NCBI GenBank assembly: GCA_038087875.1
Contig: CM075977.1
Location: forward strand, 157,728,001 to 157,792,000
Length of the DNA: 64,000 nucleotides
From: Malacoraja senta
Taxonomy: Eukaryota
Reading direction: 5' to 3'
The notes under the pieces are model-generated. The model made no database searches and was not told the origin of the DNA. It saw only the letters and a program-made list of their open reading frames with translations. Each line of letters opens with the position of its first letter. Within the stretch, counting starts at the first letter, position 1. Positions 1 to 64,000 of this stretch are shown here, piece after piece. Position numbers and translations under genes: made by a program.

Positions 1-75
1 TGCGGCAGGGAGGGGGACAGCTTCAGGCGGGAGCGTCTGCGGCCAGGGGAGGGGGACAGCTTCAGGCAGGGCCTA

Positions 76-1075
76 ATGGGGGCTGGTGGGTGGCTGTGTG
101 TGTGGGGGAGGGTGTGTGTGGGTGTGTGTGTGTGTTGTGTGGGGGAGGGGTTGTGTGTGGGGGAGGGTGTGTGTGTGGGGGAGGGGGTGTGTGTAGGGGA
201 GGGGGTGTGTGTGGGGGGAGGGGGTGTGTGTGGGGGAGGGTGTGTGTGTAGGGGAGGGGTGTGTGTAGGGGAGGGTGTTTGTGTGGGGGAGGGGGTGTGT
301 GTGGGAGGAGAGGGTGTGTGTAGGGGAGGGGGTGTGTGTGAGGGAGGGGGTGTATGTGGGGGAGGGGTTGTGTGTGGGGAGGAGGGGATGTGTGGGGGGA
401 GAGGGTGTGTGGGGGAGGTTGGTGATGGGGGAGGGTGTGTGGGGGAGGTGGGTTTGTAGGTGTGTGTGTGTGTGTGTGTGGGAGGGGGAGGGTGGTGTGT
501 GGGGGAGGTGGTGTGTGAGGGAGGGGGGTGTATGGGGAGGGGGTTTGTGGGGAGGGGGTTTGTGGGGAGGGGGTTTGTGGGGGTTGTGGGGTGGGTGGGG
601 TTAGGGGATTGTGGGGGTGAGTGGGGTTAAGGGGGGTAGGGGAGGGTTGTGCGGGCAGGGGAGAGAGTGTGTGGGAGGGGGAGTGGTATGGGTTGTAGGG
701 GGTTGTGTGGGGGAAGTGTGGGGGAGTGTGGGGAGGGGGTTGTGGGGGAGTGGGATGTGGGGGAGGCGGGTGTGTGGCGGAGGGGTCGTGGGGGTGTGTG
801 GGGGGAGTGGGATGGAGGGGGGTGGGGAGGGGGTGTGTGGGGGAGAGGGGGAGGTGTGGGGAGGAGGGGGTGTGTGGGGGGTAGGGGGGTGTGGGGGAGT
901 GGGATGGGGGTGTGGGGGAGGTGGTGTGGGGGTGGAGGGGTGTGGGGGGGTTGGGGGGGTTGGGGGTGTTTGGGGCAGTGGGGGGAGGGGAGGTGTGGGG
1001 GAGGGGGGTGTAGTGGAGGGGGGTGTAGGTGAGGGGGGCAGGGTGTAGGGTAGGGTGTGGGACGGGGGTGTATGG
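76..1075. repeat. G/T-rich low-complexity tract (GGGGAGGGTGTGTGT-like), G-quadruplex prone
   Basis: Direct reading; explains the spurious P/H/T- and G/V/C-rich ORFs. Confidence 0.9.
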
Positions 1076-1188
1076 GCTCACCGGGTTCCCGGCCCCAGCT
1101 CTGACCGCACTCATCAGCTCCAGGACCCGGCTCCGGACTCACTCAACGACTCCTGTCCCCAGCGCCTGTCTCGCTCACAGCCCCCGGC

Positions 1189-1470
1189 CGCAAACACAGC
1201 CAGCCCGCGAACACAGCCAGCCCCCGCCCGCGAACACAGCCAGCCCTCGCCCGCGAACACAGCCAGCCCCCGCCCGCGGAACACAGCCAGCCCCCGCCCG
1301 TGAACACAGCCAGCCCCCGCCCGCGAACACAGCCAGCCCCCGCCCGTGAACACAGCCAGCCCCCGCCCGCGAACACAGCCAGCCCCGCCCGCGAACACAG
1401 CCAGCCCCCGCCCGCGAACACAGCCAGCTCCCGCCAGCAAACACAGCCAGCCCCCGCCCGCGGAACACAG
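1189..1470. repeat. 23-bp minisatellite GCGAACACAGCCAGCCCCCGCCC, about 12 copies
   Basis: Tandem units read directly. Confidence 0.9.
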
Positions 1471-1745
1471 GCCACACTCCACTCCTACAGCTTTATTCTC
1501 GGCTCCGGTGATTGACAGCGGATGACGGAAGTGGCGTCGCCGTCCCGGCGAATAACAGACCAATAACTTTTGTAATATTTCACCGATCGGAACAAAACTT
1601 GGTGCGCTTGGAGCAGAGGAGATCGGTGAGTAAGGTGTTGAAAAATCCTTGCGATATGGGGTATCGTTTTTGCACAAATTTTGCGCAAATTTAAAACAAC
1701 GCATTCCGGAAGAGGACAAGATGACAGTTTTAGTAATGGTATAGA

Positions 1746-2345
1746 AGATAGGTAGATAGGTAGATAGAAGAAGAAGATAGGTAGATAGGTAGAAGAAGAA
1801 GATAGGTAGATAGGTAGAAGAAGGTAGATAGGTAGATAGAAGAAGAAGATAGGTAGATAGGTAGAAGAAGGTAGATAGGTAGATAGATAGAAGAAGAAGA
1901 TAGGTAGATAGGTAGAAGGTAGATAGGTAGAAGAAGGTAGATAGGTAGATAGGTGGTAGATAGGTAGATAGGTAGAAGAAGGTAGAAGAAGGTGGTAGAT
2001 AGGTGGTAGATAGGTGGTAGATAGGTGGTAGATAGGTGGTAGATAGGTGGTAGATAGGTGGATAGGTAGATAGATAGGTATATATGCAGGTGGGTAGATA
2101 GATAGGTAGATAGGTAGGTGGGTAGATAGATAGGAGGTAGATAGATAGGTGGATAATAGGTGCATAGGTAGGAGGTAGATAGGTAGGAAGGTGGGAGGTA
2201 GATAGGTAGGTAGGAGGAAGATAGGAGGTAGATAGGAGGTAGCCAGGGAGATAGGAAGTAGACAGGTAGATAGGAGGTAGACAGGTGGATAGGAGGTAGC
2301 CAGGTAGGTAGGATGTAAGATAGATAGATATAGATATAGATAAAA
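1746..2345. repeat. Compound GATA/GGTA/GAA microsatellite abutting the Helitron 5' end
   Basis: Direct reading; source of the Y/L/S/T-rich ORFs. Confidence 0.9.
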
Positions 2346-2907
2346 GATATTGATAGAAGATATCATGGACAGTGAAATACCATCTAAACATTATCACCAG
2401 TATTGCCATGATATGAATAAAATAATACATTAACTTGTAATCTGTGCAGTGCTTTGTTGTTTGAATCTCATGGGTTTATAGCAAGTATTACCATCTCCGC
2501 TAGTCAATCATGATGTGTTAACAAGAATAAACCAGCGGGATGAATTTGGACCGCTTATTGCATCTGTTCAGTTTTATTCCAAACCATGATCTTTTATATC
2601 ATTTAACTATCAATAGAGACAATGGAAGCAAATTTCAATTGATTGCACCAGATTTCTGAAGTTTGATTTGGGGTTAGCATGATGAGATAAAAGAATGAGA
2701 TGGAGGTCCCAGCATTGAACATTTTCCAGGCTCTTTATATAACAGAACATAAGTATGTGGGATCACCCAATGGTGATAGGGTCTGTCACATATATTTGAT
2801 GTCTTAATGGACAAACAACTTGCCAAACTATATGGTAGGAAAGACAAGATGGGTGTATTAGAGAGATTTAACGTTGCATCGCCACATGTCATAGCAAGAG
2901 CATGGAA

Positions 2908-3000
2908 TTTTAGTTGTAGTATTAGTTTTAGAGATACAGCGATGAAACAGGCCCTTCGGCCACACTGAATCCTTGCCGACCAGCAATTCTACCACTGTGC
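2908..3000 (-). mobile_element. Deleted HE1-like SINE remnant
   Basis: TTTAGAGATACAGCG...AAACAGGCCCTTCGGCC tail as in the full copies. Confidence 0.6.
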
Positions 3001-3232
3001 CAATTCTACAACTCTACCACTGTGCCAATCACAATTTAGTTTAATTTAGTTTAGTTTAGTGATTCTTACAATAAAACAAAACTCCAATCAAAGGAAATAA
3101 AAATTGGCAATGAAAAAGTTACTGTTTCTCTTTCTGCAGATGCTGTTAATTAAATATTATCGATATACCGTAATCAGAAAGAATAAATAAAGAAGTGAAG
3201 TTGAATGGCTTTATCCCAGATAAAATAACAGC

Positions 3233-3350
3233 AGTTCTGGGCACCATTTTATAGGAAAGATATTGTCAAGCTTGAAAGGGTTCAGAAAAGATTTATGAGG
3301 ATGTTGCCAGGACTAGAGGGCGTGAGCTATAGGGAGAGGTTGAGTAGGCA
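3233..3350 (+). mobile_element. CR1/HER1-like LINE fragment
   Basis: GTTCTGGGCACC...AGGAAAGATATTGTCAAGCTTGAAAGG matches the CR1 ORF2 C-terminal region at 48255-48345. Confidence 0.8.
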
Positions 3351-5560
3351 GTGTCTCTTTCCCATTCTGAGAAGTAAGAAGTGTGGCCTCTCCTTCCTTA
3401 ATGAAAATCACCTTCCTTCCATGTAGCCTCTTTGCCATGTCATGCTCACTCCACACATCAAGAAGAAGTTCAATAAGCTTTTTCATGTTCTCATCATTGG
3501 TCAAGAACTGCTTCCAATCTCTTGGTTTTTTGGTCTTTCCTCCTTTGATTATTCTCTTCTCCGCACACCCATGCCGTGTCCGTTCACTTGACTTCACTGA
3601 ATCTGGTTTATACATATCGGTACTGAAGACTACATCATTAGATGACAATGCATTGAAGATTCTGATGCCAATCTCTTTGAAGTTTGCAGGAATCTCTTTG
3701 AGATAGTAGAATGCAGCATTGCCCATCTTCCACTATCAATGTCTTGTTACTGGCAAGGGGTTGTGAGTTGTCTACATCTTTCAATAGGTAGTGTAGGCCC
3801 TTGGATTTATCAGTCTTTGCAAATAAGTTGTCTGATGTACCAATGCAGTAGGGTACAGGGGTCAGAAAGTACTTCATAATCTCCCATAGATTGAGTTGAC
3901 TGCCAGAACTTTGTGCTTTGACCATCAGTTGAAAAGCAATATCTCCTTGTTGCTTGTACTCTATAACCTTTTGTTCAGATGTTTTCAGCTTCACTCTTTT
4001 CTTTGTTTCTGCCATGGTTTTGAGCTTCAGATTCTTGATGGGTTCGGAGAATGCTGTCTTTTTCTCGTCGCTCTCTGATGAACTTCTCTTTCTGTTCTTT
4101 CCCTGTGGTAAGTACCTTTATGACATCTTTCTCAACTTCAGCCGGAACACGTGCACCAGAAGAGAGTACATACAACCCAGTCTTGTCATCTACGTCAAAA
4201 GGATTCAGGAAGCTCTTTACAGCATCAATGGCTTTCTTTATACATGCCTCGCTTTCCCTTACCTCAGTTGGTTGTTGATCTCTGTGTTTGCTTCCGCGAT
4301 TGGTACCAGAAGTCATGTCTGCGAGGCTGAAGTTCGAACCCATCTCTGATAAGCACTGTGATTCTCCAAGATGCCAGAGAGCCCAACACCACTATCACCA
4401 TCTCGAGATTTGCCATGCTTCATGATCGTCTCCTCAATCGTTTTGTCAACAGCACATCGGTTTCCTGGTATGAACGACCTAGCGACACTGATGGCACCTC
4501 TTTCGATGAAAGCCAGGGCACTGGGATATGATTCTTCGATGTTTGCCAAGAACACAGCAAGTTAGGTCAGATAGCGGGAGTAATTGTGACCACCAAAGGT
4601 GAAGAAGAGATCGGGCATTTGAAACAGACAGTGCAATAAACCAGAAAGTTGTTCTCTTTCACAGACCTAATCAATGAGAGAGCAATCCACACAGAATCCA
4701 TGTACGACAACCAAAATTGTGCAGTCTTCCCGAGAGATCCTTTTCGAACATCAGCTTTGAAGTTCTCATACGACTCCATCAATGTGTTGAGATCTGCATT
4801 GGCCATGACTTCAGCAAGTGCCTGCTTTGTTGGCGATCGGATTAGCTCTTAAAAGATGCCCTTTGATTCCTCTGGTATACCGGACAGCACTGCATCTTTT
4901 CCAGCCATAGACAGGCATTCATCAACAAGGAGCCTCTCCAAGCACTTCACCATCTTCTTGTGGCTGTGTAGATGTCTGGCGTAGTTTTTTCCTGTCATAA
5001 CACCTTTCATAGAACCAGTATACATGAGTGCTGATTCCATGAGGACATCCTGAAGTCCGGATCCTTCCATTTTCTTTCCAAGCATTTTAAAGTATGCTCA
5101 AATGACATGAAATGTGCCGATCAACACAATGTGTTTCTTGTACTTTGCAGGATGACTCCACACAAGAGGATATGCCTTCATGCAGACATCCAAGTCGAAT
5201 GTTGTAATAACATATTCTTGGCCACCCTCATGACTTGCTTCTTCAGAAGCTCGTAAACACTCTTGAACTGTACTAAATTTCGTGATGGGATGATTGATCA
5301 CAGGATAGTAGTCAATTGTGGTCACATTTGAAGGCACCTCACCTGTTGCTGAGACAAATCCAGCCCAAGCTGGAAGCTCTTGACCTTTCTCACTACTCGC
5401 TTTCTGGGAAAGCATCCATGCCAGATCGTTTCTTGTACACTGTTTGAATGCTTCATCCCCATCATCACGCTTCCAGTGCTGCACACGAACATCGGGATTT
5501 GCTTTCCGGTTGACATAGGATGATGGAAGAGGGTCACAAGAAAGAGGGCAAAGTGTAAAA
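3351..5560 (-). pseudogene. Decayed Academ transposase with the start of an XPG/PIN-like nuclease domain (7 ORF pieces, about 730 codons)
   Basis: Collinear motifs TFDLDVCMKAY, LIGTFH, GSGLQDVLMES, GKNYARHLHSHK, FWLSY, DKTIEETIMKHGK, AYQRW, NPF, TPVPYCI..KTDKS, LIVEDG, DMY..SVKSSERTRH, WKQFLTNDEN. Confidence 0.75.
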
Positions 5561-5736
5561 AAAACAATTTTGACAGATTGAAATAAGGGGTTAAAAAACA
5601 TAGTCCAAATGAGTTTTTTTCTTGGCAACATCATTTTTCCGACAGAAGAGATACCATTGAACATAACACCCTAGAAGTAGGATCATAGGGGGGTGGGGTG
5701 GGGGGTGCACGGTAGGCCCCTCTGGCCCACGGACTA
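3351..5736 (-). mobile_element. Academ-like (AcademX-type) DNA transposon; internally deleted and 3'-truncated
   Basis: Minus-strand terminus TAGTCCGTGGGCCAGAGG at 5736 (Academ termini start TAG), followed by a frameshifted transposase plus XPG-like coding region. Confidence 0.7.
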
Positions 5737-6162
5737 TTAGCTTGCAGTGTTATTGCCAACCTAAGAGACTTCCTTGGGTTTACATCTTGTACTCACATTC
5801 TGTCCCATTGGTGCATTGAAGTTAAATCCACTAGATTTGTATTGCATGACAAAGCACATTTGTTTCTAAGGTAAGGTAACTTTTCCGAAACAATCTCTCA
5901 CATCCTCACAACTCACACAACCATGTCTATAATACCAAAGTCAATTCTGTATGAGTATCAATATTACTAAAAGTCTGATCTTGATCACTTCCTGTTCTTC
6001 TGTATATTGATTTTACAAAAAACGCTGCCACTTACGGCTGTGATTTTTGGCCATCTTACTCAGAGTCCCACTCCGCTGCACATGACAAGAGGATTTTTCC
6101 CATCGATGAAAAATAAAAGAGGTATTAGTGTTTAGAAAATGTTGAGATACTCTCTCCTGAAG

Positions 6163-6302
6163 GCCATGCCCCTTCCGGAGGGACTATAAAACCGGAAGTG
6201 TTGTGCCTCAGTCAGTCTCTGCAAGATGGGGGGAACGAGAGGGTCACGTTTCTCAGTCTGAGCTGTGAATAACACTGAACACATGTCTACTAAACTGTGA
6301 GT
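6163..6302 (+). promoter_or_regulatory. Helitron-borne Pol II core promoter, first exon and donor (predicted)
   Basis: TATAAAA 6185, CCGGAAGTG 6192, TCAGTCAGT 6208-6216, CAAGATGG, GTGAGT 6297. Confidence 0.5.
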
Positions 6303-6348
6303 GGATTTACTGACCTGTCAGTACCCTTAATGTGGTTTGAAAATGTAG

Positions 6349-6533
6349 TTTGGAAATGCTAAAGCTGTGTTGCGTTTGGTTTGGAAATGCTAAAGCTGTG
6401 TTGCCTTTGGTTTGGAAATGCTAAAGCTGTGTTGCCTTTGGTTTGGAAATGCTAAAGCTGTGTTGCCTTTGATTTGGAAACGCTAAAGCTGTGTTGCCTT
6501 TGGTTTGGAAATGCTAAAGCTGTGTTGCCTTTT
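6349..6533. repeat. 31-bp minisatellite TTGGAAATGCTAAAGCTGTGTTGCCTTTGGT, about 6 copies
   Basis: Direct reading; the same array is inverted at about 17243-17425. Confidence 0.9.
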
Positions 6534-6559
6534 GTTGAGTGATTTCAAGATAATCAGAT

Positions 6560-7311
6560 GCTTCTAATGCGCCCCGGGCCGTCTGTCCCTGCGGCCGGGG
6601 GGTGAATCACCCGGTGTGGGTGTCGGGGGTGAATCACCCCGTGTGTGGGTCAGGTTCCGGGGGTCGGATCGGGGGGGGGGGGAGTGAAACACGCTGGTGT
6701 GGGGGTCGGGGTCCTGGGCGGTGCATCGCGGTCAGTGACTCTGGGTGGGCAGAGGGAGCAGACTGCTGCCTCCACTCTCCCACCCGGCCCCGTGTGTTTG
6801 TGCGCTGATGACCCAGAGCCCCTCACAGTGCGGCCGCACGGGGGAGACGAGGTGGAGGGCCGGCATGGCCAGACAGTGCTGACCCTGGGGGGGGGAGAGT
6901 GGGGGCTTTCCCGAGGGATGCGCTCCTTCGGCCGCTTACACCTTGGTGCTCGGGTTCAGAGCGCCCAGTCATCCTCCAGCCCCGATGGTCTTGTGTGGGA
7001 AAATGATCCCCACCCTCCCGTCTCCCCCGGCCGGTGATGTGATGGACGCGGGGGTCTGGATCAATCGCTGACAAGTCCCGCCCTCCGGCGACGTCATGTC
7101 CGTTATTTGGCTTTTCGGCGTTGCGTCTGTTTGGTGTTGACTTATCGGCATTGTGCCCTTTCGGTTAGTTGGCTTTTAGGCGTCCCGTCCTATCGGTTAT
7201 TTGGCTTTTCGGCGTTGCGTCCGTTTGGTTATTTAGCTTTTCAGCGTTGTACACTTTTGGTTATTTGGCTTTTTGCCGTAGTTTCCGTTCGGTTTCTTGT
7301 CCTTCAACGCC
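6560..7311. mobile_element. One end of a GC-rich non-autonomous DNA transposon with reiterated subterminal repeats (MULE/foldback-like; unclassified)
   Basis: Repeated CGGTTATTTGGCTTTTCGGCGTTGCGTC units at 7100-7300 ending ...CCTTCAACGCC; the other end was not found. Confidence 0.45.
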
Positions 7312-8159
7312 ACGTCTGCACATGTCAACAGACATTGTTGGCTGGTGTGGGCATGTTGGGCCGAAGGGCCTGTTTCCACACTGTATCACTCTATGACTCT
7401 AACAAGAAAACTAAATCAAAACATAATGTTAGAAATGGAAGCAAGCATCTGGGATAAATAAAAAAATAGAAAGTAATCAAACATGGTAATAGCAGTGCAT
7501 TAGAGACCATCTGATAATTAAATGGAAATGAAAGAGGAAATAGGTGTTCTGAGAAAAGGGTATAATATAATAATCACACAATATTATTGGTAAAAGTGGA
7601 AAGAACAAAATAAATATGGGGACTACAGATTTTAGCTCAAAATAGATAAGTTTCCTTGCTTAGGATATTATGAGCTCAAACATGAGTGAGGCTTACTGAA
7701 CTTGTGATGGGAAAAGTTTTGTAAAATAAATTAAGGTATGTTGCTGAATAAGAGACAAAAATAATCACAATTAAATGTTGAAAATGAAGACTGAGGAAGT
7801 CATAAAGAACCTATGTGAGGCAAAGACCAAAGCAATACATGTTGGGAAGGCTAAGGACAAGAGTTGTGGAGTTTTATGAGTGAAATTAGGTAAACTAGAG
7901 AAAAAATATTGATAAATAAAGTGAACCTTGGTGGAAAACTTTAAAAAAAGTGCTCAATAAGTTCATTCGAATTATATTCTACCACAAAACAAAAACATCT
8001 TAGGCCAAAATAATACAAGGCGGGTGAATGACGACATAAGATTAAAACTGAAACTAAGGTTAACAAAGAATACCGGTTTCATTTAAGTCAGTGGACAGGA
8101 AAATAAAAAAGAATGCAAAAGAAGATTAAGAAGGAAGAAATTGACATAGTAAATCAAAG

Positions 8160-9725
8160 AGCAAGTGGCGGATGAATTGAGTAAGTTTTTTGCGTCAGTC
8201 TTCACTGAGGAATACACAAGTAACATGCAAAAAATTCTAGAGAGTTAGGTGCCAGACATTAGTGGAGTTGCTATTAATAAGGAGAAGGTGTTTGCGAAGC
8301 TGAAAGGTCTGAAGGTGGATAAGATACCTGGGCCAGATGGACTGCGCCCCAGGGCTCAGAAAGATGTAACTTTAAGGATTGTGGAGGCATTAGTAGTGAT
8401 CTTTCAAGAATCGCTCGAATCAGGATGGTTTTGCTAAGGGGAGATCTTGCCTGACAAATCTGTTGGAAATCTTTGAGGAAGTAACAAGCAGGATAGACAA
8501 ACGAGAGCCAGTGGCTGTTGCTTACTTGGATTTTCAAAAGGCCTTTGATAAGGTGTCGCACATAAGGCTGCCACACAAGGTGTGGGCCCATTGTATTAGA
8601 AGGAAAATACTAGCATCAGTAAAAGATTGACTGAATGGCAGAGGGCAAAGAGTGGGAATAAAGGGAATTTTTCTGGATGGCTGCCGGTGAATAGTGGTGT
8701 TTAGTTTAGTTTAGTATCGTTTAGAGATACATCGCGGAAACAGGCCCCTCGGCCCACCGAGTCTGCGCCAATCAGTGATCCCCACACATTAACACTATCC
8801 TATACGCACTGGCGACAATTTACACATACACCAAACCAATGAACCTACATACATGTACGTCTTTGGAGTGTGGGAGGAAACCAAAGATCTCGGAGAAAAC
8901 CCATGCAGTCATGGTACAGACTCCGTACAGACAGCACCCGTACTTGGGATCGAATGTGGGTCTCTGGCGCAGCAAGGACTGTAAGGCAGCAACTCTACCA
9001 AGCCACTCTCAACCCTTGCCCTCGCCCTCGCCCAGTGTTCCACGGGGGTAGATGTTGAGTCCGCTACTATTAATGAACTGGATGATGGAATTGCTGATTT
9101 TGTGGCCAAGTTTAAGAATGATACGAAGATAGGTGGAGGGGCAGGTACTGTAGAGGAAGCAGGGATTCTGCAGAAGGACTTGGACAGGTTGGGAGAGTCA
9201 GCAAAGAAATGGCAGATGGAATAAAGTACAGCAAAGTGTGCGGTCATGCGTGCTCTTTGGTAGTAGGAATAAAGGCTTAGACTATTTTCTAAATGGGGGG
9301 AGGATTCAGAAATCAGAGGTGCACAGGGAGAGTGCTTGTTCAGGATTCCCAAAAGGTTAATTTACAGGTTGTGTCGGCAGTAAGGAAGGCAAATGCAATG
9401 TTAACATTCATTTTGAGAGGACTTGAATATAAAAGCAGGGATATAATGCTGAGACTTTATCGTGCACTGGTCAGATTGTATTTGGAGTATTGTGAGCAGT
9501 TTTGGGCACCATATCTGAGGAAGGATGTGCTGCAATTGGAGAAGATCCAGAGGAGGTTTAAGAGAATGATCCCAGGGATGATTGGGTTAACGTATAAGCA
9601 TTTGATGGCTCTCCCGCTGGAATTCAGATTGATGAGAAGGGATTGAAACTTCCCAAATAAACACAAGCCTAAATAAACTGGATGTGGAGAGGATGTTTCC
9701 ACTAATGGGAGAGTCTCGGACCAGA
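8160..9725 (+). mobile_element. Decayed CR1/HER1-like LINE (RT region), interrupted by a SINE
   Basis: Translations LKVDKIPGPDGL, YLDFQKAFDKVSH, LYRALVRLYLEYCEQFWAPYLRKD. Confidence 0.9.
8699..9006 (-). mobile_element. HE1-like tRNA-derived V-SINE
   Basis: (TTTAG)n tail, V-domain CTCCCACACTCCAAAGACGTAC, tRNA-like head with B-box TTCGATCCC on the minus strand. Confidence 0.85.
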
Positions 9726-9869
9726 GACTAACACCTGTCCCTAAACCTCCTCCATTACCCCCACTCAAGGACCTTCCAGGTGAGACAGAGGTACATGTAC
9801 AGATTTATAGGCAACCTTGACAATACTTCCAGCCTTTTTGATGCAATAGCACAAGAGAATATGTAAACA

Positions 9870-10110
9870 TAGTACACTGTAAACAATATAATAAACGGGA
9901 ATTAAAAAAAAAAAAATTGTATGTACACACACACATAACACCAAACACACAATAATAGTGCCAACACCAATGCCTCTGAGTCTGTGAAGTTCAGAACTTA
10001 TTTGGAGGTTGGAATGTTTAATAGCCTGATGGCTGTAGGCGATTAGCTGTTCCTGAAACTGGAAATTACAGTTTTCAGGCTCCTATATCTTCTTCCCGAT
10101 GGCAGGAGTG
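9870..10110 (-). mobile_element. Rex/Babar-like LINE 3' remnant
   Basis: GCCTGATGGCTGTAGG..AGCTGTTCCTGAA..TTCAGGCTCCTATATCTTCTTCCCGATGGCAG resembles the reverse of 27950-28050 (LPSGRR region). Confidence 0.55.
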
Positions 10111-10579
10111 CAGCATCTTGTTTTACCACTCTTGTTATGTTTCTTTGCAGCACAGTCTCTGTAATTGTTCATTGTTGCCATCCTGCCTCTTCCTGTTGTT
10201 TTCTGACTTTTTTGTTTTGGTTAGCACCTCAGATGGGGGTTTCACTGACAGCGGCAGTTTTAGTGAAGGATCTCAGGTCTCAGAAAAGGTTCCTGGAACA
10301 TTTCTCCAACTACTTTCGGAAGCTGGTTTTATTTGCAGCCATCAGCTCGTGCTAATGTTTTAGGTTAGAATGTGTATGGCAATTTACTTTCTGCACTCTT
10401 ATGACAAAGAACATTGTTCATTGGCAGCACATATCAACATTTCAGCCAAGCGCTGTTCAGGATTTTACAACCATTTAAATAATTTGTTGTTCGAAGACTG
10501 TTCAGCAGTTGTAGTAATTGTAAGCAAACACTCGCAGCTGGCAAGCTTTGCTAAAGGAAGCTGAAATTTGGACAATTAC

Positions 10580-10898
10580 GTTAGAGTTTAGTTTACTTTC
10601 GAGATACAGCATGGAAACAGGCCCTTCAGCCCTCTGAGTCCACATCGATCATCCATACATTATTTCTATCCTACTCAGTAGGAACAATTAACAGAAACCA
10701 ATTAACCTACAAACCTGCATGTCTTTGGGATGTGGGAGGAAATCGGAGCACCAGGCGGTGAAACCCACACGAGAAATCCCATGCGGTCACAGGGAGAATG
10801 TAAAAGCTCCATACGGACAGCACCAGTAGATTGGATCAAACCCAGCTCTCTGATGCTGTAAAGTAGCAACTCTACTGCTGCACCACTGGGCTGCCCTT
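10580..10898 (-). mobile_element. HE1-like SINE
   Basis: Same tail, V-domain and head as the other copies. Confidence 0.85.
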
Positions 10899-11311
10899 CT
10901 CTACTGCTGCACCACTGGGCTGCCCTTCTCTACTGCTGCACCACTGGGTTGCCCTTCTCTACTGCTGCACCACTGGGCTGCCCTTCTCTACTGCTGCACC
11001 ACTGGGCTGCCCTTCTCTACTGTTGCACCACTGGGCTGCCCTTCTCTACTGCTGCACCACTGGGCTGCCCTTCTCTACTGCTGCACCACTGGGCTGCCCT
11101 TCTCTACTGCTGCACCACTGGGCTGCCCTTCTCTACTGTTGCACCACTGGGCTGCCCTTCTCTACTGCTGCACCACTGGGCTGCCCTTCTCTACTGCTGC
11201 ACCACTGGGCTGCCCTCCTCTACTGCTGCACCACTGGGCTGCCCTTCTCTACTGCTGCACCACTGTGCTGCCCTTCTCTACTGCTGCACCACTGGGCTTC
11301 CCCTTCTCTAC
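10870..11311. repeat. 29-bp minisatellite CTCTACTGCTGCACCACTGGGCTGCCCTT, about 15 copies, derived from the SINE 5' head
   Basis: The first unit is the SINE 5' end; units are nearly identical. Confidence 0.92.
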
Positions 11312-11968
11312 CTCTCTAGCTTACTTGTGTCCATCGTTCTTATAAATTATTGAGATTCTTAATAAATAGATTTTTTTTCAAATTTGGATGTTAACGTGTT
11401 TAGTTTCCGCCATTCATGAGGTTTAGAAATTACAGACTGAGAGCAGGTAAATGGGTAAATGGTAGATGGATATTTGACAGTCAGCATAGACATGGTGGGA
11501 TGAAGGGTCTGTTTCTGGGCTGCACGTCTATGACCCTGTAACATGGGCTGCTATTTTTATGCCTTTTAATCAGTTTTACAAATGTCAGCCAGTAACTCAC
11601 AATAATGGCATGGTGATGCTTTAGAAGAAGTGGGTGGTCCACTGGGCTGCCCTTCTCTACTGCTGCAGAATTCCAAGGGTTCATGCACAATTGAATACTA
11701 GGTTCACCCAAGCTACAGATAGCAACCAGTGTCACCTCCTATGCATATATTATCGATTGACCTTACAAAGAATGAATTAATTTAACCTCCCTTCTCTTGC
11801 TGCTGTCCAAACTCAACTACATTCCAAAAACAGCCAAGCCCTATTCCTCAGTTACAAGGCTGAAGCTTTGCTGGAAAGACTTGAGGATGATGGCTTTCCG
11901 GACTTGGAGCTGGCAAACTATCTCTGCATCGGTGTGTTGGGTGAAGGAGCTGGCTGGAAAAATTCTGT

Positions 11969-12840
11969 CAATAGACGATAGACAATAGGTGCAGGAGTAG
12001 GCCATTCGGCCCTTCGAGCCAGCACCGCCATTCAATGTGATCATGGCTGATCATCCCCAATCAGTACCCCGTTCCTGCCTTCTCCCCATATCCCCTGACT
12101 CTGCTATCTTTATGAGCCCTATCTAGCTCTCACTTGAAAGTATCCAGAACCGTCCTCCACTGCCCACTGAGGCAGAGAATTCCACAGACTCACAACTCTC
12201 TGTGAGAAAAAGTGTTTCCTCATCTCCGTTCTAAATGGCTTACCCCTTATTCTTAAACTGTGGCCCCTGGTTCTGGACTCCCCCAACATCGGGAACATGT
12301 TTCCTGCCTCTAACGTGTTCCAAACCCTTAATAATCTTATATGTTTCAATAAGATTCCCTCTCATCCTTCTAAACTCCAGAGTATACAAGCCCAGCCACT
12401 TCATTCTCTCAGCATATGACAGTCCCGCCATCCCGGGAATTAACCTTGTAAACCTACACTGCACTCCCTCAATAGCAAGAATGTCCTTCCTCAAATTAGG
12501 GGACCAAAACTGCACACAATACTCCAGGTGTTGTCTCACTAGGGCCCTGTACAACTGCAGAAGGACCTCTTTGCTCCTATACTCAACTCCTCTTGTTATA
12601 AAGGCCAACATGCCATTCTTCACTGCCTGCTGTACCTGCATGCTTACTTTCATTGACTAATGAACAAGGACCCCCAGATCCCGTTGTACTTCCACTTTTC
12701 CCAACTTGACACCATTTAGATAGTAATCTGCCTTCCTGTTTTTGCTACCAAAGTGGATAACCTCACATTTATCCACATTAAACTGCATCTGCCATGCATC
12801 TGCCCACTCACCCAACCTGTCAAGGTCACCCTGCACCCTG
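11969..12840 (-). mobile_element. CR1/HER1-like LINE 3' portion
   Basis: QGDLDRLGEWADAWQMQFNVDKCEVIHFG and [19 protein letters not shown]; 3' UTR GGGCCGAATGGCCTACTCCTGCACCTATTGTCTA. Confidence 0.93.
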
Positions 12841-12890
12841 CACCCTGTCTGCGAAAATAGGTTCATATAAACCACAGGATTCTTGCAGAC

Positions 12891-13219
12891 TTTAGTTCAG
12901 TTTAGTTTAGAGATACAGCGTGAAAACAGGCCCTTCAGCCCACCGGGTCCATGTCAACCAGCGATCCCCGCAATATGAACACTATCCTACACACACTACA
13001 GACAATTTTTGTTTTACATTTACCAAGCTAATTTACCTACATACCTGTACATCTTTGGAGTGTGGGCGGAAACCGAAGATCTCGGAGAAACCCCACGTGG
13101 TCACGGGGAGAACGTACAAACTCCGTACAGACAGCACCTATAGTCGGGATCGAACCCGGGTCTCCGGTGCCGCAAGCACTGTAAGGCAGCAACTCTACCG
13201 CTGCGCCACCGTGCCGCCT
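12891..13219 (-). mobile_element. Full-length HE1-like SINE
   Basis: Minus strand GGCACGGTGGCGCAGCGGTAGAG (A box) ... GGGTTCGATCCC (B box) ... CR1-like tail (CTAAA)n. Confidence 0.92.
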
Positions 13220-14179
13220 TTTCTACCCAGGAATGAATCATTTCAAGTGCCTGAGTCTCAAATGCTTTATAACCCACGTAAAGAGTTAAAGAAAGCCTGC
13301 AAATTCACGGTGAAGGTGACTGTTCCAGTTCTTTCCAAACTGCTGATGTCTCATCGGCAGCAACTCTGAGCAGCAGTCAGCAATGTTCAAAGTCATTTCT
13401 CAAGTCACCAGTACTTTGCATAGGAGGAGACCTCTGCACATCAGGTTCCCAATACAAATAACAAGGGATCAAAAGAGTCAATTTGTGGTATTCCGCAGTG
13501 TCCTGACATTGATTGACTGTGCCCTTAGAGATAATTTTGGACATGCTGAAAACAAGCACATCCACTGTTACAGGAAAGGTTCTTGTACAGGCAGCATGCA
13601 TAGCCAAAAATATCTGTGACATTTGTGCCAGCTTTACTAGTAAGAACCATTTTATAATTCTGCTCCCTCGGAACGGCTGGCTAGCAGTTAACTAGAGAGA
13701 AATTTGACCCGTAAGCCAGAGTATCTGTATCTCTCCTCAGTCATAATTATGTTTCAGGTGCTGTAATCTATGGTTCTAAAATATCAAGACAGAGCATTGA
13801 GAGAATTTTTTTTTTTTATAGGTGAGTTACACAACAATTATTTGCCATTTGATTATTTTCAGTTGCTTTTGAGTAATAAAACAAACCCTAATGACATTTG
13901 AGGTGTACAGAATGAGAACATTCTCACAGATAAATCCAAACTCCACCTTCTTGAGTCACTTTTACCTTTCTGGCTTCATCAGAGTACAAGACCTCACAGT
14001 TCCATTCTGTAATGCAATGCACACTTGTGGACACTACTACTGCCCAATTTGTTCCAAGATGGCAACCCATATGTACATCGATAGAGCTGTTACATTGGTA
14101 GAAATGTTAGCACGCACAGATTATGCCGACCAGCTTGATCACAAGGTCAATCAGCATAAAAAGGTGATTAGCCATTTGT

Positions 14180-14995
14180 TGGCTTCAGGGGTCCAAGTCC
14201 ACAGCTCCCTGAAAGTGGCAACACAAATAGATAGAGTGATAAAGAAGAAATATGGTATGTTTGTCTTCAACGGTCAGGCATTGAGTATAAGAGTCAGGAA
14301 GTCATGATGCACCTTTACAGGACTTTGGTTAGTTTAACTTAGTTTTGTTTAGTTTAGTTTAGCTTAGTTTATTGTCACGTGTACAACGTACAGTGGAAAG
14401 CTTTTTTTACTTGCTCCCCATTCAGCGGAAAGACCATATATGATTACAAATGAGCCATCCACAGTGTACTTATACATGATAAAGGGAATAACCTTAGACT
14501 GCATTAGAATAATGGCTGTAGTTCTAGTTGCCCCATTATAGGAAGGATGTTGAGGCTTTGGAGAGGATGCAGAAGAGGTTTATCTGGTGCTACTTGGATG
14601 AGAAGGTATTAGTCATAAGGTTGGATAAACTTGGATTGTTTTCTTTGGATTGCCAGAGGCTGAGGAGAGACCTGATAGAAGTTTATAAAATTATGATAGG
14701 CATAGATAGGGTAGACAGTCATAACCTTTTTCCCATGGTGGAAATATAAAAAACTACAGGGTATAACATTAAGGCGAGTGGAGCATAGTTTAAAGGATAT
14801 GTGCGGGTACGTTTTTTTACTACTTATGGTGGAGGCAGATACAATAGAGGCATTTAAGAGTCTTTGTGTCCAGGCATATGCAGGAATAGAGGGATATGGA
14901 TCAGTTACGGGAAGAGGAGTTTAGTTTAAAATTATTAGAATCATGTTTGGCATGGACATTGTGGGGTAAAGGGCCTGTTCCTGTGCTGTATTGCT
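14180..14995 (+). mobile_element. CR1-like LINE 3' fragment, interrupted at about 14328-14495 by a minus-strand Rex-type 3' tail
   Basis: VQVHSSLKVATQIDRVIKK and PHYRKDVEALERMQKRF; insert TTTAGTTTATTGTCACGTGTAC matches 61972-62100. Confidence 0.8.
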
Positions 14996-15010
14996 CCTTT
15001 ATAAGCTGTA

Positions 15011-16439
15011 CTAAACTAAGTGGGACCCGTTCCCCAACGCAATATTCCACCACTCACCCATTCCCCCAACACAGACCCTTCCCCCAATGCAATATTCCAC
15101 CACTCACTCATAGCCCCCAACTGCACAGGCGCGGCTCATTTCCCTTCATCCCTCAGCACTCCCTCCCCCTCCTCTTCATCCTCCCTTTTCTTTCCCCTCT
15201 CATACTCCCCAATCCCTCCACCTCTCCCTCCCTCTCATTTTCTCTACCCTCAGTCACACCCTCCCTCCCTCCATAACTCCCCTCCCTACCCCCATCCTAT
15301 CCCTCTATCCCCCACTCCTCACCTTCCCCTAACCCACCCCACCCCCATTATCCCTCCTCACCTCCCCAATGCCATCCTCTCCCCCTATTCCACACTCCCT
15401 ACCTCCCCCACTCCTCACCCTCTACTCTCCCTCCTCTCCCAGTCTCCCTCCTCACCTCCCCCACTTTCCCCCCTCTCCGTCCATACTTCCTCCTCTCCCT
15501 CAATCCTCCACACTCACTACTCACCTCCCCAGGATCTCAAGGGTGACATTCCTTTCCATCCTTGCATGCCCCTCCCTCACGTCTCCCTCCTTCTCCTTTC
15601 CCTACCCTGAGTGACTCCCTCACTCCCTCCGTCTCTCCCTCCAGAACTACTCTCCCCACCCCCCTATCCCCCCCTACCCCCCCACACCTCACACCCCCCT
15701 ATCCCCCCACTATACCTCCCACACTGCCCTCCTCTCCCTCTATTCCCCACTCACTAACTCCCCCACTCTCCCTCCTCACCTCCCCAACTTTCTCCCTCTC
15801 CCTCCCTATCCTCTCCTCTCCCTCAATCCTCACAATCCCCCTCCTCACCTCCCCAGGTTTTCCCCACTCCCTACCTCCCCCTCCTCTCCCTCTATTCCCC
15901 CTTCTCCGCCACTCTCCTCACCTCTCCCCCTCTCCCTCCCAACCCCCTCCTCTCCCCCCTCAATCCCCCCACTCTCCCTCCTCACCTCCCCAGGATATCG
16001 AGGTTGCCACTCCTTTCCCCCGAAGCAGCTGTGGCTGTGCCCTGTGGTGGCTCTGGCTTTGGCCCGCGGTGGCTCAGGCTATGGCCTGCAGCGGCCTTGG
16101 CTGTGAAACGCGGCGGCTGTGGTCCGCGGCAGCTGTGGCCGTCCTCTCCTGCCACTTCCAGCCGAATGGCTGTGTGGATGTGGCAGTGCAATGCTGGATG
16201 AGGCGGGCGCCGCCGGTGAATGACAGGACCGGAGACCAATCTGCATGCCGGTCACTGACAGAAGAGACCAATCTGCGCATGTGCTGTTTTAAAGATTTTC
16301 AAACATTAATAACTTTAAAACTATACCATCGATTGGAACAAATCTTGGTGCACTTGTAGAGCTATCCTGTACCATTTATCGTGTACAAAGAGAAAAAATG
16401 CAAACCGGAAGCGCACAAGATCAGAGTTTTAGTTATGTA
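15011..16439 (-). mobile_element. Non-autonomous Helitron (second subfamily) with a C-rich low-complexity interior
   Basis: Degenerate 3' end (+ strand ACTAAACTAAGTGGGACCCGTT vs ACTAGACTAAGTGGGACCCGTT at 16439); 5' end TACATAACTAAAACTCTGATCTTG on the minus strand. Confidence 0.75.
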
Positions 16440-17811
16440 CTAGACTAAGTGGGACCCGTTAGGTCCCAGCATCACACGGGAGGGCTGGTCCCCCAACGCA
16501 ATATTCCACCTCTCCAACAATTCCAATATTGGTGGCCAGTGGGGGGGGGGGCTTTCTGGAGCGCTAGTATGGTTGTTCAGGGCTGAAGGGACTGGTTTCT
16601 AGAGGGCTAGTATGGACATTGTGGGCCGAATGGATTCTTGGGCTGGTGGCTCAGTCACTCAAGCCTGTTTTGCTGGCAGCTCACTCACTCACGGCTGGTG
16701 GGCTGCCAGTTGACTCACGGCTATTCCTTGAAATTCCATTTCAAACAGGGTGCAAGGCCACCAAATTCAAGTGCAGTTCTTACCACTTCAAGCAGGGTGC
16801 AAGGCCACCAAATTCAAGTGCAGTTTCATACCATTTCAAGCAGGGTGCAAGGCCACTGAAGACAGCGTGTCGTGACATCTCCCTCCTCCATCTTGCAAGG
16901 ACTGAGCCACGCCCACACTTCTGGGTTTTATGGTCCGTCCCCCTCCCACCAGAAGGGGCGTGGCCTTCATGGCGTGATTGACAGGAGAGAGAATCTCAAC
17001 ATTTTCAAAACACTAATAACTCTTTTATTTTTCATCGATGGGAAAAATCCTCGGCACCTGAAGAGCGGAGGGGGACTCTGAGTAAGATGGCCAAAAATCA
17101 CAGCCGTACATGGTAGCGTTTTTTCTAAAATCAATATAAAGCGCAAACAGGAAGTGGTCAAGTTTAGACTTTTACTTATATAGAAGGCAAGGCAACTTTA
17201 ATTAGGCAAGGCAACTGTAATTAGGCAAGGCAACTTTAATTAGGCAACACAGCTTTAGCATTTCTAAACCAAAGGCAACACAGCTTTAGCATTTCTAAAC
17301 CAAAAGCAACACAGCTTTAGCATTTCCAAACCAAAGGCAACACAGCTTTAGCATTTCCAAACCAAAGGCAACACAGCTTTAGCATTTCCAAACCAAAGGC
17401 AACACGGCTTTAGCATTTCCAAACTATATTTTCAAACCACATTAAGGGCACGGACAGTTCCGTAAAACCACTCACAGTTTAGTAAACATGTGTTCAGTGT
17501 TATTCACAGCTCAGACTGAGAGACGTGACCCTCTCGCTTCCCCCATCTTGCAGAGACTGACTGAGGCACTCCACACTTCTGGATTTTATAGTCCCTCTGG
17601 AAGGGGCGTGGCCTTCAGGAGAGAGAATCTCAACATTTTTAAAACACTAATAACTCTTTAATTTTTCATCCTCTTGTCCTGCGCAGCGGAGGGGGACAGA
17701 GTAAGATGGCCAAAAATCATAGCCGTAAGTGGCAGCATTTTTTCTAAAATCAATACACAGAACAACAGGAATTGGTCAAGATCAGACTTTTAGTAATATA
17801 GAGAAGATAGA
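16440..17811 (-). mobile_element. Complete non-autonomous Helitron family A (two 5' modules)
   Basis: 5' A|TC (17811; core TCTATATTACTAAAA from 17802); 3' hairpin GGGACC-N5-GGTCCC at 16451-16467 then CTAG|T at 16440; second internal 5' end TCTATATAAGTAAAA at 17184; collinear with 59891-61524. Confidence 0.9.
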
Positions 17812-18067
17812 TAGATGTTCTTTTGAGAGCTCCATGCTTTAGCATCTGGTGTGCTCTCTTAACACATATTTAGCACCAGGAAGGAGACCACACCAGTGCT
17901 GTTTAATAGGAACAACAGCTCCAAACGACGGAGCGGTTGATTTGATTTTACTACCTATTGCAATGATTTTTGCAAGTATGGTCATTTCTAGAGTCTTTCG
18001 TTGTAAAGTGGCAGGATTTTAAGACGTTTATCCTGATCTTAGGACTCTCATGCAAATTGTGTTAGTA

Positions 18068-20205
18068 GTGGCATTCATCACCCTAATCTACAAGCAGAAG
18101 TGAGAGATGAATGATATAAGGAATTGGAGACCCATCACATTGTTGAATGTTGATTACAAGATCCTGTCTAAGGCCATCGCCAACCGTGTCAAGTCTGCTC
18201 TGGGACGGGTGATCCACCAAACCTGTGCTGTACCTGGCAGGAAAATCTCAGGCAGCCTGGTGCTGCAGAGAAATACCATTGCCTACGTGCAGGACAGACG
18301 AGTGGATGCCTGTCTAATCAGCTTGGACCAGGAGAATGCCTTCGACAGGATATCGCACACGTGCATGAGGGACGTGCTCTACAAAATGGGCTTTGGGGAG
18401 GGAATCAGAAATTGGATCCAACTGCCGTGCAGTCCAAATCAATGGGTGGGATTCAGTCAGCTTCCCCGTCAGGTCTGGAGTCAGGCAGGGTTGCCCTCTC
18501 TCCCCTGTCTTGCTCGTCTGTTGTATTGAACTTTTTGCAGAGTCCATCAGGAAGGACACGAGCATAAGAGGAGTGACATTGCCAGGCAGTGGGAGCAACA
18601 GCAACCTCCCTGTACATGGACGATGTCGCCGTCTTCTGCTCGGATCCACGGTCGGTCCGCAGACTGATTAGCGTCTGCGACCAGTTTTAGTCGGCAACTG
18701 GAGCCAGGGTGAACTGCAGGAAGAGCGAGGCCATGCTCTTTGGCAACTGGCTCGACCGATCTTCTGTACCCTTCACCATCAAGCCTGACTTCTTAAAGGT
18801 GCTGGGGATCTGATTCGGGGGGGGCTGAGGCGTGTGTCAAGAATTGGCTGGAGAAGATAGCCAAGGTGGGGATGAAACTGGAGCTGTGGAAGCAGTGCAC
18901 CCTCTCTATAACGTGGAAAAATTTGGTCATCATGTTGGAGGTACTCTCGGGGCTGCTGTACTTGGCACAAGTGTGGCCTGTCCCTACTTCCTACACCACA
19001 GGGATCACCTGGGCCGTCTTCCAGTTCATCTGGGGGTTGAGGATGGACCGGGTGCGACGGGCCACAATGAACAAGTCGGCAGACAATGAGCGTAAAAGCG
19101 TGCCCAATGTCACCCTCACCCTGATGGCCATCTTCATGTGTGGCTGCATCAAGCGGAGCATAGAGCCAAGGCACGTGGGCACCAAGTGTCACTACCTGCT
19201 AAGGTGGGCACCAAGTGACACTACCTGTCCCTGGTGTTGTGAAGGATGGGCCTGGCACAGAGGCCACGCAATGTGCCAGTCAGCTGGACATTGCCACACC
19301 ATCTGCCATTCGTGGAAAGGTTCTTCCAGACCAATGCCTTTAACCATGTCCATGCAGTGGTCAGCATGGAACGTCCTGCAGGCACTGCAGGGAAATGACT
19401 CCATGGATCCTGTGGCATGGTTCCCAGAGCAGACTGCCCAGCTTGTCTGGCGAAATGTCTCATCGCCAGAACTCACCAACAAGCACCAAGACCTGGCTTG
19501 GCTGGCAGTGAGGGGAGCCTTCCCAGTCAGATACTTCTGGCACCATCGGAATCTCACTACCAGCGCACACTGACCTCGGGACGGCTGCTATGGAGAGGAG
19601 ACGGTTGCCCACCTCTTTGCAGGGTGTGGATTTGCAAAGAGATTCAGGAGAGGTTTGCAAGGGTCCCTGTCACGATTTATTCCGAACAGCTCCGTCACAG
19701 AGGACTCTGTGATTTATGGACTGTTCTCAGAGACGCATTCAGAGACTGACATCGAGTGCTGCTGGAAGGTCATCAACTCGGTGAAAGATGCTCTTTGGTC
19801 TGCCTGAGCTTTGTTGACCTCCCAGCGGAGCGGGATGTCTGTCGGGGAATGTTGCCGACTGGCCCGCTGCAGACTGCAGGAGTATGTGCTGAGGGACGCA
19901 CTGAAGCTCGGTGCAGCCAACGCCAAGGCTCTGTGGGGGAGGACCACAGTCTAGGGCCCTTCCACTGCTGGACATAAGGTGGGCAGGGTGTGGTGGAGAC
20001 GCCCCTCAAAAATAAGGGAAGGGATTCCACGCCAGTGGGCCACATGAGTGGCAAGGATGGGGGATAAATGTGTGAAATTCGTGTAAACAGTTTTGAATGT
20101 TTTTGAATGTTGGTATAGCCTCCGAGAATGTTGGATGGAATTTTTGAACGGTTCCTGTATTGTATATATTTATTAAAGTCTATTTTGAAAAAAATAAAAA
20201 AATAA
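18068..20205 (+). mobile_element. Tx1-clade LINE, 5'-truncated, frameshifted ORF2
   Basis: RNWRPITLLNVDYKILSKAIANR, QTCAVPGRKI, LDQENAFDRISH, GVRQGCPLSP, YMDD; C-terminal Cys/His region; A-rich tail at about 20188. Confidence 0.88.
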
Positions 20206-20342
20206 AGAGGAAAGATAGAGAGAAGGAAAAGCTGTTGGTAAAGGAGAAGGATAAGAGGATAACAAATATTACGTCAGCAATAGCCATCCAGGTTGATAAG
20301 GGAGCAGTTCTCTCACTTTAATGCAATGAGTTATAAAGTGAT

Positions 20343-20565
20343 GTATAGGAAGGAACTGCAGATGCTGGTTTAACTGAATATAGACACAAAAAGCGGGAGT
20401 AACTCAACGGGACAGGCAGCATCTCTGGAGAGAAGGAATAGGTGATGTTTTGGGTCGAGACCCTTCAGACGTCTGAAGAAAGGTCTCGACCCGAAACATC
20501 ACCCATTCCTTCTCTCCAGAGATGCTGCCTGTCCCGCTGACTTACTCCAGTTTTTTGTACCTATC
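20343..20565. mobile_element. Fold-back Penelope-like short element with hammerhead core
   Basis: Inverted arms of about 90 bp centred near 20470; CTGAAGA(20473)..GAAACATC; imperfect flanking duplication TAT(A/C)AAGTGAT. Confidence 0.7.
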
Positions 20566-20872
20566 AAGTGATTTAATTTGATAATTCCAAGTTATCATCC
20601 CTGGAGTCTGTAATCTCTTTCAGCCACATCAAGTTCAGTGCGAAAGGAACGGCATTGCCCATTGCAGTCAAGATCACCAGCGATATTAAATTGTACATAT
20701 TGGCCTCCATTCAGGCTGGAGTTGTAGATACCAGACACATGATTCCGTTTGCTATCCAGTTGCAATGAAAAGGTGAATTCTCTTACTTCCCAAAGAGCTA
20801 ATTATATTTCAATCTCCTTTGCCAGAGCCTGGCAGGCAGAGAGAGACATAGAGTCATACAGTACAGAAACAG

Positions 20873-21170
20873 GTCATGGTGGTGCAGCAGTAGAGTAGCT
20901 GTCTTACAGCGAATGCAACGCCGGAGACCCGGGTTCGATCCTGACTACGGGTGCTGTCAGTATGGAGTTTGTACGTTCCCCGTGACCTGCATGGGTTTTC
21001 TCCGAGACCGGTTTCCTCCCACACTCCAAAGACGTACAGGTTAATTGGCTTGGTAAATGTAATAATTGGCCCTAGTGGGTGTAGGATAGTGTTAATGTGC
21101 GGGGATCGCTGGTCAGCGCGGACCCAGTGGGCCGAAGGACCGGTTTCTCTAAAAATTAAAAACTAAACTA
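20873..21170 (+). mobile_element. HE1-like SINE inserted in a minus-strand CR1 tail (20845-21305)
   Basis: GGTGGTGCAGCAGTAGAG A box, GGGTTCGATCC B box, V-domain. Confidence 0.9.
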
Positions 21171-21434
21171 ATCCCTATTGCCCCAACTTACCCATGCCAA
21201 ACAAGTGACCCCATCAAAGCTAGTCCCATTTGCCTGCATTTGACCCATATCCCTCCAAACCTTTCCTATCCATATACCTGTCCAAATGTTTTTAAATGTT
21301 GTTATTCTAGTAATGCCCAGCTGGCGTGTGAGATAGGCTGTGCATCGTACTAGTTAGTGCATTATATCCTGGCAGCAGGTTACAGACTCCAGGGAATCCT
21401 CTCCATCTATAGCAGTTCTCGATGCTGTCTGAAC

Positions 21435-22025
21435 TTTATTTATTCAAGGGATGTGGGCTTTGCAGGCTGTCAGCATTTAAATTCCCATTCCTAGTTGCCC
21501 TTGAGAAGACTGATCATCGCTGCAGTCATTGAGGTGTGGGTATTCTCATGACACTGTCAGAGAGGAAGTTGAAGGATATTGACCAGGAATTGCGAAAGAA
21601 TAGCAATCTACTTCCAAGTCAGGATGGTGCGTGGCTTGGAGAACAACTTCCAACTGTTCCCAGGCCTCCAGCTGGTAGAGTTTGTGGGTTTGGTGAATTT
21701 TGTCAAAGAAGTCTTGGTGAGTTGCTGACATGCTTACTTTAGATGGTACAAGCTGTGCTACCGTGCGTCAGTGATGGAATAATTGAATAGCCATGGATGG
21801 GGTGCCTATTAAGACAGCTGTTATGTCTTGCATGGTGTTGAGCTTCTTGAGTGTTGTTGATGCACTCATGTTGGCAATTGGAGAGCATTCCTCACCAGAA
21901 TCCTGACTTGAGCCTTGGAGATTGTGGACAGGCTTTGGGCTAGGAAGAGATGAATTGTGGTCAGGCTAGGAGGAGATGAATTGCTCACCACAGGGTTCAT
22001 ATCCTCTGACCACCTCTTGTAGCCA
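21435..22025 (-). mobile_element. Old CR1-like LINE 3' fragment (second family)
   Basis: GGGATGTGGGC..CAGCATTT..CCCATTCCTAGTTGCCCTTGAGAAG start; similar to 52760-53200. Confidence 0.55.
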
Positions 22026-22344
22026 TTATGATATGAATATGACCATCATGACATCAATATAACCATCATGATATGAATAAAACCATCATGGTATGAATAA
22101 AATCATCATGATATGAATACGACCATCATGATATGAATACAACCATCATATGAATAAAACCATCATGATATGAATATGATCATCATGATATGAATACAAT
22201 TAGATATGAATAAGACCACCATGATATGAATACAACCTTCATAATATGAATACAACCAGGATAATATGAATACAACAATTATGATATGAATATGACCATC
22301 ATTATATGAATATGACCATCTTAATATGAATATGACCATCATGA
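22025..22344. repeat. 20-bp minisatellite ATGATATGAATATGACCATC, about 15 copies
   Basis: Direct reading. Confidence 0.88.
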
Positions 22345-22384
22345 AAAACTAAAGATGGGGTATAGGGCAACAATAGCTATCTAA

Positions 22385-25272
22385 TAGAAAGATTAAATGA
22401 GAACTTACCGTTTGAAGTTTGCTCTTTATTTTATGAGATGTTGAAGTGAGGGATTACGTGAAGAGCCCACCAGCCCACAAGCGCATCAATCTTCAGAGCA
22501 ACTGTATGAAACCACAGACCACTGGCACGAACTTAAACTATAGAAAGATTAATAACCCTTGACTTACTGAATGATCTTTATGAGAATCAGGGTTGGGAGT
22601 GGAGGGCACGTAGTCCCTCACTTCAACTTCTCATAAAATAAAGATCAAACTTCAAATGGTAAGTTCTCGTTTAATCTTTCTACTTTATTTCGAAGTCACG
22701 TGAGTGACTATGTGAAGCCTTCAAAGCTCTGTGGTTTTATGCAGTAAACCAATCTGTGTGTGAAACACTTAAACAGATAACCATAAATAGTAGAAAAAGC
22801 ATGGGTTATTCACAACATGATGTGAACTGACATACATGTCCCTTGCCCTTAATTGGACTACAATCCCAATTGGCTTTGAGTTAGACAATAACTCATGCAA
22901 CACTGTTCAGAATTCTATCTGCAATCATCCAGTCATATTCAACCAAATTTCATGACTTCTGAAAGTGCACTATGTAAGCCTCCTGCTGTTGCAAGATGAT
23001 TAAATGGGAATATCCATTCTATTGGCTGCTAATGAGCCAGCCCCCTTGGAAGGGTGAGACTTGAAATGATTTGAATTCACCCCTGCTATTACCTGCTTAT
23101 CCTCTATTCATGTTGAGGTAGTCTGTACCAGCAATCTCTTGATAAAACTATTAAATAACAATGAAGAAACCATCCTTCATCTCATAGGTACTAGTACCTG
23201 TATAGATAATAACACCCCCAATCTCCGATCTGGTGGGTATGCTGTCAACTCAAAATTGTACCCAACCATGCCCGGTTTGCTTGACGAGATGATTCCCATA
23301 ACAAGCTACCCTCATGTAAGTTATGACCCAGAGACCGAGCTCGGGATTGAGTAAATACTGTGTTCTTTGTGCTGAAATCAGTTGCTAAAAGCATAATTAA
23401 CTTAAAAGGTACTGCTCCCATTAGGAATACAGTAGATGAATATCTGCATAATAATTTTACTGATACACATTCCACACTACTATGAGTCTAGGCTTTAGAG
23501 TGTTCATGTAAAATACCATGCATAACGTTAGTCAACAGTGGGTGAATAACCAATCATTTATGGACCCACTTATAGTACTAGATAGAAGGAAAAAGCAGCA
23601 CGAGCAGTGTCAATTGTGCTATAACCTACTCGCTTCTCTAAGCCCAAACTGAAAGAACCACAAACCTCTGCTACTTCTGTTTAAAAGTAGCTCACATGTG
23701 TCTTCTTCACAAACTTTCCATACAACCGTGCAGAGCCTAGCTGCATGAGAATTAGGCTGAACTCGCCATCACTCGTGACTTCGAGTAAGTAGAAGCTTCA
23801 TTCAGCCGCCTTTACAATGAACACCCTGAATGAGTAGGCAAAATTGGCACTATTAAATTCATGTCGCCTCATCGTTAATATCGTAAGAGGCATCTACTAA
23901 TAAAACCTCTGAGTCTTATCAGCTACAAAAGCATGTCGTGTGTAAACTTGATGATACAATGTCCTTTTGATCTGAGTAGGGCAGCATTAGCTTAGAATCT
24001 TGTAAATAGCCTTGGCCTGAAGACAACCCCTAGATAGAGCCTAAAACTTCCACCACTGGCTTGTCCTAAAAAAAACCCATCAGATATATCTGTGCCTCTC
24101 GTGTATGGATATGGAAAAGTATGCATCTTCAAGATCGATTGTGGCCCTAAATCCTCTGAATCAGCTAAATTGCTGAAAGGCAATTATCCATCTTAAACTG
24201 GTTAACCAAACACATGATCAGACTAGCCAAATCTTAACCTGATATGGCATGCTCCACTTTTTTCAACCTTGAGAACACATTAGAACTATACGCCTCTTGT
24301 TCTTGGGCAGACTACTCATCCTTTGTGAGATATCCCTGTTTCCACTTGGAATACCATAGTTTCCATTATTGACCATAAGGACGGAAATTTTTTGGCTTCT
24401 CTTGTCATGGAGGAATAATCAACCAGAAAATGAACTTTATAATTCGGTGTGATTTGTAAACTGGAAAAATTCCAGAGGTTATTTGTCCCCACCTGTTTGT
24501 CGAGCCGTGACTTAAATATCGACAGCAGCTCTCATGTGACTAATGTAATAACATTCACATACTCAAAACACCTCCAGCTCAATGTTGCTTTGCTGTCCAT
24601 GAGAAGACAGACGATGACTGAAGATGAGATCAAGGCAGTTCCTGAGAAAGCACGTGCTGTAACATCCACCAAGAAGATCCTTGGCCTCAGACAGAAGAGT
24701 AACAGTCAGCTGATCCTAGACTTGCTCTGTCTCTTTGCACATGCATCATGACCCGCTGGGGACAGTACTGAGTATGAAGAAAGCATAGCAACCATGGTGG
24801 GCGCTGAACCTGCGGATAAAAGCTCTCTGGCTTTGATAGAAGAGTAGGCCTGGTGCTCCAACCAGCCTCCATGGATCGTATCCTCCTACTCTTGAGAAAT
24901 GTTAGCATAAATTGGATAGGCCTCAGGCCTGTACCATCCTAGTCGAATTATGTTTAGACTGCGTATAACACAGAAGACCCTCTACTGACCTTGTACAAGG
25001 TGAATCCTTCCCTGAGAAGTCTCAAAACTTTCTGGGTTAAAGCCTTTCGACTTAGATTTCATCTTAACTGATGGCATTAACCTACAACCTCCAGTGTCTG
25101 ACTGAATCAGAACATACATCAATTCCTTATGCGACTAGAATTGAAGCGCAGCATCCTTACCTGCCGGAGCAGTTTCAAACTGCTCCGATCCTCGCGCCAT
25201 GCGTCGACGTATTGACGCGCATGCCGGCTGGCGGGCTTTTCACATAGTCACTCACGTGACTTCAATATAAAA
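22385..25272 (-). mobile_element. DIRS1-like tyrosine-recombinase retrotransposon; internally deleted, coding decayed
   Basis: Inverted termini (22458-22490 vs reverse of 25211-25243); ICR 22607-22717 is the reverse complement of 22385-22460 joined to the reverse complement of 25239-25272; GYSTIDTARAA integrase N-terminal remnant at about 23595-23628. Confidence 0.85.
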
Positions 25273-26339
25273 TAACAATACGGTTCATGACTCTGATGTA
25301 AAACGCACACACTTGTTGGTAGTGTGCAGAAAAAAAACTGTATTTAATTTATGAAATGCATCAGAGTGGAAAGTTGGTAGGATCAATCATTGCCTTTTTT
25401 TCCTGGACTGTTCTTGTAAACTTCAAGACAGTGCAAATGTTATAATTCATGGTGTGTGAAGGTGCACTAGGAGGCACAGCGGTCACCATCAACTTTCAGC
25501 CAGCTGAACTACAGGGAGAGGGGTAGGATGAGCAAGAGGTGAAAGAGGAACAGAGCAGACAACCTAACCAGTCTTTCTCTCATTAGTTCTCTCTGAGCAA
25601 ATAATTTGAATGGAAATTCAATAAAAACAACCCTGAGTCCCCATTTAGCATTGTAAAGAAACGTAAGTTAATCACCTGACTATTCCTTTTGTGCTTACCT
25701 CCTCTCTGCCCAGTGCTGTGCTATGTCATTCTCTGCTGAAGGCCTTGGAGGGAAACCAAAAGATCAGTTTTCTGCCTCCTATAACACACGTCAGACAACA
25801 CTGTCTCAGCATGAGTGACATAGTCTTGGTTGGCTTGCCTGGTTGGTCAGAGCAAGGGCGTCAATGGTGAGAAGATACAAAGTGCAATCCTCAAACAAAT
25901 CAGCAGGGTGGTGCTCCATGAAGTCACTGGCACTTCCCTGGAAGGAAGTCTTGCAAGGTGCTGCTGGACTGCTGCGATACACCGCAAGACCACTGCAACA
26001 CACATTCATAGCCATGATGGCAGCAGTCTCAGATTGTGCCAATGAAAATACCTTGCAGAACAAAAGTTTGAGCTAACAAAGCAGCACTCAAACATTGGAG
26101 TTTATATATATTTTTCTGCTGAGGAAGACAAATTATTGACCTCAGATGCTGCACTATGGCTAAACCGATGGAGTGAACATTCCCTTCCAAGGTGTTCAGA
26201 ATTAGCTCCACAAAACAGACACATGCCCATTAAGAGTAAGGAAAATGTAGGAATCTATTATAAAGCATGTGAAAACAGGACATTTAGAAACTATCAACAA
26301 AAAGAACAAAGTCAGAATGCACTTATGAAAGAATAGTTG

Positions 26340-28740
26340 CTTTTGACAAAAGCACTTGGGCTTTTTTTGATAAGGTAACTGATAGCACAGTCAGGGGAAA
26401 ACTAATGGACATAATGTATTTGAATCTTCAGGTATTTGTTACAGTCTCACATAAGAGGTTATCATCCAAACTCAAATCACATGGGATTGCAAGTCATATA
26501 AGAGCATGGATTGAAATGAGTCGATAAACAGAAAAAGAAGGTAGTAATGGATAAGACATTGTCAGGGAGGCAGGCTGTGATTAGTGGAGCATTGCAGAGA
26601 TCAGTGCCTTATTCACAGCTATTCACAATACACATCGATAATTTGGAGGATGGAGCCTAAATAATATTTCTAAGTTTGCTGATTAAACTAAACTATGCCA
26701 GTTGTAAGTTGTGAGAAAGATGCAAAGATACTAGGGTAATTTACACAAGGTAACTGAGTGGGTAAAGACATGGCAGATGCGGTATAAAATGGATAAATAT
26801 GAGGTCGTGTACACTGGAAGAAATGTAATGAAAGGGTGAAGTATTTAAATGGTGACTGTGTTGGGAAATGTTGATGTACAAGGAGATCTAGATGTTCTTG
26901 TACACAAGTTACTGAAAGCAAATACACAGGTGTGGCAAGCAGTCGAGAAGGCAAAATGGTAAGGTGATACTCAGTGATAAAATGTTTTGAGTACAGGAGT
27001 AAGGATGCTTTAGCACATTAATGCAGTGCCTTGATGAGACCATGTCTGGAGAATTCTCTGTAGGATGACGCAGTCAACCTGGGCCTGTACTTCATCCTCC
27101 AGCACCTTGACCGCCAGGGGACCTATGCGAGGATTTTGTTTGTTGATTTTAGCTCTGCATTCAACACCATTATGCCAGAGCTACTACACTCCAAACTTTC
27201 CAAGTTGACTGTGCCTGAACCCCTCTGTCGGTGGATTACCAGCTTCCTGACAGACAGGAAGCAACATGTGAGGCTGGGAAAGCACATCTCGGACCCGCAA
27301 ACCCACAGCATAGAAGCATACTCTCCCCTCTCCTCTACTCTCTCCAGACCAATGACTGCACCTACACTGACTCCTCTGTCAAGCTTCTCAAGTTTGCGAA
27401 TGACACAACCCTGATTGGACTGATCTGGGATGAGGAAGAATCTGCCTACAGACAGGAAGTGACACAGCTGGCATCCTAGTGCCATTGCAACAACCTGGAG
27501 CTCAATACTCTTAAGACAGTGGAATTGATAGTAGACTTTAGGAGAGCTCCCCCTCCCCTCACCCACTCACCATCAACAACACCACAGTCACATCTATGGA
27601 GTCTTTGGGAACCATCATCTCCAAGGACCTTAAATGGGGGGCTACCATCGACTCCACAGTCAAAAAGGCACACCAGAGGATGTACTTCCTGCGGCAGCTG
27701 AGGAAGCACAATCTGCCACAGGCAATGATGGTCCAATTCTATATGGCCATCATAGAGTCTGTCCTCACTTTCTCCATCATGGTCTGGTTTGGCTCAGCCA
27801 CCAAGCACAACATCCGGATGCTGCAGCGAATCGTCCGATCAGCTGAGAAGGTTATTGGCTGCAACCTTCCCTCCATTGACGAACAGTACACTGCAAGGGC
27901 AAGGAAGCGAGCGGGTAAGATCATCTCTGACCCCTCTCACCCTGGCCACAAACTCTTTGAATCACTTCCCTCTGGAAGGCGACTCTGGACTGTCTAAAAC
28001 AGACATAAAAACAGCTTTTTTTCCACGAGTAGTAGCTCTGCTCAATAACCAAAAATCTGTAAACTCCATTTGCTCTGGTATTTTATTTAATTCACATATT
28101 TAATCACTAATGTTTTATTATTAATGTTTAATGTTTTATGTGTCATCCCTAACTGTCACTGTATGTCATGTTATCACTTGCGGGCAGAGCACCAAGACAA
28201 AATGTATGTGAATACTTGGCCAATAAACATTCATTCATTTAACGTCCTTATCCAAGGGTTCTGGAAATGCTGTAGAGGAATGATTGGGTAAATTAGTCCA
28301 GTATACATATGAGTTTAGAAGAATGAGAGGAGATCTCATCAAAACATATAACATCTTGACAGGGATGAACATTTCTCCCAGCTATAAACAGAATCCACAA
28401 AATATAGGGCAAGACTGGAAATGGAGGGATATGGAGGGATATAGATTACATGCACACACACACACACACAGGAGATTAGTTTAACAGCATCATTTTTAGC
28501 ATGGACATTATGCAGGAACTGTTCCTGTGCTGCACTATTTAATGGTCCATATTCTATGTAAGGCACTGAGTGTAGACTCCTCATGGTCTTTGAAGGATTA
28601 TGAATTTTTCTACCACAGAAGGCAGGGAGCCCAAGTCATTGAATCTGTTTAAAAAAAGATAGATTACTGGACATAAAAGGCAGCAGGTGGATTAGGGAGA
28701 AAGCGGGAATATTGCATTGAACTCAAGGATCATCCATGAT
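26340..28740 (+). mobile_element. Old CR1-like LINE split by a Rex1 insertion
   Basis: Degenerate RT motifs at 26410-27055; resumes with TTTAGAAGAATGAGAGGAGATCTCAT at about 28313. Confidence 0.7.
27061..28241 (+). mobile_element. Rex1/Babar-clade LINE, 5'-truncated
   Basis: YARILFVDFSSAFNTIMP, LLKFANDTTLIGLI, KKAHQRMYFLRQLRK, AIIESVLTFSIMVWFG, LPSGRR; AATAAA plus (CATT)n tail. Confidence 0.92.
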
Positions 28741-28909
28741 TACATTAAGTAGTCATAAGGTCATAAGTGATAGGAGTAGAATGAGGCCATTTGGCCCATC
28801 AAGTAGTAAAGAGGGTTTGAAGGCTATATTGCGTGCTTCTGATCCTATTTTTTCCTGTCTCTTTGTGCCAATTTGGACACAATTGGACTCACAATTTGGA
28901 CTCACAACT

Positions 28910-30061
28910 GTGGGAGCGAGGGCGTCAAACAAGGCTGCGTCCTCGCTCCCACACACTCTTTGGGATTTTCTTCGCTCTGCTCCTGAAACATTCCTTCGGC
29001 ACTGCAACAGAGGGGATCTACCTGCTAGATCAGATCAGACTCTTCAACCTCACCCTGCCAAAGAGCAAAGACAAAAGTACGTGAAAAGTACATGTCTCAT
29101 CAGAGACATGTTGTTTGCCGCCGCCGCCGCAGTTGTGTCCCACACCCAGCAGGAATTACAGTCAATGATGGACCGCTTCTATCGGGCATGCAAGGACTTC
29201 GGACTGACCATCAGCCTGAAGAAGACGAATGTCTTGGGGCAGGATACAGTGGCGCCGCCTGTCATCACCATCGACGACTACGAACTTGATGCCATCCAAC
29301 AGTTCACGTACCTCGGCTCCACCATCACCGACAACCTCTCCTTGGACACAAAGATTGATAAGAGGATCGGGAAGGCAGCTACAACTCTCGCTCGCCTCAC
29401 AACTCGAGTGTGGACCAACCCAAAGCTGACAGTGAAGACAAAGATAAAAGTCTACAATGCCTGTATCAACAGCACGCTGCTGTACGGCAGTGATCATGGA
29501 CTACATATGCCAGGCAGGAGAGAAGGCTCAACACCTTCCACCTGAGAAGCATCCGCCTTCGCGCTGGCCTTCCCAGTATGTACACTCTACTCAGGCAGTG
29601 CAGACTGCAGTGGCTGGGCCGTGTCCACCGCATGGAGGATGGCCGTATTACAAAAGACATCCTCTTTAGAGAGCTGACATCTGGGAGGAGAACCATCGGC
29701 CGCCCCCAGCTATGTTACAAGGAATCTGCAAGAGAGATATGAAGGCGCTCGACATCGATGTGGAGTCCCGGGGGAGCCTTGCAGCTGACCACACGAGATG
29801 GAGAGGTACCCTGAACCAACATCTCAAAACGGGGGAAGAGAAACTGTTGAACGCAGGGGCAGACAAGCGGGCGCGCAGAAAGGAGCGCAACAACTTCAAC
29901 AAACCAGAGACCACACACAAATGTGACCTTTGCCACAGAGACTCACTCCTACATTGGTCTCTTCAGCCACAAGCGACGTTGCTCCAGCCGAGGTTTGGAG
30001 TAAGCAGCCAAAAACTAGGATGCATCACCCATGGTCAGTCATGACTGAGGGGGGCCTACTT
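28910..30061 (+). mobile_element. RTE (BovB-like) LINE, 5'-truncated
   Basis: LQSMMDRFYRACKDFGLTISLKKT, FTYLGSTI, IDKRIGKAATTLARL, VYNACINSTLLYGS; long flanking duplication. Confidence 0.9.
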
Positions 30062-31460
30062 TCCTATTTTTCCTTTCTCTTTGTGCCAATTTGGACTCAC
30101 AATTCTATGCTCTTTGATATTACACAAAGGCCTTCTGGCATTTTTACTCACGCATTGTCCACAACATTTTGCCTTTCACTGCCTATCTAGGTCTCCATTG
30201 AAGTATTCTGCAGTAAAAAAGAATGAGTAAAGGGTCAGTATCTGTCAATTGACAGATAAAATCAATTGGCAATCTCTTTTATCCTTACTGAACTTCTGGC
30301 TGTGGCTCTGCCCTACAGAAATGGAGGAAAACACAATGGTAGAGATGTGGTAAGGGAAAGGGGTTGAGGATGGCAATGGTGGGGAGATGGTTAGGTTAAA
30401 GGGGCATAACCATCCTACCAACAACCAGAGAGCACAATGCGTCTCTCTCAGTGTGTGCACACTGTGGGATGTGAGTCTTCCAGCAGTGTGAGGACTCTGA
30501 GGTTGTTAACATTGGTGTTTGCTGCAGTTGGAAGAGATTATGAGTGGGTGAGTGATGGGGCCGTGATGTATTGAGCACCATTTGAGGCTGGTGGAGCATT
30601 TGGTACTGGACTTGAGTATTCATTAACATTGTCCTTGGCCACACATCTGAGGCCATTGAGCTTCTGGTGACACTGGATTCATTATCATGGGGATAAATCA
30701 AAGCACTGCATCTGTAACTCTCTCCTCCTACTGCCTTCATCCTGGCTCAGTTTAGTTGAGCCCATCTCCCTTTCACTCCACTTCCTTCTTTAAGGCCTCC
30801 AGGGGAACATTTGAAACATTTGTTCTTTTCCCCGTAATGCTATTTTCAGAAGTCTCCTTGATCAGAAAGAGTTGCAGAGTGCCTGCTGCTGCCACCTTTC
30901 GAGAAAGGTCACCTTTCACCTTTAAATACTGGAGGAGGAATTTTGAAATTTGTAATCCCCACTGTGCTTCATGTGCAGGCTGGTCTGACTGCTGTTCAGC
31001 AGTGGCAAATCTGTGCTCTCTGTGCTGAAGGTTTAATGCTAAAATATTGACGGCAATTATGCAAATTTTATGTAGGTTCATTAATGTACAAATTTTCTAA
31101 AATTATCGCCAGCTATTCCTCAGAGCGGCTTATTTTTAATATTGACTATCCACATACCAGCAAGGCTGATGACGCCATAAAGAGGGTGCAGATGGCAGAG
31201 ATGGGATATTCAGCACAAAGTAGACAAGGTGCTGCAGTTATTTCTTTGGGCATGTGACTGCAATCACGAGGAAACAGAAAGCAAGAAAAGCAGCTATTCT
31301 TCATCATATTGCTATCTCTTTCCATCTATCTCTATAAGCGCACATTACAATGACAAATCCACAAGTTGCAAAATAAAACATATCCTTACTCAACATTGAT
31401 GCATTCTTCATTGCATCATCACAGGCATCAGATAAATGCTTCCCACAGTAGAGGTGTGAG

Positions 31461-31535
31461 GTAGCCCGCTGAGTTACTCCAGCATTTTGTGTCTATCTTC
31501 AGAGAACACCTTCATCTGCAGTTCCTTCCTACACA
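31461..31535 (+). mobile_element. Penelope-like short element fragment
   Basis: CCCGCTGAGTTACTCCAGCATTTTGTGTCTA..CATCTGCAGTTCCTTCCTACAC shared with the family. Confidence 0.6.
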
Positions 31536-32944
31536 CTGTAAGTCCACACATCTTTTGCATGCATCAGTTGTCAAACGTGGAAAATCACGGTTTCCCTCCC
31601 CATCTCCATGTTTCCTCTCGTCTGCCGAGCTTAGCCAGCCTCTTTGAATCAATCACGGTATTTGTCACTGATTATGACAACACAACCAGGCATTTCCCTC
31701 TTGATTCCTATGAAGAAAAATAAGTTGTTTACAACTACAGTTTACTCATCAGGAATTTGAGAATAATTGACCATTGAAAATGCAGTGCAGAAAAACCGCC
31801 AGCATGCAAGCCAGCCATTTTGTCCCCATCAGAACAACTAGGCAGAACAGTAAAAACACAAAACAAGGGGCAATTCCCAAGCCAATTGCCACGCCTTCAC
31901 CTGTGGTGCTTTGTAACATTAGTATGCATTATCAATAGCCTTCTCTGCAGCAAGTCCCCAAATTCACATTGCCAGCACCTACTGGCCCTACACTGAGGAA
32001 ACACAGACAGGAAGGAAAAGAGCAACAAGACTTGAGAATGTCTTTACTTCTATTCATACATAGTGATAGAATAAGTAGCAATATTTTAAATGCAGCCACA
32101 TGCCTTATTTAGCATCACATAAAAATCCATTCTCGTATTATTGAGAACTGCCATGTTATGTACATGTTCCTTCTGATTTACGAAGGGCGCTTTATGACGG
32201 CATTTAATTCTAGTCATAATTTATCCTACAAGTTATACATTTTGGAACAGTTCATTTTTTATTGTTCTGTTTTGCTAAACCCTGCAGAACTGCCTTGTAT
32301 TCATTTTAGCTGCCACAGTGTGAATCATAGTCATGGGGAGGGAGAGAGCGCTACAGTATTACCTTACTGTCAATGTAATTACGTTTATTTATTGGCTGCC
32401 TGTGTTTCTTACCTCCCGTCTAAGTATTTTCTAAAACACTACAACTATCATCAGGCTTCACATTAGATTCTCTCCACTGTCAAGAAAACATTAATTAACA
32501 AGGCACCAGCTGCAAATCTGCAATTACTAATCAACAAATGTTTTTATTGCTTGGAGCTTCACTGCTGGACAAGGTTAGAATGAATAGGGAGAAACATACA
32601 TGTCTGGAAATAATTGTTTGGCAACCTTGGCGTAAGTTTTAATACTCTCAACTTCAGGGTAGGAAGAGAGGTTAGAGACACTTACTATCTATAGGATTTG
32701 GAATTGAATAAGCTAGTGTTAAGATTACAGGTATGTGATGTTTCTATGTTTTCAGTGCAGGAAGTTGGGATAGGAGCTTGGAAGGTATGCACGGTCCCAA
32801 AACAGCTTACAAGATGGAATTTTGAGCTTGGAGCCTTAGAAAACACAATATTGAAATACTGGTTCATCACCGATTTTCCAACAGCTTTGGTTCCAGAGCC
32901 TTGCTGTATTATCTGTTTTGATGAACCATCAGAGGTCACATAGC

Positions 32945-33230
32945 CTTGGGAGGCTGAGAAACCGACCCACAAAGTCAGCTGCGAATGTCGGCTATGTGAA
33001 CGGATCTGCCGGGTCCGGCTGGACTGGAGTTCCAGAGCACTGGCCACAGGATGCAAATTCAACCCGCCGATTAATGTGGAAGCCCCGATGAGGAAGTGAT
33101 CGGCTGACTTACCCAGCCGAGGCGCCAATTTTTGGCGGTCTTCCGGGTGGGATTTCAAGTGTGCTCTTGTGATTTTGTCTGAATTAAAATGGCTGGACCA
33201 TCAGTTGCCGGAAAATTGGTGGTGGACCTG
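32945..33230. mobile_element. Tc1/pogo-type DNA transposon fragment (one end)
   Basis: CpG-rich block ending ...GCCGGAAAATTGGTGGTGGACCTG|TA. Confidence 0.5.
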
Positions 33231-33874
33231 TATTAAAAATAAACATACTATCATAACCCTGGAACAAGATGGCGGGTAGATCATAGGGCATATCAACTTC
33301 AGCAGCTTGCAGTATTGCCTGTCTGCTACTTAGTTATCTTCTCGAGTTGGTAAATGTATTATACATGGCTTGAATGGATCCACCTCGAGGCGTTTTACCT
33401 GTGTTGCTAGATTCTATTCTTCGTTGCCTGTTTTAATAGTTCATTTAGAGGCAGGGAAGTTCCCCAAATCAACCATTAAATTATACACTCTCTAATTCAC
33501 CATTACAGTTATAAGAAAACAGGTCACAAAGTAGAATTATCTGATCGTGGAGAATTATTCCTGGATGCATCTCTTGCTCAGGTATCTAGTTTGCTTTATC
33601 AATCCAATTTCCTGTCTGATGTCCTTGCCCCACTTATAATTCTGCATAGAATTTCAAACCCGGCCTTCCAATGCCATTCTGAGTAGCTGATCATAATTCT
33701 TGGATGTTGTGTCTTAACTTTATTTGTGTGCTGCAATGGCAAGTTAAATTTCACTACACCAATGGGTGTATGTGATAATAAATGTCCTTTGTCCTTTGTC
33801 CTTTGTAATCTTGCCTCTTCATTCAGTAATACATAGGTGGCATCAGATTCATAGAGTCATCAAATAGATTTATA

Positions 33875-34210
33875 AACAGTACATCACAGGAACACACTCT
33901 TTGGCCAGTGATATCTGTGCCAAACATGATGCCAAATTAAACTAATCCATTCTGCCTGTCTGTGATCCATATCCCTGTATTCCATGCATATTCATGTACT
34001 TATCTGAAAGCCTCTTAAATGCTACTATCATGAATGTTTCCATCAACACCCCTGACAGCATGTTACTGGAATCCACCAAACTCTGTGTAAAAAATCTTGC
34101 CTTGCACATCTCCCTTAACATTTTTCCCCCTCTGATCTTAAACCAATGCCCTCTAGTATTTAACATTTCCACCTTTGGAAAAAAAGGTTCTGACTGCCTG
34201 CCCTATCTAT
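33875..34210 (-). mobile_element. CR1-like 3' fragment
   Basis: NTRGHWFKIRG..FFTQ..AFKRLSDKYM. Confidence 0.8.
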
Positions 34211-34994
34211 GAATACTGCTGCAAAGCTCCTGCTGCAAAGCTCCTGCTGCAAAGTGCAGGTTGAAAAGCCTATGATGGACCATAGACAGACCCTTCAAGT
34301 CCAGTACCAAATGTTTGATCTTTTACCTGGCCACTGTAAATGTTGCCAATGATTTGTAAATGAGTGGTAGAAGAGGGAAGAGCGGGATAGTTGATGTGGA
34401 ATTGAGGAGAATAAACTAGGTTTTCGGGTAGGCGCAGTGTAAATCTGAGTGCTGGATGGTTGGCGTGGAGTTGGTGGGCTAAATGCCCGTTTCTGTTTTG
34501 TACTTCTCCATGACTCTGTGACTTTGGGACACTATTAAAGTTTATAGGAATGTTGAAATAATGGTCCAATTGAACAGTTATCTTGTTAATAAGCAACACA
34601 CTCTCCTGGGGACTGTGTGCTCACACTTTTGCTGGCATTTACTTCCAATCTGTCCTCAACCCTTGGGTTATTCTCAGCCAATGTTTCACCATGCTCAGAT
34701 GTCAGACTGATTGTATTTGTACATTGGTCTTATACTAGCACTACATTAAAATAACCTTACTTATTTCAGGTTATATTCATTAAATGGCCTCTCTCATTCG
34801 TCAAAATAGCTGCAGTTAAAGGCTGCCATTCATGAAATAATTCTTATTACTGAGCTTCACCACTAATGGCAACAGCCACAAAATTATCCTCAAACCACTA
34901 AGAAAAAGCCGAGACATGGAGGAAGGAACAACAAGAAGAAATGTGAATCAATTGGGGTAAGTTTTGTTCTGCCCAAAGTTAAAAACTAAATGCA

Positions 34995-36250
34995 GAGTCA
35001 TGGAGTTATGCAGGATGAAAAACATATACTTCGGCCGAACTTGTCCATGCTGAAAAAAATGCCTAACTATGTTAATCCTATTTTCCTGCATTTGACCCAC
35101 ATCCCATTAATGTTTTCTGATACATGTACCTGTCCAAATGTTACCCCACCACCTCCTCTGGCAGCTTGTTCCATATACTCAGTGCTCTCTGTGTGAAATA
35201 CTTGCCCCTCAGGTTCCCTTTAAATCCTTCCCTTCTGACCTTAAAACTAGAATCCCCTATCCTTGAAAAAAGACTGTGATTATTGACCCTTTCTGCTCCT
35301 CCTAATTTTATCTCCATAAGGTCGCCCCTCAGCCTTCTGAGCTCCAGTCAGAAACCCCCCAGCCTATCCAACCACTTCTTGGAACTAAATTCCTCTATTC
35401 CAGCCAACATTTAGTTGAATCTCTTCCACACTTTTTCTAGCATAACTACATCCTATCTTTTGTGTGTTGATGAGAATTGCATACTATGTTCCAAATCCTA
35501 ACCAATATCATCTACAGTCACAACATGATGTACCCACTTATACTCAATTACCTTGCCTATTCGGGCATGCAACATTAACTTATTCTTCAGTATCCTATCC
35601 AGCTGTGTTAATACTTACATGGAGCAATGAATTTCTACCCTAAGGTCCCTCTGTATATACAGTACATTGCTCATGCCTCTGCCATTTTCTGCACATTGTA
35701 ATTGTCAACCAAAAATGCATCCTTCATGGATTAAATTAAATTTGCTATTGCTCCACCCAGCATTGATCTAAGTGTATCCTTAGACAACCATCTTCACACC
35801 TTCATATCCACTACTTACTTATCATCAAACCTTTGGAAGGCATTCTCCAAATTATATGTATATATAACACGCAACAAAGGTCCCTGCACTGAAGCTTGCT
35901 GTTCACCATTGATTATAATCCTCTTGTCAGAAAAAAACAATGTTCCACATTACCCTCTGCCAAAACACATTGGATTCCATGTGCCCTGACTTTCTGGACC
36001 AGCCTACCATGTGGCACTTTACCAGAAGTTTTGCTTAAGTCCATACATACCACATCTACCACCTTACTTTCTTAAACTTTCTTAGTAACCTCCTCAATCA
36101 GAGGCTGTGAGGTGGGAGTTCCCATCAAAATTATACTGTCTCCCTAATCAATCCTCTCTGAAAATTATCATAAATCCTCTCCCAAAAACGTTTTTCCAAT
36201 AGTTTCCCTACTAATGATGCAAGGCTCACTGACTTGTAGCTTCCTGACAT
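34995..36250 (-). mobile_element. Old CR1-like LINE
   Basis: Degenerate match to the CR1 at 47825-48476, extending into RT. Confidence 0.7.
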
Positions 36251-36262
36251 ATACCAACATGT

Positions 36263-36468
36263 TAGACATAAAATGCTGCACTAACTCAGCAGGTCAGGCA
36301 GCATTTCTGGAGAAAAAGAATAAGTGACGTTTCAGGTCAGAACCCTTCTTCAAACCCGAGACATCACCTATTATTTTACTCCAGAGATGCTGCTTGACTC
36401 ACTGAGTTACTCCAGCATTTTGCGTCTATCTTTGGTAGACACCAGCATCTGCATTTCCTTCCTACACA
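36263..36468. mobile_element. Fold-back Penelope-like short element
   Basis: Inverted arms; minus-strand TTGAAGAAGGGTTCTGACCTGAAACGTC. Confidence 0.68.
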
Positions 36469-38304
36469 TTATCCCTACATGTTTCTTGAATATGGGGGAC
36501 AAGATTAGCAACCTTCCAGTTTTCCGATAACTCACCAATGGCTAAAGATGATGTAAAAAGCACTCCTTTTGGATCCATTATGTTACTAAACAGTGCTCGG
36601 AACCAATCAACTTCAGAGCCATTTTGGGATTTTTATTTTAGTCTGTAACCAATCCCACAGGTGATCAACTATTGAGTGTATTGGCTTGTGTACATGTGGG
36701 CTTTCACAATGTTCATATTAAGCTTAATTAGTGCAAATCAATTTTTGCCCAATTGCCAATTTGCAGAATTTAACACAATTGAATTCTAGCAGTGCTCTAC
36801 TCAGTTACAACATTTCCTCATCTGCAAAATGACTAACAATGAGAAACTTGGTCTTTCACTGCACGGACTGTTAAATAATAAAAAGGTAGTAGCCATGTTG
36901 TACCCTGGTTTAGGAATACTACTATTTTATGAAAAACACTCTATGTTACACATTGTCCTCTGCAGCGATGAGAGTGGAGGACAATGCAAGCTTGAACGTA
37001 ATTGAACATAGCGTTTTGACATTCACAGAATTAGCCTTGTTAAGTGAAATCCTGAAGATAAATGATTTACCCCTATGCAATTTGTGTTGAAAAATGATCA
37101 CTTTGGCAGCAGGGTTAATGAAGATGTTGGCGAGCAGGATAAGTCCTTTTGCAGAGTGAATTACTTTGTCTTAAGCAGAGCTTCGGAAAGACATTAATCA
37201 GCAGATTTGGTACAACGAATGGTGGTAAAAGAAAGATGAGGAAGGTAGAAAACTTGGGATGAGGTAAGTATTAGTCCATTAATTATCAAATGCAGAAGCA
37301 GTCTATTGCTATCATCATGAAGGGATCATTATATATCACTGCTTGGAATAGATGTCCAGGTCTGATTTTTCTAATAAGCATGCATAAAATGTATCTGTGA
37401 TCCTAAAATTGTGCATGCATCGCACACTAGAGTGCAGTAAAACAAATTAGAATGCCAACAAGTCTCTGACTTTATAATCAGCTGAGTGGTATTAGCTGCT
37501 GATCAACCCTATTAATATTGACCCATTTGCTGATCATGTGTGTAAATGATGTATGTGTAAATGATTTTTGCAAGAGTGCCAGATAACAGATTAACATAGT
37601 CGGAAACAAATATTCTGAGGTGCATTTTACATTTATTAACATGTCGCTGTGGAATGAAGTAAATTGTTAAGTTGGTATCTGTAATTAAAAAGAAATGCAA
37701 CAGAACACAAGAAAAGAAATACAGTGCGTTAGCTAAACCAGACTTCTCTCAGGTCACGTAGGATTACAGGAAAAACGGTGCAGACATGAGTTATTCAGCA
37801 CAACTAGTCCATGCTAGAGTTCTGCTCCATTTAGCCTGCGTTACCTCATTAAATTTATTAGCATAACCCTCTATTCCTCTCTCCTTCATTTGCTTTTCCA
37901 TCCTCCTTTAACATGTATCTATATTTTTTCTCTCAATTGCTCCCTCCAGTAACATTCCACTTTCTCACTGCTCTTTGCAGTCGATTTGAACTCATTTTGA
38001 TAAGGCCCTCTGGGTCAGGATTACTCAATGTTTCCTAATTCCTGATTAACCAGTCAGAAGTTGGGAACCACTTTCATAACTACATGAATCACAATCTAGC
38101 CAGATGGCCATTGGAGTTTAGCTCAGAGTTGTACCCAGATTTTTAACCTTTTATTTAGTGATTGTTAACTTTCTCTACTGCAGTTTTGGTAAATGCCAGC
38201 TGTAGAAAGAGATAGTTTGCCTTAACAACCTCATTAGGCTAATACCAGAATTGTATGTTGTAGGTCTATATCTTATGAATGTCCAAAGTTGCAATAGCTT
38301 CATT

Positions 38305-38496
38305 TCATAAGAGCAGAATTAGGCCGCTTGGCCCATCAAATCCACTCTGCCATTTAATCATGGCTGTTCTGTTTTTCCCTATTGTTCTGCCTTCTCCCAT
38401 AACATTTGACACCCTTACTAATCGAGAATTTGTCAATCTCTGCTTTAAAAAAATACCAAATGACGACCTCCACAGCCATCTGTGGCAATGAATTCC
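38305..38496 (-). mobile_element. CR1 3' tail hosting the L2 insertion (resumes at about 42309-42370)
   Basis: CAGCCATCTGTGGCAATGAATTCC continues as TTCACTAGCCTCTTACTAAAGAAATTCCTCCTCATCTCC. Confidence 0.75.
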
Positions 38497-38622
38497 AATA
38501 ATAATAATACATTTTATTTGTATAGCGCTTTTCAAGGGCTCAAAATCGCTTTACATGCAGAGTCAAAAACAAAAGAAAATAGAGCAGTAAGACAGAGATG
38601 CAAAGGGGAGGGGGACATGGGA

Positions 38623-41600
38623 CTAAGGGTATGCAGAGGTGAAGAGATGGGTCTTGAGGCAGGACTGGAGGATGGTGAGGGACTCAGAATTTCGGATCAA
38701 TTGTGGGAGGGAGTTCCAGAGCCTGGGAGCTGCCCTGGAGAAGGCTCTGTCTTCAAAAGTGCAGAGGTTGGATTTCGGAATGGAGAGGAGACCGGCTGAT
38801 GTGGATCTGAGGGACCGTGAGGGTTGGTAGGGGGAGAGGAGGTCAGTGAGACAAGGGGGGGCCAAGTGGTTGAGGGCTTTGTAGGTGAGGACCAGGATTT
38901 TGTAGATGATCCGGTGGGAAATGGGAAGCCAGTGAAGTTCTTTGAGAACTGGGGTGATGTGGTGCCAGGATTTGGTGTGGGTGATGAGTCGGGCGGCTGC
39001 ATTCTGGACCAGTTGGAGTCGGTTGATGTTGCTGGAATTAATGCCAAAGAGAAGAGAGTTACAGTAGTTCAGTCGGGAGGAGATGAAGGCATGGATGAGT
39101 CTTTCAGCAGCGGGGGGTGTGAGAGAGGGTCTGATTTTGGCAATGTTGCGGAGGTGAAAAAATGATGTTTTGACAACATGGCGGATGTGAGGCTCAAGGG
39201 AGAGGGTTGAGTCAAAGATCACGCCAAGGTTGCGGGCCTGAGGAGATGGGGAGACAGTGGTGCCATCAATAGTGAGAGTGGGGTTGTTAATTTTGGTAAG
39301 TGTTGATTTGGAGCCAATGAGGAGAAATTCTGTTTTGTTACTGTTTATTTTAAGGAAGTTGAGTTGCATCCAAGATTTGATGGCTGACAGGCAGGAGTTG
39401 ATATGGGAGAGAGGGGGGTGGTGGGGGGACTTGATGCTGAGATAGATCTGGGTGTCATCAGCATAGCAATGGAAGTCCAGGTTGAAGTGACGGAGTATGT
39501 GACCAAGGGGGAGGATGTAGATGATGAAGAGGAGGGGACCGAGAACGGAGCCTTGGGGAACGCCTTGAGAGACAGTGGCTATGGCAGAGGTGTGGTTATG
39601 GAGAGAGATGAAGTGGGATCGGCTGGAAAGGTAGGAACGGAGCCAGCTGAATGCAGAACCTTCAATGCCAAGGTCTTTAAGTCTGGTAAGCAGGATATGG
39701 TTCACGGTATCGAAGGCTGCACTCAGGTCGAGGAGGATGAGGATGTTGAGGGAACCAGTGTCAGCAGAGGTGAGGGGGTCGTTGAGGACTTTGAGGAGAG
39801 CATTTTCTGTGCTATAGAGGGGGCGAAAGCCAGATTGGAGGGGTTCGAATAGGTTATACGCGAGGAGGTGGGAATGAAGTTGTGACGAGACGATACGCTC
39901 CAGGGTTTTTGAAAGAAAGGGGAGGTTTGAGATAGGGCGGTAGTTAATGAGAGAGGAGGGATCAAGACCAGGTTTCTTTAAGATTGGTGTGACAGCAGCA
40001 GTTTTTAAAGCAGAGGGGACAATGAGGAGTTGAAGAGATTAGTGAGGGAGGGGCAGAGAGCGGGGAGGCAGGACTTCAGCAGGGGAGTGGGGAGAGGGTC
40101 GAGGGAGCAGGTAGTGGGTTTGGAAGTGCTGATGAGTTTGGAGATTTCAGTAGGGGTGACCGGGTCAAACTGGGAGAGGAAGCAGTGTGGAGGAGGGGTA
40201 AGGAGGTCAGTGGAGATGTTGAAAGGAGGGGCCTTGGTAGGTGGTGGAGTAGATGCTGGGGAGTCGGGTACAGGGGATAAAGATTGATAGATGGTGCTGA
40301 TTTTGTCAGCGAAAAAGTGGAGGAATGAGTTGCAGAGATCCGGAGTGGAGGTAGGGAGAGTGTTGGCTCGAGGCTTGAGGAGGTTGCACACTGTGGAGAA
40401 GAGGGTTCTGTGGTTTAGGCAGGGGTCGGTGAATATGGAGGAGAGATAGGCAGATTTAGCAGCAATGAGGGCATCTTTGTAGGCAGTGAGGTGGAGCTTG
40501 TAAGCTTCATGGTGGACTGTGAGAGATGATTTATTTATGAGTCGTTCAAGTCGGCCACCAGTCTGTTTCAGCTATACGAAGTGCAGGTGTGTACCAGGGT
40601 GAAGATTTATTAAAAGTTACGGTTCTTGTTTTGAGGGGAGCCAGAGTGTTAAGGGAGGTAGACAAGGTGGAATTGAGATGGTTTGTGAGATCATCAGGTG
40701 AGATGTGGGTTGAGTCCAGGGGGAGAGTGGTGGAGAGCAGGTCAGAGAGATGGTGGGGGTCGATGGATTTTAGATTACGGAAGGTGATTTCTCAGAGGAA
40801 GCGGGGGCGAGGCGTCGGAGAAGGGATGATGAACCGTATAAGCTTATGATCAGAGAGGGGGAAGAGGCATGGATGGAGGTCGAGTACCGGTTGATTTGTA
40901 GAGTGGACCAGGTCAAGGATGTGACCTTTGTCATGAGTGGGAAAGGTGACATGCTGAGTGAGAGAGAAGTTGTCAAGTAAAAAAGCGAATTCAGATGTGA
41001 GCTTGCAGGTGGGGGAGTCCATATGAATATTTAAGTCACCAAGTAGCAGCAGACGTGGGGAGAGAGATGAGGCAAGTGTGAGGAGTTCAGTGAAGTCAGA
41101 TAGGAAGGAGGGGTTTGGTTTAGGTGGCCGGTAAATGAGGATGACTGTCATGGAGGAAAGGGCTTTGAAGGCGAGGAATTCAAATGATGCTATTGGGGGG
41201 AGGGGGAGTTCAGCGATCGGAAAGTTCTGGTTGAAAATAACAGCAAGGCCATCTCCATGGCGGGAGGGGCGGGGTTTGGAGATATAATTAAATCCAGATG
41301 GGGATGCTTGATTGAGGGAGAAGAAGACATTGGGTTGTTGCCAGGTTTCATTGAGCAGAAGGAAGTCAAGAGTGTTGTCAAGGATTAGTTCATGGAGGGC
41401 AAGGGCTTTGTTGTTGAGCGACCGGGTGTTGAGGAGGGCAAAGTTGGCATTGTGAGAGGGTGGAGGGATGGGGGCAGGCTGGAGAGATCTGAGGTTGTCC
41501 CAGTTGAAAGTGCATGTGGTCAGCTGGGATGGGGGTGACGCGGTTGAGGGGGGGCAGAGCGTGGTAGCGAGCAGATGGATGGAATGTCCGTGGCCGAAGC

Positions 41601-41736
41601 AAACAAGCTTGCATCGAGAGCCTCTGTTGATGTAACGGGGTCGACGCAGAAGTCGAAACTGTTTAATGACTGGTATGCAGGATGGGATGTAATTGTTGAA
41701 GAGACCAGTCAGCCGCAGAGCCGAGTATTTGAGCAT
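38623..41736 (-). pseudogene. L2 endonuclease/reverse transcriptase ORF with frameshifts and a deletion near 40020
   Basis: ORF pieces 40792-41736 (from MLKYSALR), 40005-40391 and 38623-39705. Confidence 0.88.
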
Positions 41737-41769
41737 GATGAGGAGCCCGAGCAACTGCAGGAAGCAGCA

Positions 41770-42125
41770 GAGAGGTTGTCCAGCGGTGAGGGTGCAGAGA
41801 GGTGTCCAGCAGAGAAGGCGAAGAGGGGTGTCCAGCAGCGAGGGCGCAGAGAGGCCGTCCAGCGGTGCAGGTGGAGAGGGGCGTCCAGCGGTGCAGGTGG
41901 AGAGAGTATCCAGCGGTGAGGGAGCAGAGAGGCCGTCCAATAGAACGGGTGCAACGAGGTGTCCAGCAGTGAGGGAGCAAAGAGGCCGTCTAGCAGTGCA
42001 GGTGCAGCGAGGCGGCCAGCAGTGCAGGTGCAGGGGCCGTTTAGCGCTGGTGCAGAGAGGCTGTCCAGGGTGCGGGTGCAGTGAGGATCCAGCGTCACTG
42101 GTGCAGGGAGGTGTCCAGCGTCGAT
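41770..42125. repeat. Degenerate tandem repeats of about 25 bp (GTCCAGCGGTGCAGGTGGAGAG-like) in the L2 5' UTR
   Basis: Direct reading. Confidence 0.75.
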
Positions 42126-42923
42126 GGTGCACAGACAGGTAACAGACAGGTTACAAAAGAGGGGGGGGGAATGGCGGGCGGAGAAGCGGCGAACAGTCAA
42201 CGCCAGCGTCCTCTCCGGGCAGCGTGCCGGGTTCTAGCGGCTAGCGATGTAGGCCACAGGGCGACAGCCGTCAGCTGTCAGCTGAAGATCGTTCCACGGC
42301 CTTCAGTAATTCACTAGCCTCTTACTAAAGAAATTCCTCCTCATCTCCTTTCTAAAGGTACATCCTCATAGGTGGGAAAGAGCAGTGCCCAGTAGATTTG
42401 TCACAATGTAGACTTTTGCTTACATTATTTTGTGAACCGATTTAACTATCAAGTTTGAAAGAGACATTTGGCTTTATGGGCATTCATAACAAATGTAACA
42501 TAATTTTATTTTGTAATTTGAACATCTAATTAACAAGTTTCTCCAACACAATGGCCAGCATACTTACAGTAGGCTTTGTGAATGCACATTGACTCCCCTG
42601 GTGTCCACAAAAAGCCCATAAAACCGGTTCAATTTGTGATCAATTTTTCTCCCTTAAGAGTAAACGCAACAGTATATATCTGAAATAACTACAGTCAGGT
42701 TCTTAATAATATTTATAAAGACGGTAACCATCAGTGATCAAAGAAAAAGAAGGAAGATAATTTGAAGCACAGTGTGGATTTAGATTAAACATTTATGTGG
42801 CTTCCTGGAGATAAGCATTAATGTTTATGAATTACCCATTGCAGACAGTCTTCTTTTCACTGGTTCCTGTAGTCTGCTTAGTCCATAAACCCCGATAGAA
42901 GAATAGTCACGTCATAAGTGCGA

Positions 42924-44516
42924 ATAAACCTAAAGTATTAGGGGGTTTAGCACTACCTAATTTTATGTATTATTATTGGTCAGTAAATATTAAAAATATG
43001 ATTCAACTGATGGATAACTCCGCCCAGCAAGTGGACTGGATTGTAATGGAGAAAGAGGATTGCTCCTCTAGAAACATTGGAGCGATCCTCCTCTCTCCAA
43101 TGAAACTGAATAACATAAATTATAATAAGAACCCAATTATTCATAGTACAATCCGAATTTGGAAACAAATAAAACAAAATTTAAAATTAAGAAATTTATC
43201 ACTTTTATTACCTATAGTCAATAACCCTTCGTTTAATCCTTCTATTATAGATAAAGCTTATACACAATGGGATAGATTAGGAATTAAAACGCTTGGTGAC
43301 TTGTATGAAACTGGAAAATTACTTTCATTTCAACAATTACAAATAAAATATAAACTCGGAAATAATCAATATTTTAAATATTTTCAAATATGCGACTATT
43401 TGAAAAAATATATAAAAGATCATTATAATAACCCAGTAGATGTATTGGACGAGGCAATGCAGATAAAAGCGGAATCAGCAAACTTAATATCTTATTTGTA
43501 TAATATTATCTTAAATGTACAAATACCACCTACGGAGGGTATCAGAAGAGACTGGGAACAAGAGTTAGCTATTAAAATTTCAAAGGAAAGTTGGAATGAA
43601 TACTTATTAAACGTGCATAAATGCTCGATTAATGTAAGACACACTTTAATACAATTTAAAATTTTACATAGATTATATTATTCGAAAACTAAAATTCATA
43701 AAATTTTCCCAAATGTATCATCTATTTGTGATAAATGTCAATCCCAAGAAGCTACTATAGCGCACTCATTCGTTTTCTGTACAAAAATTCAAAAATTTTG
43801 GAATGAAATTTTTGAAATCTTTACAAAGTTATTTAAAACAAGACTGATACCCAAAGCAGAATGGATTATCTTCGGTATAACGGAAGATGGTCCAGAACTA
43901 AATGTGTTTCAAAAGAAACTAATGGACTATGGGTTAATAATTGGAAAAAAGCTAATTCTAAAATTTTGGAAGAAGGCTTCAATACCAACTATAAATATGT
44001 GGATTTCAAATATGTTTGAAACATTACACCTAGAAGAGATAAGACTCCTCCTAGCAGGTAAACCAGATCACTTCCACCTGACATGGTCTGCATTTATAGA
44101 ATTATTACAAACATAGGGTGCAAAAGTACTTAAAAAAAAAAAAAAAAAATTGAGGTCAGGTAAGGGGGGGATGATAGTTGAAGAGTTGGTATGTCCCATT
44201 TACGTAATGCTCATAAAAATATTTGTTTCTCTCTTTTTCCTCTTTCTCTCTCTCTTTCTTTCCTAGGGTCTATTTCTTAACTCTTTTTCTTTTGTTTTTA
44301 ATTTTGCTCTTATAGGGTCTTCGTCCTTTTTTGTTGTCACATTTCCTACACTTTCACTTTTTCCTTCACTTTCTTCTTTCTTTCAATCTTTTCCTTTTCT
44401 AGTGTAAAAAATAAATGGAGTACATTAATTGTAAGAAGATATAAATGACGAGTACTAATGTATGTGGTTGTAATGTAATGTACTTCTAATAAATAAAAAT
44501 TTAAAAAAATAAAAAA
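42924..44516 (+). mobile_element. L1-clade LINE, 5'-truncated, with an uninterrupted ORF2 C-terminus (to 44116)
   Basis: PKVLGGLALPNFMYYYW, QFKILHRLYYS, CDKC..ATIAHSFVFC..FW; AATAAA 44488 plus poly-A; TSD AAGTGCGA at 42916-42923 and 44517-44524. Confidence 0.92.
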
Positions 44517-44733
44517 AAGTGCGATTTTGTTAGATGTTAGTGATGAACAGCTTCAAGGAGAATAAAATGCAGTAAGTGTTGATGAGCAGTAAACATATAT
44601 GACCAATACTTTATACGTTCTTTCCCCAAATATAAGTAAGGTATTGATAAGATCCAAGCCTGGAAATTCTACTCGAACCAAAAATGTGTGCTAAAATTGA
44701 AATGCACAAGGAACCCTAGTCAGGTTGACCCAA

Positions 44734-44984
44734 ATAGACACAAAGTTCTGGAGGAACTCAGTAGGTCAGGCAGCATCTCTGGAGAAATGGAATGGGTGAC
44801 GTCTTGGCTTGGGTCCCTTCTTCAGACTGAAGAATTATTATTTAAGTCTGAAGAAGGGTCCAGACCCGTAACGTCATTCATCCTTTTTCTCCAGAGATGC
44901 TGCCTGACTTGCTGAGTTACTCCAGAACTTTGAGTCTGTCATTGGTATAAACCAGCATCTGGAATTTCCTTGTTTCTACAACAT
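44734..44984. mobile_element. Fold-back Penelope-like short element
   Basis: Inverted arms of about 90 bp; TSD GTTGACCCAA at 44724-44733 and 44985-44994. Confidence 0.75.
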
Positions 44985-45396
44985 GTTGACCCAATGTAGA
45001 TCACTCCTGTAATCCATGCATGGACTTCATTAACTTGACTATGCAGTGTTTAATTCACACCAACCGTGTTCTACAAAATGTTATCACACATTCGCATGAT
45101 ATCATTTCAGGTCTCCGGATTAATTCCTGCAGTGGTAATTGCTTTCAATGACCAGGGTAAATGATCGGGCATCTTTTGAAAGTTTTGCAGAACTCTTGTA
45201 GAATGGACGCAGAAACACAAAATCCTGAATGAGGGGAAACGGATTCAGGCAATGGTTTCTGATTCCCAAATGCTTTCCAATGGTCAAACTGCACAACTGA
45301 AGTATTCCAAGGGAAATGGACTGGCTGAGAATGAGTTCCTGCCGAAGATGATCATTATTTTCTGACAGGGATTGCATACGTTTCAATGGAATGTTA

Positions 45397-46307
45397 TGGG
45401 CCTGTCCCACTTTGGCGACTTTTTAGGCGAGTGTAGGAGACTCTGCGCTTGCCACATGGTCCCCACATGTTCGTTGGTGGTCTCTGGTGAGTCTCCTTCA
45501 TGGTCGCGAGGAGTTCCCGCTTTCTGGGAACTAGTCGCTGCCTCAGTATGGTCGCCACAATTTTTTCAACATGTTGAAAAATTTTCTGCGTTCAAAAATT
45601 GGTCGCCATGGAGATAATCGATAATCCTGTAGTTGTAGGTGCAGTTGTAGTGGGATCGCCATGCAGTTGTAGGTAGTCGAGGTAGTTGTAGGTAGTTTTA
45701 GTTAATCGCCTTAGCTGACCGGTCATTTTCATTGACTCATTGGGGAAAAAAAACGTAAGCAGGGGTTTTCAGAACCAAGGATAACCGACCGGTAATGTTA
45801 AATGTGCACCAAACTTCACAGCTGTGTATCTCTGGCTTATTAAAAGTTGTCTGACTTCTTAAAAGTTGTCTCCACTCCTTCTCCCCCCTCTTTTAAAGGA
45901 CTTACCGTACACTGTGCTAGCTGTCTTAATTACAGCACCAACCTTCCTGTTCATCGCGGTGTGTCTGTATCACCTTGGCTTTGCACCGTNNNNNNNNNNN
46001 NNNNNNNNNNNNNNNNNNNNNNNNNNNNNNNNNNNNNNNNNNNNNNNNNNNNNNNNNNNNNNNNNNNNNNNNNNNNNNNNNNNNNNNNNNNNNNNNNNNN
46101 NNNNNNNNNNNNNNNNNNNNNNNNNNNNNNNNNNNNNNNNNNNNNNNNNNNNNNNNNNNNNNNNNNNNNNNNNNNNNNNNNNNNNNNNNNNNNNNNNNNN
46201 NNNNNNNNNNNNNNNNNNNNNNNNNNNNNNNNNNNNNNNNNNNNNNNNNNNNNNNNNNNNNNNNNNNNNNNNAGTTCTCGGTTTTTCGCCTAAGTGGGAC
46301 AGGCCCA
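45397..46307. mobile_element. PIF/Harbinger MITE spanning the assembly gap
   Basis: TIR TGGGCCTGTCCCACTT / AAGTGGGACAGGCCCA, TTA TSD on both sides. Confidence 0.88.
45990..46272. other. Assembly gap (283 N)
   Basis: N run. Confidence 1.
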
Positions 46308-46859
46308 TTAGGTGCTTCCCTTCACAAACAAATAAGGGTCCCACTGTAGAACCCATTTGATTACATTTGTGCAGTGTGGAGCTTCATGATCTTTGAGAAA
46401 TGTGCTTGAAAAATCCGCATTGCCTGCTGCTTTCTGCTCAAAGCAAAAAATAATACTTTTCCTCTACCTGAGTAGGGATTCCCAGTAAAATATTGAAAGC
46501 AGCTACGAGTTGCATTCAGCTGCTATGCAATGCTCCAGAGATCAGGTTCCGAATTACTTTGACCCTCACTGGCCTGGACAGAGCCGTCCTGGAATATGTC
46601 CTTGGCTGGTGCTGTGTCTGCAATAAGGAGCTGATGCGTGTTGCAATTACCATTGACAATTATTACTATTGTTATTATTAGGACTGCTACACTGGAATGA
46701 ATCTTGGAGGAACAGATTCTCCTGACCAGAACTCTCCTTCTTTGGGTTTGTTTGACAAGAAACGCATGCCTCTGTTCTTTCTCCTCTTCCCAACGATAGT
46801 AACCATTCTGCTGAACCACAACTGAGATTCCCAAGTAACAATGCAGTGGTACAGTAGCA

Positions 46860-47140
46860 AAGCCACTTGATTGAGATTCTTTCCTAACCTCCAGTGTTGG
46901 TTTGTGTACTTTGCATGTTCTTTCTCTGACTGCATGGTTTCTTCTAGATGTCTCAGTCTCTCTCACATGCTGGAGATGGGTGGGTTCTGTAAGTTAATTG
47001 GCCACTGTAAATTGTCCCCAGTCTGCGGGTAGGTGATAGAATGGGGTTGTGAAAAAAATAAAAGTGGGATTAATGTAGAAGGGTGATTTGTGGCTAGCGT
47101 GGACTTGTTGGACCAGAGGGCCCGTTTCCACAGCGTATGA
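46860..47140 (+). mobile_element. Degenerate HE1-like SINE
   Basis: TGTAAGTTAATTGGCCACTGTAAATTGTCCC and GGGCCCGTTTCCACAGCGTATG tail. Confidence 0.6.
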
Positions 47141-47216
47141 TTGGATGAATCTATTTTAATGTGAAAACTATACATTGACAAAGGCAAACTCCAAACTATA
47201 ATTCTGACAGCCTCGT

Positions 47217-47795
47217 TTGAGACCACACCTGGAGTATTGCGTACAGTTTTGGCCTCCTAATCTGAGGAAAGACATTCTTGCCATAGAGGGAGTACAGAGA
47301 AGGTTCACAAGACTGATTCCTGGGATGTCAGGACTTTCATATGAAGAAAGACTGGATAGACTCGGCTTGTACTCGCTAGAATTTGGAAGATTGAGGGGGA
47401 TCTTATAGAAATTACAAAATTCTTAAGGGGTTGAACAGGCTAGGTGCAGGAAGATTGTTCCCGATGTTGGGGAAGTCCAGAACAAGGGGTCACAGTTTAA
47501 GGATAAGGGGGAAGTCTTTTAGGACCGAGATGAGAAAAACATTTTTCACACAGAGAGTGGTGAATCTCTGGAATTCTCTGCCACAGAAGGTAGTTGAGGC
47601 CAGTTCATTGGCTATATTTAAGAGGGAGTTAGATGTGGCCCTTGTGGCTAAAGGGATCAGGGGGTATGGAGAGAAGGCAGGTACAGGATACTGAGTTGGA
47701 TGATCAGCCATGATCATATTGAATGGCGGTGCAGGATCGAAGGGCCGAATGGCCTACTCCTGCACCTATTTTCTATGTTTCTATGTTTCTATGTT
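47217..47795 (+). mobile_element. Young CR1/HER1-like 3' end
   Basis: [18 protein letters not shown]..; (TTTCTATG)n tail. Confidence 0.93.
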
Positions 47796-48505
47796 TACCG
47801 CCAATTAACAAAGCAAGCTCACTTAGAGTCAGAGAGTGATACAGTGTGGAAACAGGCTCTTCGGTCCAACTCGCCCACACCGCCAACAATGTCCCAGCTA
47901 CACAAGTCTCACTTGCCTGCGCTTGATCCATATTCCTCGAAACCTGTCCTATCCATGTACCTGTCTAACTGTTTCTTAAATGATGGGATAATCACAGCCT
48001 CAACTACCTCCTCTGGCAGCTTGTTCCATACACCCACCACCCTATGTGTGAAAAAGTTACCCCTCGGATTCCTATTAAATCTTTTCCCCTTCACCTTGAA
48101 CCTATGTCCTCTGTTCCTCGATTCCCCTACTCTGGGCAAAAGTCTCTGTGCATCTACCCGATCTATTCCTCTCATGATTTTGTGTACCTCTATAAGATCT
48201 CCCCTCATCCTCCTGCACTCAATGGAATAGAGACCCAGCCTACTCAACCTCTCCCTATAGCTCACACCCTCTAGTCCTTGTAAGTATTTTCTGAATCCTT
48301 TCAAGCTTGACAATATCTTTCCTGTAACAGGGTGCCCAGAACTGAACACAATATTCTAAATGCGGTCTCACCAACGTCTTATACAACTGCAACATGACCT
48401 CCCAACTTCTATACTCAATACTCTGACTGGTGAAGGCCAAAGTGCCAAAAGCCTTTTTGACCACCTTATCTACCTGTTGTACAAAGATTAGTGGTTATGC
48501 AGATA

Positions 48506-50156
48506 GTAGCAATGTTACAACATTTTGAGATTTTAAAAATCAAGTCCGTAATTTATCCCATCAGATAAAGCATAAAAAGACATTTAATTTAACACCTAAT
48601 TCACTTTCATATCTTCAGTATTAAAAAAGTTATGGCTATTTTCATACTCAGAAATTAGCATCTTGTTCCTTATTGCTTTTCCATTGACTTAACACAAAAG
48701 CTGTGATCGAGGACAGTCAGAAGCCCATAATTTTCTTAAAAATTAAGAGAACTGAAAGAAATTTTCAGTTATTATAGCTTGAAGCATTCTGAAACAAATA
48801 TGAAACAATCTTACTTAGATGACATGAAATTAAAGCATATAATTAGTTAGTTACCTAATTGTAGCTAATTACAAAACCCAATTACTAGATCTAAACATCT
48901 ATCAATTCCTTAAGAATAGATTAACATTTTTAAATAGCCTAAAAGGCCTGTCTCACGAGTCTGCGGTCATTGGCGGCGAAACAGGAAGAATCTACCGCTC
49001 CTGGGCCGCCATAGACTGCGCACTCGGTCAAACGCACAATTCCGGGGCCGTGCGGCGTTGTTCCCAACACCGCACGGTGCTAAAATACAACCAACACTGT
49101 TCAAAAAACTTTTCCTACCGCACAGCCACCACCAGTGAGGCACGAGTGCGGCACCGCCGCCGCCACATCCGCCGCCAGTGTGGCACGAGCGCCGTGCGTC
49201 GAACTTGCACCGCACAGCCTCTGCCAGTGAGGCATGACTGCCGCCACAGCCGCCGCCACAGCCTCCGCCAGTGAGGCACGTGTGCGGCACGGCCGCCGCC
49301 ACAGCACGCGATCAGCACGGCCGCTGCCACAGCCCTGCAGATCCAAAATGACGTCATCGCAGTCGGCCCGCCCTTTTTTTTTTACTTACCGCAAGCTCGT
49401 GGGACTTAAATCACTCGGCCCCCGCGCAGCACCCGTGCGGCGCTCCCGTGGCATAGGCTCGGCACTCTCGCCGTTGCCGTGCGGTCCCCTCTACCGGCGA
49501 CGCCGCGCTTCACCGTCGATGACCGCAACACAGTGAGACAGAGCCTTAAGTGTCCAAATAACATTCACACAAGAATTCACAATATAACATAATTTTTAAA
49601 TCTCATTGTCATGGATATATAGGCCAAATGGAAGGAATTTAATGTTTAATACCTGCAAATTAATGGGGATTTAAATCATCTTGCGAGTGGGTTTTTCTGG
49701 AACGCGATCATTTGGAACGTTGATTTGCGGTGAATTTAACCCCGTATCGACATGAAAAATACTGCCGTTAGTTCGGGGAAAAGAATCACCGTTTCGCATT
49801 TTAAAATGTGAATTAAAGGCCTCTTAAGAAGCACTTTTATACATAAAATAAACGGCTTTCGTTTACCTGTCCCGTGTGTGAAATCAGTCCCCTTTGTCGG
49901 CGTTGACGGCTTACGAAGCTGATTTTAAAATAACTCCAGCGCTGAACATGTCGGGCGAATAAAAATAAAAAATACACAAAACGCCCGTCAGAACGATTCT
50001 TCAGCAAAAGCTTGCACTCCAACGAAATATAATTCAGGACAAGGTAGGAGAAACCCGCGTTATAACCCCGCCCCCCCCTCAAAGGCGCCAAAATCGCGCA
50101 CACGGCCAGTGGCAGAATTGCAGCGCTGCTGAAGGTAAGTATTGTAACATACCTAC
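48506..50156. mobile_element. Unclassified non-autonomous DNA transposon
   Basis: Imperfect TIR GTAGCAATGTTACAA / TTGTAACATACCTAC; TSD AGATA at 48501-48505 and 50157-50161. Confidence 0.82.
48943..49546. mobile_element. GC-rich PIF/Harbinger MITE
   Basis: TIR AAGGCCTGTCTCAC / GTGAGACAGAGCCT, TAA TSD at 48940-48942 and 49547-49549. Confidence 0.82.
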
Positions 50157-50288
50157 AGATAGTGCAGATGGTTGTGAAATATTGCAGCAGGATCTGGAAC
50201 GATTGACCAGGTGGGCAGAGACATGGTTGATGGAATTTAATACAGAAAAATGTGAGGTATTGCATATTGACCACCTTATCTACCTGCG

Positions 50289-51271
50289 CTTCTCCGTGGA
50301 TTATCATCTTGTCGTGGTGGAGAAGCTTGTGTTGATCTGAGATCCTGAGAGCGATGCCGTCTGGAGCTATGCTCCTGGTAGGGTCACCCATGGCGGTAGG
50401 TTCGAGGGGGAGGTCTCTGACAAAGAGCAATCCAACCAAGACCTCAACGGTGGAACAGGCGGTGGACGATGGCCAACCTTAGTGGAGGTCACAACTGCTG
50501 GGAAGGTGGATGAAGGCTGCAGCAGAAAAGGGTCTCCAGTTGTCTTGGACTCCATGCCACTGGAACCTGACCCAGATATGTCAATGACCGTGGGGTGGCT
50601 GCCTTTGCACGAGTCTCCCCACGTTAAACAAAATCACACATAGGCGTCCTCCATATAGCACCCTGCAGGGGTGAAGGAAAACACCAAATGCAAAGCTTCA
50701 CTGCCTTGTGGCTATTCCCTTATTCAGGAAAGCTGATGATTGGATCCAGCGGAATATGCGGAGGAGACCACCATTAGGCAGTCCAACGGGTAGGAAGGTG
50801 ACCCAGCAAAGCATTGTGGAGCATAATTAGGGCACAATGTGCACACAGAACACTGGTGGCCATCCACTGCCTGCATCCTGACCTATCACCAGCCGTCTTG
50901 ACTATGTCTTGCCACGGGATCCAGATAGACTATGTCTTGCCACTGGAGGGAGTGAGGCTGACGATTTACGCAACTCTCCCTCACTTTAATCCAAGTCAAG
51001 TAAAGCGCACGTCATGACTTCAGGACCTGTACCGGCCAACTGAGCGAAGTAAGACCACAGGAACACGTGCAGCTGAGAAGAAGCCCAGAGGAAACGCGCC
51101 GCTCGCAAGGCTCGAGCCACTTCAACTTCTACTGCAGCACCCACCCAACTGTGTCCCATATGCGGCGAGCTTTCCGGGTCCGGATCGGTCTCACCAGTCA
51201 CCTCCGGACCCACAAACAAAAACACTGAAGTCATGGTTTTCTTCGACTACGAAGGACTAACAACAACAATG
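50289..51271 (+). mobile_element. Internally deleted RTE derivative (5' UTR fused to 3' end)
   Basis: Expander/RTE-type 5' UTR (CTTGTCGTGGTGGAG..GCTATGCTCCTGGTAGGGTCACCCATGGC), RTE-type 3' end with (ACA)n tail, TSD TCTACCTGCG at 50279-50288 and 51272-51281. Confidence 0.8.
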
Positions 51272-51800
51272 TCTACCTGCGATTCTACCTTCAAGGAACC
51301 ATGCACCTGTACTCCTAGATCCCTCTGCTTCACAACATTACCCACAGGCCTACCATTTATTGTGTAGGCCCTGCCCTTGTTCGACGTCCCAAAATGCAAC
51401 ATCTCACACTTTTCTGTATTAAGTTCCATCAACCATTCCTGAGCCCACCTGGCCAATCGATCCAGATCCAGCTGCAATCGTTCACAATCATTTGCACTAT
51501 CTGCAAAACCACTAACTTTTGTATCATCAGCAAACTTGCTAATCTTGCCCTGTATGATCTCATCAAATCATTCCGACAAACCTGCAAATACCTTAACAAT
51601 CCCTTTAAACGGGAGAGGTTGCTAGGGTATGTGGGGGGGGGGGGGTGAGAGGGCATGGGGGAGGGTGTCTCCTGCTGTTTAGAATTGCTGTACAGTGCAT
51701 GCTTGACACAATGCCTTTGGAGCACATGTACAGCCCAATTTCCCAGGAAAACTCTGCAAGTGTTTACATTACCATCTGCCAACTCCAAAATGCATTCAGT

Positions 51801-52018
51801 AGAAATAAGGAACTGCAGATGCTGGTTTACCAAGGATAGACATAAAATGCTGGAGTACCTCAGCAGGTCAGGCAGCATCGCTGAAGGACATGGATAGGTG
51901 ATGTTTCAGGTCAGAACCCATCTTCAGACCCAGAAGCTTCTTGACCTGAAATGTCAGCTATCCATGAACTCCAGGGATGCTGCCTGACCTGTCGAGTTAT
52001 TCCAGTATTTTGTGTTAC
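51801..52018. mobile_element. Fold-back Penelope-like short element with a hammerhead core on the minus strand
   Basis: Minus CTGAAGATGGGTTCTGACCTGAAACATC; TSD AATGCATT(C/T)AGT at 51789-51800 and 52019-52030. Confidence 0.75.
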
Positions 52019-52759
52019 AATGCATTTAGTTCACTATGAAAAGTGGTGACACATGAATGTTCTATCACAATTGTACCAAAAAAAGGATATCTTGGAAACG
52101 TTTTTCCAGCCAGTATGCATTTTAAATAATAAGTGGTTAATATCTAAATGATTTAAGCTTGCACAGATATATCTAAACATTAATCTACCGTACATTTGTT
52201 ACAGAACAATAATTCCAGCATTATTGACAATTTACAGTATTTGGGTATTTTTTATAAATTAACTCAAAGAATAAATAGCAGCAATCCCACATTTAAGAAA
52301 CAAATGGCCTGTAAATTTGAAGCAAGCTGCTTGTGGTATCCGATTTGTGTACATGGGTGAGGAGATGCAAAGGTGTGTGTGGGGTGAATGAGAAGCAGGA
52401 GCTGGTGTATCTGATCTGCAGCATGGCCATTGAGCCCAGCAGTAGAGCATTGGTGATTTGAACAATGAACAATGGTCTGAGGTACATCTGGCCTTCAACT
52501 TTAGGTCAAAGAGGAGAAGAGAGCAAAGAGTGTCATCAATCCTATGGGTAAATATAATTGCAGGTAAACATTAATGTTTACCTGTATTATATTTTACCTT
52601 TATTTTAGATTTCATTTGTACTTACAAAAGGAAAGTATTTAAAAATAAGAAAATATAATTGTGCAAATGAAATCTAAAAAAAAGTTTAAATCTAAATTAA
52701 TATATATATTTTTTTAAAGTATTTAAAAATAAGAAAATATAATTAATTTTATTATTTTT

Positions 52760-54420
52760 TCAGGGCAAGGCCAGCAGTTATCATTCATCTCAGATTTTGT
52801 GCATTGGTGGTGTCTTTCTGGTGAAGGCACTCGCCAATGCTGTTGGGGATGGGAATTCTAGAGTTTAGCTCCAGTGACAGTGAAGGAATGCCAATATATT
52901 TTTAAGCTGAGATGGAACCCTGCAAATGGCATTGATCCCATGTATCTGCTGTCCCTGCCGATCATGCCTGAGGGTTTGGCAGATCCTGTCAGAATAGCTT
53001 GGATGAGTAACTGCTGTTGATTATGGAAATTCCACTGTGTGCCAGTGGCAGAGAGATGAATGTTTCGGGGTGATGTGTTGGTCCTGGATGGTGCTGAGCC
53101 ACTCTCGTCCAGATAAGTCGAGAGTATTCCATTATGCTCCTAAATTGAGCCATGAAGATAGAGGGAAGTCTTTCAGGAGTTAGGAGTCACTGGACTGTTT
53201 CCTTGATCATCGTTACTTTTTTGCATATCTTGCAGTCATTCATCCCTGCACCAGGACAGCACTACAGAAGTGTGTGCACATTTGTGACAACCATCTTCAA
53301 AGGCTCCATCAATGATCTCCCTTTCTTCATAAAGTTTCAGCTGTTCACTCATGATTGCAAAAAGATCAAATCTATTCACAACTCATTAATGGATTAAGCC
53401 GTCTGAGACCTGGCCACCATTCAGACATGGTCCGATAAGAAATAAGCAACACTTGGGCATGATACTATCCATTGGCCTCTTTTCCTTCTGATATTCTTGA
53501 AACACTATCTGGGCTCCTTGAGGCAATAGTTGGTCAAGCGCTGCCTTGGTATCAAAGGCAGTCACTCTGACCCACTTCATCTCATCTCATCTCTGGAATT
53601 AACTTCAATGGTCCATATTTGGTCTGAGCTTGTGCTGACTGCTGGAGCTGAGTGGTCACCTCAAAACCCAGACTGTGCATTCATGCTGTTTGTGAATAAG
53701 TGCCACTTGATAACACTGGGCATCAGCTTCCATCACTTTTCCAATGACTGAATGGACATGGGCAACACTGGACCGTTTCCTTGATCAGTGTTACTTTTTT
53801 GCATATCTTTCATTCATTTGCTCTACTGTATATCTCTCTATATCGCTGTATATATCTCTTGTTTCCCTTTCCCCTGACTCTCAGACTGAAAAAGGGTCTC
53901 AACCCAGAACATCACCTATTCCATTTCTCCAGAGATGCTGCCTGACCCATTGAGTTACTCCAGCTTTTGTGAATATTGTGGGCAATAATTAGCTGGATTG
54001 TCTCTATCCTGCTTTTTATGAACAGGACATAATTCAGATTTTTTTCCACATTGTTGGGTAGATGCCAATGCTGCAACTGTTCTGGAGTAGCATGGTTCTG
54101 GAGCGCAGGTCTTTAGTGCAAGAGCTAGGATGCTGTCTGCTCCCATTGTCTTTGCTGTATCTAGTGTTAATGATTGTTACTTGACACCACATGGAGTGGA
54201 ATGAATTGGCTAAAGAACAGCTTCTCTGATAATGGGGATCTCAAGACAAAGCCAAAAAGGACCCCGCATTTGGGTCTACCAGCTGAATATAGCGACAAAG
54301 AAATCATCCTTGTCCTTATTTCTTATTTGATTGGCACTACCTTTGCTGAGGAAGGAAATGTTCTTGGAGCCCAATTGGCTCATTAGCCTTCTAAATGTAC
54401 GCCCCATTCACATTTAGATG
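52760..54420 (-). mobile_element. Old CR1-like LINE (same family as 21435-22025)
   Basis: VRVTAFDTKAALDQL, PVHKKQDRDNPANYCP RT remnants. Confidence 0.7.
53790..53972 (+). mobile_element. Penelope-like single-arm element, decayed hammerhead core
   Basis: CTGAAAAAGGGTCTCAACCCAGAACATCACCTATTCC..GAGATGCTGCCTGACC. Confidence 0.62.
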
Positions 54421-54776
54421 TGGCAAGAATTCAGGTTTGATGTGATTTCCTGGTGGTTTGATTGCTAATCAACAAACTATTCAGAGATCTCTACTTGGCA
54501 TCCAAAAATAAAAATAGTGGAAATATTTCAGAACTTAGTATTTGCTAAGTATCTCAAGAAAAAGAAGAAGGCTGGTCATGGTAATTATACAACCAATATT
54601 AAGCAAAACCCAATTTGTTTGCACCTTAGCAACTTTACAACTTACGTATTTTTAGCACCACTTGGAAATTAATGCTGATGTCACAAGCATTTGTGAAAAA
54701 GGCCATCCAAGTAAACCAAAAAGAAAGCAAGTGACAGGAGTCTCATAAAAAGTTGGGGGAAACTTTAACTTCTCTA

Positions 54777-55520
54777 TGTGGGGGAGGGGGGTAGGGTAAG
54801 GGGGAAACTGTTTCCCAATCGCTTCCTGGCGGGGACGCGACTATTTCTCCAAGTCGCGTCCTCGCCCCCCTCCTCGCGGCCTACCACCTGGATCGGAGCG
54901 GCCTTTCCTGCCGGGGGCCGGGAACCGGACCAGAGCTGCAACAGCGGTGGCGCAGCGCTGAATTCACCACGGAGCGGGCGATGCCGACCTGGATCGCCGT
55001 TTGGAGCTCCGGAGCGTTGGGCCACTGCTCCAATATCGTGGAGCTGCGGTTTGGGAGAGCTTCCAGCGCGGCCAGTGCTGAACAACATCGCGGAGTCCTG
55101 GGGCCCTTTACCGAGGACCGCCAGCGTTGAATCTCCGCCCAGCATGGCCTGCGGACTTTGGGAGCCGCGGACTCCGGTAGGAGGTGGCCGACTCTGATGT
55201 CCAGGCCGCTGAGGTCCCCCAGCCCCGACGTCGGACTTACATCACCCCGGCGAGTGGGCCTGAACATCGGGCCGCCCGTAGCGGCGACTGCGGTGGGCTC
55301 GGGGAGGCCCCGACCACGGGTGAACATTGGAGAACATTAGAGGAAGATGACTAACTTTGGTGCCTTCCCTGACAGTGGCTAACTTTGATTCTGCTGTGTG
55401 GGGATGTTTTATGTTGAACTCTATCGTGTGTTGTGTTCTTTATTTTTATTGTATGGCTGTATGGTGACCACACATTTCACTGTGCCAACTGGCACATGGG
55501 ACAAATAAATGTATCTTGTT
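54777..55520 (+). mobile_element. GC-rich non-autonomous retroelement with a Rex-type 3' tail
   Basis: Internal GGAGCTCC/GCCTGCGGACTT/AACATCG repeats shared with 57110-57635; tail TTTCACTGTGCC..ACATGGGACAAATAAA. Confidence 0.6.
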
Positions 55521-56319
55521 CTCTCTCTCTTGTAAATGTGCACATTATTAAATAATATAGAAAAAACGGAGTCATGTGGAGTACAAGGCATAGAAAGATT
55601 AGAGAAGACATTAACTCAACACATTTCAGGGATAAATTACTTCAGTTCCATGGATAAACTGGATTGTTTATTTTCAAACAGAGAATTAAGGAAGAATTAA
55701 TGGCTGTGTTCAAAATTAGTAACTAAAGAGAAATAACATATGTCTCCCCCCTCACCTGCACCCACAGCTTCCATTGCTTGGAGCTGTGGATATGTATGGG
55801 GAAGATGCTTGTTCAGTAACTAGAGGACATTGATTACAAATTTTTGAAAAACATGGAGAAGAAGTGCTTTCTCGCAAAAATCTGGAATGGATTTAAACAA
55901 ACATAGTAACTGTCAAAAGGAAAGTAGATACAGACTTGAAAAATGAAAATTTGCAAGACCGTGGAAAGAGAATGGGAGTGGCTCGTATGAGAACAAATAC
56001 AAGCACAATGATCTGAATGGCCTATCTCCTTGCTGCCTGTTGATCTTATGTTGGGGATCATTTTGTGAACCTCACATCCTGTGAAATGGGATTTTAAATA
56101 TTGGCACTTGGGATATTAACTGATTTCTTGAAATGTTCCCCTTTCATGGGTTGCCCTTCAATATGAATAGTAAAATAGAAACTTATTTTATGGTGGATGT
56201 GTTACAAGATGTATTCTAGTGATAGCCATAGTTGTCTTGTAATAGATATGTGCCTTTTTGAAGAGTATGTAAGCTTGCAGCTTGCAACATAAGAGTGAAA
56301 CCAGTTTTAAAATATATAT

Positions 56320-56438
56320 GGAAGAGAGACTCAAAATCCTGGAGTAATTCAACGGGTTAAATCTGGAGAAAAGGAATAGGTGATGTTTTGGGTCGAGATC
56401 CTTCTTCAGAACCAGCATCTGCAGTTCCTTCATACACA
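56320..56438 (-). mobile_element. Penelope-like short element
   Basis: Family sequence with TSD TTAAAATATATAT at 56307-56319 and 56439-56451. Confidence 0.72.
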
Positions 56439-57109
56439 TTAAAATATATATCTGTTGGTTAATGGACTCATGTGGTTATTACATGGAAATATCCAGTGTA
56501 TTGACCACCATGGAATTCTCAGATTTTAGGAGAGATAACCTTGCTTCATGAATAGATGTTATTTAATGGAAGCTACAAGATAGGTTCTCTAATTAGAAGC
56601 TGGACAATAGGGAGATAGATTTTGAAAGAAGTAAGCTGCCTGCTGTATAGTTGATTAGGTTGCTAATATAAACAGGGATTTAACTCGAGAAACTAGTTTG
56701 AAGCTTAGTTCTACTTTTCCTACAATATAAGCCAATAAGCTGCCTGGATTCCCCGAGGTTGTGGTTCTACTGATGTGCGATGTAGAATGAAACATTTTTA
56801 GATTGTGCTGGTCTTAAAGGGACATTGCCACCTCGGTCTTGATAAGGACGTTTTCAGAATGTCTCCATACATTGAGGCAATGTCATTCAAGTTAAAAGGA
56901 ACATGAAATATATCCCAAACCAGGATTTATGTACTCAAAAAAATCACGTTCACGGATCCACTGAATGTAGGCAGCATTTTAACAGATTCCCTGTTAGATA
57001 TACAAACATTTTTGTTATCTGGTGTTTTTAAATGGTCCAGGTTAAAGTAAAATGGGCACAACATGAAGTTGGGCAAAGTCTCCTGCCTCTGGACTGCTTC
57101 TTGGGTGAT

Positions 57110-57635
57110 GGAGTTGGTGGCCTCTTCCTGGAGATCGACTTCGGGAGCTCCAACCGTGGGAGCCTGCAGGACTTAACATCGTGGCGCTGGTGATCCCTGT
57201 CGGGGATCGACCTTAGAGCTCCAACCGCGGGAGCCTGCGGACTTTAACATTGTGGAGCTCGTGGTCCCTGGTTAGACACCGACTTTGGGAGCTCCAACAG
57301 CAGGAGCTTCAACCGCCCCGACGCAGGAGCTTCGATAGCCCCAAAGCTGGAGCTTCGATCGCTCCGACATTGGGGCTTCGGTTGCTGGCTGCAGGACCTT
57401 CGATCGACCCAATTGCAGATGGTTCAACTGCCCCGATTGCGGGAGAATAAATAGGAAGAAGATTAGACTTTATAGCCTTCCATCACAGTAAGGAATGTGG
57501 AATCCACTGTGGTGGATGTTCATGTTAACTGTTATGTAGTTGTGTGTCTTGTTGCTTTTTATTAGCATGGCTGTATGGTAATTCGAAGTTCATTGCACCT
57601 TAATTGGTACATGTGACAATAAACAGACGTTTGAA
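57110..57635 (+). mobile_element. GC-rich non-autonomous retroelement with a Rex-type 3' tail
   Basis: Repeats GGAGCTCCAACCGCGGGAGCCTGCGGACTT; tail GGTACATGTGACAATAAA. Confidence 0.6.
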
Positions 57636-57805
57636 GCTATGAACCTTAATACACTGCTCTGGTGCATTGGCCTCAAGGTAACACTTTGTTATACTCTTAT
57701 CTCTCATTGTAATATTTTCCTCAGAACATTAGACAATACATGCTTTGAATGAAGCACATAAGAATTATTTTTGTCAGACAAAGTATTTCTCGTGAAAGTT
57801 AGTAA

Positions 57806-58118
57806 TGCGGAAAAGTGTCGCAGCGGTGGAGTTGCTGCCGAACAGCCGCATAGACCCCGGTCGATCCTGACTCTGGGTGCTGTCTGTACGGAGTTTGTAT
57901 GTTCTCTCTGTGACTAGTTTTCTCTGGGTGCTCCGATATCCCCCCACACTCCAAAGACCTACAGGTTTGTAGGTTAATTGACCTCTGTAAATTGTAAATT
58001 GTTCCGTGTGTGTAGGATAGTGTTATTGTATGGGTAATCACTGGTTGGGGCAGACGGTGGGCCAAAGTGCCTATTAGACGCTGTATCTATAAAGTCTATA
58101 AAGTCTAAAATCTAAAGT
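57806..58118 (+). mobile_element. HE1-like SINE
   Basis: Head, V-domain and tail as in the other copies. Confidence 0.85.
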
Positions 58119-60097
58119 TAGTCTGGCAGGCTGCTGATATGACCTTGCAGGAAACAACCTCCTAATTGTTCTGGGCATCAGAGAGAACACTAGGGCTGCA
58201 AACCATCTGGCTACTCTTTTTCTATCTCATGTTACTTTCTTCTTTGAGTATTTACGGGAATTAGATAAGTGACAGGAACTGCCTGGCCATTTGCATAGCT
58301 GGAACTGTGCAAAATTTCCAGAAGCAAGCATGGGACATGAATAAGCATCTTCTATTTCACAAGCTATTTAAAATCAGAGAACAGAATTTCACTGCATGAA
58401 GTACCATAAACAAGCCTGTTACGTGTGAAAGGCAAGAATATGCAATAGTGGTTGATGGTCACCTTCAAGGGGCAACGAAGAATGAGAGGAGATTTAATTA
58501 ATGTGTACAAGGTTATGACTGGCTTAGACAGGCTAAATAGAAAATTATATTTTCCCTCTATCAGGTGGTTCACATTCAGAGGACATATTTCTGAGATGAA
58601 GGGCAAAATCTAAGGTTGGAACTTGAAGAAATATCCCTTTTTTTTACCCAGAGGAGTGATGATGTGGAACTGTCTTCCTGTAAGAATGATGGGAAGAACA
58701 GGGAATTGGAAAGGGACCCGAGGGGAAATAATTTACGGGACTATGGGAAACGACTGGCGAACAAATGAAAATGATTGCTGAAAAGGTCGCTGGTATAGAC
58801 AGGTTATGCCGTATGACACAAAATGCTGGAATATCTCAGTGGATCAGGCAGCATTCTTGGAGACATACTGTAGATAGGTGACATTGTGCTGAAGGTCCTC
58901 TTTCGATTAAGCATGTAGTATATAATTCAATGCATTTCTACAATTTATGGCCAATGTATCCAATTTGCTTTGGAGATAAAGGCATCTTAAATCTTTGAGT
59001 AAACTGTTGTTTTTCAGATCAATGAGGCCAAAAGACAAACTGGAGATAATTTTTGGTCATTTAGATGAGTTTTAAACCAAAGAATCAGTGTTAACACAAG
59101 CAACATTTCTGCTGAAAAGTCTTCATTGAACTAAGAGAATTTTTAACTCCACTGATTTAGAGGCAGATATTTACATTATTTGGAAGTTTTGCATAACTGC
59201 TCATCAAAGCAATGGGCTGCCGTCCATAAAGCAGAAAGTAATAGGCTTGATCAGTACCCTGGTGATCTTGAAAAGTAAGCCCATTGACCTGCATAAAGGT
59301 GTTGCCCAAGCCATTGTGCCCAGACCTAACATCCATCTTGTAAGAATCATGCTGAAAGAGAATCCATTCAATATACCTGTGTGGATATTGTCAAGGCTTC
59401 AAAATTTAGTTTGTCTTCCACAACCCAACTAACTCACGAGGAAAACTCTCCAAAGATAAGATACGCAAACATCCAGAGTCGCTGATCATTGGTTCTCTTC
59501 TCTGTTCCTTTTGCATTGTCTATGTGTATGGGAGAAGAGGACATATAGTCTCAAACCCTGTTAGATAAAAACCTGAAAATAAATAATTTGCAGAGTTTTG
59601 GGCAGAGAATGAAGGAAGGGTCATATAGTCAGTAGGGACCTGACAGGTTGAATATCATCCTTTGTTGTAACCTGTCCATGAGACTGTGATTCTGTAAAAG
59701 TGCAGCTCCATAGTGCTGGTGGTTAGAACATTAATCCTGGAGGCTGTTTTGTGCTTGATGAAGTTTAGATTTTTGATTCCAGGTGGCTGAATATGGGTCC
59801 AACAAGTGTTGAGCACTGGCTGGTAGATGGCGGTGAGGCCTTGTGGAGCCAGGAAGTGAATCATTACACAGTTTTCAGATTGGGCTATCATCTATATTAC
59901 TAAAAGTCTGATCTTGACCACTTCCTGTTGTTCTGTATATTGATTTTAGAAAAAAAAAGCTGCCACTTACGGCTGTGATTTTTGGCCATCTTACTCAGAG
60001 TCCCCCTTCGCTGTGCAGGACAAGATGATTTATCCCATCAATGAAAAATAAAAGAGTTATTAGTGTTTTAAAAATGTTGATATTCTCTCTCCTGAAG

Positions 60098-60240
60098 GCC
60101 ACGCCCCTTCCGGAGGGACTATAAAACCCGGAAGTGTTGAGTGCCTCAGTCAGTCTCTGCAAGATGGGGGAAGCGAGAGGGTCACGTCTCTCAATCTGAG
60201 CTGTGTATAACACTGAACACATGTCTACTAAACTGTGAGT
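60098..60240 (+). promoter_or_regulatory. Helitron module 1 predicted promoter, first exon and donor
   Basis: CCACGCCCC about 60099, TATAAAA 60120, CCGGAAGTG 60128, Inr-like TCAGT with A at 60148 or 60152, CAAGATGG, GTGAGT 60235. Confidence 0.55.
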
Positions 60241-60294
60241 GTGGCTTTACTGACCTTGAGTTCCCTTAATGTGGTTTGAAAATGAAAATGTGGT

Positions 60295-60672
60295 TCCTTT
60301 AAAATAAAGCTCAGCAAATGGTTGTTGGTGGTGGTGGTTGCTTTGAAATAAAGTTCAGCAAATGGCCGTTGCTGGTGGTGGTTGCTTTGAAATAAAGCTC
60401 AGCAAATGGTTGTTGGTGGTGGTGGTTGCTTTGAAATAAAGCTCAGCAAATGGTCGTTGGTGGTGGTGGTTGCTTTGAAATAAAGCTCAGCAAATGGTCA
60501 TTGGTGGTGGTGGTTGCTTTGAAATAAAGCTCAGCAAATGGTCGTTGGGGGTGGTGGTTGCTTTGAAATAAAGCTCAACAAATGGTCATTGGTGGTGGTG
60601 GTTGCTTTGAAATAAAGCTCAGCAAATGGTCGTTGGTGATGGTGGTTGCTTTGAAATAAAACTCAGCAAATG
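60295..60672. repeat. 44-bp minisatellite GCTTTGAAATAAAGCTCAGCAAATGGTCGTTGGTGGTGGTGGTT, about 8.5 copies
   Basis: Direct reading. Confidence 0.92.
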
Positions 60673-60856
60673 ATTTCTAAACTTGACATCTTCCTGTTTG
60701 CACTGTATAGTGCACTGTATAAAATGCTACCACTTACGGCTGTGATTTTTGGCCATCTTACTCAGTTCCCCTCCGCTCATCAGGTGCAGAGGATTCTTCC
60801 CATCAATGAAAAATAAAAGTGTTATTAGTGTTTAAAAAATGTTGAGAACCTCTCTC

Positions 60857-61027
60857 CTGTCAATCAGGCCATGAAGACCACGCCCCTTCCGGTGAGAGGG
60901 GAGTGGAATTATAAAAGCCAGAAGTGTGGGTGTGGCTCAGTCTCTGCAAGATGGGGGAGGGAGAGGTCACGACTCTGTCTGTGCTGTGAATCAACTGAAC
61001 ACACTGAATGTCTACTGAACTGTGAGT
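60857..61027 (+). promoter_or_regulatory. Helitron module 2 predicted promoter, first exon and donor
   Basis: CTGTCAATCA 60857, CCACGCCCC, TATAAAA 60910, TCAGT with A at 60939, CAAGATGG, GTGAGT 61022. Confidence 0.55.
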
Positions 61028-61090
61028 GTGGTGTTTATGTGGTGTTTTGTGTGGTTTTATGGCAGTTTTATGGCAGTTTTATGGTGGTTT

Positions 61091-61250
61091 CACCCTGCTT
61101 GAAATGGTATGAAACTGCACTTGAATTTGGTGGCCTTGCACCCTGCATGAAATGGTATGAAACTGCATTTGAATTTGGTGGCCTTGCACCCTGCTTGAAG
61201 TGGTACAAAACTGCAATTGAATTTGGTGGCCTTGCACCCTGCTTGAAAAG
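61091..61250. repeat. 48-bp minisatellite CACCCTGCTTGAAATGGTATGAAACTGCACTTGAATTTGGTGGCCTTG, about 3.3 copies
   Basis: Direct reading; inverted counterpart at about 16735-16857. Confidence 0.88.
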
Positions 61251-61544
61251 GAATTTCAAGTATTAGCTGGGAGTCAACTGCCAGCCCACCAGCTGTGAGT
61301 GATCTGCCTTGAGGCTTGAGCTGCCACCCCAAGAATCCATTTGGCCCACAATGTCCATACTAGCCCTCTGGAAACCAGTCCCTTCAGCCCACAACACCCA
61401 TACTAGCTCTCCAGAAAGCCCCCCCCCCAATGGCCACCAATATTGGAATTTGGCGGAGAGGATTGCGTTGGGGGACCAGCCCTCCCATGTGAACATGGGA
61501 CCCAACAGGTCCCACTTAGTCTAGTAAAGCTATAAAAGGAAATA

Positions 61545-62370
61545 TGGTGTGTCTCCAATGTCTCTTACTAACTTCTACAGATGCACAGCAGATTGCATCC
61601 TATCGGGATGCATCACAACATGGTTAGAAACAGCCAAGCCCAAGATCATAAAAAATTTCATAGAGTTGTGAATACAGCCCAGTTCATCCCCCCCCCCCCC
61701 CCCATTTGATTCCAGCTACACTTCACGCTGTCTCTGGGAAAACAGCCAACATAGTCAAAGCCCCTTTTCACCCCAGTCATTCCCTCTTCTTCCATCTCTC
61801 GCTGGGCAGAAGATACATCAGCTACCAGATTCAGAAACAGCTTCCACTCCATTTCTATCAGACAACTGCACAACCCTCACATAAGCTAGAGTGTAGTCCT
61901 GATCTTCCCAACTGCCTCATTGTGCCTCATTGTGAACCTTGGAATGTTTTTAGTTCAGTTTAGTTGAGTTCAGTTTATTGTCACATGTAACGAGGTAGTG
62001 AAAAGCTTTTGTTGTGTGCTAACCAATCAATGGGAAGACAATACGTGATTACAATGAGCCACCCACAGTGTACAAACACATGATAAAGGGAATAATGTGA
62101 AATATGTTTTGTGCAAGATAAAATCCAGTAAAGTCCAATCAAAGATAGTCTGAGGATATCAAATGAGGTAGATCGTAGCTCAGGACTGCTCACTAGTTCT
62201 TGGTAGGATGGTTCAGTTACCTGAGAACAGCTGGGAAGAATCTGGACGTGTGAGTTTTCACACTTCTATGCCTCTTGCATGACATGAGAGGGAATAAGAG
62301 GAAATGGTCAGGGTGCAATTTGTCCTTGATTATGTTGGTGGCTTTGTCAAGGCAGAGTGAGGTGTAAATT
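61545..62370. mobile_element. Two tail-to-tail Rex/Babar-like 3' fragments (+ 61545-61945; - 61950-62370)
   Basis: AACTTCTACAGATGCAC..ATCCTATCGGGATGCATCAC; PFHPSHSLF..LGRRY; minus-strand tail TGACAATAAACTGAAC. Confidence 0.65.
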
Positions 62371-62549
62371 CGCACTCTCTTATTTTTTCTTTACATTACC
62401 TGTTGTACTTGTGAATGGCTATGAAAATACCATGTCCTGTTAATTAATTTGAACAAAAAATGTAAACCTAATCATAGTCATAAACTAGTCAATGCTGACA
62501 ACCTACCAGCCGTTTACATGAATCCTACATTAATCTCATTTTTACTGTA

Positions 62550-62819
62550 CTTCAGTTTAGAGAGATACAACATGAAAACAGGCCCATGGATTCCACACCA
62601 ACCATCAATCACTCGTTCACTCTAGTTCTGTGTTATTCTACTTTTACATCCTACAGACCCACACATCTTTAGGATATGGAAAGAAACCAAAACACCCAGA
62701 AAAAAACACAAGGTCATTTTAAGAATGTGCGAACTCCACACAGACTGACCAAGGTCAGGATTGATCCCAGACCTCTGGTGCTGTGAGGCAGTAGCTTTAC
62801 TACCTATGCCACTGTGCTA
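62550..62819 (-). mobile_element. Degenerate HE1-like SINE
   Basis: Tail and head motifs recognisable. Confidence 0.7.
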
Positions 62820-62869
62820 CAGTGCATCCTTTTGACTTGCTTATTTATACACATTTCCTCAATAATCTG

Positions 62870-62966
62870 AAGAGTCTGAAGAAGGGTTTCAGCCCGAAAC
62901 GTTGCCTATTTCCTTCGCTCCATAGATGCTGCTGCACCCGCTGAGTTTCTCCAGCATTTTTGTGTA
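62870..62966 (+). mobile_element. 97-bp Penelope-like insertion with a perfect 14-bp TSD
   Basis: TCCTCAATAATCTG at 62856-62869 and 62967-62980. Confidence 0.8.
62872..62908 (+). ncRNA. Minimal type I hammerhead-ribozyme-like motif
   Basis: CTGAAGA(62876)-A-GGG TTTCAG CCC-GAAA(62896)-CG-TT; palindromic AACGTT stem III. Confidence 0.55.
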
Positions 62967-63607
62967 TCCTCAATAATCTGGCTGGATTTTGTCCATCAGT
63001 CCCACTGTTCAGACCTTCATTGTAATGATCAGTCAGAAAAGGATTGCAATCCTATTGAATTGTAAACTAATTCTCTAAGGTCCTTCAAAATAATAATTCT
63101 CTTCAATAAGACCTTGCCGCAGGTTAAATTCATAGAAGGCAAACAAACCAAACTTGACAGGGAATTAGATATACTGTAACATTAACCAATAACAAACAAT
63201 ATTATTTCCGAAAACTAATTTTGTCTGCTTCCTTCCAACTCTCAGGATATAATGCAATATAGCAAGGGAAGTGGATCGTTTTTCTAAAAGCCTTCAATAT
63301 CGGGTAGTTCATTGTTTATGAAAGAGTAGTTACTCTCTTTTGCCCTAATAAGGAAAGGCAGAAGGCTTCTACTTAACTGCAGTCACCCTTGTAGGTTGGG
63401 GCCTAACTCCACATTATCAAGGCTGAGAAGGATATGTGTTAATGTATGGCTGTCATCTAGTTACTTATCATTCCAATCTGGAAATTGGCAAAAGAAAATG
63501 CAAATGGCTATCACCTTCATAGAAAAATCTCCCTCTGAAAAGGAAGATAGATGATGGTTATTGTTCAAAGCAAATCTGCCTGTCCTACTATATATTAGGT
63601 CAAGAGC

Positions 63608-63901
63608 CGAACGGTGGCACAGCTGGTAGAGCTGTTGCCTCACAGTGCCAGAGACCCCTTCCATCCTGATCTCAGGTGCTATCTGTGTCAGATTTGCACA
63701 TTCTCCCTGCGACTACATGGATTTCCTTTCCTGCCACATCTCAAAGATGTGCAGATTTGTAGGTTAATTGACCTTTGTAAAATTGCCCCGTGTGAGCAAA
63801 GAGTGGTTGCAAAAGCCAGATAACATAGAACTGGTATGAACGGGTGATCGATGGTCAGCGTGGACTTGGTGAGCCATAGAGCATGTTTCCATGCTGTATC
63901 T
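63608..63901 (+). mobile_element. HE1-like SINE
   Basis: CGGTGGCACAGCTGGTAGAGCTGTTGCC head, V-domain, TGTTTCCATGCTGTATCT tail. Confidence 0.85.
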
Positions 63902-64000
63902 TCCAATCAAACATTCAAGGAAAACTTCAAAGCCCTTCTCAATCATCTTTCTGTCCTCTACACAAATGCTCTGGACTATACCCCACAATAGCTTATTCAG

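What the first reader, a model, noticed from the sequence alone, without database searches (positions are those of the whole stretch)
59891..61524. Non-autonomous Helitrons carry a portable promoter + first exon + splice-donor cassette, duplicated within one element
Seen: the family A 5' modules (6163-6302, 60098-60240, 60857-61027; minus-strand about 17470-17612, with a truncated CATAAAA variant near 16925) repeat the same order. It runs GC/KLF box CCACGCCCC, TATAAAA, ETS-like CCGGAAGTG (CCAGAAGTG in some modules), initiator-like TCAGT, CAAGATGG, and about 85 nt later GTGAGT. The Inr A lies 28-32 nt after the first T of TATA. CAAGATGG is a YY1-like core that also holds an ATG in good Kozak context. 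Module 2 has indels relative to module 1 yet keeps the TATA-Inr spacing (29 nt). Established: this is canonical TATA/Inr geometry, and Helitrons are known to spread regulatory sequence. Inference: the family may seed spliceable first exons across the genome, probably inherited from the autonomous Rep-Hel promoter.
Basis: partly seen in the sequence, partly recalled or inferred. Interest (0 to 1): 0.75.

Follow-up and report, generated by a model that had tools for sequence, protein, structure and literature searches.

The report
Skate Helitron carrying promoter-like exon cassette
This is one copy of a very abundant rolling-circle transposon (Helitron) of a skate-like fish whose inner part looks like the start of a gene (promoter, tiny first exon, splice donor), a known kind of cargo best described in bats, and the one RNA data set I could lay on it shows read-through transcription, not starts or splicing at the predicted sites.

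Summary
59891-61524 is a non-autonomous Helitron: 5' TC after A, a 3' hairpin 11 nt before CTAG, then T. The window holds five copies of one motif series: GC box, TATA, ETS-like site, initiator 25-32 nt after TATA, CAAGATGG. Four also have GTGAGT 83-87 nt after the initiator.

- **Double cassette:** it is a head-to-tail chimera of two subfamilies about 75% alike, not an internal duplication. In the copy at 17802-16440 the second half keeps its own Helitron 5' terminus.
- **Scope:** the cassette is specific to this family. Two sister families in the window share only the first ~190 nt.
- **RNA:** poly(A) RNA reads of a related species, laid at family level, show no start pile-up, no drop in depth at the donor, and reads that continue upstream of the TATA box.
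- **Decay:** the ETS-like site is intact in 2 of 5 modules. CpG content equals the genome background.
- **Origin:** unresolved. I favour an old capture of a host gene's 5' end over the element's own Rep/Hel promoter.

The concept is known from HelibatN3/NUBPL in bats. First readers of this scan noted the same cassette at other places in this genome. Verdict: a new member of a known kind, of modest interest.

The parts
59891..61524 (+). Copy 3: complete chimeric non-autonomous Helitron. Layout: module 1, 44-bp satellite, module 2, 48-bp satellite, 3' end.
   Evidence: It has 5' TC after A, and 3' CTAG before T.
59891..60085 (+). 5' terminal region shared with sister families B and C (first ~190 nt)
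   Evidence: nhmmer alignments
60098..60240 (+). Cassette 1: GC box 60099, TATAAAA 60120, CCGGAAGTG 60128, initiator A 60148/60152, CAAGATGG 60160, second ATG 60221, GTGAGT 60235
60241..60295 (+). Intron-like tail of module 1. The family-wide DNA depth ends here.
   Evidence: summed depth in X18 falls about 13-fold after 60295.
60290..60672 (+). 44-bp tandem array, 8.7 copies. This is variable cargo; copies 1 and 2 carry a 31-bp array instead.
60673..61030 (+). Module 2, a second diverged 5' half that lacks its first ~16 nt here. It holds cassette 2: TATAAAA 60910, initiator A 60939, CAAGATGG 60947, GTGAGT 61022.
61091..61248 (+). 48-bp tandem array, 3.3 copies, shared with copy 2
61250..61524 (+). 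Helitron 3' region with hairpin 61497-61513 and terminal CTAG 61521-61524
   Evidence: It is 86% identical to 16856-16440.
5958..6536 (+). Copy 1: module 1 (cassette 6164-6302) plus a 31-bp array. Its 3' end was not found.
16440..17802 (-). Copy 2: a chimeric element with the same layout as copy 3. Cassette 1 lies at 17611-17470. Module 2 starts with its own 5' terminus at 17184 and has CATAAAA at 16932. It has no donor.
15011..16439 (-). Family B Helitron lying directly against copy 2's CTAG. It shares the 5' ~180 nt and the 3' terminus but has no cassette.
1453..1745 (-). 5' part of a family C Helitron. It shares the first ~190 nt, then runs into a different CpG-rich block and a 23-bp array.

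Best explanation
The cassette is a family-specific inner block of a hugely amplified non-autonomous Helitron family of a skate-like fish.

**What it is.** It has the anatomy of the 5' end of an RNA polymerase II gene: GC box, TATA box, initiator about 30 nt downstream, an 83-87 nt leader with a start codon and 4 2/3 codons, a consensus 5' splice site, and about 55 nt of intron. I read it as a relic of a real gene start that the element acquired once, before the two subfamilies (module 1 and module 2) split. Rolling-circle transposition then copied it passively.

**Where it came from.** I favour capture of a host gene's 5' end, as in bat HelibatN3/NUBPL, over the family's own Rep/Hel promoter, by roughly 5 to 3.

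**Why there are two.** Elements with two cassettes arose when a module-1 half without a usable 3' end was mobilised together with a downstream module-2 element, using that element's 3' terminus. This is a head-to-tail chimera formed by 3'-end bypass.

**What it does now.** Present copies are mostly inert and decaying. They are transcribed as passengers of surrounding transcripts, not from their own initiator.

**Shown and inferred.** Shown here: Helitron identity, the layout, family specificity, decay, and read-through RNA. Inferred: that the block was once a working gene start, the direction of capture, and the bypass mechanism.
For: - **Helitron hallmarks and three copies with conserved ends:**
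- **Geometry kept in five modules:**
- **Leader length:** 83 nt from the initiator A in both subfamilies despite indels, with the second ATG kept open to the donor.
- **Conservation:** motif columns 43/48 identical against 67/95 for other cassette columns between subfamilies.
- **Family specificity:** the cassette begins where the cargo of sister families B and C begins.
- **Chimera:** module 2 of copy 2 keeps its own 5' terminus, and no 3' terminus precedes it. A direct head-to-tail contact of two Helitrons lies at 16440/16439. Contigs joining 60295 back to 59890 occur in another organism's run (table 5c).
- **Abundance:** summed word depth of 0.4-1.7 million against 28.5 on the unique flank in X18. 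This is a rough figure, of the order of 10^4 copies.
- **Precedent:** captures of gene 5' ends dominate and amplify best in bat Helitrons (PMC4224331). The NUBPL cassette works as an exon trap (PMC4778049).
- **Leads, not tested here:** scan notes of ALG13, HTRA2 and SAC3D1 first-exon captures by related Helitrons in this genome.
Against: - No parent gene was identified, because the tools give no access to the rest of this genome.
- The motifs were picked after the fact, and all copies are related by descent.
- CpG content of the cassette (observed/expected 0.27-0.44) equals the window average of 0.40. It therefore carries no mark of a protected promoter.
- The best-conserved blocks between the subfamilies lie upstream of the motifs (59971-59990 at 20/20; 60031-60070 at 36/40).
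- The RNA test used one poly(A) library of a related species, about 6% sampled, and covered only module 1 and its flank.
Confidence: 0.5

Rival explanations
1. The cassette is the family's own promoter, leader exon and leader intron for the Rep/Hel transposase gene. Non-autonomous copies retained it when their inner part was deleted.
For: - The cassette sits at a fixed position just inside the 5' region in two subfamilies that are 25% diverged.
- Motif columns are better conserved than their neighbours, as expected if selection acted on autonomous masters.
- Leader length and the second ATG are kept.
Against: - Sister families B and C share the 5' ~190 nt but not the cassette.
- An unchecked scan note (s1-203309) describes an intron-less, stop-free Rep/Hel ORF in this genome, which needs no spliced first exon.
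- No Rep/Hel sequence lies in the window for comparison.
Confidence: 0.25
2. The cassette is a live mobile promoter and exon trap. Many copies start transcripts at TCAGT and splice from GTGAGT into downstream host exons, seeding new first exons genome-wide.
For: - The core-promoter geometry is canonical and the donor matches consensus.
- The bat NUBPL cassette does exactly this in experiments (PMC4778049).
- In X24 there is a roughly 3:1 bias in read direction downstream of 60104.
Against: From:
- No place where many molecules begin.
- No joint starting at 60234/60235.
- No loose end at the donor among the best-supported ones.
- Depth is unchanged across the donor.
- The direction bias is accounted for by a module-2-like variant (46 loose-end reads at 60112; about 22 reads carrying rare variants from 60129 to 60258). 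These reads extend upstream of the TATA box and through the donor.
- There are no reads on the unique flank of this copy.

Other evidence: the ETS-like site is lost in 3 of 5 modules, TATA is mutated in one, and the donor is deleted in one.
Confidence: 0.12
3. The motif series is a chance constellation in ordinary Helitron inner sequence and never served as a gene start. It recurs only because the copies are related.
For: - All five modules descend from one ancestor, so there is a single independent instance.
- The motifs are short and were chosen after the fact.
- CpG content equals background.
- The RNA data show no activity.
Against: - A perfect TATAAAA, a perfect YYANWYY 29-32 nt downstream, an ATG open to a GTGAGT 83 nt after the initiator, and GC and ETS boxes upstream in the right order are a lot for 145 nt.
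- The spacing and the ATG are kept across 25% divergence and several indels.
Confidence: 0.15

Closest known systems
HelibatN3 (Myotis) carrying the NUBPL promoter, 5' UTR, first six codons, splice donor and part of intron 1
   Same: - A non-autonomous Helitron.
- The cassette has a promoter, a very short coding start, a donor and the start of an intron.
- It was amplified to thousands of copies.
- The idea that intronic sense insertions could trap exons (PMC4778049, PMC4224331).
   Different: - No parent gene is identified here.
- No transcripts that start in, or splice from, the cassette were seen.
- The host is a cartilaginous fish.
- The depth-based copy estimate is about ten times higher.
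- Many elements carry two diverged cassettes.
Helitron chimeras and transduction by 3'-end bypass (Helraiser experiments; natural Helibat chimeras)
   Same: There are two 5' halves and one 3' terminus in one mobile unit. Helitrons also lie directly head to tail in the same window (16440/16439).
   Different: The bypass is inferred from layout alone. No empty site or progenitor pair was examined.
Helitron and Helentron derivatives with internal tandem repeats (DINE-1/DINE-TR1 of Drosophila; satellite-bearing elements of bivalves). This comparison rests on my own knowledge, not on a tool result.
   Same: Variable minisatellites (44, 31, 19 and 48 bp here) lie between conserved ends and differ between copies of one family.
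   Different: These are canonical Helitron1-type ends (TC ... CTAG, insertion at A|T). They are not Helentron-type ends.

Membership tests
Helitron (canonical, Helitron1 type), non-autonomous | 5' terminus TC and 3' terminus CTRR | tested here: met
   The element starts TCTATATT and ends GTCTAG in copies 2 and 3. Copy 1 starts TCAATATT.
Helitron (canonical, Helitron1 type), non-autonomous | Short GC-rich hairpin about 10-12 nt before the 3' end | tested here: met
   GGGACC-CAACA-GGTCCC at 61497-61513, 11 nt before the end. It is also present in copy 2. The fold z-score alone is weak (-1.3).
Helitron (canonical, Helitron1 type), non-autonomous | Insertion between A and T without target-site duplication | tested here: met
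   Copy 3 is flanked by A and T, copy 1 has a 5' A, and copy 2 has a 3' T. Copy 2's 5' neighbour is C, which is an exception. No empty site was available.
Helitron (canonical, Helitron1 type), non-autonomous | Autonomous partner encoding Rep/Hel with matching termini | not testable with these tools
   The window holds no Rep/Hel ORF. Scan notes s1-175015 and s1-203309 report one elsewhere; I did not check them.
Promoter and first-exon capture cassette of the HelibatN3/NUBPL type | The cassette is homologous to the 5' end of a host gene outside the element | not testable with these tools
   No search of this genome was possible. A protein search with an ORF over the module found nothing.
Promoter and first-exon capture cassette of the HelibatN3/NUBPL type | Transcripts start inside the cassette | tested here: not met
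   there was no start pile-up, and reads extend upstream of the TATA box. This rests on one poly(A) run of a related species, so power is limited.
Promoter and first-exon capture cassette of the HelibatN3/NUBPL type | Splicing from the cassette's donor to downstream acceptors | tested here: not met
   no joint or prominent loose end at 60234/60235, and depth continues into the intron-like tail. By my estimate a minor spliced fraction of up to about 15% cannot be excluded.
Promoter and first-exon capture cassette of the HelibatN3/NUBPL type | Amplified with the element to high copy number | tested here: met
   11,021 contigs of X18 were laid. Summed depth is 15,000-59,000 times that of the unique flank, which is not an exact copy number.

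The most novel reading that the evidence does not exclude
In some tissue or stage not sampled here, the roughly 10^4 cassettes act as a dispersed set of TATA/initiator promoters with a ready-made leader exon and donor. Skates would then carry a far larger Helitron-borne exon-trap system than bats, one that seeds alternative first exons genome-wide.
Probability: 0.12. Interest if true: 0.6.

Novelty: new member of a known kind. Interest (0 to 1): 0.33.

Why it matters
I found no paper describing Helitrons of cartilaginous fishes. This family seems to fill about a percent of the genome, so a dated, annotated catalogue of it would matter for skate genome annotation. Its promoter-like, exon-like and donor-like blocks are exactly what misleads gene predictors.

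If even a small share of the copies were active, they would be a large natural source of alternative first exons. The concept itself is already established from bats, and my RNA check points to passive read-through.

Tried and rejected
1. **Rfam and tRNA scans.** The window and the element match no family, so the cassette is not a known small-RNA gene.
2. **More copies by protein search.** A search with the 75-aa spurious ORF over module 1 found nothing.
3. **More skate DNA through the LINE reverse transcriptase ORF at 38626-40038.** All named hits among the 120 listed are bony fishes, with one entry labelled bacterial, and none is named as a skate. No extra loci could be harvested, and a larger conservation test was not possible.
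4. **Homology of the cassette to family C.** Alignment beyond the first ~190 nt is not above shuffles, and the shared short motifs lie in a different order. I withdrew my earlier impression that the TATA region is shared.
5. **Contigs of X7 that begin at 60145 and 60150 as possible evidence of starts.** They begin right after the polymorphic site at 60149 and end at the variable sites 60242-60245. These are graph breaks, not RNA ends.
6. **The 3:1 direction bias downstream of 60104.** It is explained by a module-2-like variant whose reads run upstream of the TATA box.
7. **Minus-strand ATG and GTAAGT look-alikes in 59962-59995.** I considered a two-way promoter. The equivalent position in family C does not keep them, so I dropped the idea.
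8. **Choice of stretch for read laying.** I kept the stretch clear of the tandem arrays.
9. **Rep/Hel query.** No Rep/Hel query sequence could be obtained from any tool.
Full report
**What is there.** The stretch 59891-61524 is a complete non-autonomous Helitron. It begins TCTATATTACTAAAAG directly after an A. It carries a six-base-pair hairpin (61497-61513) 11 nt before its end, ends in CTAG and is followed by T.

A self-comparison of the window finds three copies of the family:
- Copy 1 at 5958-6536 on the plus strand.
- Copy 2 at 17802-16440 on the minus strand.
- Copy 3, which is the finding itself.

Copies 2 and 3 share one layout: module 1 (about 400 nt), a tandem array, module 2 (about 350 nt), a 48-bp array, and a 275-nt 3' region. 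The first array differs between them. It is 44 bp in copy 3, and 31 bp plus 19 bp in copies 1 and 2.

**The observation.** All five modules carry the series (T/C)ATAAAA, TCAGT, CAAGATGG in order. The gapped pattern occurs five times against none in shuffles, and nowhere else in the window. Measured positions:
- The initiator A lies 25/29, 28/32, 28/32, 29 and 29 nt after the first T of the TATA box.
- The A at 60152 sits in a perfect YYANWYY.
- GTGAGT follows 83-87 nt after the initiator in four modules. Module 2 of copy 2 has lost that part and reads CATAAAA.

Some details weaken the picture:
- The ETS-like site keeps its GGAA core in only two of five modules. The others read CCAG, a CpG transition.
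- The GC box is CCATGCCCC in copy 1.
- The ATG inside CAAGATGG opens only an 11-12 codon frame that stops before the donor.
- A second ATG, followed by 4 2/3 codons (MSTK, MSTE or MFTK), is the one that stays open to the donor, and it does so in all four modules that keep the donor.

**The "duplication".** Modules 1 and 2 are about 75% identical to each other. Module 1 copies are 89-91% alike, and module 2 copies 86%. In copy 2, module 2 begins with its own Helitron 5' terminus, TCTATATAAGTAAAAGTCT at 17184-17166. No 3' terminus precedes it.

The double cassette is therefore a head-to-tail chimera of two diverged family members that moves as one unit. It uses the first 5' end and the last 3' end. 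The raw material is visible in the same window: copy 2's CTAG at 16440 touches the 5' region of another Helitron, family B at 16439-15011. In another organism's run, contigs join position 60295 back to 59890 with five letters between (table 5c).

Mobilising downstream sequence after the 3' terminus is bypassed is the mechanism shown for Helraiser (PMC4778049). Here it is an inference from layout.

**Is the cassette part of the common Helitron 5' region?** A profile of the five modules finds family C (1745-1453, minus strand) and family B. Both align only over the first ~185-190 nt. Beyond that, pairwise alignment to family C is no better than shuffles, and the short shared motifs stand in a different order.

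The cassette is therefore the family-specific inner block of family A, and it starts where the cargo of the sister families starts. In the DNA-like run X18 the summed depth stays level through the module up to 60295 and then falls about 13-fold. Essentially all family A copies thus carry the block, including about 55 nt after the donor.

**Abundance.** X18 matches the unique flank without a mismatch at depth 28.5. The module collects 11,021 contigs and a summed depth of 0.4-1.7 million. The tool warns that this is no copy number. I take it as an order of 10^4 copies. Runs of six coded organisms hold parts of the stretch.

**Conservation.** Between modules 1 and 2, the 48 motif columns are 81-90% identical, against 69-72% for the other 95 columns of the cassette (Fisher p about 0.01 for the pair within copy 3). 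This hints at some past constraint.

Three things limit its weight. The motifs were chosen because they recur. The sample is one pair of lineages. The best-conserved blocks lie outside the list (59971-59990 at 20/20; 60031-60070 at 36/40). Within module 1 copies, motif and non-motif columns are equally alike (92-94% against 93-94%). CpG observed/expected is 0.27-0.44 in the cassettes against 0.40 for the window, so there is no sign of a protected, unmethylated promoter.

**RNA.** I laid 59400-60330 at 85% likeness so that reads of all family copies would count. I kept the stretch clear of the tandem arrays. X24 is a poly(A), paired-end RNA run of a related organism kept as raw reads, about 6% sampled. 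It gave 785 reads.
- None lay on the 490-nt unique flank.
- On the element both directions are present.
- No place met the tool's criterion for many molecules beginning or ending.
- No joint starts at the donor.
- The six best-supported loose ends of X24 lie at 59889/59890 (element boundary), 59923, 59955, 60112 and 60295. All of these are subfamily or cargo break points. None lies at 60234.
- Depth summed over both directions is 78 just before the donor, 67 across it and 104 after it.

Downstream of 60104 one read direction dominates about 3:1. That excess is explained by a module-2-like variant. 46 reads fit only from 60112 onward and carry a median of 50 further letters upstream, beyond the TATA box. 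About 22 reads in one direction carry variants that are rare in DNA, at 60129, 60161-60167 and 60258. They cover the TATA-to-initiator interval, the whole leader and the donor without splicing.

Most RNA over the cassette is thus read-through. My estimate is that at most about 15% could be spliced at the donor in this sample. The test has limited power: one library, one related species, and module 1 only.

**Origin.** The block looks like a gene start. Two sources are possible. I could not decide between them, because no tool reaches the rest of this genome and no Rep/Hel sequence is in the window.

For host capture:
- The family specificity of the block.
- The known bias of bat Helitrons toward capturing promoters, 5' UTRs, first exons and first introns, and toward amplifying those best (PMC4224331).
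- Untested scan notes of ALG13, HTRA2 and SAC3D1 first-exon captures by related elements.
- An untested note of an intron-less Rep/Hel ORF (s1-203309).

For the element's own promoter:
- The fixed position.
- The modest motif conservation across subfamilies.

I put capture at about 0.5 within the readings, own promoter at 0.25, chance motifs at 0.15, and broad present-day activity at about 0.12. The last concerns present activity, not origin, so it overlaps the origin readings.

**Comparison with the known.** The closest known system is HelibatN3 with the NUBPL promoter, six codons and donor, which traps exons when mobilised in human cells and drives a few bat transcripts (PMC4778049). This skate family has the same anatomy and the same amplification. 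It fails the two functional tests I could run, and its parent gene is unknown. I found no published description of Helitrons in skates.

First readers of this scan noted the same cassette at other places in this genome (s1-203311, s1-181373, s1-182918, s1-184396, s1-213412), with no follow-up shown.

**Verdict.** This is a real feature: a new member of a known kind, probably inert, and of modest interest.

Noticed in passing
window 15011-17802 (minus strand): Three Helitron 5' regions and two 3' termini lie stacked head to tail: copy 2's two halves, then family B starting one base after copy 2's CTAG. Family B carries a CpG-rich block (16040-16290) and about 850 nt of GA-rich low-complexity sequence.
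   Followed up: partly
window 38626-40038 (minus strand): A 471-aa stop-free LINE reverse transcriptase ORF has its best database hits in bony fishes. Identity reaches 83% to entries from Micropterus salmoides and Scophthalmus maximus and 80% to Gadus morhua. No hit is named as a cartilaginous fish among the 120 listed. This may reflect horizontal transfer, or only database make-up.
   Followed up: no
window 59400-60330 as laid (variants at 60129, 60161-60167, 60256-60258): A low-copy, module-2-like variant of the cassette makes up about a third of the sense-direction RNA reads in X24 and forms a contig in X7. In the DNA-like run X18 its marker letters make up 0 to about 0.4% of the summed depth, depending on the marker. 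It may be one Helitron copy inside an expressed gene, and would be the first locus to look at.
   Followed up: partly
window 6545-7330: After copy 1's 31-bp array comes a GC-rich block (GC 0.67, CpG observed/expected 0.68) and a 32-bp repeat rich in CpG (observed/expected 1.45). No Helitron 3' terminus of this family follows, so copy 1 is either truncated or carries other cargo.
   Followed up: no
window 48951-49600: The strongest CpG island of the window (GC 0.64, CpG observed/expected 1.14). It may be a host gene promoter. The host gene was not identified.
   Followed up: no
window 1203-1470 and 1453-1745: Family C Helitron 5' region followed by a 23-bp array (11.6 copies). Both module 2 copies carry CTGTCAATCA, but in a different order relative to the GC-rich box.
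   Followed up: partly
   Followed up: no
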